A DNA stretch of 64,000 nt from Salpingoeca rosetta (lineage: Eukaryota > Protista > Choanoflagellata), in NCBI GenBank assembly GCA_033442325.1, contig JAWQFM010000013.1, forward strand, positions 1 to 64,000. The letters are read 5' to 3'. Under the pieces are notes generated by a model. It did no database searches, had not been told where the DNA came from, and saw only the letters and a list, made by a program, of their open reading frames with translations. The position numbers were made by a program, and so were the translations under genes. This document shows positions 1 to 64,000 of the stretch, piece after piece. Each line of letters opens with the position of its first letter. Position 1 is the first letter of the stretch.

Positions 1-92
1 CGGCCAACTGCGGGTTCGCATCCGCGAGAACAAACTGCTGGGGCTGGCAACACAGATCTTTCCTACGAAAACGGGGACATAGGGCCAGATGG

Positions 93-165
<73 letters not shown>

Positions 166-453
166 AAATCACTCACCAACACACACACAATCACAATCAC
201 AATCACGCACACACACAATCACTCACATAATCACATGCACACACCAGGATGTTGGGCGGCGTCTTGCCAGCCGTCGCACATGCTTCCACCGCATCCAACG
301 TGGTCATGCTGCTTGGTTTGGCACGTTGTCGTCGTTGAAATACATGTGCATCAAATCACTTGGTCATCCTCTGAACTTCAAGCATCAACCTTTGCGATTC
401 GATGCGCTTTTAGTGTAGCATGACTCGGACGAAACAGGAGTCGTTGCGCGAAC

Positions 454-1223
454 ATGGCAGAGCAGCAACATCAACAGCAACAGCTTGAAGAGCAGCGTGA
501 AGAGCAGGAAGCTGCGCCAGGCAAGGCGTCGAGGATGGACCTGTTTGATGATGACGATGACGACGATGATGTGGACTTGGATACGGACGTGTCCATTGCC
601 TCGTCTGCCTCATCTTCAGACGCTGATGACGACGATGACGACGACGGTGGCGCCTTGTCAGAGAGCGAAGACGTACGTCGTGTGAAAGTAGACAAGCAAG
701 CACATGGTGGTGATGGTAGTGGTTCAGTGGCGGTTTAGTGGTGCTCAGTTGCAGTGAGCAACGCTGCTTGTGGCCCACAGCGTTTTGTTGGTGTGAATGG
801 CTGTGCTGGCTGACGTGTGCTTCACACCCACAGCGACGAGCACCGCTGCAAGCCAACACCGCGTCATATCTCACGCCCTTTCTGCTGTGCTTCATTTGCT
901 TGAATGTGCTCGCAGGACTGGTATGCGGCACACCTGAAGGAAACGAAGCAAAACTCGCTCCTTGCGACGGCAAAGTCACAGCAAACCAACAACGGGGATG
1001 CAGACGAGACTACAGCAACATCGGAGGACCAAGCAGCGCATGAACCCAACAAACTTGTCTCGTTCTCATTGCAGGAAGCCCAAGACGGTGACACAAGCAA
1101 GGACGCTGCAGCAGCACTTGGTGCCCTCTCCAGGTTGGCGGTATTCTGTGCTAAAAATGTGTGCGTGTGTGTGCATGCTTGTGTATCGTGGTCGCGAGTG
1201 AAAGAGAGAGAGAGAGAGAGGGG

Positions 1224-1283
<60 letters not shown>

Positions 1284-2771
1284 CTGCGTGTGTGCGTGCG
1301 TGCGTGCGTGCACTTTGTATCATGGTCGCGAGAAAAAGAGAGTGTGTGAGTGTGTGTGAGTCCCATCACTCACCTTGTATGTTGTGATCTCGTGTGCTAT
1401 TTGTCGTCCGACAGGGCTGACCAGCTCAACTTGTACCGCATGCAACAAACGCTGCGCCAACACGTCCACAAGATGCACCTCATGTGCCTGCTAGGCAACC
1501 TGGTTATTCGCAGCAGGTGTGTTGCGTCGTGCTCTGCTTGGTATGCATGGTGTGCGCGGCTGTGTCGCACTTTGCCTGCTTTTGAGGCTCAGATAGATTG
1601 TCAGACTGTCAGACTGTATGTGTAGGTGTGTTCATGTGTATCCGGCCGTTGTCTCTCCCCCCCCCCCAACACACAGCGTTGTATAAATTTGTTCCTTGAG
1701 CTGTCAACAAACTTTGTTTGCCATTGCTGTTTTCTTGATTTGATGACAGGGTGTGTGATAATGCGGACGTTCAGGCCGGTGTGCTCTCGTGTTGCCCTTC
1801 CTGGGCCCTCCGTGAACGTAAGCAGAACACATGACGCCCCACATACGCACGCACACACACACACACACACACGCACACACACACACACGCACACACGCAC
1901 ACACGCACACACGCACACACGCACACACGCACACACGCACACACACACACACATACGTCCCCTCACTGCCCCCAATGCATTGTTTTGTTTTGTTCCCAAG
2001 GCTGGACCAAGCAGCGTGTGAGAAAGCTGTGCACGTGGTTCGCTGCGAACATACACGCGACCACGCATCACCACCAAAGACACGAACACGGCATGCACGA
2101 GGGTGGACTGCATCTCCACCCCGCTGGCGTATCCATCCTGCGCACAATGCAGGACCAACGCGGTCCTCCTTGGGCCGTCACATGCGCGTGCGCATCTGTA
2201 TTGCGTCATGGCGGTGTGCGCGTGCGTGTGGTGTCGGCCCTGCAGCCGCTGTCAAAGAAGGTGCCCACAGCAGACTCGGTGCTTGCAAGCAAGACGAGCA
2301 GCGGCAGGCGCCGCAAGCGGGCCAAGGTGCTGCAAGAGGTGATTCGCATTGACTCTGGTGATGACGACGACGGTGGTGGAGGTGGTGGTGGTGGTGGTCA
2401 CACCAAAGGACGTGATAGCCGTGGTCGTGGTGGGGCAGCTCGAGCACAATCTTCGGCCGCAAGCACTGATGCGCAGACACGACCACGCAGCACAACAACA
2501 CCAACAACGGCAACGGCCACAACCACAACAGCGACATCATCATCATCATCATCATCATCATTGGTGGCCCGCCGCCAGAGAAGGAGAAGAAAGAGAGAAC
2601 ACGCCAGCGCCACGAGCAGCAGCAGCACTGCAACCGCGAGCAGTGGGCGGTACTGCTGGTGGCTGGAGGTGCTGTTTGGCGGGCGCGCTGCTGGATGGAC
2701 ACACGTCGACCCCATCGCGGGTGTCGTGGACGATGCGCAGCGTGTTGCAGCGAGGGGACGCAAGAAGCTTG
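454..2771 (+). CDS. XPC: XPC/Rad4-like nucleotide-excision-repair protein, N-terminal/transglutaminase-fold half only (exons ~454-672, 916-1133, 1415-1516, 1750-1817, 2001-2771)
   Basis: Phase-consistent GT-AG exons give an acidic N-terminus, then [34 protein letters not shown] (Rad4/XPC HKxHLxCLL motif), [15 protein letters not shown] and [21 protein letters not shown] (Rad4 W-x-E-V...W-x-H-V-D-P). The BHD1-3 domains were not found downstream. Confidence 0.8.
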
Positions 2772-2795
2772 GTGTGTACGTTTATGATGCGTGTG

Positions 2796-2900
<105 letters not shown>

Positions 2901-2999
2901 GAACTGTTGTGTTGATCGCTTGCTTGCCAATCCTTCTCAACACCCAACCACCACCACCACCACCACCACCACCACCACCATCGCCCCAATCATCACCAG

Positions 3000-4189
3000 G
3001 CGGGAGCGGGCCCGGGTGCGGCATGACGAACGACGCGCTTGTGTCGCTGCTGCAGAGCGACGAGCGGCTGATGGCCAATCCGCTGGCGAAGGAGGGCGTT
3101 GATGAGATTGCCCTCCTCATCAAGTACTGCAAGCACTTTGCAGCCGACAAGGCGGTGCGTACCACTTCCTGGCCCGAACGACAGGGGTTGTAATTGTGTG
3201 TGTGTGTGATTGTGTGTGTGTGAATGATAGTGTGTCCCACACCACTCATCTCCTCATCTCCCACCACACCACCACCTCCACACCGTCGCCATCGCCACCA
3301 CCACCATCACTAGGTGTCGTTTGACATGAGCCTTGCCCGCGGGCTGGACTACTACACGGGCGTGATCTACGAGGCCGTGCTCGTTGGGCAGCGCGTCGGC
3401 TCCGTTGCTGGCGGCGGCCGGTACGACGACCTGGTCGGCATGTTTGACAAGAAGGGCCGCAAGGTGCCCTGTGTCGGCGTCTCGCTCGGCGTCGAGCGCC
3501 TCTTCACCATCATCGAGGTGCGCTGTGTTTGTGTGTGTATGTGTGTGTTTGTGTCTGTGTTTGTGTTTGTGTTTGTGTGTGTGTGTGTGTTTTGTCTGCT
3601 GCAATGTGCAGTAGCATCGCCTCTTTCATCACACCACAACACCTGCCATTGCTGCAAAAATGGCCGTGCTGACACCGGTGTGTGCTGCTGCTGCTGTTGC
3701 TGACAACGACAGGAGCGCGAGCGCAAGGCGGCGGAGAAGAGTCTCAAGACGCGCCACACCCAAGTCCTCGTCGCAAGCGGACAGGTACACATGTCATTGT
3801 TTTGTTGTGTGTTGTGTGTGTGTTGGGGGGGGGGGTGTTGAACGTGTGTTGTGCGTGAGAGACAAATGCGGCGCCAGCCCGCTCCACCCATCACGCTTAC
3901 CCTCCCCCACCGCAACCACGTCACCGCCACCACCAATCTGCATCAACCTGCATCAACCACCATACCACACCACACCAACCACAAACCACACTGCTTCCTC
4001 GTCGCCGCCAGGGCATGGTTGAGGAGCGCCTTGAGCTGTGCGCTGCGCTGTGGGCGGCCGGGTTTGCGGCGGAGACATCGTACAAGCGCAAGTCGAAGCT
4101 GCTGAATGCGTTCCAGGAGGCCGAGGAGAGCGCCATCCCCGTCGTTGTTCTCGTTGGCCCCGACGAGCTGCAGCGTGGCGTCGTTAAGG

Positions 4190-4251
<62 letters not shown>

Positions 4252-4465
4252 TGGTGTTGTGTGTGTGATTGTGGGATCTTCTGTGTTTCCTGTGTATGTG
4301 TGTGCCTTCGTGTGCGTGTGTGTATGGCTCCCTGCCTGTCATTCACCACCGCCATTGCCACCACCATCACTGCCATCATCAATGCAGGTGCGCCACACCG
4401 CAACGCGTGAGGAGGAGGAGATTGCACGCGAGGATCTCGTTGACCGGCTCAAGACCCTCCTCTAA
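3000..4465 (+). CDS. HARS: Histidyl-tRNA synthetase, C-terminal half only (exons ~3000-3154, 3314-3517, 3713-3784, 4012-4188, 4388-4465)
   Basis: [51 protein letters not shown] (HisA region and motif 3) and an anticodon-binding domain (TQVLVAS...[11 protein letters not shown]...[20 protein letters not shown]). Stop TAA at 4463-4465. Class II motifs 1 and 2 are absent from the window. Confidence 0.92.
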
Positions 4466-4900
4466 ACACACACACACACACATGCATGCGCAAACAAATG
4501 CACACGTGCACGCGTGTGTGTACGCGTCACCCCTGCAGCCACTGCTACGTCTTTCTCCCACCATCTAGCTTGCTTGTGTTTGCTTCGTTGAGCCCCTTTG
4601 CCTCTTCATCGTTGTCGTCGTCTGCGTTTGTGTTTCGTCTTTGCTCGTGACTCGTGCGCTGCCCTGTGGTGCTTGTTGTCCCTTCCTCTCGCTTCCTCTA
4701 TTTCAGTGCCTTGTTTCGGTGCTGTTGTTGCAATGAATCCCTCCATTTTCCATTCTGACGAGAGGTAGTCATGTCATGCCACACCCAGCAACAGCAGCAG
4801 AGATGCATCTCAACAATCATGCAACACAACACAACACAATACAACACAACACAACACACACACACACACACACACACAACGAAAACCGAGCAACACCAAG

Positions 4901-4977
4901 TCACGCTGCTGGTGCGTCAGGCCCGGCGTAAACTCTGATCCATTCCTCCACAGCATCGAGCGTCGCCTCTGTCGTCC
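4901..4977 (-). CDS. Possible last exon of an unidentified minus-strand gene truncated by the N gap
   Basis: Reads ...TTEATLDAVEEWIRVYAGPDAPAA* with coding-like composition, convergent on HisRS. Too short to identify. Confidence 0.3.
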
Positions 4978-5077
4978 NNNNNNNNNNNNNNNNNNNNNNN
5001 NNNNNNNNNNNNNNNNNNNNNNNNNNNNNNNNNNNNNNNNNNNNNNNNNNNNNNNNNNNNNNNNNNNNNNNNNNNNN
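4978..5077. other. Assembly gap (run of N)
   Basis: 100 consecutive n. Confidence 0.99.
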
Positions 5078-6510
5078 ATGTACTTCATCCACGCATGTGT
5101 GCGTGCCCAAAATCATTATCGTGCTCACAGCACAGTTTTCCTCCACTCATAATAGAGTGTTGCTCAAGGCACCCTCTCAAGAAGAACAATCCACACCGCT
5201 CTCACGGCCGGATTGCCTCCTGCATGCGCAAGCTTGGTGTCATCAAGGACAGTCGCCACCTGCTATTCACAACAGACAGCGCCCACCCTCTATCAGAGAT
5301 CACAGCAATTTGACCACACATACATGTGCCTTGCCGTCACTCCGCCAGCGGCTTGCAACTTGCTTCAACATCATAGACTTTTGGCTCAACACCAGCAATC
5401 CATGCAAAGCTTTGCTTGCTCTCGCTCGCATTACTTCATCGACCCGCATGTCACAGCGGGCTGCGTCTTGCCTCCAGAGGCAACCACAGCCACACCCACA
5501 ACACACAGCTGACAACGTTTTCTGTTTCACTGTGCCACATCCACGTGTGCAGCAAAGCCACTGCCGGCCATTCCCCAACACACAAACACATATTGGCTCA
5601 TCGCTCTTCTCCCAACGCACAGCTACACACACACAAGGAAAATGCAAGCCCGTTTATGCGCACACACGTCATCTACGCGCCAGGCACATCGCTGTGCCCA
5701 GGTCTCAATGCACCATGCGTGCAGGCTTGCTTCCTGCGTCTCGCTGCGTCACATCACACAAGAAATGTGAAATGCGAGGAGAGAAGAACAATCAAGAGCC
5801 AACAATGCGTGTTCGTGTGAGAGACATGACAAGCGCTTCACACCGTCACACTCAGAGGAAGCTGAACAATCAGCTCGCCCTCTTTCCGCAAACACAGTCG
5901 TTGCTCGCCACAAGCGCATATGTCATGTGTTGCTTTTGCTTCTGTGTAGTGGAGATGCGTTTGCTCATGCGAGTGATCACAAGAACACACACAGAGACAC
6001 GAGCAATCGCTTGCTCGCCTCCACACATGTGCCTCATCACACCCACACAATGCTCACGCATCACATACACACACAAACATCCACACACACACACGCCCGT
6101 GCTGTTCTCATTGCATGTGCTGTGCATGCATGTATGCTCGTGCAAGCATTGCTCACAACACACTCAAGAGTGTCGCTTCGCTTTGCCTGCACTCGCACAC
6201 ACACACTTCACACACACACACACGAAGAGAGAGGTCGCTCAAAACACAGCAGAACATAGACCCAAGAAGAAAGAGAAGTTGTAGCTGCAAGGGCGCAGAC
6301 GCGGCTTTTCGTGCCCGCAAGCAATCCTGCTCAGCGACATTCGCCTTGCTCTCTTGCTTGCGCCTCTACTCAGCGGCTCTTTGCCTTTGTCTTCTCTTTT
6401 CCTTTTTTGTCTTGCTCATTTGCATCCTTCCCCTCATGTATGCCAATCCATCGAGCGGCAGCTGTTTGAACCACTGCTTTGTCCTCGTGCACTTTGCCTG
6501 CAGGCACCGC

Positions 6511-6590
6511 AATCTAGATGCAGTGATTCTGCTAGATCTAGATTTGTGACTGGATCTAGCTGCTGCGCACAGCTTCACTGCATCAAGATT
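6511..6590. repeat. 80-nt inverted repeat / branched hairpin
   Basis: AATCTAGATGCAGTGA (6511-6526) pairs with TCACTGCATCAAGATT (6575-6590) at 15/16. Inner stem GCTAGATCTAG (6531-6541) with CTGGATCTAGC (6550-6560). Small side stem GCTG/CAGC (6562-6573). Confidence 0.8.
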
Positions 6591-7075
6591 CTTCACACTG
6601 CTCACACCCCAGATTCCCCTGGCCCGTGACCAACCAATGCTTGCATGCAATGCCCTTGCTCTTGCATGCTGCAGCTGCAGTTGCACTGGTGCCTCGCGAC
6701 GCAGTGTTCAGACACTACTCATCACAGTGTTCAGCTTTTTTTCATCACATGATCGCACTTTTTCTGAACCGCTTTTTGACTTCACCGCGCCAGTCTCCCT
6801 ACTCCGGTGATCAAGTGAGCAAGCGAGCAAACGTCACTGCACCATGCGATGAGCTGCAGCAACAGGCGCAAGACCACGTGGCTGGCTTGCAGGCACACGT
6901 GCGCGCGAGCACACTGCGCTGTGCGCACTTCTACTTGCCTGCAGGCGCGCTGCGCTGAAGCAAGAAGGAGCAAAGCAGAGGAACTGAGGAGTAGAGCAGC
7001 GAGGATGGATTCGCTTCCATGTGATTGCACAAGAGAAAAGCAAGCAGGCAGAGAACGACGAGAAGCAGCGCAATT

Positions 7076-7515
7076 TCTTCTACATGCATTGGATTCACTC
7101 CACAACAATCCTCTGCTCACTGTTGTGTTGCTTGCAAGCACTCACAACTTCTCCTACTTGCATTGGATTCACTCCACTACATCCGTCTACTCCACTCACG
7201 ACATCTCCTGCTTGCAATGGATTCACTCCACAATGATACCTCTACTCACTGTTGTGTTCACTCGCAAGTACTCACAACTTCTCCTGCTTGCATTGGATTC
7301 ACTCCACCACATCCGTCTACTCACTCGCAAGCACTCACAACTTCTCCTGCTTGCATTGGATTCACTCCACCACATCCGTGTACTCACTCGCAACCACTCA
7401 CAACTTCTCCTGCTTGCATTGGATTCACTCCACTACATCCATCTACTCGCTGCAGGCACTCGTGAGTTCGCTTGCTTGCTCTGTGCGTGTTGCTTGCAAG
7501 TACTCACAACTTCCC
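7076..7515. repeat. 63-bp minisatellite (3 near-perfect copies at 7261-7449 plus ~3 degenerate upstream copies)
   Basis: Unit CTCGCAAGTACTCACAACTTCTCCTGCTTGCATTGGATTCACTCCACCACATCCGTCTACTCA. The core TGCA(T/A)TGGATTCACTCCAC recurs six times. Confidence 0.9.
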
Positions 7516-10500
7516 TTGCTTCCACCTTGTTCACTTTACAACACTCCTCCACTCACTCGCCACTGCGTCACTGCATCACCCGCCATGCCTACACGCACTT
7601 GCAATCGACCCTTTATCAATCCACACCATCACTCACACACCGCTCTGTCACCCACACCCTCCTCACTCCACTCCACTCCACTTCACTCAGCAGCATCGCC
7701 TCGCTTCGTGGATTCACTCTCCAACATCACCTGCGCTTCCTCTCTCCCGCCTCCAGCAGCGATATGGTCAAGTGCGTAAGAAGCTCGCTGCATTCGCCTT
7801 CTTCTCTTCCCACTTTACCTTCTCTACGTGCATGCGTGCTACTGCTTGCAATATTTGTGCTTCTGCCTCCTTTGCTCCACCTCCAAAATCACAACACAAT
7901 CACAACACAACACATCCATGCATGTGCCGCTTTGTCCCTTTGTCTCACCCTTCACTCACTTGCGCCTTTCTCTCTTCCCTTTGTTGCATTGTTGCTTTGC
8001 ACTTGTTGCCACATGCTTCATTCACCCTCGTCTCTCCCTCTCTTCCATCCACTCACCACCACACATCACCCCTCCACGCAACATCACACATTCTTCACTT
8101 CACCTCACACGACAAACACCACAACACATACAACCCACTGTGTGCATTCGTGCTTCCCGACGTCCCCTTTCTTTCACCACCTTGTCACCACAAGCCTTGT
8201 CTGTCTATTTCACCTGCGTTCCAACCACCCTGCTGTCTTGTTTCAATTATTGCCACTGCTGTTGCTGTTTCCATGTGCTTGCATACCTTCCCTTGTCCCT
8301 GTTCACTACTTTGTGCCGCCACTCCTTCCCTCGCCTTCCCTTACCTTACCTTTCCTGCCTCGTTCATGTTTCATGCTGCATGTGTTACAACACATCACAA
8401 ACCCATCAAGCCCACGCTGCCGCCTTCTTCACCATCAGCCCTGTTCACATCCACCACCACCAGTCGCTGCCACCATCATCACTCGCTTCATCCTTTCCCC
8501 CATCCCCACGTTCGCAGCAGCTGCTGTCCTCACCTGCATGCAACACCCAATCCACAGCCACACACCCAGCTCACCACCAACCTAACCACAACACAACAAC
8601 ACACACTGTGTTGACTTCACTGCAACCATCCACAACCAGCAGCATCACACGATACACACAGCTGCACATGCGTGTTGCATTGTATGTTTCCACTTCACTT
8701 CAGCAACACGACAGCAAGCGAGCACACACAGACACACGTGGCAAGAACAGGCGAGAAAGCATCCCCATATCAACTGCAAGCAACACATACAAACACAACA
8801 CAACAAGCGACAGTCCCACGCTACGCCACACCGCTTCACTCCCCCATCAGCCGCCATCATTGCCTTCAGCCAACAAAAACAACAACAGCAGCAGCAGCAG
8901 TGTGCATGCTGTGGCAAGAGAGAAGAGAGAGAAAGGGAAAGGGAGGGAGGAAGGCAGAGGGATACAAGGAGAGAGACGTGCACGCTGTCAACAACAACAC
9001 AACACAGCAACACAACACAACACCGTGCAACATCACCCGCTCACGCTCCCCTCCTTCTCCAACGAGGTGCGTGGTCTATGGCAGCCCCACGTCTTGCTTG
9101 CTTGTCCTGAGTCCCTGCTTGCTCATGTCCTTGCTTGGCTGTGTGTGCCTTGCCATGGGTTCCAACAAACAGCCTGCTCCCCTGCACAAGCGTCCATGTG
9201 TGTGTGCATGTGCGTGTGGGGGGATGACAAAGAGGGAAGAGGGAAGGGAGCAGAAGAAGAAGCAAGGGAGAGATGGGTACGTGAGCACAGACGATGGTGA
9301 TGGGCGCACACGACGTGGTTGTGAACACACACACACACAATCACGCACAAGCAGCAACGCACAACAGACACAACAGACACAAACAGGGGAAACGAGAGCA
9401 GCAGTAGCGCAACACACACACACACACACACGCACCGAGGGAAGGACATCAGCCAGCCAGCGTCATCCAACACCCCTTGCATCCACTGGTCCATCCATGC
9501 AGCAGTGGTGGTGGCAGCAGAGGAGAGAAGGAAGAGAATGCCCTGCTTTGCCTGCCTTGGCTGGCTGTGTGGGGATGTGTGTCTGCACACCCACTCACTG
9601 TGTGTCTGTGTGTGCCTGTGTGTGTCACCATACAAGCACATGTGTGTGAGACAGGGGGAAGCAAGCAGCCACCACACACACACACACAGTGTGAATCACA
9701 AGCAGACACAGCATGAACGACATGCACACAGTCACAGTCACAGTCACAATCACACACATGCAAGTGCAACGCACCGTGAGGTGGCATCAGACTGCCTGTC
9801 AGCGTGCGTGTGCGTGTGTGTTCACACTCATGTGTGTGGGTGGATACAGTCCATCATCCCTCTCTGTGTGCGTGTGAGCCACATGCATCCACGGCAGCAG
9901 GAGTGCGTGTGAGATCACAACACCCACCACAGCCACGTCCCACCTCCCTCCCTCAACACAAACACACAACCCACACGCACCCACACAGCGGCCAAACCAA
10001 TTGACAGAACTCACCCAAACTCACGATGCCAGCGTGTCATGGGCCTGTGCAGCACATATGTCAGCCTCACCGACCGTGGACAACGCTTGGCATGCCTTTG
10101 GCCCTGCACACATCCATGGTGTGGTCGCTGCTGTGCGTGTTCTCTGCCTGCACCTGTGCACCATCACACCATCACCCACCACACCCCACACAGTCCATGG
10201 AACCAAACAAGACCATCCACAACAGAACCGCCAGTGAGTGCCCGTCACAACGCGCACCCTCTCCCTCCTCTCCACCAACCCTGCGCCAGCCACGCACACA
10301 AACAATGCAAGCCACCACCACCCACTCAAACACACGCACCTTGGTTCGCGTGTCGCCTGTCGCTTGTCGCTTGTTTATGTGTGTTGGTCTTGTTGATTCG
10401 TGTTTGGACGATTTGTGGAAGATGCCACAAATAATCGCCCACTGCTGAGTTTGTGCGGCAACTGCTGTTTGCTTTTGCTTTTGCTTGAAGGGCGGACTTG

Positions 10501-13500
10501 CTTCGCTTGCTTTGGTTGGTTGGTTTCAATGAGACAAGAAGAAGAAGAAGGAGGAGGGGAAGGGGAACAGCACTGTGATTGAATGCAACGCAGGCTCACA
10601 GGCCTTGCAGGCTGAGGAAGGAGGGGGAGAAGAGAAAGGAGAAGGAGAAAGGGGGATGGAAAAGAAGAAACAACCAAACACACAACACACACACAGCTGT
10701 GCACAGCATGCACCCCCTCCTCTCTCTCCTCTTCTCGCTTCTTCGCTTCCTCCTACCCCTCCCCTCCTCCTCCTCACAGTCACAACAGACAACCAACGGC
10801 CACAAAGGGCTGGAAGAGAAAACAAACAAGGGGAGGGGGCAACAGCCACCCAGCCAGTTCGCCATGGAAGAAAGAGGCGAGGCGATGGAGGGCAAAGGAG
10901 AACACTGTCCACCAACACACACACACACACATCTATTGGGAGCCCCACGTCTTCTGTCCTTGCTTTCCCTCCATCCTTTCCTCGGCCTGGGTTGACTTGG
11001 GTTGGTTGAGGTGGCACAGCTCGCCATGGCGTGGCATGCGTGGATGTGGGTGTTGGATGTGGATGGGTTCCTCTCTCTGTGGGTGTGAAAAGGGGGTGGT
11101 GGGAAACAGTGGGAGGGGTGGCAGCAGCAGGAGAGGAAGAAGCAAGGGGAGGGCGGTGGATGTGAGCATGCCATGCATGAGTGAACAACAACTACACACG
11201 AGGTGGAATGATGATGATGATGTGCTTGGTGTTGTGCATTGTTGTGATGGCACAAGCACACAAAGGTCAATCACAATCACACACACACACACCTCGTCGT
11301 CGATCGACGCATCTGCTTGACATATGCGCACACGCGCACGCACATTTGCAGTCACACACACACACGCAGTCAGACATGGCATTGCAGAGTGAGACAGCGC
11401 ACCACGCACACCCATACACAGCAATGCAACACAACCACCACAACCACCACCACAACGACAACATCTCTCCCCTCTCCCCATCTCCATCCCCAAAATGCAC
11501 TGTCACATGACCAGGTACACAGCCGTGGTGGTGATGATGGCCATGATGAACGCCTTCCTCCAACTTCCCCTCAACCCCCTTCCACCAAACACACGCACAG
11601 CACTGCGCGCCTTCACCTCGTGCATCGTGTCGCTGTCGGCGTGATTGATGGCGATGCACACACATGCACGCACGCACGCGCACACATCGCTGTGTTCCCA
11701 GTTGAGATGAGCAACGGAGGGAGAGAGAGACATGGGCGACACGACACGGCCAGTCAACCCCAGCCAATCCAATCCAGCATCACTGCAGTGTGTTGCCTGC
11801 TGCAGTCATCATCACAATCACAATCACAATCACACAGGTGCAAGCAAAGGAATGAGACACTGATATGTGTGTCATTGTCATGTGATACCACCACCACACG
11901 ATTTCACGTGCATGTGTACATGCACCGCCATCCCTCAACCAACATCATCGCCCTCCTATAACTTCCCTTCCCTCTCCCTCCTTTCGCTCTGCACTCCCAC
12001 GTCGCCTCATCACCACCATCACCGTGATACTTCCCCCTTCCCCTGCTTCCCACCACTCCACACAACTCAGCCCACCAACCAACCAACCAACCGCCAACGA
12101 TTATCCTCACCTGTGCTTGATGCAGCGAGACAGCCAGACAGCCAATGTGCCACAGCGAAGCAGAAAAAGGGAACCGCAATCACATGCCACGGCCACCATC
12201 GTCATTGCTGATGGAGCAGAAAGAGGAGATGAAGGGGGAAGAGTGGTGGGCACGGGCCGTGTCATTCCTTGTCTTCATCCGTGCAGCCCCAAACACGGTG
12301 CACAGCGCACATGCACACGCACGGCCATCATCACAGCACCACCACCAGCAACAACAGCGAGCTAGCTTGCCTGCGTGCCTGCCTGTGAGGCAAGAAGAAA
12401 CCAACCAGAGACGAACAACGACCGGCGATGGTGAGAACACGAAAGGAGAGACACAAGGGACCACGCATGGGAACATGCAGCTTGTTGTGGGCGGGTGAAC
12501 CAGATACACACAAGAAAAACGAAGCAAGCACCCAACGAGCAAGCAAGCAAACACGCGATATCATATCCACCATATCCACCACTGCAATACCTGTGTTGGC
12601 CGCTGTCTCGATCACGCCTCAGCAGCTGCACATCACATGGGGAAGGCTGACGATGATGATGACACAGAGCAAAGGCAATTGGTTGAAAAAAGGAGGAAGG
12701 ATAATCGGCTGGGGAAACTCGCACACATCCGCCTGCAGCCACGCACACATACACACGCACATGTGAGTTGTGTGATTGATTCATGTGAGACACACGTCAG
12801 TGCAACCACCCCACAGCCAATGACTGCTCTGGTGTGTTGGCATGCATGTGTACATGCGTGCCTGTGCATGCGTACGTGTGCTACCACCCCATCACCACAC
12901 GCACACACACACACACACCTACACACACACACAGCGGCAGCGTCTCACCTCGTGCCTTCTTCTCTGGCACATTTGTGTGTGCGTGTATCGCCCTGCTCGT
13001 GTCATGAGGGCTTGGGAAGAGATCGGCCACTGCCCTGTGCATATCACACACATGTACACATGCGCAAGCACAAACAACAAATCAGCAAGAAGAACACCAC
13101 GCAGTGAGCCTGCATGGCAGAAACAAACCACATCCACCTCCTTTGTCACATTCACATCACCCATATCACCACCTGTGCACGCACATTTCACATCCCTGCA
13201 CACAGATACACACCACACACCATGATCACAAGCAGCACATCTGCATATGCGTCTGCGTGCGCCGTGTACATCCACCACAAGCCACTCACCACCATCATCG
13301 TAAACGTCATGTGAGGCAACGGCACATCGACGCACATTACCCCCTGTACGTGTGCGTGTGGAGAAAGAGGTGAGTTGTCACAGAATCAGGCAGTCAACGA
13401 CAACCACGTCCATTGCCAGCACCAACAGACCCACCGACATCCAACCAGCGCTTCACAATCACACACACACATATACGTGCTGGTGTTCACACCCAACACA

Positions 13501-14513
13501 TCACACGCCACCCACATCACCACAACCACTACCACTCATCTCACCTCCACTCCATGGTCGCAGCCGCTGCTGTTGGTGACCAATGACGGCGACGACGAGG
13601 AGGAGATGGACAAGATACAGAGGGCCCGTTCATCCAATTGCAGCCAGACATCAGCTGCTTCTGTTGCTGCTGCTGGTGGTGGAAACGGTGAAAACAAACG
13701 GCCCCTTGCCATGCCGTGTCCTTTGCTCGCTCGCTCGGCTGTTTGCTTGGTCGGTTGGACGGAGACGGATGCATGGCCCTGTGTCCAAATCAATCGAAAA
13801 GGGGGAGAAGAAGAAGAGACACATGAGTGGACAGAACAGACAAGGAAAGAGGGAGGCGAAGCAGGAAACACAACGTGTCAACCAACACACACACACACAC
13901 ATCTCAGTCGCCCTCTCACCCTCAGCACTCGTCATCGTCATCGTCGTTGGTTCCACCGCTTCATGTGCCTCGCCAACGCTGTGAATCGTGTGTACAGACG
14001 CACGAAGAGGAGAATGCAGGGGGGTGAGGTTGATAGCGAAGCATCATCAACCACACGCCAGCCCCATCCAACCACCCGCACTGACACACACAACCACACG
14101 CACGCATGTTATCCCCACTCACTACCACAACACACACACACACACACACATGCTCATCTCTTCATCAGAGCGAGTGACATGTGCAATGTCTGCCTCACGC
14201 CAGATTGGAGCTGGCGTCGACCGGAGTGTGATGGCGGCTGTGCGGTCGATGGCGATGGTGGTGGTGGCGGTGACAGCGAAGCTGAGGTGGAAGAGAGACA
14301 AAGGAGAAAGAAATGGGGAGGTTGATGATGATGATGGGGTCGTTCGTGGCGGCTGCTTTCCCCTCCTCTGACGTGGCACTGGTGCGCATGCAACCAACAC
14401 ACAACGACAAGACACAACGACATCACACACAACACACAGGTATGGCATGTGAGCACAGCAAGCGTGTTCACCTTCCTGCCCCCTCTCCTTTGCTTTCCTC
14501 CTGTTCGCCCCAC

Positions 14514-14580
<67 letters not shown>

Positions 14581-16537
14581 GCACATGACTGCGTCGCTGT
14601 GGTTGGATGTGCCCACCATGACCATGGATGTGCGTGCCCACAGCTGCTCCTCCCATTCCATCATGTGTGCACCACCCATCATCATCCTCCAACGATCCTC
14701 ACACAGTCGCTCCCCCTGTACACACACACACACACATGGCATGTGAGCTGCACAGCTACACTGGTGCACGAGATACAGCAGCAGCAACACCAAACACCCA
14801 CAGCAGCAGCACCAACACATGCACCATGTGGCAACCAATGAATGCGTGATGGGCTCACCTCGCTCAAGCACATGGGAACACTGCATGAGCACAACAGCGG
14901 CAGCTGAATCGGGGAAGTTGCAGCAGCAGCAGCCGGCATGCGAGCCCGCTTCCATCAACATCCTGATGTGTGCTGGTACCTCACCACCTGTGCATATGTG
15001 CATGTGTGTGTGTGTGTGGTTGCAGGCACCATGGATGGGAACAGAACACAACAGGCACAGAGCAAGCCATCATATCAGCACAGCAGAACGAGTGATGGAC
15101 ACCACATTCACCACGTGTGCGTGTGTGTCGATGTGTGTGTCCATCATCCCCCCATCAACCCTTCGTCCTCTCGTTCGCTTCATCGCATCCCATCACTGCC
15201 ACACTCCATCACACACCAACCAACCACCCATCACCACCCACATACCGTGTGTGAGGCGAGTGCAGCTGGCACGCGTGGCAAGTATCCTCGACAATCCCTC
15301 ATCCTGCTGCTTGCGCGTGTGCATCGCCTGTAAGTGTGGTTGTGTGCGAGCACCAGCATGGTGAGTGGGAGGGAAGGAAGAGGGATCATTGACATGTGCG
15401 CAGTCACACTGCTGCTGCTACTGGTGATGCTTTGCGTGCATGTGTGTGTGAAGAAGAAAGGGAAGAGAGAGAAAACAGAACACAGAAGGGAAGGAACAAG
15501 TCATGCTGCACCCCTTCCATCCATACCTCCCTCTTCCTCACACCACACACTACCGTCCTCTGTCACCAGCCAGCCAGCCACACCACACCACACCACACCA
15601 CACTCACCCAACATCCCCCACCCCACCTCATTCCATCCATCCATCCAGCCATCCAACACACCATCTCCTCTCCTTTTCCCTCTTCTTCTCGCCCTCACCT
15701 GCTGCTGCTGCTGCTTGCGGAAAATGCAACTTGTGCTGTCGCCACCTGTTCCCAGCTGCAAACAGCCAGCTTCCGCCAGCAGCAGCAGCGGGCGATGGCT
15801 TGGTTGGTTGGTTGGTTGGCTGGGAAATGTGTTCAGCAGCAAGTGGTGGTGGTGGCGCTGCTGCTGCTGCATCGGCGGTGGAGGGTGTATTGGTTGCTGC
15901 TGTTGTTGTTGTTGTGATGGCCGCTAGGGAGGGCGAGAAAGAGAGGGAAAGACGAGCAGCGACTGCAAGGTGGAGAATGTGCAGGTGTGTAAGCAGTCGT
16001 GTGTGTGAGAACGACGAGTGAGACACTGCATCAAGCAAGGCAAAACATGCGGCCGCACCACACACACATGCATGCACATCCATGTGGGACAACAAGGGGA
16101 GAGACAGGAGCAACAGAGACAGCGAGCACAAAACATGCACACTGGTGCTGTGCACATCATACACACACACACATATTGCAGTGATGCACTCACGTTGCTC
16201 ATCGCTTGCTTGCTTGCTTTGTGTTGTGGTGTGAGTTGGTGTTGCTGCTTCCGCAGCCGCACAAGGGTGGCTGGATGGTCATCACATGGCAGCGCCCGTC
16301 TGTTCATCCCACCACAGCAGTGGTGGCTGGTGGAGGGGGAGGGGTGACAGCTGCTGGCTCAAGGCCCTCTGTGTGTGGCGACAGCAGAAAGAAGGAAGGG
16401 GAAACGAGCAAGTGTGGAAGGTGGTGGTGATAGTGGTGTTGAGGATGGGAAGGGAAGGATGTGAGCAAACACACAAGAGAAAATGAGGAGGTGGTGATGG
16501 CGTGTGGGTGGATGGTGGAGAAGAGAACACGCACGTC

Positions 16538-16614
<77 letters not shown>

Positions 16615-16720
16615 GTCTGGGTGATGCAGTGGTTCGAGTACCAATCGTCTGTCAGCACGCAGTCATTGTTGGTTGGTTGGGGGGTTGGTTGGCCCACTGG
16701 CTCACGCATCAGCCAGCACC

Positions 16721-16754
<34 letters not shown>

Positions 16755-17927
16755 GCTGCTGATGATAATGGAATGCACCCATCTGCACGCACCACCAAAA
16801 ACAAGTAAGCAACAACGGCAGTGAGCAGTGAGCAGCATGTCACAAACAGACAGAAAGAAGAAAGACAACAGAAGGAGGAGGAGCAGAAACACAACCCCGT
16901 GCACACACACACACATGTATACACATTGGCTGTGATGCTGGTTGATGTCATTTTCCCCCTCTCTCATGTGTGTGCTGCTCACTGGTTGAGAGGTTGCATG
17001 ATCCATTCTCAGGGTCGCCGCTGCATGACGGTGGCTGATGGCACTTGTTCTGTCACCACACAATGGTGAGCAAGTGTGAGAGTGTGTGTGAGTGTGTGTA
17101 TTGGTGTGTACCACGCAGTGGTGTGTGTTGGTATGTGATCCAACCACCCATGCACGGATGGATGGTGGTCCACCTGTGTGTGGCTGTGTGTGCACGATGA
17201 CAGCGTGCGCTGTGTTGTTGTTTGTGTTGTTAATGGTGGCTGTTGTTGCTGTGCGCAGTGTGCAAGGGGAAGAAGGGGAAGAGGAGGAGCACGGAGTGAG
17301 TGGGAAGAAGTGAGTGCACTCAATCTCACCCTCACCTGTCGATGGATGGGTCATTCATGTGGTCATTGGTTGGTTGGTTGGTTGGTTGTGCGTGGTTCAT
17401 CACAGGAGAAGGAAATGGACAACGATGGAAGGATGGAAGGATGGGAGAAGGGGAGAGAAGGGGGAGAGAGACGGTGCGCACACCCTCCCTGCACATGTGC
17501 ATGTGTGTGTGTGTGCGTCAGCGAGAAGGACGACGAAGGGAAGGAAGAGAAGGAAGGAAGGAAGGAAGGAACGTGGCACGCACAACCACCAATGTGTGCG
17601 TGTGCGTGTGCACGAATCAATGACACATCCCCACCTCACCTCACCTCACCTCATCTTCATCTCAACTCACCGCATCTCTCACCTGCCTGTCAGCGATGAC
17701 GACGACCATGGTCACCATCACCATTCCCACCACCATCACCATCACACACCAGCTGCTGCGCAGAAGAAGAAGAATGAAGCAACGGCGAGTGGATTGGTTG
17801 GTTGTTGTTCGCTCGTTTCTGCTTGCTGCTGCTGGTTTTTTTGGTGTGTGTGCGATTTTCCTCCTCTTCCTCTTCTTGCTTGCTTGCTGGCTCTGCCTTG
17901 ATAAATTGCCTGTCTTCCTCCACTGTC

Positions 17928-18046
17928 GGCAACGTTCATACCAACGGGATCACGCCCGCTCTCGTCCGATCGCGGAAGCTAAGCCCGTTTGGGCCCGTTC
18001 AGTACTGCCGTGGGTGACCAGGCGGGAATCACGGGTGATGTTGCTC
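17928..18046 (+). rRNA. 5S rRNA gene, single dispersed copy
   Basis: GGCAACGTTCATACC...CTCGTCCGATCGCGGAAGCTAAGC...GGGCCCGTTCAGTACT...TGGGTGACC...GGGAATCACGGGTGATGTTGCT aligns colinearly with eukaryotic 5S. About 119 nt; the 5' and 3' ends form a 9-bp helix I; box A (AGCTAAGC) is present. Confidence 0.95.
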
Positions 18047-18061
18047 TTTTCCTTTTTTTTT
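18047..18061 (+). terminator. RNA polymerase III oligo-T terminator of the 5S gene
   Basis: TTTTCCTTTTTTTTT immediately follows the 5S 3' end. Confidence 0.8.
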
Positions 18062-18279
18062 CTCTCTTCCATATGGGGTTGCTGCTGTAGCTGCTGTGGT
18101 GCTGCTGCTGTGGTGGTTGCTGTCTCTCCTCCTCTCTCTTGGCTTGGCTTGATTTGGTTTACTTCTTCTTCTTCTTCTTTGCTTGCTGACTGAGTTGCTT
18201 CAACTTGGGGGTGACGAGGTGGTGGCGTGTGTTGGCTCATCTCCCTCTCTCTTGTTGCTTGACTGTAGCGTTGCTTTGC

Positions 18280-18337
<58 letters not shown>

Positions 18338-18699
18338 TTGCCTGACATCGTGTCTTCTCAACGCGTTTACTTCCATGTACTGACGCAGAGGAATCACACA
18401 CAGGTGGGCTGAACTAATGAACTAGTGACAGAGCTGATCTTGGTTACGCTGTTAAGACATCTTCGTCCTCTCCTCATCCTCCTCATCCTCATCATCACAC
18501 GCAAACACATCACATGGGGGCATTGTCCTTGGCCGTCTTTCGTCGGTGGGCGAGGGGTGTTGCACCATACAGACTCCTGCATCACATCGTGTGGCGTGTC
18601 ATTGGGCGTGCCGTACGCCAACCCTTCCACTTGCATCTTCCCCCTGCGAGCATTTGCGTGTTTGTGCGCATGAAGGTGTTGGTGGTGGCAGCAAGATGT

Positions 18700-18743
18700 T
18701 ATGTGAGGTGACCGCGCTGATTCGCACCCCTGCGCACGATCCC

Positions 18744-18837
<94 letters not shown>

Positions 18838-19165
18838 ACATCTGCGACGCGTTGTCGCCACTGAACAGGTTGATCCTGGCAGACTCCAAGTGCTGATAGC
18901 AGCAAACAACACAGACAAGACACACGAGTTGGCAGATGGTGAGAGTGGTTGAATGGACACGAGAACAAGCGAGAACGCACACACCACACCATACTCCCCA
19001 TACTCACTCCACAACTCCTTGTGCCAACAACGTACTCCCTCACCTGTGTGCACTTGGGTGGAGAGGGACTTGAAGAACTCCTCAAACACAAACACAACGC
19101 GTCTCTGCATCATCTCCACCACCTCAACAGGGATCGACCGCAGGATCCTCGGAAGCTGAACACAG

Positions 19166-19264
<99 letters not shown>

Positions 19265-19719
19265 AGCGACGTGACATGCAAGCCATCACGAAGCACATAC
19301 CCCATTAAAGCAACATCATCCGCTCACGCATCGCTTGACATCCCCATGTCACCGATCTATCACCACACCTCGAGGAGCCTGTGTTCGGGGAATGCGGATG
19401 CTGAACGTCTCCCAGTCCAGCAGGCCCTGGTAGGGCTGCAAGAATGCAAAAAGCAAACGCCAGAACATCACATCACTGCGCCATGAGCGACGGGAGGGGT
19501 ACATCCACACAGTGATGTGACACACAAGAAACACACACACACACACAATATAATCCATCCATACGCACCAGCGCGTAGTGATCGACGACAATGACGGGGA
19601 TGGCACCCGCAACCATGATCTATGAGGCATGAAGGGGGATGACAGGAGATGGAAGGCGGATGATGAGCACAAACAGGACCGAAATCGTCTGCAACACACG
19701 CACACACACACACACACAC

Positions 19720-19756
<37 letters not shown>

Positions 19757-21213
19757 CACACACACACACACCTGAAGGAGTGGTAGCCAATCCTTCAACG
19801 ATGAGCCCAAACTTGGTCTCCAGCGCCAGCTCTGTGTATGTGTACTTGTTGAGCTCTTCCTCTGCCTGCTTACACGAGAGGTCATACCCAACCTTTCCCC
19901 TCACGGCCCATGCGCTATTCGCCAAACCACCGGCACGCGCACACCAACACAATGTCCCTGCGCATACACAAGCAAACACAGGCGATGTGTGTGTGTGTGT
20001 GTGAGGTGGTTCCAGACAGATACACACACAGCACCAAAACAAGTTGACTCCGAGGCAACACACAACACACGCACACGGACACGGAACGAAGTAACACACA
20101 ACACTCGCACGCGAAGCACACCTCACCTGTCGTTGTGCAGCTTGGGGAGGTGGTTGCGCATGGCATCAGAATGAGCAGACTTGATAGTGCGTCTGCACAA
20201 CAGGGAAAGAAGGCACACGTCAAGCAGCCGCACCACAACAGGGTTGGAGTGAGATTGCAGTCACGGCACAACAAGAGCGAGCGGTGGTGCAATGAGCGAC
20301 ACCAGCCCCTCTAAACCCAGCAGCAGCAGCAGTGAACATCGTACCACGTCACAACACACACAGCACACACGTGCATGCACAGACCAGTAGATGACGAGGT
20401 ATTTCCTGTGTGTGTGTGGGCGAAACGCGTCACTGCTCCGGTGTGAATGAATGTCACCATGGAGAAGAGTGGCATGGACACATCGAGGCCGTCACGGTGG
20501 TGGAATTCACTGAGGTTGTGTGATGAGATGGAACAGACAGGATTGGTGAAGCGTGTCAGCATCAGCAGTCGCACATGGTGCGTACCAACCCAAGATGCAT
20601 TTCCGTTCCAAAACACACACACACACACACACACGCCTACCTGTGTCAGCATCGTGGATTGACGAGGAGGAGGTGATGGACGAGCCAGGGCATGTCATGT
20701 GCAAGTCGTTGCCAGCCAACACACACCATCACACCACTTCTGGAACAGACAGCACGGCTGCGCCCACCGCACTTGCGGCTGCATCGACGATGAGGATGGA
20801 TGGCGAGTTGCATGGAATGCCGTCGCAGGAAAAGGTCCTTGTCCACAGCCACGCCGCTGATCCACTTGCATCCGCCGTGTAGCAGCTCATCAAGCGTGGT
20901 GGTGTCTGCTGTGTTCGTGCTGCGATCAGTGGTCACACCCGTCGAGGAGGGTGTTGTGAGCCAGCCAGCACGCCGCCTGCAGTGCCCACTTGGCTCAACC
21001 GGCTTGCAGACTATTGATGGTGGTCGTGTCATCCACTGCTGCTGTCACTGTTGCTGTCACCGCTGTCATTGCTGTTGCTGTTGTTGATGGGCTGATGATG
21101 AGCACAGAGGTGGTGGGAGTTGCATCAAAAGGAGGGATGCCGTAGATGAGGCTGTTGCTGGCGACGACGCCACCAACCCTAATCGCTATTGCCAGTGCCC
21201 TTGCCGAGTGCAT
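18700..21213 (-). pseudogene. Exostosin-family (GT47) glycosyltransferase pseudogene, introns retained
   Basis: Exon remnants DGLDVSMPLF, RKYLV, MRNHLPKLHND-DIVLVC, YTELALETKFGLIVEG/GYHSFR, MVAGAIPVIVVDHYAL-PYQGLLDWETFSIRIP/EHRLLE-LPRILRSIP follow the exostosin domain order. In-frame TAG at 19915-19917 and frameshifts near 19790, 19390 and 19900. Boundaries approximate. Confidence 0.75.
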
Positions 21214-21627
21214 CTTGGATGCTGTTGCCAGACGGTGGGCTGACTGACAGTGTTTTGTGGCTTGTAACACACATGTATGCAAACGGACCAAGACGGAGAC
21301 CTGCCTCTCTGTGATTATTCACTGCCTGCTGGCTGGCTGGCTTGCCGTGCATTTGTCGTGCTTTTGTCCCAGTTGCAAGCAACACAGCAGTTGATACCGC
21401 CTTCCCTTTCGTTCCTCCACGCAGAGCACTGCTCCTTGTCAAGCCGTTCGCCCCTGCCTGTGCATGCCTGTGCGTGTCTGTGCCTGTGCGTGCTTGTGCG
21501 TGTCTGTGCGTGTGCGTCTGCCTTCCATCACACAGCAGTGAACCCTTTCAACAACGAAGTAGAAAAGTGCTGACTCGGCACAATTCGGTTTTTTTTTTGT
21601 TTGGTGGGGAAGAAGACAAGAAGGAAG

Positions 21628-24245
<2,618 letters not shown>

Positions 24246-24339
24246 TATGTTTACTTGTGCTGGCTTTGTGTGTGTCTGTGTGTGTCTGTGTGTGTCTGTG
24301 TGTGTCTGTGTGTGTGTGCTTGTCCTCAGAGCCTCTTTT

Positions 24340-27300
24340 GAGTCCTGTATCCTTGAGAAGATGAAGCGGTGCGCGGTTCCTCAATACGCACAACAGTGTT
24401 GTCATTGCCTCTCACGCCATCTTCCCCTCCACCCCCGCACCCTCCCCCTCCAGTTATCGGAGTGCGAACCTCAGCCTCACCTCCAGTATCGGCCACTGCA
24501 TCAGCGAGTGTCCCGACGGCGAGTATGAGCTCGGCCAACGGGTGTGCTGAATGCCATTCCACCAAACGCCACCCATTGCATCAACCTGTGCGACGGCAAC
24601 CTCACCAGTCGTGCATTGCCCATTGCCCTCTCGACTACTACGCCAAGGACCACCGCTGCGTGCCATGCACCACGTGCGGCATGGGCACCTGGGCCTCCAC
24701 CCCACGCTCCGCGTCCTCTGACGCCGTCTGCTGTTCCTGGACCGAGCGCAAGCCGGGTCAGAAGGAGTCCGTCTCTGGCAACGCCGTGCGCAACCACCAC
24801 ATGCGTGAGCTGCACCCTTTGGCATGGAGTACCAGCCGCTGCCGGAGCGCGCCTCGTGCTTCCCCACCAGCGTGTGCGAGGAGCCCTTCATCGAGACCAT
24901 CCCGCCCACGCTCACCACGGACCGCCTGTGCTCCTGCGACACGCTCACCTGCAACAAGCTCATCACGCAGCTGTTTGAGGAGATGGTGTGCGCCGGGCCC
25001 ATGGACGAGCAGCTCGACGTTGTGCTTGACGTGTGCTGCGCCGGCCAAGGCGAGGATGGCATCCACAACACCATTCGCCAGATGGATGCCGACGAGGCAC
25101 GCCGCTCCTGCACAGGCTGCACAGACACGTGTGAGTGCAGCGCTAGCTTCATCCTTGTCTACGACGCCGAGTCGGCCGACTGTCGGCCGTGCGACAGCGT
25201 GACGGAGTTCTCCCCATCCATTGGCGGCAGCAGGTGCGAGCCTACTGAGGAGTGCGAGCGCGGCCAGGAGGAGGTCGCCGCGCCAACCTGCTGCTCCTCG
25301 GACCGCGTGCGCCGCGACTGCTCGGCCGGCACCATCGATTCGGACAGCGACGGCTCCATGAGTTGTCAGATGTGCCCCCGGTGGCCACTACACGGAGGCG
25401 GGCTGCCACGGCTCCTGTTCCAGCTTCACCTGCCGCGCGGGCACTCACGACCACGACAGCGACCCCGCCACCCTCGTGCATGGACGTCACAGAGTGCGCG
25501 CCCGGGTTTGAGCAGGTGCGGGCCATGACACTCCTCATCAGCGACCGCGTCTGCGACGAGTGCCCAGAGGGTACGCACAAGGCTGTCTCTGGCCAGGGCG
25601 TGCCCTGTCTCCCCATCATCACCACGTGCGACGCCGGCGAGGAGGAGACGGCCGAGCCCACCCCCACCAACGACCGCGTGTGCAGCCAGTGCGAGCTCGG
25701 CGCCACCTTCAAGCCCGTCCAACGGCCAGGCCGAGTCGTGCCGCCCCGTCACGCAGGGCGGCCCGGATGAGGAGAGATTCGCTTTGCAAACCCACACGCC
25801 AGCACGACCGCCTCTGCCGCAAGTACGTCCAGGACACGTGCGTGGGCGTGACGCGTTGCACTGCCTGGGTGTACATTTCCACGCACGGCCGTGAGCGAGT
25901 GCGAGTTTGGCACCTTCCAGAAGCCAGGCGCTCACGCTCGACTCTGAGCGCGAGTGCACGCTCGAGTGCTCTGAGTGCCCCAGTGGCCGCTTCGAGATTC
26001 GCGCCTGCTCTGCGCTGGAGGACGTGCAGTGCGCCGGCTGCTCCGCGTGCTTGCCAACCACATACATCCTGCGCGCCTGCGACTCAGAGAACGACGTCTT
26101 GCCAGCAGTGCAGCACATGCTCCGATGAGCAGTACCGCAGCGCGCCATGCACCGCCACCAGCAACACGGCATGCATGACGCTCGACGTGTGCGACCAGGA
26201 CCAGTTCTCCAGTTTGAGCTCTTCCCCACCGCCACGCCGACCACGGACCGCATCTGCCGCGACCTAACCCAGTGCAACCCGTCGACGGAGTACGAGCGGA
26301 CCGCCTGTGCCACCTCATCACCAAGTGCGACCCTGGCGAGCAGCGCATCCGCGCCCACCTCCACCTCCGACGCCAAGTGCGAGCCGTGCCCCATCGGCAC
26401 CACCGACGACGACCGCAACCCGATCACCGCCTGCCAGCCGTGCCTCTTACGGCCACCATGTGCCTGCGGGATCCATCGGCTCCTGCAAGCAGTTCCTGTG
26501 CCCGGCCGGCACCGTCGACCTGGACCGCAACGCCAGCACACGCCGTGCACGCCGTGCCATGTTGGCGTGGACTTTGCCGCCCTCTCTGGCCAGCGCAATT
26601 GCACGCCTGTGACGGAGTGCGACCTCGGCTACGAGGAGGTGGTGCGCCCCACCATCTTCACCGACCGCCAGTGCCGCCGCTGCATCGAGGGCCTGTTCTA
26701 CCGCGACAGCACCACGGACTTCTGCATGCGCGTGTCGCCCTGCGAGCCTGGCTCGTTTGAGACAGCCGCGCCCACCATCAGCACGGACCGCGAGTGCCAG
26801 ATGGGCCGCACGTGCCCCAACAGCACCATGTTCATCTCGCGCCCGCTCATGCCCACGCAGAACCGCATCTGCTCGCCGTGAACGCAGTTCCTGTCCAGCG
26901 AGTACGAGCTCGTTGCGCCGTCGCTGGTCAACGACCGCGAGTGCCAGCGCGTGCGCTCGTGCCAGCACACGGAGTGCGAGGTGTCGGCGCCCACGGCCAC
27001 GACAGACCGCCTCTGCGCCACCATGAGCGACGCAATTTGAGGTGCTCCCACCGTGCGTGCGTGCCCGCGTACTTCGTCTCGCTCATCTGTGACGCCAAGT
27101 TCAACGCCCTTGCCGGCACTCAGCCGCGCCGCGAGATGTTTGAGGCCGCGCTGGTGCAGTCCATCAATACGACGCAGGATGCGTCGCAGATTCATTCTGC
27201 GCATCGACCTGCGCCAGGGCACCATTATTGCCACCGTCGCTTCCATCAACGAGGATTTTACGGCGCGCCTCTTCAACCGATCCGTCTCTGGCGACATTAC

Positions 27301-27870
27301 CGTCATGGCCTTCACCGCATCGCCGTGCGAGGCCGACGCGTTCCTGGACGACTCGTCCCTTTGGTTGCACGGGTGCACACGCGATCCAACCCATCGCACA
27401 GCAACTGCTGGAGCCTCACACGCACGCACGCTTGCCAGTTCACGTGGACGCCACATCCCGACATCAACCACAACAGCAGCCACCATCATCGCACCTGTTG
27501 TGATCGAGTGCTGTCAGCACATGCCACCTTCACCTCCCACATCATCATCATCATCCCAGCACTGCTGCCACTACCACAGCCACTGACAACGACAGCAACC
27601 AGGTCAAGGCATCGGATGCTGTTGGCTCTTGGACCACCACGGCGTTGTTGGAAGAGATGCCAGCAGCGTTGATGGTTGTGGTGGGAGTGCACACCATGGC
27701 AACAGCAGCGACAGCTGATGTGGTGGTGGTGGTGGTGGTGGTGGTGGTGCTTGCATTCCTCACGAGTTCCAGCAACAGCAAGGAGGTGGCCATCGTGATT
27801 CTGGTGGGCATGCGTGTGCTGGCTGTTGTTGGTGCCACCGCTGACAACAGCAGCTGCTGCGATGCGTGAC
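24340..27870 (+). pseudogene. Cysteine-rich TNFR-like/furin-like repeat surface protein pseudogene
   Basis: Dozens of CxxC / CxxG...PTxTxDRxC repeats (e.g. CDAGEEETAEPTPTNDRVCSQC, CPSGRFEIRACSALEDVQC) scattered over all three frames. TGA in place of an expected Cys at 26879-26881. Followed by a Ser/Thr-rich stretch and a hydrophobic segment at ~27700-27850. Confidence 0.75.
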
Positions 27871-28888
27871 AACGGCAGTGAAGGAGGAGGTGGATGTGTG
27901 TGGGGTGCATGGCACGCAGTCACCCTTCCTTTGTGGTTGGCTGTGCAATTGGCGTGTGTGCACACCGATGACGGCGATGACGAGACGGCTGTCAACCAAA
28001 TCACTTCCCACCTGAGGAACCACCGCATCGTGGCTGGTACACGCGTGCATGTCTTTCTTCCTTCAGACCGGCCATCGACAGAGCAGCGTTGCAGTGCGCC
28101 ATGCGGTGTTTGATGATGCGTCGTTGTTGTTGCCACTGCGTTGGCTGTTTGTTGACACGTATGCCGTGCATACTGAATTTCCTTCCTTCCTTCTTTCCTT
28201 CCTTCCTTGCTTGTTGTCTCTTTGCTCTGCCACTCTCCTTTGTCAGTGATGTGTGTTTGGTTGCTGGTTGCCGTGTTGTGGTGATTCTGCCTTGCATGTT
28301 CAATCGTTTCCAACAGTAATACATTGGGGGCAGAGTCAAGACATGAAGAGACGACAACAGCCCTCACACACGGGCACACAGTCAGCACCAACACGCACAT
28401 CCAAGCAAGAGAGGAAGGCAGAACCAGAGACACAGCACAGCTCAAGATAACAGCCACATCGCATGGTGCCACTTGCAGTGCAGCCAAACAACAAGACAGC
28501 AGTCATCCGCCGACGACCACCCGGGGAAAGGCAACGCCACAGCACATTCCCTCATCGACGTGTTTCTGTTTCCTGAAGGATGGTGTGTTCGTTCGCTGAA
28601 CACAATCAGGAAGGTTCCTCTGAGTCGACTTGTCCCGGTTCGTGGATGAAGATATGGCAAGTAGTCGTGGCTGGAGAGCAATGGTGTAAGTTTTCACATG
28701 CTTTTCTTTTAATTGGAGGGGGTGTGAGCTGTGTAATTCAGTCAGGCGCATGCGCGTGTGCTCACCACCATACCCACTCATAACACTCACTCACAACGCG
28801 TACTCACACACCACGCATACACGCACGGCGAGGCAGAGAAGCAGAGGAGAGCTTGCTTTCTCCAGCAAACACCTCGGAAGCAGCAAAC

Positions 28889-29725
28889 ATGTTTCGCTGT
28901 AAAAGTTTGGAGGTGGAGGCCTTGCTGCAACTGACTGATTTGCCGTGTTCTGACAAGGAGAAGATCAGGGCCATCGCCAATAACACGTGTGGGAGCTGGG
29001 TGGGGTGAGTACAAACAGAAACCCGTTGTCACATCTGAAGATTGAATAATCACGTGAAGGACCTTCGACATGTGCTCTTCTTTGCGCTATGTGCCCTTAT
29101 GTCGTCTGTGAATGTTGTCACACTCGGTGTATATGTGTGCGTGTGTGCTTGTGGCACTGCCGGGACGCACGAAGAGCTTCTCTGCTTCTATATGTGTCAG
29201 GTTGTGACTTTGCACCGGTCTCGTGTTTGCCCTATCCTCATTCTCTTGTTCGTTGTTCCACACAATTCGGAATTGCAGGTTTTCTCTTGCTCGCCTTTGC
29301 GAAAGTGGGGCGTGCGCGGTGGCCAGGGCGCTCAAGAACAACACCTGTCTCAGAACACTGAAGTACGTGATGATGTGGACTACGTCGTGCGACACGCATG
29401 GTTGATGTGGGTGTGTACATGTTGCGCCTTCTTTCTCCTTCCTCTTGTCTCTTCTCGCGCACATTCAGGTGCTCATCAATATTCCCTGCGTTTCTGCGTG
29501 CACAGCCTGCATTTGAATTCCGTCAACGATGAGGGCGCTGTGGCACTGGCAAGGAGACTGAAACACAACACCTCCTTGATGTCACTCGAGTGAGTGCGGA
29601 CACACGCATGGAAACCACTCACTATAAACGTGGTGCATTTTGTCTGTGTGTTGTGTGTGCGTGATGGTGTATGTGTGTGTGATGGTGTGTGCGCTTGTGT
29701 GTTGTGTGTGTGTGTGCGTTTGTGC

Positions 29726-29761
<36 letters not shown>

Positions 29762-30284
29762 GTTGGCTATTGTGTGTGTCAGATCTTCGAAGAAGAGGTC
29801 CCGATCTGCAAGGACATACCCCTCGCCATACCCTCAAATCCTTTTATGCCTGGGTATAATACAGACGAGCGTACGTGGCTTACCGAGGAGCAACGAGCCA
29901 GTTTAGGGAACTAGATGGCGCGTCTCCCGGGCCCAGTGATGGGTATGTCTCGCATAGCCATTCCCCTAATAGCGCGCTCTGGCTTCTCGCCCATGCACGA
30001 CGTGAAAGACCGAGGTTCACGCTTACACTGCAAAGCCTTCAATAGCTGTTTCCGACACGTTATAACCCAAGCAGCGTCAGAAACGATGCCCCCACGGGTG
30101 GGTGACATGCGGCGATGTGAATCGAGAGATAGCAACCACTCTCGCCGTAATCTATTGTCGGGAAGACTCGGGCTCGCTGCTCGGGCGAATTTCTTTAAGC
30201 TATAAATCTCGGGCCAGTCTGAGATCTTCGAAGACGAATACGGTTTACGCACCGCATAACGACCAGTGTGTGTGTGCGTTTGTG

Positions 30285-30322
<38 letters not shown>

Positions 30323-33309
30323 TTTGTGCATTGTGTGTGTGCGTTTGTGCATTGTGTGTGTGTGTGTGTGCGTGTGTGTGTACGTTTGTGCATTGTATGT
30401 GTGAATGCAGAATGCAGTTACTGTATCTCACCCACTGTGCTTGACACCCTCTCATTGCTCCTGGCCATCCTATGCGCTGTGGGCAATATCCACTCCACCT
30501 TTGTCTTGCGTGCGCAGGCTGCATCAGAACTCCATCAGCGATGAGGGCGCTGTTGCATTTGCAGAGATGCTCAAGCATAACACCACCCTCAAATCGCTCA
30601 AGTGAGTGAGGGCTCACATCTCTGAATGTACCCGCTGTAAGCATGTGTGTGCTTATGTGCGTGCGTGTGAGTGTGTCTTTGTCTGTGTCTGTGTGCACGC
30701 ATATTGTTTGCGAATGCAGACTGCAGTAGCTGCGTTTCACTCAATGTGCTTGACACCCTCCCAATGCTCCTGGCCACCGTATTCACTGTCATCAACCTCC
30801 ACTTCACATTCCTCTTGTTTGTGCAGGCTGCATTATAATCACATTCGTGATGAGGGTGCTGTGGCGCTTGCAGAAATGCTGAAGCAGAACACCAACTTTA
30901 AATCGTTCAAGTGAGCGAGGGCACACCTGTATTGAATGTATTCGCCGTGAGCATGTGTGTGTGTGTTGATGTGTTGATATGTGTGTTAATGTGTGCGTTA
31001 ATGTGTATGTGTGTGTGTGTGTGTGCGTGTGTGTGTGTGTATGTGTGTGTGTGCACATGCATATTGTATGCGAATGCGGAATGCAGTTTCTGCGTTTCAC
31101 CCATTCTGCTTGACACCCGCTCATCACTTCTGACCATCGTATTCACTGTCGTCAACCTCCACTCCTCCTCTGGCTTGGATGCACAGCCTGATGAGCAATC
31201 AAATCAGCGATGTCGGCGCGATAGCGTTGGCGGAGATGCTCAAGGTCAACACGAGTCTCGAACGCCTGTTGTGAGTCGAAACCCTGCTCCCCCCAACCAC
31301 TCGACAGGGATGGATACCATTGAGCTTGTTCTTGCGAGTATCGTTGACAGCTCAAGGCACAGCCCGCTATGTGTGAAGTGTGCGCATCACTGCAACATGA
31401 GTGCTGTCACATGTTGTGCAATCAGTTTGTTTCCTGTGCATGTGCCTCTACCACCGAATTGCAGGCGCGCAAGGTTGCACCGTGCATGACCTAGCCACGA
31501 CGCGGCGTCGTTCGTGGTGTTCACATGTGCTGCTCGCCTTCAATTTGCCGCCCCTTTCCTGCTCCCTCACTCGTTCCCTTCCCGCATGCATTCCTTGTCA
31601 TGTTTAGCTTGGACAGCAACTCCATCACCCCAGTTGGAGGCGCGGCGCTGGGAGCTGCCCTGGGCCACAACCGCACACTGAAACAGCTTGAGTACGCCGA
31701 TTGCACTACGTTCACCTCATGCATGATCGCGTCCCTCATTGCGGGCAACGCGATCAAGCACGATGGCTGAGTGCATGCTACAGCACAACATGGTGCATCC
31801 GGCTTGCATGTCCGTGCAGAGCCACAAAAACCAACTCGTCACGCATGTACCACATTCCTCCCTTCGACTACATACCACCATGCTGTATGCCGTTCAGGAT
31901 CCAGAAGAACTTCTCCCCCGAAACCGCCCGCGCTTTTGGTGCCGCGCTGCCCGTTCACCGAGTGATCCTCACAACCTGGTCAGTGAATGCATGTTCTCAT
32001 TCCATGTTGATGCTGTGCACTTTGGCTCCCTCGCTCGCACACTGACTGCGTTGCGTTTGTGATGATCGTGTCCCATCCCGTATGTGATTCTGTGTTTGCA
32101 GGTCTGACGACAAGGAGGGCAAGGCCGCCTTCATCAAAGCACGCAAGGAGAAGCAGCAGCAGCTGAAGCAACTGTTTGTGGCTTGCAGGGGTGGCGATGT
32201 TCCCGCTGTCACTTCCTTCATCAACCAAGACCATGCAGACATCAACGAACAGGATGAGCACGTGTGTTCATGAAATATGAAGGGACTGGTTTGTTGTTCC
32301 ACTGCTCGCATGCTCGTGCTCGTGGGTTCTCACCATACGTGCTCCGTGTCCGTTTCTATTCAATCTACACAGGGCGACACGTTGCTCCACATCGCTTGCA
32401 AATACAGCCAACTTGCCATTGCGAACCTTCTCCTCGAACACGGCGCCAATGCTGTGATCGAGAATGACGAGGTGAGGCTCACCCCTCCCCTTGTGTTGAG
32501 CCCAATAATAATGTGGGCACTGGTTCCTAGGTTCCTTGCTCGACGCTGTCGTCTCCTTTGTACTTCTGCCAAACTTTCCTTCCGCTATCTCCCACCTTCT
32601 GGTGATTACATTACTGCACGTGTTGACTGCACGTGCTCACGTTTGCAGGGAGAGACGCCGTACGATTTGGCTGAAGCCGGTGGCCACACTGCCATCACCA
32701 GCATTGAGGAGATTCTTGCTGGCAGCAAGCTTCATGAGCAAGAGTCCTCGGACCAAGCTGTGCGTTGTGTGTGTGTGTGTGTGTTTGTGTGTGTGTGTAT
32801 GTGTGTTTGTGTGTTTGTGTGTGTGTGTGTATGAGTGTTGCGTGTTGTGTTTATGTGTGCGTGAGTGTTGTGTACATGCGTGTGTGTATGTGTGTGTGTG
32901 TGTTGTGTATATGTGTGTGTATGTCTGTACAGGGATGCAAACGCATGCAGGCGTGATTGCTCCTCCTCCACTTGACGATCACACCCTCTTTCATCAACCT
33001 TCTTGCTCATTCGCGTTGCAGTCATCTTCAACCGAAACCTCCGCTGCACCACCGCATCCAACCCCTGCTTCTTCTTCATCATCCCCATTTGAGCCCGAGC
33101 TGACAGAATGGCTCAAGCGCCACTCGCTGCTGCCGCACGTTGAACCAGCCTTGGTGGAACACGGCATCGATAAGCTGGACGTGCTGGTGGAGGCCGTGAA
33201 TGACGGCGATTTGACGAAAGCCATGCTGAAAGAGGCCGGTGTCAAGATTGGGTCGGCAATCAAGCTGATCCAAGAAGCAACGAAGTGCTCCCTGGCAAGT
33301 TCTGAGTAG
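28889..33309 (+). CDS. RI-like LRR - ankyrin - SAM protein (possibly the 5' part of the downstream TIR/SH2 receptor gene)
   Basis: Exon 1 at 28889-29004 (MFRCK...IANNTCG). Six 84-bp phase-2 LRR exons (29279-29362, 29506-29589, 30518-30601, 30827-30910, 31187-31270, 31608-31691; LxxNxIxDEGAxALAExLKxNTTLxxL). Ankyrin exons GDTLLHIACKY...LLLEHGA and GETPYDLA. SAM-like LTEWLKRHSL...LVEHGID...LKEAGVKIGSAIKL. Confidence 0.85.
29777..30265. mobile_element. ~490-bp compositionally foreign insertion in an intronic (GT)n tract; candidate solo LTR or small non-autonomous element
   Basis: Non-repetitive, TpA-rich sequence interrupting a CGTTTGTGCATTGTGTG/(GT)n array. Can be read as TG...CA termini. 13-bp direct repeat AGATCTTCGAAGA at 29781-29793 and 30222-30234; TATAAA at 30201. 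A target-site duplication cannot be judged inside the microsatellite. Confidence 0.45.
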
Positions 33310-33930
33310 CGTCACGCCTTTATCGGTCCTGTCTCATCTCCAGTTTGCCATTACTCCCTTTCAGCTTACATTTGCCGTCCTGTCTTCATGTTGCATGATG
33401 CCCTGAGTGTTGCGTGCCGTCGCAATGTCGCGTTGAGCTCTGCACGCTCTTGCCTTGCATCATTTCAAGCGTTTCTTGTTTCTCCTCATGTCAGTCCTGT
33501 TGCGTACATCTGCTGTTGTTCGAGTGCACTGCGTGAGGGCCCCTACGCGTTGCTTCTTTGCTTCACCCCCTCGCCCCAAACACGTGATGCTTTTCCTATC
33601 AAAATACATGCCCTTTTGCAGCTTGCGCGTCGCATCACACCTTCAGACCCTCACTTCACTTCGCAACAAAGCATTCAATTGATTCTTGTGCGTGTCCTTG
33701 ACACACACTGCCGCGCATGAGCGCCGAAAGTATGGGCAAAACTTTCTCCAATTGTCCCCTTTGCGCGCCTTTTGCTCACATGAGCGAGACCAACAACAAC
33801 CCCATTTTGCTTTTCTCGCTTTTTGTCCTTGTGCTTGTTGTCTCCACACAACACAACAACACGCGGCTTCCACCAATCGACCATTGAGCACACACCCCTC
33901 CTCCTTCCACACTGAGCCCACAACGCCTGC

Positions 33931-34703
33931 ATGAGCAGGGCGTGTGACGTGTTCATCTCGGCGGTGCCGGGAGAAGCCGACGCGGCCGGTGAAACCCTGA
34001 AGGCAAGCCTGGATGACCGTGCGTTGGACACGTTTCTCGATCTCACACCAACGCCCACCCCGTCCGCGGGTTCAAGCACTAGCTCATCGTCTCATGGCCC
34101 GGACGTGCCACGTGCAGCTGCTTTGCGTGCATGCAAGCTTGTGGTCATCTTGGGGACGCCATCCTACGGATTAGAGGTGCCTGCAAGCACGCCCAGTGAT
34201 GACAACGTTGATGATGATCAAGACCAGGACAGCGGAAGCGACGCCGCCTGCCAACAATACGGCGACACTGGTTGTCCGGACAAGAACAGTAAGGCTTCGA
34301 GCAAGCAGCAGAAGCGCAACCCGACGGCGAGCGACCTTGCGTTCGTGTTGCAGCACCAGAAGCCACTTGTGGTCATCGACATGTGCCAGTCTGCGTTTAA
34401 TTCGCCGTCGGTGCAGGAGCGCTTGCTGCACAGTGCTCACGCCACCAAAGTTGACTGGCACCTGGACACAACAACGGACACGACCATCAGTGTTCCCGCT
34501 CCCGTCCTGGCATGCATCTCTGACAAACTAATGGTGCGTGTGCGTGTGCGTGTGCTTGTGCGTGTGTGTGCGTGTGTGTGCGTGTGTGTGTGTGTGTGTG
34601 CGTGCGTGTGTGTGCGTGCGTGTGCGTGTGCGTGTGCGTGTGCGTGTGCGTGTGCGTGTGCGTGTGTGTGTGCGTGTGTGTGTGTGTGTGCGTGTGCGTG
34701 TGC

Positions 34704-34747
<44 letters not shown>

Positions 34748-35143
34748 GTGCGGGTGTGCGTGTGCGCGCAGGGTGCGTGCACTTGTGTGTCTGGTGCTGT
34801 GGGCGCTCACCTTGCGTTCCCCCGCTCCCACCACACACGCAAATACATGTTCTCCACACCAGAGCGTCTCCTTCTCTAGGCAGGCTCGATCCATCAATTT
34901 GGTGCCAACAGTTGAAGGCTCGATCCCTGCAAGCACGGACACAAACACGGACAAGCTGTACGAAGATGGAAACATTGTCGATCAGCCTGGCATGGCTGTC
35001 AATCTCGCAGTTGAAGTTGCGCGCTCCTTCCCAATTCAGCAAGCTGAAGCGCAGAAAGCACTGTCGAACGGGCAGCACCCACCTGGCACATTTATTCTGC
35101 GGGATGGCCCTGTACCAAACACCATCATCATAGCCCTGGTGCG

Positions 35144-35178
<35 letters not shown>

Positions 35179-38100
35179 GGATGAACTTGTCCATGCATAC
35201 TCACCCTTCTTCATACCATCTCTCTCTCCTTTTCCTTTCGTGACCACTCTTGTCGCCTGCCCTATTTCCCCTTCCTCCTCCTACACCCTGTTTCCCTGCA
35301 CAGCTCGCACGGGAGGGCGTTGTCGAGGAGCATACGCTCACGAAACACGACAGTCACTCTTTTTCCCTGAACAACGAGCTCTTGCCAAAGGAGTGCACCA
35401 CGCTTCAAGCCATCATCTCCCATCTCAAGACCAACCCTCACTCGCTTCCCCTCCCGGTACGTGCCGGCGATTTTCCAACACACTGCCACAACACAACACA
35501 ACACAACACAACACGACACAAACACAACACAACACAACACAACACAACACAACACAACACAACACAACACACGAGGCGCTCTCGCACAACTGCCTCACAC
35601 CTCCTCTCCTTTGCCCTCCTTTGCTCTCCCAACCCTCTCCATCCCCTGCACACCTTCAGCTGGGGAATGCCGTGGTGCTGCCGCACGTGTATGAGAAGAC
35701 AACCCCCAAGGGAAGCACACCACCCTTGAAACCCGGACATGTGCAGTCCCTGCAGCCCAGCCACCATTCTTCGCCGCAGTCCAACTACGAAGCCACATTG
35801 TCCAATGCTCACTCCGGTGAGGCTGGCAGCAACCACGGCAGCCACCCCAGTGGAATGCCTTCGCGTGGTGCAGCGGGGATGCGAGGCCTGCCCGCCGCCG
35901 TCGGTCAGGGACGTGCTGATCAGCCCATTCGACTGTACGGCGATCCCACGAACCCGGGCGGAGTACCGACGCGACCGCTCTATGTGCATGTTCCGCCAGC
36001 CGGGCAAACGGCCATCGATCCAAGCTCATTCAAGGTGTACGGCGACGCAAACGCCTCAACAGGAGCGCGCGATCAAGAGAGGCAACAGCAGCAGCCAGGC
36101 CCACAGGAGCAAGCGCCGCCCGGCAACAGCAAGGGCCAGGACTACCTTGAGCCTGTGAGCACGCGGCCATCCTCGTCCATCCCAAACTGCTATGGGCAAA
36201 TCATGGCCAACCCCGACTACGAGCACCTCAAGCCCGAGTACGACCACATCTCGGAGGACGACGAGTTTGGTCTGCCGACGACCGAGCAGCTGCGTACCTT
36301 TGAGATGGAGCTCAGCGGCGACGGCACCAGCGGTGCACATGACGAGCATGCACAGCGACAGCAGCAGGGACGCCCAAGAAAGGCCGCAAGGGCAGCGCGT
36401 GGCGATGGAAAGGGCTCTCTCACTGAGAACCCGGTCCTCGCCTGGTGCTCCGCGCTGTGCGTGCTGTGCGGACTTGGCTCGTGCGGCAAGCGCCGTCTCA
36501 GAATCATCGCAGGCGTCTCAGTCTTCGCCTTGGTCATCATCATCGTTGCAGCCGTTGCGGCAACGTCAGCCGGCGGCGGTGGTGGTGGAAATGGCCCCAG
36601 CAGCGCGGCAGCAGCGACGTGCGAGACGATCCTGCCGCTCACACTCGATTGCCTGGACACAGAGTCAACCACCCTAGTGGAGTATGCGGCCGTCAACTCA
36701 GGGCCCGTGTGCGAGGTGCAGCGTGTGGAGAACTGCTGCTGCGACGCCTTCTTCACCTTGGCCCGTGTCAACGGCTCGGTGCACGTCGTCGCCAACGCTA
36801 CGAGCCCCACGTCCCTGAGCCTCGGCTCCCACCTCACGTACATCGCCGGTGACTTTATCATCGACACCACACCACCTTCACCCTCCTCCTCCTCCTCCTC
36901 CTCCTCCTCCTCCTCCTCCTCCTTTGCCGGTGTGGCTGTACAGTCATCGTCCTTGCTGCCCATGTTGGCTATGGTTGATTTTGGCGTCGTCGAGCGCATT
37001 GGTGGGAGCGTCCGCGTGGCTGGATTTGGCGCGCTGACGCACGTTGACTTCCGTCAACTGACCTTCATTGGCGGATCTCTTGATCTCCGAGACAGTACCG
37101 TCCTCCACTCACTCAGCCTTGAGCAGGTGGCCAGCGTCGGTGGCAGCGTCGTGCTCAACAACACCTCCCTGACCAGCATCGATTTTGGCGCGCTCACACA
37201 GGTTGCAGGCGATCTTTCGCTCGCCTCAACTCCCGTCACGAGCATCGACCTTGCCAGGATCGCACACATCGGCGGCACCCTAACCATGCGCCAGGACACC
37301 CCCCACCTCGAGACAGTCCGTCTTGGGCAGCTCACGCGTGTTGGGGGCGACGTGGTGCTTGCAGGCACCGCTGTTCGTGCTGTGGCGCTTGCGCGTATGA
37401 CCACCATCGGCGGCAGCTTGCTCGTGCGCGATAACAACCTGCTCACGTCCATCCAGCTCAACGACCTGGCACACGTCGGCGCCGGCATGGTTCTCTCCAG
37501 CAACGATCTGCAGTTCATCAACTTTGCTCACGTGCCGTCCGTTGGCAGTGAGCTCGACATCAGCAACAACGAGCGCCTGACGATGCTGCAGCTGGGTTCA
37601 CTCACACGTGTGGACGGCAGCTTCAGCCTGGCGACCTGCGGGTTCACGGCCGTTGACTTTTCGGGACTTGAGCGCGTCGGTGGCGACCTCGATGTAAGCA
37701 ACAACGCCCTGACCAGCATCGCGTTTGGCAGCGCGCTGACGATGGTAGGCGGCGATGTGAACCTCAGCAACAACGGTTTCGACTACCTTGACGCTATTCT
37801 CGGCGAGGGCGCCTCATCAACACAAGCAGGGGCAGCAACCGCGGTGCTCCCTGTCATTGGGGGCAGCCTTGTTCTTGCTGGTAACCTGCTCCCCTCCGCC
37901 AGCATGAGGGCGTTTCCTGCGACAATCGGCGGCGCCGTGGATCTTAGCAACAACCTGCTGTCCAGCCTGTCGTTTGACGGGCTGACGAGCCTTGAGTTTG
38001 GCGTCCTGGCCGCGAACAACAACGGGCTGCAATATGTGGACCTGCGTGACGTGACTGCGGTGCACGGTGACCTGGATCTGAGCTTGACCGGTTTGTACAC

Positions 38101-39970
38101 GTTGGTGGCGACAAAGGTGGACCTGTTTGCCGGCGACGTGATTCTCGCCGACAACCGCCTAGGCTCCATCCTGTTCTCCAGCACCCTTACCCGCATTGCA
38201 GGCAGCCTCATCCTCAGCCACAACACCATCTATTCCATTAACTTCCCAGCGACACTCACGCACATCGGCGGCTCGCTCGAGCTCATCAACGACAACCTCC
38301 AATCCGTGGACCTGGGCGCAATCAGAACCATTGGCGACAGTCTCGTCGTTGCCAGCAGCGCTTCCCTCAACTCGTTTGACTTTGGAGACGTCACTCAGAT
38401 TGGCGGCAGCATCGTCATCACCAACACTACGCTCTCCTCCTTTGAGCCTCCGGCCTCAATGACAACGCTGAACGGAGACCTTGACCTGAGCAACACGGAG
38501 CTGAGCAGTTTCTCGCTCGGCCAGATCACCGCCATCACGGGCAGCCTGCTGCTGTCGCGCACGTCGCTGCAGCAGCTGCTGCTGCCAGGGTTGCAGTCCC
38601 TTGGCGGTTCGCTGGACGTCTCCGGCAGCAGCCAGCTCACCCGCGTCTCGTTTGGGCAGCTGACCAGCCTTGCTGGCGGCAGTCTCGTCGTGCACAGCAC
38701 TGCCGTGACCTCGCTCCCGCTCAACGACATCACTGCCGTTGGCGGCGACATTGACGTGCGCAGTTGCGCCAACCTCAGTACCCTGGACCTGGGCCCCCAC
38801 ATCACGGCTGTGCCCGGAAGCGTTCTCGCCATGAACAGTGGGCTGACGAGCATCGATCTGAGAAACGTGCGCCGCATCGGCCGCAACCTGAACGTCTCTG
38901 GCAGCAGTGACGCTGGGCTTGACCTTGACGTCGGCGCGTTGGAGTATGTGGGCGGGGCTGTGGATGTGAGTCGTACCAGTCTCGCCACCTTTGACCTGCG
39001 GGCGCTGGCGGTGATTGGCGGCGACTTGCGGATTGTGGATGCAGATGCACTGGCCGTGCTGGATGTGGGGGCGCTGACGCGCGTGGACGGGTCCTTCGTG
39101 CTGGATGAGTGCGACACGCTGCCTTCCCTTGGCTTTGGCGGCATTCGCTCCATCGGTGCCGATGTGCAGCTGAGCTCGAACCCTCGTCTCCTGCACGTCG
39201 ACGTTGGCAACGCCCTGACCCGGATTGCCGGTGTGCTACGCGTGGCCAACATGGACGGCCTGTCAGCGCTGGAGCTGGATCGAGTCGCCAGCGTGCACGC
39301 CGTTGACATTTCGTACTGCGAACCGCTGGTCAGGATCACGTTTCCCGCGCTCACACACATCGAAGATGGGATTACCATCACGGCGGTGGGCGTGGAAAGC
39401 GTCGACTTCCCCCTGCTCACAGGCTCGGTCCGATACGCAACATTTAACGCCCTCACAGCATCGCGTGTTTCACTGGGCGGCCTCCAGGAAGTCGCGGAGA
39501 CCTTAAACGTCCATCTACTCCAAGCGCTTCAGCAGCTGGACTTTGGAGCCATCACCCGTGTTGGAGGCAACGTTCACGTCACAGGGTTAGGGAGCGCCAG
39601 CGGGATTGCAATTGACTTTGCCGGCATCTCCACGATTGACGGTGCCGTTGAGGTCTCTGGCTGTGCCGCGGCTTCGCTGGACTTTGGCGCGTTGCGCTCT
39701 GTGGGTGGTGACTTGACTGTCGCTGACAACGGCCTCACGCAACTCAGCCTCGGCAGCATTTCAACCGTTGGCGGCAGTGTCAACCTCTTTGACGAGTCGT
39801 GGGCGGCACTGGACGTGGGCGCGCTGAAACAAGTGAGCGGTCAGGTCTATGTGTACCTGGGCGCCACCACGTCACTCAACTGCAACGGCTTTACTGCGGA
39901 ATGCTTGGCCGTCGAGGCAGCAGAAACAGCAACGCCACAGCTGATGCGTTGCCCAGACCCATGCTCATGA
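33931..39970 (+). CDS. Type II membrane protein: TIR-like - SH2 - Tyr-motif linker - TM - ~45 receptor-L-domain/LRR repeats (exons ~33931-34533, 34884-35138, 35304-35456, 35660-39970)
   Basis: All three introns are phase 0 GT-AG. TIR-like: CDVFIS...LKASL...[38 protein letters not shown]2: QAEAQKAL...PGTFILRD...HTL...[31 protein letters not shown] (~36502-36565) preceded by KRRLR. Then ~22-aa repeats LxxIGGxLxLxxNxLTSIDLxx up to the C-terminus. Confidence 0.85.
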
Positions 39971-40043
39971 TTCTGACGCGTGTGTGTGCGTGTGTAAGCG
40001 GAGGGAGGTTGGAAGGGGAGAGGGCGCTTGAGTGAGTGAGTGA

Positions 40044-40120
<77 letters not shown>

Positions 40121-40204
40121 TGTGCGTGTGCGTGTGTCCTTCCTACTCCGAACATGCTTGGCCGTTCTTTCCTTAACTTGCTCGCCTGTGTGCGGTGTTG
40201 TGTA

Positions 40205-40837
40205 CGCGCTCGATCCATTCGTCTGTTGTCCATTCGCCGCTGCTCTCGTCCGCACTGTACATCGCGACCGAGACAGGACATGTTCATGTGTGTGAGAGAG
40301 AGTGTGTGTGTGCGTGTGTGTGTGAGTGTGTGTGTGTGTGAGAGAGAGAGTGTGTGTGTGAGTGTGAGTGTGAGTGTGAGTGTGAGTGAGTGTGTGTGTG
40401 TGCGTGTGTGTGTCAGTTCATGGACACGCGCCACGGTGCAAGCTAACCAGCTTCACCAACAATCAAAAAGCACAAGTACACAGACACAAACGCAGACACA
40501 CAAGCAAGAACCAACAACTCCACATTGAACAAAGCAATGCACGGTGCTTGTGCTCACGTGGATGTAAAGACGAGATCGCTGCCGCGCGTCTCGATGCGGA
40601 AGGAGCGGATGAGGAATTTGCTTCCGGTGGCGTACGCGTAGCTGTTGTAGTCGTCGACGTACAGCTTGCCCTCAGCGGTGGACGAAGAGTCCAGTGCGGC
40701 CACGAGCGTAAACGGGTCGTGATGGGTCAGGCCAGACGTCCTGACAGCAGTTGTGGTGCGATGGGGCAACGGGGGAGAAGAGGTGAGGCGGTGATGGTGA
40801 TGATGGTGATGATGATGATGATGATGATGATGATGAC

Positions 40838-40885
<48 letters not shown>

Positions 40886-40942
40886 GATAAAGACAACAAA
40901 GAGGGTCACATCAACACAAGTCATCGACACACGATACATGCA

Positions 40943-40982
<40 letters not shown>

Positions 40983-41287
40983 GATGGACAGGCCATGTGT
41001 TCCTGTGCTACCTGCGGACACGCATCTTGCGTGGGATGATGCTGCCGCCGCGCTGGAAGACAGGGATCTTGCGCAATGGCGCAGCGACGGTCTTGCGGGC
41101 CGGTGCCGCATGCGATTGGCCAGTCTCGACGTCATACCACGGCTGGCGGCGGGCACAGACAACAGTCGCAGGGACGTGTAAGTCGCAGTGAGTGCAGTAC
41201 TAGCATGCTGGCATGTGCAGGCTGCGTGTGCAGAGGTGGAGGGACGAGCACGGCAGCTGCTGCAGAAGCGCTCAAACACGCAATGCG

Positions 41288-41336
<49 letters not shown>

Positions 41337-42429
41337 CATACACACGGGCAGCATCTCACACCTGCGAGCCCGGGAAGTAGACGGAGGCGGAGGTGGCGCC
41401 GGCGACGGTGACGGGAGTGACGAGCAGATCGCCTCCAACTGGCAGCACAGGGGTAGCGGGGGGGGGGGGAGGAGGTGGACGGAGGTGAGGCGCACCAAGG
41501 AGCAGGCAAAGGTGAGACAGTGGTGTTGAAAGGGTGTTGTTGGTGGCGAGTGAGCATCAGAGAAGAGCATGACAGTGGCAAGAACAAGAACAAGAACAAG
41601 AAGAACAAGAACACCGCCACCACCATCACACGCGGTGACGAACCGAGGTGTGTTGTTTCCTCAGCAAAGGCGTCCTCCTCCTCGGGGTACTCGGCCCAGA
41701 TTGGGCGCATGACGGGAACGCCCGTGGTCGCGCTCACGTGGAACAGCGTGTACCAGTACGGAAGCAGCTGGTAGCGCGCATGAATCGTCGAGCGAACGAT
41801 GGTCCTGGGTAGTGCAGTGGTGGCGAGGGATGGGAGGGGGGTGGTTACGCGGAGCACACAAACAAACAAACAAACAAACAAACAAACAAACAAACAAACA
41901 AACAAACAAACAAACAAACAAACAAACAAACAAACAAACAAACAAACAAACAAACAAACAAACAAACAAACAAACAAACAAACAAACAAACAAACAAACA
42001 AACAAACAAACAAACAAAATCGGGTACGCACTGCTCTGGCTCGTCGAGGAGGTAGGGTTCACGGCGCTTGGTGTCGAGGTGGGCGTGTGCGCGCATGAAG
42101 GGCTGGTACGCGCCGGCCTGGTACCAGCGCACAAGCAGCTCCGTGTCCGGGTTGCCAAAGAACCCGCCAATGTCAGCGCCGCAGAAGGGGAGGCCCGCCA
42201 CGCTCACAGACAGCAGCATGGGCACGCTTGCCTGTGAATTGCGGTAAAGGTGGGGGGGGGAGGTAAGCGTGGTTGTATTGTGAGATGGTGGGCAAATGTG
42301 GGTGTTGGAGCGGGGCCACGTTGGAATAACGGCAGCCAAACCAGGTGAACAAGCAACGAAACAAGTAACAAGTACGCAAACAGGATGTCACAGACACACA
42401 CATACACACACATACACACAGACACAGAC

Positions 42430-42464
<35 letters not shown>

Positions 42465-43165
42465 AACCACACACGACACGAAATGCCAGGTCATCAGCGC
42501 ACCTTGAGATGCCCCCACTCTGCAGTGTTGTCGCCTGTCCAGATGGCGCCGTACTTCTGCGATCCAGCAAAGAATGCGCGGGAGAGGACAAAGGGGCGCT
42601 GGTGCCCACCAGAGCGCCGGCGAATGCCCTCCGCAGTGGAGGCCGGCTGCCACATGCCGTAGATGTTGTGCACGTCACGGTGCTCTCGGCCTAAAGACGT
42701 GGAAGGGGGAAATGGTGATGGGAGTGATGGTGATGGTGATGGGGTGCATTGGATTGCGAATCAATCACGAGCGTGGACACAGGTTGCAAAGCGAAGAGCA
42801 AACTGCATTGGCGGTGGCGATGCAGTTTGCAAACACAGTGCGCGCATGTGTGCGTGCAAGGGGCGTACCATCGAGGTGCTTTGCGTCCTTGTGCATGGTG
42901 ACCTCTGGGCCGTTGAACACAGACGGCTCGTTCATGTCGTTCCAGAAGAACACGCTTTGCGTCGTGCCCTCGTACTTGTCCAGCGCTACACAAAGCAGGT
43001 GTGTGTGTGCGCGCGTGTGTGTGAATATGCATGAGTGTATTAAGTGTGTTGGCATGCATATTCGCATACGTATGCGCCCACGCATGAGCACAGTCACACT
43101 TAAAGCACTACCAAGCCTCATCCCACCACGCTACACGCGCATTTCATCCAAACACACACGCACAC

Positions 43166-43211
<46 letters not shown>

Positions 43212-43311
43212 NNNNNNNNNNNNNNNNNNNNNNNNNNNNNNNNNNNNNNNNNNNNNNNNNNNNNNNNNNNNNNNNNNNNNNNNNNNNNNNNNNNNNNNNN
43301 NNNNNNNNNNN

Positions 43312-43386
<75 letters not shown>

Positions 43387-43974
43387 AATGTACGTGGGAC
43401 GTGCGTGCAAGGCCGTGCATGAACAAAGACATTTGAGTCAGCACGTCGCATGCCACCACGATGGCCGTGCAATGTAGCATTGGGCATCACATCACCTTGC
43501 GCGCTTGATGTGCGGGTCGACAATGTTGACCATCTTGCGCTCCTTGACGTTGAGTGCATTCTGCATTGCCGCTGGATCAGGGAACTTGGTGCGGTCCCAC
43601 GTCATGTACCTGCACACAATATGTGGGAGGGGGAAAGGGGAGGCGTAAGTTCTTGGTAAACAAGAAGAAACACAGACAGGCCGGCAGAAGGGGTAGGTTA
43701 ACAGGCATATAGGCAGACGCATGTGCGCGCACACACACACACACACACTGACAACACACACACACACACACATATGCACCACTCCCACCCCGGCCCTCTA
43801 CACGCATTCAGCAGCACCTCTTTCCGTCTGTGTGCTCAATGTCGAGCCAGATGACGTCTGCCGGGATGTCCGCTTCGTCCAGGCGCCGGTCAACCAGCGC
43901 AACATCCTGCAGCGGGTGGTGTGTAGTGGGGTTGGGGTACATGTGTGCGTGTGTGTGTGTGTGTGCGTGTGTGT

Positions 43975-44010
<36 letters not shown>

Positions 44011-44192
44011 ATGTGTGTGTGTGCTTGCTTCCCACGCGGGTGCAACGTGAGCACCTCCTGATCGTTGTAGTTCCAGCGGCACTGGTGGTAGGCGAGGCTG
44101 AAGAGCGGCGGCAGCTCAGGCATGCCTGCACACACATGTGTCGATGGCGGAAGGACACAGAATGAAGCTGTATAAAGAGGCAAGAAAACACG

Positions 44193-44242
<50 letters not shown>

Positions 44243-45799
44243 AACACAATCAACACACAGAGACACAGACACAGACACAGACATACACACACATCCTCCA
44301 CCCTCCTCAGCCCACTCCAGCCGTAACACGTGGCGCACCTGTGACTTTTGCGTACTGCGCAAAGACGTCGTGGGGCTTTGGCCCGAGGAAGACAAACAGG
44401 TCCACAACGCCACTCTCCACCACCCACTGGGTGTCGACAGACGCGCGGGACGCCGTGTTGCCATCGCCGCCGGCCTGTGCCGATGGGGACGAGAAGAGCG
44501 AGGAGAGGGCACGCAGCAGCCGCGTGTGCACGGGAGATGACGCACCAGACCGCTGCACGTGCACCCACATCTCCGCTGCGTTGAGCAGCAGGGCGCCCGT
44601 CGTGTGGCGCCGGCTGTGCCCGAGCATGTACGGGATGCTGCCAGGTGACCGAGGGATTACGGAGGATGAGTGACCATCGTGTGAATGTATGCGAATGTGT
44701 GAATGTGTGTGTGTGTGTGTTTGTGTGTGAGTGTGTGAATGTCTGGGCGCTTGGGCTGTGCGTATGTGCGTACATGCGTGCGCATGAGCATGTGCGCAAG
44801 GATAACACACACGCTACAATCGTAGAAGCATAGCACCACCAGCCTCACGAGCCTCACCACGAGCCTTACCCCACCACCACCGTCACCACCACGGCCTCAC
44901 CTGCCGTAGAGTGCCATTGTCTCCTCCAGCTCGTACTCAAACACATCGAGATTGTACAGCCGGTACGGCTTGGTCCGCCTGCCGCAACAAGGCACCGCGA
45001 CGGAACGATGGAAAAAGAAGAATGAGGGCGTGTAAGTGTATGTGTGCGTGAGTGTGCGTTCGAGTGTGCGTTCAAGTGTGCGTGAGTGTGTGCGTGTGTA
45101 TGTGTGTGTGTGTGTGTGCGAACACTGGCACGCAAGCGTATGCTATTGTCCTTATGCTTCTTCCCAACACACCAAACAACCTGTGCCAAACACCACCACC
45201 ACCACCACCACTCGCGCTTACTCTGTGTCGCGAAGAGCAAACGAGTCTGCGTGCTCGGGAATGCCGTACACGTGTTGCGCATCGTGGAACGTCAGATCAA
45301 GCGAGACTGAAGCCATGTTGGGTGGTGGTGGTCGCAATCGGTGAGGAGGGTGTTCAAGTGAAAACTGAGAACTGAGATTAGTCTAACGCATGTGCGTTGC
45401 AATCACACATCCACCCACCCACCCACCCACCCACACACACATCCACCCACCCACACACACACACATACACACCCACACCCACCCACATACAGCACACCCT
45501 ACTTGCAGTTGGGCCGTGGGGCTTGCTGTCCTTGTGGGTCTTGAAGGATTCCTCCCACATGCCATCGACGTCGCCGTCACGCCGCTCCCGCTGCTGCTCA
45601 AAGTCAAACAGCCCGCGGCCATTCACCGTCGCAACGGCAGTCTGGAAAGGAAAAGCGGGCAAGCGGGATGGTGATTGTATGAGCAGGGTGATTTGTAAAG
45701 AGTGAAGGGTATTTGGGGGGGGGGGGCGCTGAAGGTGGCAACACAATGACACAAAGTGCAGCCATATACAATGACAAAGTGCGTACACACACACACACA

Positions 45800-45877
<78 letters not shown>

Positions 45878-46663
45878 GCCTCTCTCTCTCTCTCTTTGTC
45901 TCTCTCCCTGCCTCTCTGTCTCTCTCTGTCTCTGTCTGTCTGTCTGTTTCTCTCTCTCCCTCTTTTCAACTCACGTCGCCGCGCATAAAGTCGATGCGGA
46001 AGGGGGCGTAGGTGACGATGATGGAACCGATGACGTCGTGGTTGACAAGAACATCAGCGACAAAGTGCTCATCCGTGGAGCTGTCACTCTTCTGAATCTT
46101 CGCGGGCGTGTTCACCAGGTCCTCCGACACAACATCCTGTACGCGGTAGCTGTAACAAACACAAATGTGTGCATGACACAATGGGTGAATGGGTGTCGTG
46201 AGTACCAGACACTGGGAACACATGCATCGTCGCAGCGGTGATCAGAAGCGCACGTTGTGCTTGCTTGGGGCGGCCAGGCATGGTTGCGCCTTTCTGCATG
46301 AAACACACGTGCTTCGTTCGCATGCGTGGGGCACATGCGTTTCGTCGCACGTTCCATGCGGCACATGCGTTTGCTTGCGTGATGGAAACTCACCGAGGGC
46401 GGATGGGCTCCTTCTCGTCAATGACGAGGCGGAGGGTGTCGCTCTCAAAGCCAACAATGGAGGCGCGCAGGAGCTTGGTCTCGCGCGAGTCTTTCAGGTC
46501 AAAGACGAGCGCCTGCTGTTGTCCATTGCCGTCACTCCCGGCCACAATCTCCACGCTGCTGCGTTCGACGGTGTACGGCGACGTCCAGTCGCTCTAAAGG
46601 CGTGTGATGTTAGAGAGGGAGGGGGACGAAGATGAGAGGATACACAGGCAGCTGGCTTGTGAG

Positions 46664-46715
<52 letters not shown>

Positions 46716-47066
46716 GGCAGACAGACAGACAGACAGACAGACAGGCAGACAGACAGACACACGCACACGCACACGCACACGCACACGCACACACACACAG
46801 ACACAGACACAGACACACACAAACATACACACACACACACACACATCACACACATCACACACATCACACACATCACACACACGCCACACCCGCACCGGCC
46901 GATCGAGGATCTGGCGCTTGCAAAACCCGCTCTGCTCGCATGTCTTGAAGTTGCTGCGGTCCACAGCAGTGACAAAGAGCACACTGCCCACCGCCAGCAC
47001 AGCCAACACCACTGCCTGCACTGACACGGGAGCAGCGCCACCGCCACCACAACGTCTCATCATCAT
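40205..47066 (-). CDS. GANAB: Glucosidase II alpha subunit (GH31 neutral alpha-glucosidase AB), multi-exon, spans an N gap; last exon(s) not identified
   Basis: Signal peptide then [91 protein letters not shown] (catalytic nucleophile), [46 protein letters not shown]. Confidence 0.95.
41857..42018. repeat. (CAAA)n microsatellite, ~40 units, in a GANAB intron
   Basis: Direct inspection. A similar (TTTG)n tract lies at ~63714-63810. Confidence 0.95.
43212..43311. other. Assembly gap (run of N) inside GANAB
   Basis: 100 n flanked by (CA)n and (GT)n. Confidence 0.99.
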
Positions 47067-47522
47067 CAGCGTCTCTGTCTGTCAGTTGTCGCTGTTGCCG
47101 ACGTCAGCCAATTCCGGATACGGCCCTAATAATAAACCATTGTCCTTTAACTAGTTCTATATTCTATGTTTCGCACACAGAATACTGCTATTCCACGCAT
47201 TAGTGCTCGTGTAACTCATATCTACCACACGATGATGCAGCTGCCGTTGTTCGACAGCACCGCAGTCGAAAGAATATCAGGTGTTACACTCAACAATAGC
47301 CACATCCTCTCCGGTTTCCCCACACTACACATTGCTCACATCCCAGGACGAACAACGCGGTTTACCATCTTGCTTGTTTGTTTTTGGCTTGCTTGCTTCT
47401 TGCTTGTTGCTTGTTGTTCTCTCGCTCGCCTTTCCTGCTGTTTGTTTGTTTGTTTTTCTTCCCCACCCTTCTCCCCCTTCCCCACCACACCTCGCACACC
47501 CCCAATACAGCCAAGCAAGACC
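47067..47522. promoter_or_regulatory. Putative bidirectional promoter between divergent GANAB and amnionless-like genes
   Basis: About 456 bp between two head-to-head start codons; free of (CA/GT)n tracts and comparatively AT/TpA-rich at 47110-47340. Confidence 0.5.
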
Positions 47523-47825
47523 ATGAGTCGCGGTGCTGTTGTGATCACGCTTGCCGTGGTCGCCGCTGTGTTCAGCGCAGACCTCTGCGCTGCCAAGAAC
47601 CTCGTCTGGCGCGGTGGAAACACCAACTTTAACAACGCCGACAAGTGCGTTTTGGGTGGCGCGGTTGTGGCAGTACGTGTCGTGTTTGTTGTGCTTGCAC
47701 GTGTGTTTGTGTGTGCATGTTCGTGTTTTGTGTTTGCTGTTGCAGCGAGTCGTGTGTGCAGTACTCGTGTTCGTGTGATGTCACGCGTGCTCCTTCACCT
47801 CACTCACATTGTGCACTCACCCCAT

Positions 47826-47868
<43 letters not shown>

Positions 47869-49301
47869 ATACACACACACACACGCCATCCACACACCGC
47901 AACGCAGCTGGGACGGTGCACTGCCACTGGAGAGCAGCGATGTCGCCAGTGTCGACCTGCGCTCGGAGCGCGCGTACACGTCGTTCATCTCCAGCGAGAC
48001 GTACTCCGTTGGCTCCCGCATGAAGCTCCCCATGAACGGCCGCTTCGTCTTTCAGAGCGACCAGGCGGTTGTCATCAAGTTCAAGTGCGTTTATTGTTTC
48101 GTGTCGTCGATGTGCCGCCTTGAAAGCGATGCCATGCTTCGTTTGCATTGACATTGGCATTCATGTCCTTGCTTCTCCTTCCTTGCGTCGTCTTCTCTGC
48201 TCATCCAAACGAGTGCATCAGATAGCCCATCTCACACTCTCGTTGAACACCGCACGACATTGTGTGTGCGTGTTTTGTTTTTCCTCTTCTTCTTCTGTCC
48301 TTTGACTCTCAGTGAGCAAGCATCTGGCCCAGAGGCGCAGTTCAAGGGTCCCCGCGACGACATTGAGTTTTCCTTCAACTGCCCAGACAACGTGAGTTTC
48401 ATCGCGGTTGGCAATAGTGCTGGTGACGAAGAGTAGAGTAATGGTGTTTCTGCTTTGTACACGCTCTGATTTGCGACTGCAACTGACACGCACACACGCT
48501 CACTCACTAACACACAAACGCACCACTCACACAACTGTCACACTTGCACACACACACAACTGTCACACATGCACACACACACACTTACACTTACGCATAC
48601 ACGCACATGACGTGCAGTGGCGGATCTACCGTGGCACGTCGCTGGATGCGACGACGGAGCCTCCGCGTGAGGACGATGACGTGTTCTTTGAGCCAGACAG
48701 CTCGTACCACGTGTTCTCCGACGCCCCGCTGACCAACGTGGCGTCGCTGACCATCGGGCACCCGAGCACGGCGGGCCTGGAGATTGAGGACTGCCGCGAC
48801 CTGCCCGCGCCGCAGTTTGATGGGCTGGACTGCAGCCGCTTCTTCATCAACGACGAGACGGCGTGCACGGACGAGTTCTCATTCAACGACGAGGGCACGC
48901 GCGCGTGCATGTACTACAACAGCTGCCCGACGGAGGAGCAGGCTGCAGAGCAGGCCGCGCGTCTCGTGGAGGGCGCGCAATACAAGGACGCCGAGATCCA
49001 GGCCGCTGCCGCCACCTTGGACACGGTCAACTTCCAGTTCGACCTGGCCGTGGACGCCCTGTCGCAGAACGAGGACGTTCGCGCTGCGATTGACGCTGCG
49101 TTGCAGGACGAGGATTCGCTCGCCGCCCTGGCACCCGCAATGCTGCCAGACCTCAATGGTACGTAGCCGTTGTGCTGGCGGTGGTAGCGATGTATTGTGT
49201 GCGTTGGTGGGTGTGTATGTAAGTGTGTACGTGTGTGTGTTCGTGTGTTCGTTGGTTCGTGTGTATCAGTGTTCGTGTGTTCGTTGGTTCGTGTGTATCA
49301 G

Positions 49302-49341
<40 letters not shown>

Positions 49342-51922
49342 CGTGTGCGTCTTTACGTGAATGATATCGCTGTTGGGACGTCACTTGCGCCTTCGCATGC
49401 TTCCGCCCTCCCTACCTCCTTACCCTTCCTTTCCACGCTTTCACCTCTTCCCACCAACTCATCCCCAACCTCCAACCCAAAACTCCCAACTCACTCCTCC
49501 CCTCTTTGAAAACCAAAAACGGATAGGCACGTCGTTCACGTGGACGGTGTGGTCGCTGTCCGCCGCCTACAGCGACATGACCCTCACCCTCTCCGGCGTC
49601 GCCACCGCCCCCCGCGCCGCCTTTGCTGTCCCCGGCACAGACCCGCGCCTCTTTGATCCCACCGCCACCCTGACCCTCGCCAACCCCACGGCCGGGGTCG
49701 ACGGCGCGTTCCAGACGGAGACGCGTGTCCTGGCCCGCGTGCACGTGGCCGCGCTCGCCTCAGCCCACGCCACCGCCGACGCCCTCGCAGCCGTCAACAC
49801 CACCTGTGCCGACGAGGCAGCGTGCACCCAGATTGCGAGCGTGGTGCAGGCCCTCAGCAAGGTGGACAAGGCGGCAGGGAGCTCGTTCGACACGTCCATG
49901 CTGGTGAGCACGGTGTGCAAGGACTACACGTGCCCGTCGGACCCGGACCAGCTCAAGGCGGCGATTGCGCAGGCGCTCGGCAACGACACCACTGTCAGCG
50001 ACGACGACATTGCTGCGCTGGCTGGCGCGCTTACCGGGCTCAACGCCACAGACAACGGGGACCTGCAGGCGTTCCTGGAGAGCGACAATGCAATTGCCGC
50101 TGGTGATGCCCTCAACACGGCCGACGCCGCCGTGGTGGCCGCCCAGCCCATCACCCGCACCATCATCTCGGACCCGATTGTGTTTGGCGTGCACCTGCCC
50201 GCGCTGACGCTGCGGCTGCTGGTGAACACGGCCAACCGCGCGGCGTTTATCGCGGAGATGAAGCAGCGCTTCCTGGCCGCCGTCGCCGCGGACGAGGTGC
50301 TCGGCATGGAGCTCATCCTCAGCACCAGCGCCAACACCGGCAGTGACAGCAGCACTGCCCGCCGACGCCGTGCCGCTGGCGACGACGCAAACGTGGTGGT
50401 TGAGCTGATTGTGACGTACAAGGTGACATGTCTGGAGGACCTGTGCGATGCGCTGGTGGTGACGAGCGACCACCCGTCGTACCAGGCGCTGGTGGCGGCT
50501 GCAAACGGCGCCGCAGCCACCATTGACCCGCAGGCGTACGAGTGCTTCATCACCACCCTCAGCAGCGGCGCCATCCAGATTGACGACCTGCCCTCCTCCT
50601 CTTGCCTGTACGACCGCGCACGGGAGCTGCTCGCGGCCTCTGGTGGCGACGCTGCCGCCGCCTACGACGCCCTCATCGCCGCCACCACCTGCGGGCCGGC
50701 CGGGTCGCTGCCCACGGGCGACTGCGTGCTCGACGTTGCCGCAGACGTCGTCGCGCAGATTGAGACGCGTGTGCAGAACGCCGTCAACGCTGCCACCACC
50801 ACCACCTCCACCACCACGGCCACCAAGCCCGTCATCTCGACCTCCAGCAGCAGCACGACTGCGCCCGTGACCATTGCGCCTGCGGAGTCGAGCGCCGCGA
50901 GCGTGGGCGTCATTGCTGGCGGCGCTGCTGCCGGTGTTGTCGCCCTCATTGCCGTTGTCATCCTCATCGTCGTCCTCCAGCGGTATGCGGTCGATTGCTC
51001 CTCGTGCATGTGGGGTGGCGTTGGCGTGGGGTCGTGATTGTGTCGGCGTGCACCCTGCTTTCGTTGCTGTCGTTGCTGCGTGCGGGCGACTGTTCCGTTT
51101 GATGACATTGCAATGTCACTGCTTGTTGATGATGAGAATCATGTTTGTGTGTGTGTGCACACCCCACCCCTAACAACCATCGTCGCAACCATCGCCATCA
51201 CAACCATCATCGTTGCCGTCGCGTGCACACAGTCGCGGCGGCTCCCGCAGCTCGGGCAAGGCCGGCACCGCTGTTGACGCCAACAGACACGTCGTCGCCT
51301 TTGAAAACCCAATGTGTACGTGTGTGAGTGTGAGTGAGTGTACATGTGCATGTGTGTGCCTGTGTGTGTGCGTGTTGGTCGAATATCCCTCGAATTGTCC
51401 GTCCACGCATCACGTCGGCTCTAACGTCTTCATCTGCGTCACGTTGTGTTCAGACGACGACCCCGGCCTCAACCCGGCTATGGTGCAGCCCGTCTACGAG
51501 GCAGCAGGCGACAAGCCAGAGGAAGAAGGTGCGCCGTTTGTGTGTGTGTGTGTGCGTGTGCGTGTGTGTGTTTGTGTTTGTGTGTTTGTGTGTTATGCGT
51601 GTTATGCGTGTTATGCGTGATTGTGATTCTTCTTTGCTTCATCGCCCACTTATCCATGGTGCCCAGCGTTCGCTCCACTTCATATCGCCTCACCTCATTT
51701 TACCTCACCTCACCTCACCTTACCTCACTACGCACGCGCATGACTTGGTGCAGGCCTGTACGACGAGCCTGCGTTTACGGTTGGTCTAAACGACAAGACG
51801 AACCCCATCTACCAGTCCAACGAGGACCTCGCGGAGAGCGACTACGACAACATCGCCGATAGCGAGGACGATGGCCCAGACGGCACCGGCTACCTCGGTA
51901 CGTGCGTGTGTGTGTCATGTGT

Positions 51923-51956
<34 letters not shown>

Positions 51957-52077
51957 GTGTCTGCTGTAGCTCTCTTCTTTTTTTCACGCGTGACATCTCC
52001 AACCCTCACAATCACCCATTAACCCCCCCCCACCCCCAACTTCGACAGACGTTGCCCCCGAAGTGGAGGACGAGTGA
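47523..52077 (+). CDS. Amnionless-like type I membrane protein with Tyr-rich endocytic tail (multi-exon)
   Basis: Signal peptide; VWRGGNTNFNNADNW, MKLPMNGRFVF, FNCPDNW, PPREDDDVFFEPDSSYHV resemble the amnionless N-terminal beta-helix. RRRRAA basic site; S/T stalk; TM VGVIAGGAAAGVVALIAVVILIVVL. Spliced tail with FENPMY, VYE, LYDEP, TNPIY, DYDN and GYLDV; stop TGA at 52075-52077. Confidence 0.75.
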
Positions 52078-52660
52078 TGCAATGTGGCGCATCCGCAATC
52101 ACATCCGCAGTCACATACGCTCCCTCTTCCTGCCCCCTGACATGTTGACTCTCCCCATATGCACGCGCTGTCAAACCTTACCCTGCGTTCTTGCCCCCCT
52201 CCCTTCTTCTTCTTTCGTTGCCCCTGCTCACCCTCCCTCACTGCTTTCCCTTGTTTTGTTACACCGACCTGCCTGCCTGCTGCATGCATTTCTTGCTGTT
52301 TCTGGGCGCTGCGTGCGCACCTCCCCTTGTTCTCCCTTTCCTACCTCTGTTGCACAATGAACAACTGAACACACCACCAGCATTGGCAAACAAGTGACCT
52401 TGACGTGTCGCAACGGCGGCTGAGTTGATGACCGAGTGGAAAGACTTCTTCCTTCAGAGAGCCGCCACAACAAGGCGGTGTGCTGTTTGGCTAGAATTTC
52501 ACAGCAAGTTTTCAACAAATTATCCACAACTCGCCGCACAAACCAAGCCAAACTCGCTCCTCGCTCGCTCGCAGTTGCTGACTTGTGTCATCCACCTTCG
52601 AAGCAGTACAACATACATCACACATCCACCTTCAACGACCCAGTACAACAAACAACACAA

Positions 52661-52705
<45 letters not shown>

Positions 52706-52725
52706 CCACATCCACACATCCAAAG

Positions 52726-53355
52726 ATGGGCGACATGGATGACCCGGATCAGCTCCTCAGCATGTTTATGGTATGGCTTTCTTTCTTACCCTGTTTTCTT
52801 TTCGCGCGCGCGAACGAACAACACTGCAGCAACGAATGTGTCCGCGCCCTGAAATACAACCGAATGCTCACACTGCGGTGAATGCCTTGCGTGCATCTCC
52901 TTGTCGCCTCTCCGTATGCTCGACGTGTGTGTGCAGTCGCTTGGGACCACTGACCATGGCACGCTCATCGACCAGTTCAAAAAGGTGTGTTGTTGGGCTG
53001 CTGTTGTTGATGCGTATGCGCGAGCGTGCCGGGCTTGTCGGCGCGGCAAATTGTTGGTGGCGAAGCCTGTGTATTGATGCCAGTGTGAAACACTTTGCCT
53101 CATGCTTCATGTACCACATGGACCTGCAGGTGGTTCGGATTGATGACGACAGCCTTGCGTCGTTCTTTCTCGAGGCAAACAACTGGAACCTGCAGGTTCG
53201 TTCAGAGTAGTCAGTGAGCTTGCGAGGGGCCCCGCGCGTGGAAGGAGGGATCCAGGGCGTCGTTGCTGCCAACTTCAACGTTGATGAGAGCCACACATGC
53301 CTTGTTCCGTGAACCGCTGCGTGTGGTATATTGATGCACAACGTTTCCCGATTGC

Positions 53356-53393
<38 letters not shown>

Positions 53394-53686
53394 GGCGCGG
53401 TGTGGTCATACTTTGACCAACAGGGTTCCGGTAACCAGATGTACATTCCAAGACAGAGACCGCAAGCAGGTGGGCGCGTGCGATTGTGGTTGTGAATGTG
53501 AACATGATGGTGTGCGTGGTTGCTGTTGCGTTGCTGTGTGCTGTTGGGTGTGTTTTACGTTCACATTGCGCCTCACCTGCCACTCGCGTCACCTTCATGC
53601 GTGTTCCTCAGAACTGATTGGCGAAATGACTGCCTCACACGGCAGCGACGCCGTCGGCTCTGGACAGCAGTTTACAAAAACGTGGC

Positions 53687-53768
<82 letters not shown>

Positions 53769-54477
53769 TCCTCAATGCAACGCTTGCACTGCCTCCCCTC
53801 ATTGTGAAGTCACCGTCTCACCCCGTTGCCTGCACAGTTTTCGCAACACTGGCACGACACACTGGCCGCACTCGACCGTATTTGCCTTTCTCAACGTAAG
53901 CGCCGGGTGCGCATGTATTTGTGTGTTGTGTGATGACACCTCTGTGATCATGACACACCGCGCCCTTCAGTCGTTGCACATGATGTCCTCGTTCCTTCCG
54001 CACATTGCCTCCCCCCCCCCTTCACCGCATTCCCTCCCTTGCCTCCACAACCCCTCGACCTCACCCACCACCATCACCACCTCCAGGGCGAGAGGATGGG
54101 TGCGCCGTCTCGTGTCGCCGTGCCGCCCGCTGCTCCCGGCGAATTTGCAGACGTCACAGTCACATTCACAGCACCGCGCGGTACGGTGCCTGGTGGCCAT
54201 TGCAGGGAGGGCAGGGGTCTGGGAGGTGCTGGTGTGCTTGGCGATGCTTGGTGCTACTGTGTGCTTGAAAACTGGGCCATTCTGGCTCGACACAGAACAG
54301 TGCGCATGTGTGTGTGTGTGTGCGTGTTTCGTGCATTTGCAGTTTTGTGTGTATGTATTGCTCATTCAACCATGTACACGTGTGTCAAATGGAACAGAGC
54401 CGGGCCAATATGTCGGCACGTGGCGACTCCAGCACAGCGACCACGTCACCGAGGTATCATGTCAAGCATATAATGAC

Positions 54478-54513
<36 letters not shown>

Positions 54514-54561
54514 ACGCAAAACCGACCAAACAAAATGAGTTCAACCATTCTCCAACAAACT

Positions 54562-54622
<61 letters not shown>

Positions 54623-55048
54623 TCGACCCTCCACCTTCGACCCTTCTCCTAACGAACACCCCACCCTCCCTGTTCGCAGTGTTTTGGCGAAGAGGTGTGG
54701 GTGATTCTGAACGTGACAGATGACGGTGGCGTGGGTCTCGTGCAGGCCATGCAGTCCACATCCATGGGCGAGGGCGGTGGGCAGCAGCAGCAGTCGTCAT
54801 CGTCATCGTTTGGCGGCGGGTTTGGTGTGATGCAACAGCAGCACGGCGGCTCGTTTGGTGGACAGCAGATGCAGATGCAGATGCAAGGGCAGGGCCAGGG
54901 ATCCATGATGATGCAGGGGCACGGTGAGCCACAACAGCAACAACAGCAGCCCCAGCAACCCTCGTTTGGACGCTCCGTGGGCGCATTTGGCGTCCATGAT
55001 TCAGCATCTCCACACCACCACCACCACCACTTTGGTGGACCTCAGTGA
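52726..55048 (+). CDS. ILRUN: ILRUN/C6orf106-like protein (UBA-like + NBR1 FW domain), multi-exon, Gln-rich tail
   Basis: [35 protein letters not shown] (UBA-like); [51 protein letters not shown] (FW domain). Confidence 0.88.
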
Positions 55049-55089
55049 AGACGAAGGACGAGCAAAACAAAGAACTAAGCAGAATTGTA

Positions 55090-55163
<74 letters not shown>

Positions 55164-56105
55164 ATATGGCATCGGCTCTGGGACCATGTGTGTTTGTGCT
55201 TCAACCGAGCGACATTGATGTTGTTCTCATGCTGTGCCTGATTGGCTGGTTCCCACTCTTTTCCTTTCTCCCCCTTTCGTTACTCTTCCCGCATACAAGC
55301 CTAACTGCATTCAGCAGGTGTGTATGTGTGTATGTATGTATGTGTGTGTGTGTGTGTGTGGGAGTGAGAGAGACAGACAGACACACACACAGGCACACAC
55401 ACAGACACACACATAGAAAGAGCATGTACACACAACACAACACAACACAACACACACACAACACACACAACACACAAACAACAACATGCACCAAAATTAT
55501 CAGACTGAATTCAGTCGCTACTGCCAGTTGCGCAACATGGCACAAAGCTAAATTTGGCGGTTGCGGTGTTGCAGCAATGGCGATGACAAAGCAACATCTC
55601 ACACAAAGCAACATGGAAGGTTTTGTGGGGTCTTTCCCTCCCTTATTGTCACCGCCGTTGGCTTTTGTTTTCCACTCACGCAACAAGCTGAGCAGTGCAG
55701 AACAACACACACAGCGGCTGCTGAACACGCGAGCGATCGCTTCTCTGCCACGGTATTTTCATCTTGACAGCTTGACAACAGGTGTGTGTGCGCGTGTTTG
55801 GCTTTGTCGCCGTTGGAGAGATATTTTTGTTGGGTGTCGCTTGTGCGATCGGCTGCGTTGCCGTGTTCATTTCTTTCCTTCCCGCTCCTCCACCCTTTTG
55901 CGTGAGTGCTGTTTTGCATGTTGTGATCTGACATGTGACACCGTCGCATATGGCAAGGACAGAAGCAATCTCACCCGGTCACGTGGTCTTGCTTCTTCTG
56001 CGATCTGCACGACTTACTCATCCACTCACCCCACTACGTACCCCTCGCTCACCCATCTCTCCACACACACTACACACACACACGCACACACACACACACA
56101 CTACA

Positions 56106-56147
<42 letters not shown>

Positions 56148-56188
56148 CATCCATTCATCACACACGCTCTGCAGATACATACCGTTGA

Positions 56189-57577
<1,389 letters not shown>

Positions 57578-58461
57578 GCGCACTCGCTCCCTCGTCTGGG
57601 CCGTGCCATGTGACTTTTTGTCTGCCTGCTTTGCTGGTGCACACCGCGGCATGCCTTTGTCGTGGCGTGCACCTGTCTTGTGACGGACAAGCTCACGCCT
57701 GTCACGTGTCCCACGCTCCCTCTTTCTTGCTTGTTCCCCTTTGTCCCCCCCCCCCTGCGTTGTTGCTCGCTTGCTTACTGACTGACTGAGGTGCCTGTCT
57801 GTTGATTTCGTTTCATGCCCAACTCGCCCGCCATTGTCGTTCCCCTCTGTCCTGTGTCATGCATGGCCTTGTCGTGCCATCCCCACCCCTGCCTGCCTCC
57901 CACTGTCCCTGCCGTTTGTTCCCCTGAATTGCTTGTTTAAACGATGGCCCGTACACCGTTCAAAGGAGATGATGGCATGGGACGGGAGAATGGATTAAGA
58001 TGGGGCTGTGAGGAAGGAGAGGGAGGGTGCAGTTGAGAGAAGCGTGAAGGCAGATACAAGCGTCTCAAGCACACAAAGAATACGAATGTTTGTGCATGAT
58101 TTCTTCTAATTTTCTACAAACAACCACATCCAGGTCAGCGCGGTGCTTGCGTGTTGTGTTGTGGTGTGTTGTGTTTGGCGCCCGACTGTTTCGTTTCACC
58201 GGCGCCAGGGGACGGGCAGCACACTGCATGATGCCGTGCTTTGAGAGTGGGGTTGCACGTTTTGTGGAGCTTGTTGCTCGTTGACTTTCTCACACGTTGC
58301 TACACTGATGTGTTCTTTTGTTTGGTTTGTGTTGTTTGGACGTGCTGCTGCTGTTGTTGTTGTTGTTGCTGTTGTTGCTGTTGTTGTTGCTGTTGTTTGC
58401 GTCAGTGGTCTGGTTTTTTGCTGCGCTGGATCCAATCACAGCAACACCAGCTCGTCGTGAA

Positions 58462-59791
58462 ATGACTGGCCGTGCTCCACCTGGACGGCCTCCGCCACCG
58501 GCAGCCTCGTGCGTGTATATCTATGTGTGTGTCTGTGTGTGTGCGTGTGTGTGCCTGTGTGTGTGTGTGCATATGTGTGTGTACGTGTCTCTGTGTGTGC
58601 GTGTGCGTGCGTACGTCTCTGTCTGTCTGTCTGTCTGTGTGCGTGTGTGCGTGTGTGCGTGTGTGCGTGTGTGCGTGCGTGCGTGTCTGTTTGCCTCCAA
58701 CTCTGCTTGTCAACTCGTTTCCACTGCTTCCTCTTCTCGCCGTGCCCTCATGTTCCATTTGATGTTGTGCTGTTCGGCTTTTCCTTTGGGTTTGCACCAA
58801 TTGCTACAGCCACGGCCAACGACCAGGTGCGTCCGTACACACTTGCATTTGCCGTGCTATCATGCCGTGTAATTTGCTTATCCTTGCTTGCTCGTCTCAC
58901 TCCCACGCATGTGTTGTTGTCTCGACCATGTTCTGCAGAACGCCCGCCACCTGTGATCCCCGCCTCACGCGCACCTCTCAGCCAGGTGTGTGTGTGTGTG
59001 TGTGTCTGTGTGTGTGTCTGTGTGTGTGTCTGTGTGTGTGTGTGTGTGTGCGTGTGTATGTGTGTCTGTGTGTGTGTGTGTGTCTGTGTCTGTGTCTGTG
59101 TGTGTGTGTATGTATGTGTGTGTGTGTATGTGTGTCTGTGTGTGCCTGTGTGACTGTGTCTGTGTGTGCCTGTATGCGTCTCTATATATCCGCATGGCTG
59201 CGTTCTGTTCGTAAATGTGCCTGCCACACACGTTGGCTCTGCCACCGTGCCATCGATGTGATCTTCACACCCGCCCGCCACTGTCCCTCCGTCGTATCAG
59301 CCACCGAGCGAGGCGCCGCCCCAGCGCCCGCGTGCCCAACAGGCGGCATCATCCCGCGCCCGCGTGGCGGCCCGTGCAGCAGCAGCACAGCGCGGCCTCA
59401 GGTGCGGACTCTTCGTGTCCTGCGTTCCCAAACACTGCGCTGATGCAGTACATGCGCACAGTAGCCCGGCATCCTCTGCCCCCTCACATAACACCATCAC
59501 ATCACATCACATCACACAATCACATCACATAACCACATCACATTACCTGGCCACCCCAGACCCCAGCGCAGTGCTCCCGCAGCGCCGCCATCAACGGCAG
59601 CACCAGTGCGAGCAGCACCAACAGCGCCGCCGCCAGCCCGACTCCCACCCCGACGCGTCGTGGAAGGTGCGCGGTGCGCAGCTGTTGAAGCCTGGGGTGG
59701 GGTGTGGATTCAAGACAGAGCGGTGGCAGCGGTGATGGTGCACTCACATAACACTGCTGTCGCCCACGTGCTGCCGCCCCTCACACACACG

Positions 59792-59827
<36 letters not shown>

Positions 59828-62800
59828 ACACACACACACACGCACACACACACACACGCACACACGCACACACCCTTGCAGGCCCACCGCCAGCTGATGC
59901 ACCGCCACCGCGCCCGCCATCGCACGGGTCACGGCCCCGCCCCGCACGCCAGGCATCGCTCGACTCGGTATGCAGTCGGTGTCACCATGCACCCTGCACT
60001 GCCGTGCTGCGCTTGCCAGCAGATGTTGGCGCCCTGTTTCCTGTGAGGGCTCATTTGTCGCCACTTAAATTATACCGCTGCTCACTGCTGCTCTCATCAA
60101 CATGTGTGTGTGTGTGTGTTTAGACACCACCAGCGCGGCCGCCGCCTGCAAAGACAGCGTCGCCTTCCCACCACGCGCCCATTCGACCTGCCCCGGCCCC
60201 CGTCCGGGTGAGACGGCTGATGTTGCACATACGTGGCCAATCCACAATGTGTTCTCCTCGTTGTTCGACAACGCACGCAAGCATGCATCCAATTCACCCA
60301 CCCACTTACCCACCCAATCACCCAATCACTCACTCGCTCACACGCTGACACACAATCGCCCCCACGCGCATGACACAACCCCTGCCTGCAGACTGCACCT
60401 GCTCGTCCACCACCCGTCACAACATCCCCCGCCACCGCCACCGTTCCCACCACGACCGCCAGTGCCACGACTGCCGTGACATCAACGCCGCCACCGAAAC
60501 CATCACCACCGCGTCCAGCTCAGCCAACACCAACAGCAGCACCACCACCAGCACCACCAGCAGCCAAAACAGCAACGACAGCGGTATCATCACCATCACC
60601 GCCGCGGCCGTCGCGCCCTCCGCCCCCACGCAGTGCAACCGTCTCGTCAACGGCAGGGCGCGCACCGGGGACACACCCGGCCGTGCGACGCGGTACAACA
60701 GGCGGCGGCAGTAGTGCTGTGAAGGTACAGGAGGCAGCGCGCACGGCTGCCGCCGAAGCGACAACGACGACGACGACGACGACGACGACCGTCAGCATCA
60801 TGGCTGCTGCCGCTGAGGTGACGACAAGGCAGTCGACGCAAGATGGTTCCGCCACTACGGCTGTCACGGCCAGCACAGCAGCTGCTGCCATCAGTGCGAC
60901 CACGAGCACAGCCACCACTGCAGGCATCACCACCACCAGCGCTTCTACCACTGCAAGTGCAAGTGCTGCCGTTGCCGTTAACACAACGAATACGGACACA
61001 GACACAGGCACAAGCACGCCGTCCCCCAGCGCGCTCCCTGCGCCGCGTATTTCAAACGCGAGCAGCAGCGGTGTGAGCAGCTGGCGTGACAGCGCCCGCA
61101 CGACGTCCTCTGCGGGTGCTGAGTCAGCACGAGAGTCAGCAGTGCCGGACGCCAGGTCCGAGGCAGCGGTGGTGCCGGGGCACGGCAGCACCACGCCAAC
61201 CACGGCGGCAGCATCGAGCCGGGAGGAGGAGGAAGCAGACAAGATCGCAGACACCACCACCACCACCACCACGCCAACGGAGGCAGCAACAACTGCAGCT
61301 GGTGATGACGATGATGGCAGGAGCGAACCTCGTGATGTCGAGGCAGGGCAGCCGAGGACCGCAAGTGCTGGGCAGGGGCGGGACGAGAGTGCTGATGTGG
61401 CGACGACGGTCGGCGATGGTGCAGCAGTAAAGGCGAAGGAGGACAAAGAAGAAGAAGAAAAGGCGACGACTAAGGCTGAGGAGGAAGATGAGAAGTGCGC
61501 GGCTGATGATGGCCAGGCTGCCGCCACGACTGCCACAGCAGATGCCACAACACAGGCAGACACCACTGCGACAGGAACAGCGCCAGTACCGGCACCATCG
61601 GAAGCGAAAACAACACCAGCCGTGACGGCTGGCGTGGCGGTGGCGAGCGTGACGGTGACATCCACATCAACTGACGCTGAGGAAGTGCACGAGGATAAAG
61701 AGGGGCCGGAACAGCCACCAGAACCGCTGCAAGAGGAGAAGGGGAAGAAGAATGCTGCGTCAGCTTCGGTGATTTTGGGCAGCGGGGAGGACGCTGGTGA
61801 GACGACGACAGATGGAGATGACGCGACGATGCACCCAGTACCCGAACCAGCACCAGCAGAGGTAGAGGCACGCGATGAAGGTGGTGTGGTGGAAGAACAG
61901 AGTGATGTGGGTGGCGTTGCTCGGGGTGGCACAGACACAACGGAGCAAGCCGAAGTTGCGACGACCCCAGCTGGTGCTGCTGCTGGTGATGAAGAGAGGA
62001 CGAGTGCCATGAAGTCGGACGGCGGTAGCGGTGCGATGACATTGGAGGACACGGCAGGACCGCGGGAATCGAGCACAGACGAGGCGGTGAAGTGCACGGT
62101 GATGGAGGAGGAGGTGGAGGAGGAGGAGAAGGCAACACCGCAGGATAGCGTGAGCGAGAAGAACGATGAGGGAGAACAGAACGAAGATCAGGAACCGGGG
62201 CAGGAAGCAGAAACCGCACGGGAGGAATTGAGGATCGAGGAAGGTGGCACGGCGGAGGAACACGGGGAAGAAGCAGAGGAGGCAACCACAGAGGCGAAGG
62301 AAGAGCAGGCGAAGACAGGGAAGGGTGTGGCGTCGCCTGAAGAACAGGAAGCAGCGAAGGCGAGCGAAGCGACGGAGGATAAACCCGAGGAAGGAAAGGC
62401 GGGAGTGGTGGAACACGAGCAAGAGCCATCGCCAGGCACAGCAGCAGGCGTAAGCAAGGAAGAGGTGAAGGAACAGCAGGAGGAGGTGAAGGAACACGTT
62501 GCGGACCAGACACCGACAGCAGATGCGCCGGTCGTGGCTGCATTGGAGACTGGTGCCGCTGAAGGGAAACAGGGGAGCGCCGAGCAACATGGGAGAGACG
62601 AGCGCGGCGGTGCACAGGCGGTGCAGGAAAAGTCAACACTGGACGACGGCGAGGTCGCAGTGTCGGAGAAGGAAGAAGACAAGGGGCAGGCAGCGCGAGG
62701 AGAAGAGGAAGGAGAAGGGAGGCAGGTGGAGAAGGACGGTAAGGAACAAACAGAAGCGCCTGATGCCGCCCCAACAGACGTGCAGGCAGAGGCAGCAGAG

Positions 62801-62973
62801 GCAAAGGCAGAGCAAGATCAAGACGCATCAGCGCCAGCACCACCACCACCTCCTCCTCCGCCTCCGCCACCACCGCCTCCGCCATCTGCGGATTTGGGTG
62901 CGGCGGCGCCCAAGCAGCCAGCAGCGCCGGCCTTTCCGGGCGATTTCCTCGCAGCAATCAGGGTGCGCAGTGT

Positions 62974-63012
<39 letters not shown>

Positions 63013-63030
63013 TGTGTCTGTGTCTGTGTC

Positions 63031-63065
<35 letters not shown>

Positions 63066-63276
63066 GTGCGTGCGTGTGTGTGTGTGTGTGTGTGTGTGTC
63101 AGTGTGTCGGTGCGTGTCCACGAATGTGTTTCATATCACGATCGGTGTTCTGTTTTCATTGACACATTCTGCCATTCCACGTTATGGCAATCAATGCAGG
63201 GTGGTGTTGCGCTCAAAGCCGTGGACACATCCCAGGACAACGCAGCACAGCCCGCACAAAGTACGCAATGCCCACA

Positions 63277-63333
<57 letters not shown>

Positions 63334-64000
63334 CGTGATTTGAGCTCACAGAATGGTCTTGTCCTGATTTGAACGGCACATTGCAGGCCAGCCACTTGAC
63401 CTCGCGTCTGTCATCAAGAGCGCCTTCAAGCGGGTATGAACGCACGAACACATGAACGCTAGTGGATGTGAATATGTGTATTGGTGTCGGGCCTTTCATT
63501 GGTTTGTATCATACTAATTGTGTCCTTGTCTGATAAGCTGACACGGCTGCAACGCTCACACGCACATGCACACGTGCATACGCTCGCACACCGCCTGTGC
63601 CTCGTTTCTCCAACAGGGGTCGCCCTCTCTTCGCAAGACGAGCATGTCTGCTGACAACGATCGCAGAAACACATATGCAAGACGCAGGATAGAGGTTCGT
63701 TCAATGTGTGTGTGTTTGTTTGTTTGTTTGTTTGTTTGTTTGTTTGTTTGTTTGTTTGTTTGTTTGTTTGTTTGTTTGTTTGTTTGTTTGTTTGTTTGTT
63801 TGTTTGTTTGTGGTGACACATGACGGCTCACTGCATTCGCGTTGTTCTGCGTGCGTGTGTGCACAGGAGGAGAAACGGGAGCGGGAGCGGGCGCTGGAGG
63901 AGGAACGACGGCGACAGGAGCGATACGAGGCCATGGAGAAGGAACGCATCAGGCGACAGGAGGAGGAGAGGTGTGTGTGTCTGTGTCTGTGTCTGTGTGT
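58462..64000 (+). CDS. Proline-rich, low-complexity acidic protein with a WH2 motif; 3' partial
   Basis: Series of small Pro/Arg-rich exons from [16 protein letters not shown]; a large Thr/Ala/Glu-rich exon (~60392-62962) ending in poly-Pro and GDFLAAIR, which splices to GGVALKAV (~63199) to give a WH2-like [13 protein letters not shown]; E/R coiled-coil exon at ~63868-63970. Confidence 0.7.

What the first reader, a model, noticed from the sequence alone, without database searches (positions are those of the whole stretch)
33931..39970. 'Inverted Toll-like' receptor: cytoplasmic TIR + SH2 + Tyr motifs, extracellular C-terminal LRR/L-domain solenoid
Seen in sequence: phase-consistent splicing joins a TIR-like domain, an SH2 domain, a linker with about eight Tyr motifs (VYEK, NYEA, LYGD, VYGD, DYLEP, CYGQ, DYEH, EYDH), a Cys cluster plus KRRLR, one hydrophobic helix and ~45 repeats of ~22 aa. 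There is no signal peptide. Established: Toll-like receptors are type I (LRR outside at the N-terminus, TIR inside at the C-terminus), and the positive-inside rule predicts N-in topology here. Inference: the same sensor/TIR logic assembled in reverse order and wired to phosphotyrosine signalling by its own SH2 domain, i.e. a candidate independently evolved pattern-recognition receptor. I do not know of a described receptor with this architecture.
Basis: partly seen in the sequence, partly recalled or inferred. Interest (0 to 1): 0.9.

Follow-up and report, generated by a model that had tools for sequence, protein, structure and literature searches.

The report
Inverted TIR-SH2 membrane receptor gene
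This is a real four-exon gene of the choanoflagellate Salpingoeca rosetta. It puts a Toll-type TIR domain, an SH2 domain and a tyrosine-rich linker inside the cell, and a very long leucine-rich-type repeat rod outside. That is the reverse order of a Toll-like receptor, and the genome holds about ten genes built this way.

Summary
The window is S. rosetta contig C13. Four phase-0 GT..AG exons (33931-34533, 34863-35138, 35304-35456, 35660-39970) encode 1780 aa. RNA contigs show junctions 2-3 and 3-4. Junction 1-2 is supported only indirectly.

- **TIR:** exon 1 has no Pfam hit. It is 33-34% identical to four paralogs that do hit TIR_2/TIR, and its model matches the SARM1 TIR (Z 13.9, 129 residues).
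- **SH2:** spliced exons 2+3 score 37 bits (E 2.5e-10) against a profile of 20 verified S. rosetta SH2 domains.
- **Rest of the protein:** nine linker tyrosines, one membrane helix (KR 4 before, 0 after), then about 43 repeats of 22-23 aa (Recep_L_domain 2.4e-17) between conserved cysteine caps.

The gene is not unique. Four loci are TIR-SH2-TM-solenoid, including PTSG_03080, and further loci have TIR or SH2 alone. The scan noted the same architecture on another piece of this genome (s1-432383). Richter et al. 2018 list SH2 among TIR partners in proteins without a membrane segment. I found no paper describing the membrane form.

The window copy is the most divergent and has Asp at the catalytic-Glu position. 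The pattern-receptor role is inference. RNA contigs favour a separate upstream LRR-ANK-SAM gene. Verdict: new variant of a known kind, interest 0.62.

The parts
33931..34533 (+). Exon 1 (aa 1-201): divergent TIR domain with two low-complexity inserts (aa ~38-57 and ~81-131). Asp135 sits at the SARM1 catalytic-Glu column.
   Evidence: 33-34% identity to four paralog exons that hit Pfam TIR_2/TIR. The AF2 model matches the SARM1 TIR at Z 13.9, rmsd 2.7-2.8 A over 129 residues. The profile-to-tir-1 alignment gives the Glu column.
34534..34862 (+). Intron 1 (329 nt, GT..AG, phase 0), mostly a (GTGCGT)n microsatellite.
   Evidence: TRF rows; splice sites; an X4 RNA contig begins aligning at 34862 with 60 unplaced letters before it.
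34863..35138 (+). Exon 2 (aa 202-293): spacer plus the N-terminal half of the SH2 domain (about 35022-35138, '[12 protein letters not shown]...GTFILRD' with the betaB Arg).
   Evidence: Pfam SH2 E 0.16 on this half alone. Spliced to exon 3 it scores 37.1 bits, E 2.5e-10, against a profile of 20 S. rosetta SH2 domains.
35139..35303 (+). Intron 2 (165 nt, GT..AG, phase 0), starting with a (GT)n run.
   Evidence: The X4 loose end at 35303 equals 35116-35137, the end of exon 2.
35304..35456 (+). Exon 3 (aa 294-344): C-terminal half of the SH2 domain ('VVEEHTL...[11 protein letters not shown]').
   Evidence: Family profile A4 finds it at E 1.3e-25 together with the homologous paralog exons. Joint SH2 score.
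35457..35659 (+). Intron 3 (203 nt, GT..AG, phase 0), containing a (CACAA)n repeat.
   Evidence: Joint 35455->35659 (cut +1), GT..AG, in an X4 RNA contig of depth 4.1. TRF.
35660..36427 (+). Start of exon 4 (aa 345-600): disordered cytoplasmic linker with nine tyrosines, mostly in acidic contexts (VYEK, NYEA, LYGD, LYVH, VYGD, DYLEP, CYGQ, DYEH, EYDH).
   Evidence: No Pfam family on this stretch. Paralog linkers also carry Tyr motifs, e.g. YEEI in the C4 copy.
36434..36502 (+). Juxtamembrane Cys cluster (C607, C611, C614, C619) and the basic patch KRRLR (aa 621-625).
   Evidence: Translation. Four Lys/Arg in the 15 residues before the helix and none in the 15 after.
36503..36565 (+). Single transmembrane helix (aa ~626-646), predicted N-in/C-out (type II signal anchor).
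   Evidence: The only 19-residue window with mean Kyte-Doolittle hydropathy above 2 (peak 3.05). The same single helix preceded by basic residues is present in all four paralogs.
36620..36763 (+). Ectodomain N-cap with conserved cysteines ('C..LDC...C....NCCCDAFF').
   Evidence: The 'LDC...NCCC[DE]EFY' motif is conserved in the C9, C4 and C8 paralogs but not in the C30 copy. It is modelled as a helix plus the first strands.
36965..39877 (+). About 43 repeats of 22-23 aa forming a beta-solenoid of the L-domain / LRR_5 type (LRR clan).
   Evidence: Pfam Recep_L_domain 2.4e-17 and LRR_5 1.1e-7, both above the curated cut-offs. Autocorrelation. AF2 model of the first 401 ectodomain residues has pLDDT 82.4 and regular strands. 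Foldseek top hits are Toll/TLR4/GARP/SHOC2 LRRs at low TM.
39881..39970 (+). C-terminal Cys cap ('C..F.AEC...............RCPDPCS') and the TGA stop. No second hydrophobic segment.
   Evidence: The cap motif 'C....C.........NCP..C' ends all four paralogs as well. Stop codon.

Best explanation
The locus is one expressed, intact S. rosetta gene for a 1780-aa single-pass type II membrane protein.

Layout, from N to C:
- Cytoplasm: a TIR domain (a SARM1-like fold, from a subfamily with at least 38 loci in S. rosetta), an SH2 domain, and a 256-aa disordered linker with nine tyrosines.
- Membrane: one helix, preceded by a Cys cluster and KRRLR.
- Outside: a cysteine-capped rod of about 43 L-domain/LRR-type repeats.

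It belongs to a modular family in this genome in which a [TIR]-[SH2] cassette is joined through one helix to such a rod.

Proposed mechanism (inferred, not shown):
1. The rod binds an extracellular ligand, either multivalent or surface-bound.
2. Receptors cluster.
3. Linker tyrosines are phosphorylated by one of the many S. rosetta tyrosine kinases.
4. The receptor's own SH2 binds those phosphotyrosines in trans, as in reciprocal STAT dimerisation.
5. The N-terminal TIR domains are thereby concentrated and signal by TIR-TIR assembly.

In paralogs that keep the catalytic Glu, NAD+ cleavage is possible. In this copy, with Asp135, a scaffold role is more likely.

What is shown: gene structure, two of three junctions, domain identities, paralogy. 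What is inferred: topology (from the positive-inside rule and ectodomain features), and ligand binding, phosphorylation, SH2 use and TIR output.
For: - Gene model. The intron positions match the annotated model of paralog PTSG_03080.
- RNA: junctions 35138|35304 and 35456|35660 in X4 contigs, and contigs tiling 33904-37500 and on to about 40046.
- TIR: alignment A1; four of five members hit TIR_2 (best 3.9e-7); PDB profile hits are all TIR proteins; Foldseek; VIA Z 13.9 to SARM1.
- SH2: 37.1 bits against at most 7.5 bits for 2000 shuffles. Paralog PTSG_05359 passes the Pfam SH2 cut-off and matches the SYK SH2 domains.
- Topology and ectodomain: and Pfam.
- Family.
Against: - No direct Pfam TIR hit for the window copy. 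Its TIR is the most divergent in the family: 33-34% identity, against 41-57% among paralogs. It carries two long disordered inserts and has Asp instead of the catalytic Glu.
- The SH2 lacks the alphaA Arg (Gln in its place), although the betaB Arg and betaD His are present.
- Expression is low: depth 1-5 in X4 and essentially no reads in three raw RNA-seq runs.
- The exon 1-2 joint was not displayed.
- The TIR is about 420 residues from the membrane, so simple dimerisation-driven TIR apposition as in TLRs is unlikely.
- No ligand, kinase or partner is known. No topology predictor was available.
Confidence: 0.55

Rival explanations
1. Surface or adhesion glycoprotein rather than a signalling receptor. 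The solenoid would be a structural glycocalyx, cell-cell or substrate-adhesion rod, as in fungal Ecm33/Sps2-type L-domain proteins. The cytoplasmic TIR-SH2 part would only tether or regulate it.
For: The closest non-choanoflagellate sequence relatives of the ectodomain include fungal Ecm33 and bacterial surface LRR_5/L-domain proteins. S. rosetta has at least 35-40 such solenoid loci, and most have no TIR or SH2 hit beside them. The rod is very long, about 43 repeats.
Against: TIR, SH2 and Tyr-rich linkers are signalling modules. The same cassette is also joined to a 4-TM LHFPL-like domain in PTSG_05359, which suggests a portable signalling unit.
Confidence: 0.2
2. A decaying paralog. The gene is transcribed and still open, but its TIR, and perhaps its SH2, have lost function. 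The protein would then act at most as a decoy or be on the way to pseudogenisation.
For: The window TIR is the family outlier and falls below every Pfam TIR threshold. It has low-complexity inserts with pLDDT below 50 and Asp at the catalytic-Glu column. RNA depth is very low.
Against: A 1780-codon reading frame stays open across four exons with canonical splice sites. The TIR core still folds confidently onto SARM1. The SH2 score equals that of its paralogs. The Cys caps and the repeat consensus are conserved.
Confidence: 0.15
3. Exon 4 is also, or mainly, expressed as a separate shorter transcript from an internal start, so much of the RNA does not encode the TIR-SH2 part.
For: The X4 contig covering 37274 to about 40046 has depth 22.5, against 1-5.5 for contigs over 33904-37225.
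Against: At least one RNA contig joins exon 3 to exon 4. Contig depth is a mean of k-mer counts in a repeat-rich region with many paralogs, and 3' bias is common. A product starting inside the solenoid would have no signal sequence.
Confidence: 0.1
4. One 11-kb gene.
For: The SAM_2-like exon ends 620 nt upstream on the same strand. A possible acceptor at 33916/33917, preceded by a pyrimidine-rich tract, would keep the frame (read from the sequence). The gene's own annotated protein was not found among proteins of 790-2513 aa.
Against: An X4 contig runs unspliced from 33022 through the stop at 33307-33309 to 33598. Depth is zero over 33656-33839. A separate contig starts at 33904, upstream of that acceptor. 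An in-frame TGA lies at 33913-33915. The paralogs start with Met just before the TIR.
Confidence: 0.05

Closest known systems
Toll-like receptors (animals and choanoflagellates: signal peptide, LRR, TM, TIR)
   Same: An extracellular repeat solenoid of the LRR clan, one membrane helix and a cytoplasmic TIR domain. Foldseek's best matches for the ectodomain model are Toll, Toll5A and TLR4.
   Different: The order and topology are reversed: N-terminal cytoplasmic TIR, no signal peptide, type II anchor. The solenoid is L-domain/LRR_5 type with low TM-score to TLR horseshoes (0.2-0.37). An SH2 domain and a Tyr-rich linker lie between the TIR and the membrane, so the TIR is about 420 residues from the helix.
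SARM1 / C. elegans TIR-1 TIR domain
   Same: Best structural match for exon 1: Z 13.9, rmsd 2.7-2.8 A, 129 of about 140 residues. It is also the best PDB profile hit. Three paralogs keep Glu at the SARM1 E642 column.
   Different: There are no ARM or SAM domains in this gene. Identity is only 15-20%. The window copy has Asp135 at the catalytic column. Plant TIRs score within about 1 Z unit, so the preference for SARM1 is weak.
Choanoflagellate TIR combinations in Richter et al. 2018 (PMC6040629): 'Kinase TLRs', 'Kinase TIRs' and TIR with Ank, Arm or SH2
   Same: That paper states that SH2 is among the domains found with TIR in several choanoflagellate species, so the TIR-SH2 pairing has been noted.
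   Different: Those TIR+SH2 proteins are described as lacking a transmembrane domain. The membrane helix plus C-terminal L-domain ectodomain and the type II orientation are not described there, nor in any other paper I could search.
S. rosetta paralogs PTSG_03080 (860 aa) and PTSG_05359 (597 aa), UniRef 'SH2 domain-containing protein'
   Same: PTSG_03080 has the same exon structure and the same TIR-SH2-linker-TM-Cys cap-solenoid-Cys cap order. PTSG_05359 shares the TIR-SH2 cassette.
   Different: The window protein is twice as long, with about 43 repeats and a 256-aa linker against about 65 aa. It is much more divergent in the TIR. PTSG_05359 replaces the single helix and solenoid with a 4-TM LHFPL/claudin-like domain.
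EGFR / insulin-receptor L domains and fungal Ecm33
   Same: Pfam Recep_L_domain match above threshold. Ecm33 proteins appear among the sequence relatives. As with receptor tyrosine kinases, there is a Tyr-rich cytoplasmic segment suited to SH2 docking.
   Different: No kinase domain, no furin-like Cys-rich domain between L domains, one continuous rod of about 43 repeats, and the opposite membrane orientation.
Type II receptors with N-terminal cytoplasmic Tyr motifs (Dectin-1 cluster C-type lectin-like receptors), and the TIR adaptor BCAP
   Same: Dectin-1-type receptors are type II, with cytoplasmic N-terminal Tyr motifs that recruit SH2 proteins (title and topic of PMC3634610; the details are my own knowledge). 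BCAP has an N-terminal TIR and links to SH2-containing PI3K (PMC5241739).
   Different: These are functional analogies only. There is no sequence relationship, and none of those proteins carries TIR, SH2 and ectodomain in one chain.

Membership tests
TIR domain (Pfam TIR / TIR_2) | Sequence match to the family profile above the curated cut-off | tested here: not met
   Exon 1 gives no Pfam family at E<=1. It is also absent from the genome-wide TIR_2 and TIR scans at E<=10.
TIR domain (Pfam TIR / TIR_2) | Homology to proteins that do match the profile | tested here: met
   33-34% identity over 137-143 aligned residues to four paralog exons. Four of the five members hit TIR_2 (best 3.9e-7) and three hit TIR (1.7e-5). 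Profile A1 finds exon 1 at E 3e-51, but exon 1 is itself one of the five rows of A1, so that score is partly circular.
TIR domain (Pfam TIR / TIR_2) | Flavodoxin-like TIR fold (five parallel strands alternating with helices) | tested here: met
   The AF2 model has the order beta-alpha x5. VIA gives Z 13.9, rmsd 2.7-2.8 A over 129 residues to the SARM1 TIR, and nearly all of the best 36 rows are TIR domains. Eight of the first ten Foldseek hits are TIR domains, with probability 0.99-1.00.
Enzymatic (NADase) TIR domains | Catalytic glutamate (SARM1 E642 column) | tested here: not met
   The profile-to-tir-1 alignment places the Glu of 'HKEL' on the second E of the paralogs' 'EEL'. In alignment A1 the window has Asp135 ('ASDL'), C30 has Ile, and C9, C4 and C8 have Glu. 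Activity with Asp cannot be tested here.
SH2 domain (Pfam PF00017) | Profile match across the whole domain | tested here: met
   Spliced exons 2+3 score 37.1 bits, E 2.5e-10, against an HMM built from 20 S. rosetta SH2 domains. Those 20 domains scored 32-78 bits in the genome scan, against a cut-off of 21. The best of 2000 shuffles scores 7.5 bits. The Pfam model itself could only be run on the separate exons: E 0.16 and no hit. Paralog PTSG_05359 reaches 22.5 bits, above the cut-off of 21.
SH2 domain (Pfam PF00017) | Phosphotyrosine-binding residues (betaB5 Arg of the FLVR motif, alphaA2 Arg, betaD4 His) | tested here: inconclusive
   Read from the sequence. 'FILRD' keeps the betaB Arg and 'VVEEH' keeps the His. 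The alphaA position is Gln ('[10 protein letters not shown]'), where the C4 paralog has Arg. Binding itself cannot be tested with these tools.
Toll-like receptor | Signal peptide, N-terminal extracellular LRRs, TM, C-terminal TIR (type I) | tested here: not met
   The order is TIR, SH2, linker, TM, repeats. The N-terminus is not hydrophobic. The basic residues precede the helix.
Receptor L-domain / LRR_5 solenoids (LRR clan) | Profile match above the cut-off and a regular right-handed beta-solenoid | tested here: met
   Recep_L_domain 63.5 bits (cut-off 21.8) and LRR_5 32.2 bits (cut-off 27.7). Period 22-23 aa. Model pLDDT 82.4 with a repeating strand pattern.
S. rosetta TIR-SH2-TM-solenoid paralog family (PTSG_03080 type) | Same domain order, same three phase-0 intron positions, and the conserved 'NCCC[DE]EFY' N-cap and 'NCP..C' C-cap | tested here: met
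   Exon ends and starts are homologous in the C9, C4 and C8 copies. Caps. The annotated PTSG_03080 protein has the same junctions.
SARM1 orthologs | ARM repeats, two SAM domains and a TIR in one protein | tested here: not met
   No ARM or SAM domain in the gene. The SAM-like exon upstream belongs to a transcript that runs unspliced through its own stop codon.

The most novel reading that the evidence does not exclude
S. rosetta has a lineage-specific family of about ten 'inverted' type II surface receptors. In them, an LRR-clan ectodomain is coupled to TIR signalling through the receptor's own SH2 domain and phosphotyrosine sites. This would be an independent invention of Toll-like logic fused to tyrosine-kinase signalling. 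Some members would sense bacteria, prey or conspecific cues, and so would be candidates for the unknown receptors behind choanoflagellate responses to bacteria.
Probability: 0.25. Interest if true: 0.85.

Novelty: new variant of a known kind. Interest (0 to 1): 0.62.

Why it matters
[quoted passage not shown] This family is a set of surface proteins that hard-wires an LRR-type ectodomain to both TIR and phosphotyrosine modules. Animals connect those two systems only through separate adaptors such as BCAP or SCIMP. The family therefore gives concrete, knock-out-ready candidates in a tractable organism.

It also shows that the 'repeat sensor + TIR' combination can be assembled in either membrane orientation. 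That bears on how often such receptors arose independently. Finally, domain-by-domain annotation misses the architecture, because the SH2 is split by an intron, the TIR is divergent, and the membrane part is unlabelled. Similar families may be hidden in the same way elsewhere.

Tried and rejected
- **Direct Pfam on the exons.** No TIR hit and only a weak half-SH2, so it was insufficient alone.
- **Genome-wide Pfam SH2, TIR_2 and TIR scans.** The locus is not among the hits. They served only to find verified domains and paralogs.
- **phmmer of exon 1 against 1.8 billion representatives.** One hit at E 4.7e-5 over the low-complexity insert (residues 72-105) with no TIR family. I treat it as spurious.
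- **The search for homologous proteins with exon 4.** Only PTSG_04244 at 30% identity came back. The gene's own annotated protein was not found among proteins of 790-2513 aa. I could not establish whether or how this gene is annotated publicly.
- **Raw RNA-seq runs X21-X23.** Practically no reads on the gene, apart from paralog reads at 33107-33140. Expression therefore rests on one run's contigs (X4).
- **Loose end after 33629.** Not found anywhere in the window. Unexplained, perhaps a chimeric contig.
- **Fetching the remaining 19-20 TIR-subfamily loci.** The census of architectures rests on coordinates only.
- **Metagenome scan with the TIR profile.** Two short loci that were not informative.
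- **P0003 residues 1-290 against the protein collection.** No Monosiga or other named choanoflagellate homolog. Hits were one S. rosetta paralog and three metagenome proteins with other partners (MORN, WD40, and a canonical-order NHL-LamG-TM-TIR).
- **Foldseek of the ectodomain model.** It places the model in the LRR class, but TM-scores of 0.2-0.37 are too low to choose between L-domain and classical LRR.
- **One-gene fusion with the upstream SAM exon.** Considered and judged unlikely (see rivals).
- **Complex prediction.** Not used, because phosphotyrosine-dependent binding cannot be modelled there.
- None occurred. Read laying was given 5,501 letters.

Full report
**Identity of the DNA.** The genome (G000) is 55.4 Mb in 68 contigs and carries at least 131 SH2 matches. 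It encodes Salpingoeca rosetta PTSG_04244 at 100% identity. The window is therefore S. rosetta, contig C13:1-64000.

**Gene model.** Reading 33700-35800 and checking by script gives four exons:
- exon 1, 33931-34533
- exon 2, 34863-35138
- exon 3, 35304-35456
- exon 4, 35660-39970

All introns are GT..AG and phase 0, and they are largely filled by GT-rich or CACAA microsatellites. A TGA lies in frame 16 nt upstream of the ATG. The product is 1780 aa with no internal stop.

Run X4, kept as contigs, is clearly cDNA, because it skips GT..AG introns in the upstream gene.
- It joins 35456 to 35660 directly.
- It has a contig whose 22 unaligned letters before 35303 are the unique end of exon 2 (35116-35137).
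- It has a contig that starts aligning at the exon-2 acceptor with 60 unplaced letters in front. The exon 1-2 joint itself was not listed, because rows touching the skipped repeat 34527-34772 were dropped.
- Its contigs tile the gene from 33904 onwards.
- Depth is 1-5 for the 5' 3.3 kb and 22.5 for a 2773-nt contig over the 3' part. This could be 3' bias, paralog k-mers or an additional internal start.

**The upstream neighbour is probably separate.** The RI-type LRR, ankyrin and SAM-like exons appear to belong to their own gene. An X4 contig runs unspliced from 33022 through the stop at 33307-33309 to 33598. Depth is then zero over 33656-33839, and the next contig starts at 33904. Contigs show presence, not absence, so I leave 5% for a fused isoform.

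**TIR.** Exon 1 alone has no Pfam hit and is not picked up by genome-wide TIR_2 or TIR scans. Those scans, combined with the L-domain hits, revealed loci where a TIR_2 match sits just upstream of an L-domain array.
- I fetched four of these loci. They have the same exon structure as the window gene.
- Their first exons align with the window's at 33-34% identity. The window adds two low-complexity inserts.
- Four of the five sequences hit TIR_2 (best 3.9e-7) and three hit TIR.
- A profile of the five finds only TIR proteins at the top of the PDB list: tir-1, RPV1, SARM1 and TIR-STING, at E 0.02-0.2.
- An AlphaFold model has mean pLDDT 67.7, with the core blocks at 80-93 and the inserts below 50. 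It has the beta-alpha x5 order.
- Foldseek ranks SARM1, SIGIRR, IL-18Rbeta, TLR and MyD88 TIRs first.
- VIA-align gives Z 13.9, rmsd 2.7-2.8 A over 129 residues to the SARM1 TIR. Plant TIRs follow at Z of about 13.

So the TIR claim is right, through homology and fold rather than a direct profile hit. At the column of the SARM1 catalytic Glu, three paralogs have Glu, one has Ile and the window copy has Asp135. The window TIR is the family outlier: 33-34% identity, against 41-57% among the others.

**SH2.** The domain is split by intron 2, which is why the exon-wise scans miss it. I built an HMM from 20 intron-free S. rosetta SH2 domains that scored 32-78 bits in the Pfam genome scan.
- The spliced exon 2+3 peptide of the window scores 37.1 bits (E 2.5e-10). 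This is the same range as three paralogs (36.8-46.7 bits).
- The best of 2000 shuffles reaches 7.5 bits.
- The annotated paralog PTSG_05359 passes Pfam's SH2 cut-off (22.5 bits) and matches both SYK SH2 domains in the PDB.
- The betaB Arg (FILRD) and betaD His are present. The alphaA Arg is replaced by Gln.

**Linker, membrane and ectodomain.**
- Residues 345-600 have no family match and carry nine Tyr, 3.5% against 1.0% in the ectodomain.
- One 19-residue window exceeds mean hydropathy 2 (peak 3.05, residues about 626-646). Four Lys/Arg lie in the 15 residues before it and none in the 15 after.
- The four paralogs have the same single helix. Basic residues before it outnumber those after it in three of them and tie in the C30 copy.
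- Beyond the helix lie eight N-glycosylation sequons (one on the N-terminal side) and a Cys-rich N-cap. The cap motif 'LDC...NCCC[DE]EFY' is conserved in the C9, C4 and C8 paralogs but not in C30.
- Then come about 980 residues with a 22-23-aa period, or about 43 repeats, and a C-terminal cap 'C....C....NCP..C' that ends every family member.
- Pfam calls Recep_L_domain (2.4e-17) and LRR_5 (1.1e-7), both above their cut-offs.
- A model of the first 401 ectodomain residues is confident (pLDDT 82.4, pTM 0.81) and is a regular beta-solenoid. Foldseek's best hits are Toll, TLR4, GARP and SHOC2 LRRs, but at TM 0.2-0.37, so only the class is established.
- N-in/C-out is the only orientation consistent with cytosolic TIR and SH2, the positive-inside rule and the disulfide- and glycan-rich C-terminal part. 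It remains a prediction.

**The family.** A profile of the five TIR exons finds 38 loci in the genome. A profile of the SH2 C-terminal exon finds 14. L-domain arrays occupy at least 35-40 loci. By coordinates and strand:
- TIR+SH2+solenoid: C13 (the window), C9, C4:55x and C8 (PTSG_03080, 860 aa; UniRef 'SH2 domain-containing protein', Pfam TIR_2).
- TIR+solenoid: C30, C35:63x, C10:91x and C31:70x.
- SH2+solenoid: C32:41x and C26:66x.
- TIR-SH2 with a 4-TM LHFPL/claudin-like domain: PTSG_05359.

The cassette is therefore modular and the architecture is not an annotation accident.

Outside S. rosetta, the TIR subtype turns up in metagenome proteins with other partners: MORN, WD40, and one canonical-order NHL-LamG-TM-TIR. 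I found no inverted homolog in another named species. Both searches are limited in sensitivity and length range.

**Literature.**
- Richter et al. 2018 (PMC6040629) describe choanoflagellate TLRs, 'Kinase TLRs' and 'Kinase TIRs'. They state that SH2 is among the domains found with TIR in proteins lacking a transmembrane domain.
- A 2026 preprint assays one S. rosetta TIR, from an unrelated 1352-aa protein.
- Suga et al. (PMC4342544) do not mention TIR.
- Searches combining choanoflagellate, TIR, SH2, receptor L domain and type II found no description of a TIR-SH2-TM-solenoid receptor.
- The scan's own first readers noted the same architecture on another piece of this genome (s1-432383) and the split SH2 (s1-432710). 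Those are unchecked notes and not independent evidence.

**Mechanism.** What is shown is the parts list. The most economical working model is as follows. Ligand-driven clustering of the rods leads to phosphorylation of the linker tyrosines. The receptor's own SH2 then binds those sites in trans. That concentrates the N-terminal TIR domains, which signal by TIR-TIR assembly, or by NAD+ cleavage in the paralogs that keep the Glu.

The long distance from TIR to membrane argues against a TLR-like direct dimerisation switch. It favours the SH2/pTyr step as the coupling device. For this particular copy, the divergent TIR with Asp135 and the low expression leave real room for a decoy or decaying role.

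**Verdict.** The finding is a new variant of known kinds, with known domains in a new order and orientation. It is partly visible in public annotation, the TIR+SH2 pairing is partly foreshadowed in print, and it occurs as a family.

Noticed in passing
window 29279-33309 (+): The upstream gene has RI/NLR-type LRR exons (LRR_6 E 8e-4 on one 30-aa exon), ankyrin repeats (Ank 3.2e-7) and a C-terminal SAM_2-like exon (E 6.6e-4). X4 RNA contigs splice 32261|32373 and 32469|32647 and run through its stop at 33307-33309 to about 33598.
   Followed up: partly
window 33107-33140: A 34-nt stretch in the SAM-like exon attracts RNA reads at 95-99% identity, with loose ends on both sides. Contig depth there is about 165, against 1-6 around it. 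The reads probably come from highly expressed paralogs that share this piece.
   Followed up: no
window 26129-27100 (+): A long open frame rich in spaced cysteines, with a weak TNFR_c6 match (E 0.004, below the cut-off). It is probably the ectodomain of another receptor-like gene.
   Followed up: partly
window 37274-40046: The 3' 2.8 kb of exon 4 lies in one X4 contig of depth 22.5, while contigs over 33904-37225 have depth 1-5.5. A 'goes back 342' joint (37500->37159) reflects the internal repeats. Possible causes are 3' bias, paralog k-mers or an internal start.
   Followed up: no
window 33629: An X4 contig continues after 33629 with 255 letters (AGAACACCTTTAGCTCGCGG...) that occur nowhere in the window. 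It could be a chimeric contig or a join to a distant exon.
   Followed up: partly
P0032 (PTSG_05359), probably G000:C14:1320421-1321538: The same TIR-SH2 cassette is joined to a 4-TM LHFPL/claudin-like domain (L_HMGIC_fpl 2.2e-13). The cassette is therefore attached to more than one kind of membrane module.
   Followed up: partly
G000, 38 loci listed: A large S. rosetta TIR subfamily (consensus 'DVFISLRF.EA...LGTRTYG...STFEEL.YI...KPFFLVKMC'). Most members could not be inspected. Metagenome relatives pair this TIR with MORN repeats, WD40 repeats or a canonical NHL-LamG-TM-TIR order.
   Followed up: partly
L028 (G000:C4:549000-555500, minus strand), linker of the C4 paralog: The linker contains 'EQKYEEIAGG', that is YEEI, the textbook optimal Src-family SH2 binding motif (my own knowledge), beside 'VVYDV' and 'QVYACP'.
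   Followed up: no
L029 (G000:C30:542500-548500, minus strand): This paralog has the TIR, linker, TM, solenoid and C-cap but no recognisable SH2 exons. It has Ile at the catalytic-Glu column. A run of N (withheld or masked) lies at one end of the locus.
   Followed up: partly
window 34534-34766, 35139-35179, 35487-35571, 40032-40413: All three introns and the 3' flank are dominated by GT-rich or CACAA microsatellites. The paralogs' introns have (GT)n at the same places. Such repeats may explain gaps or missing models in older assemblies.
   Followed up: no
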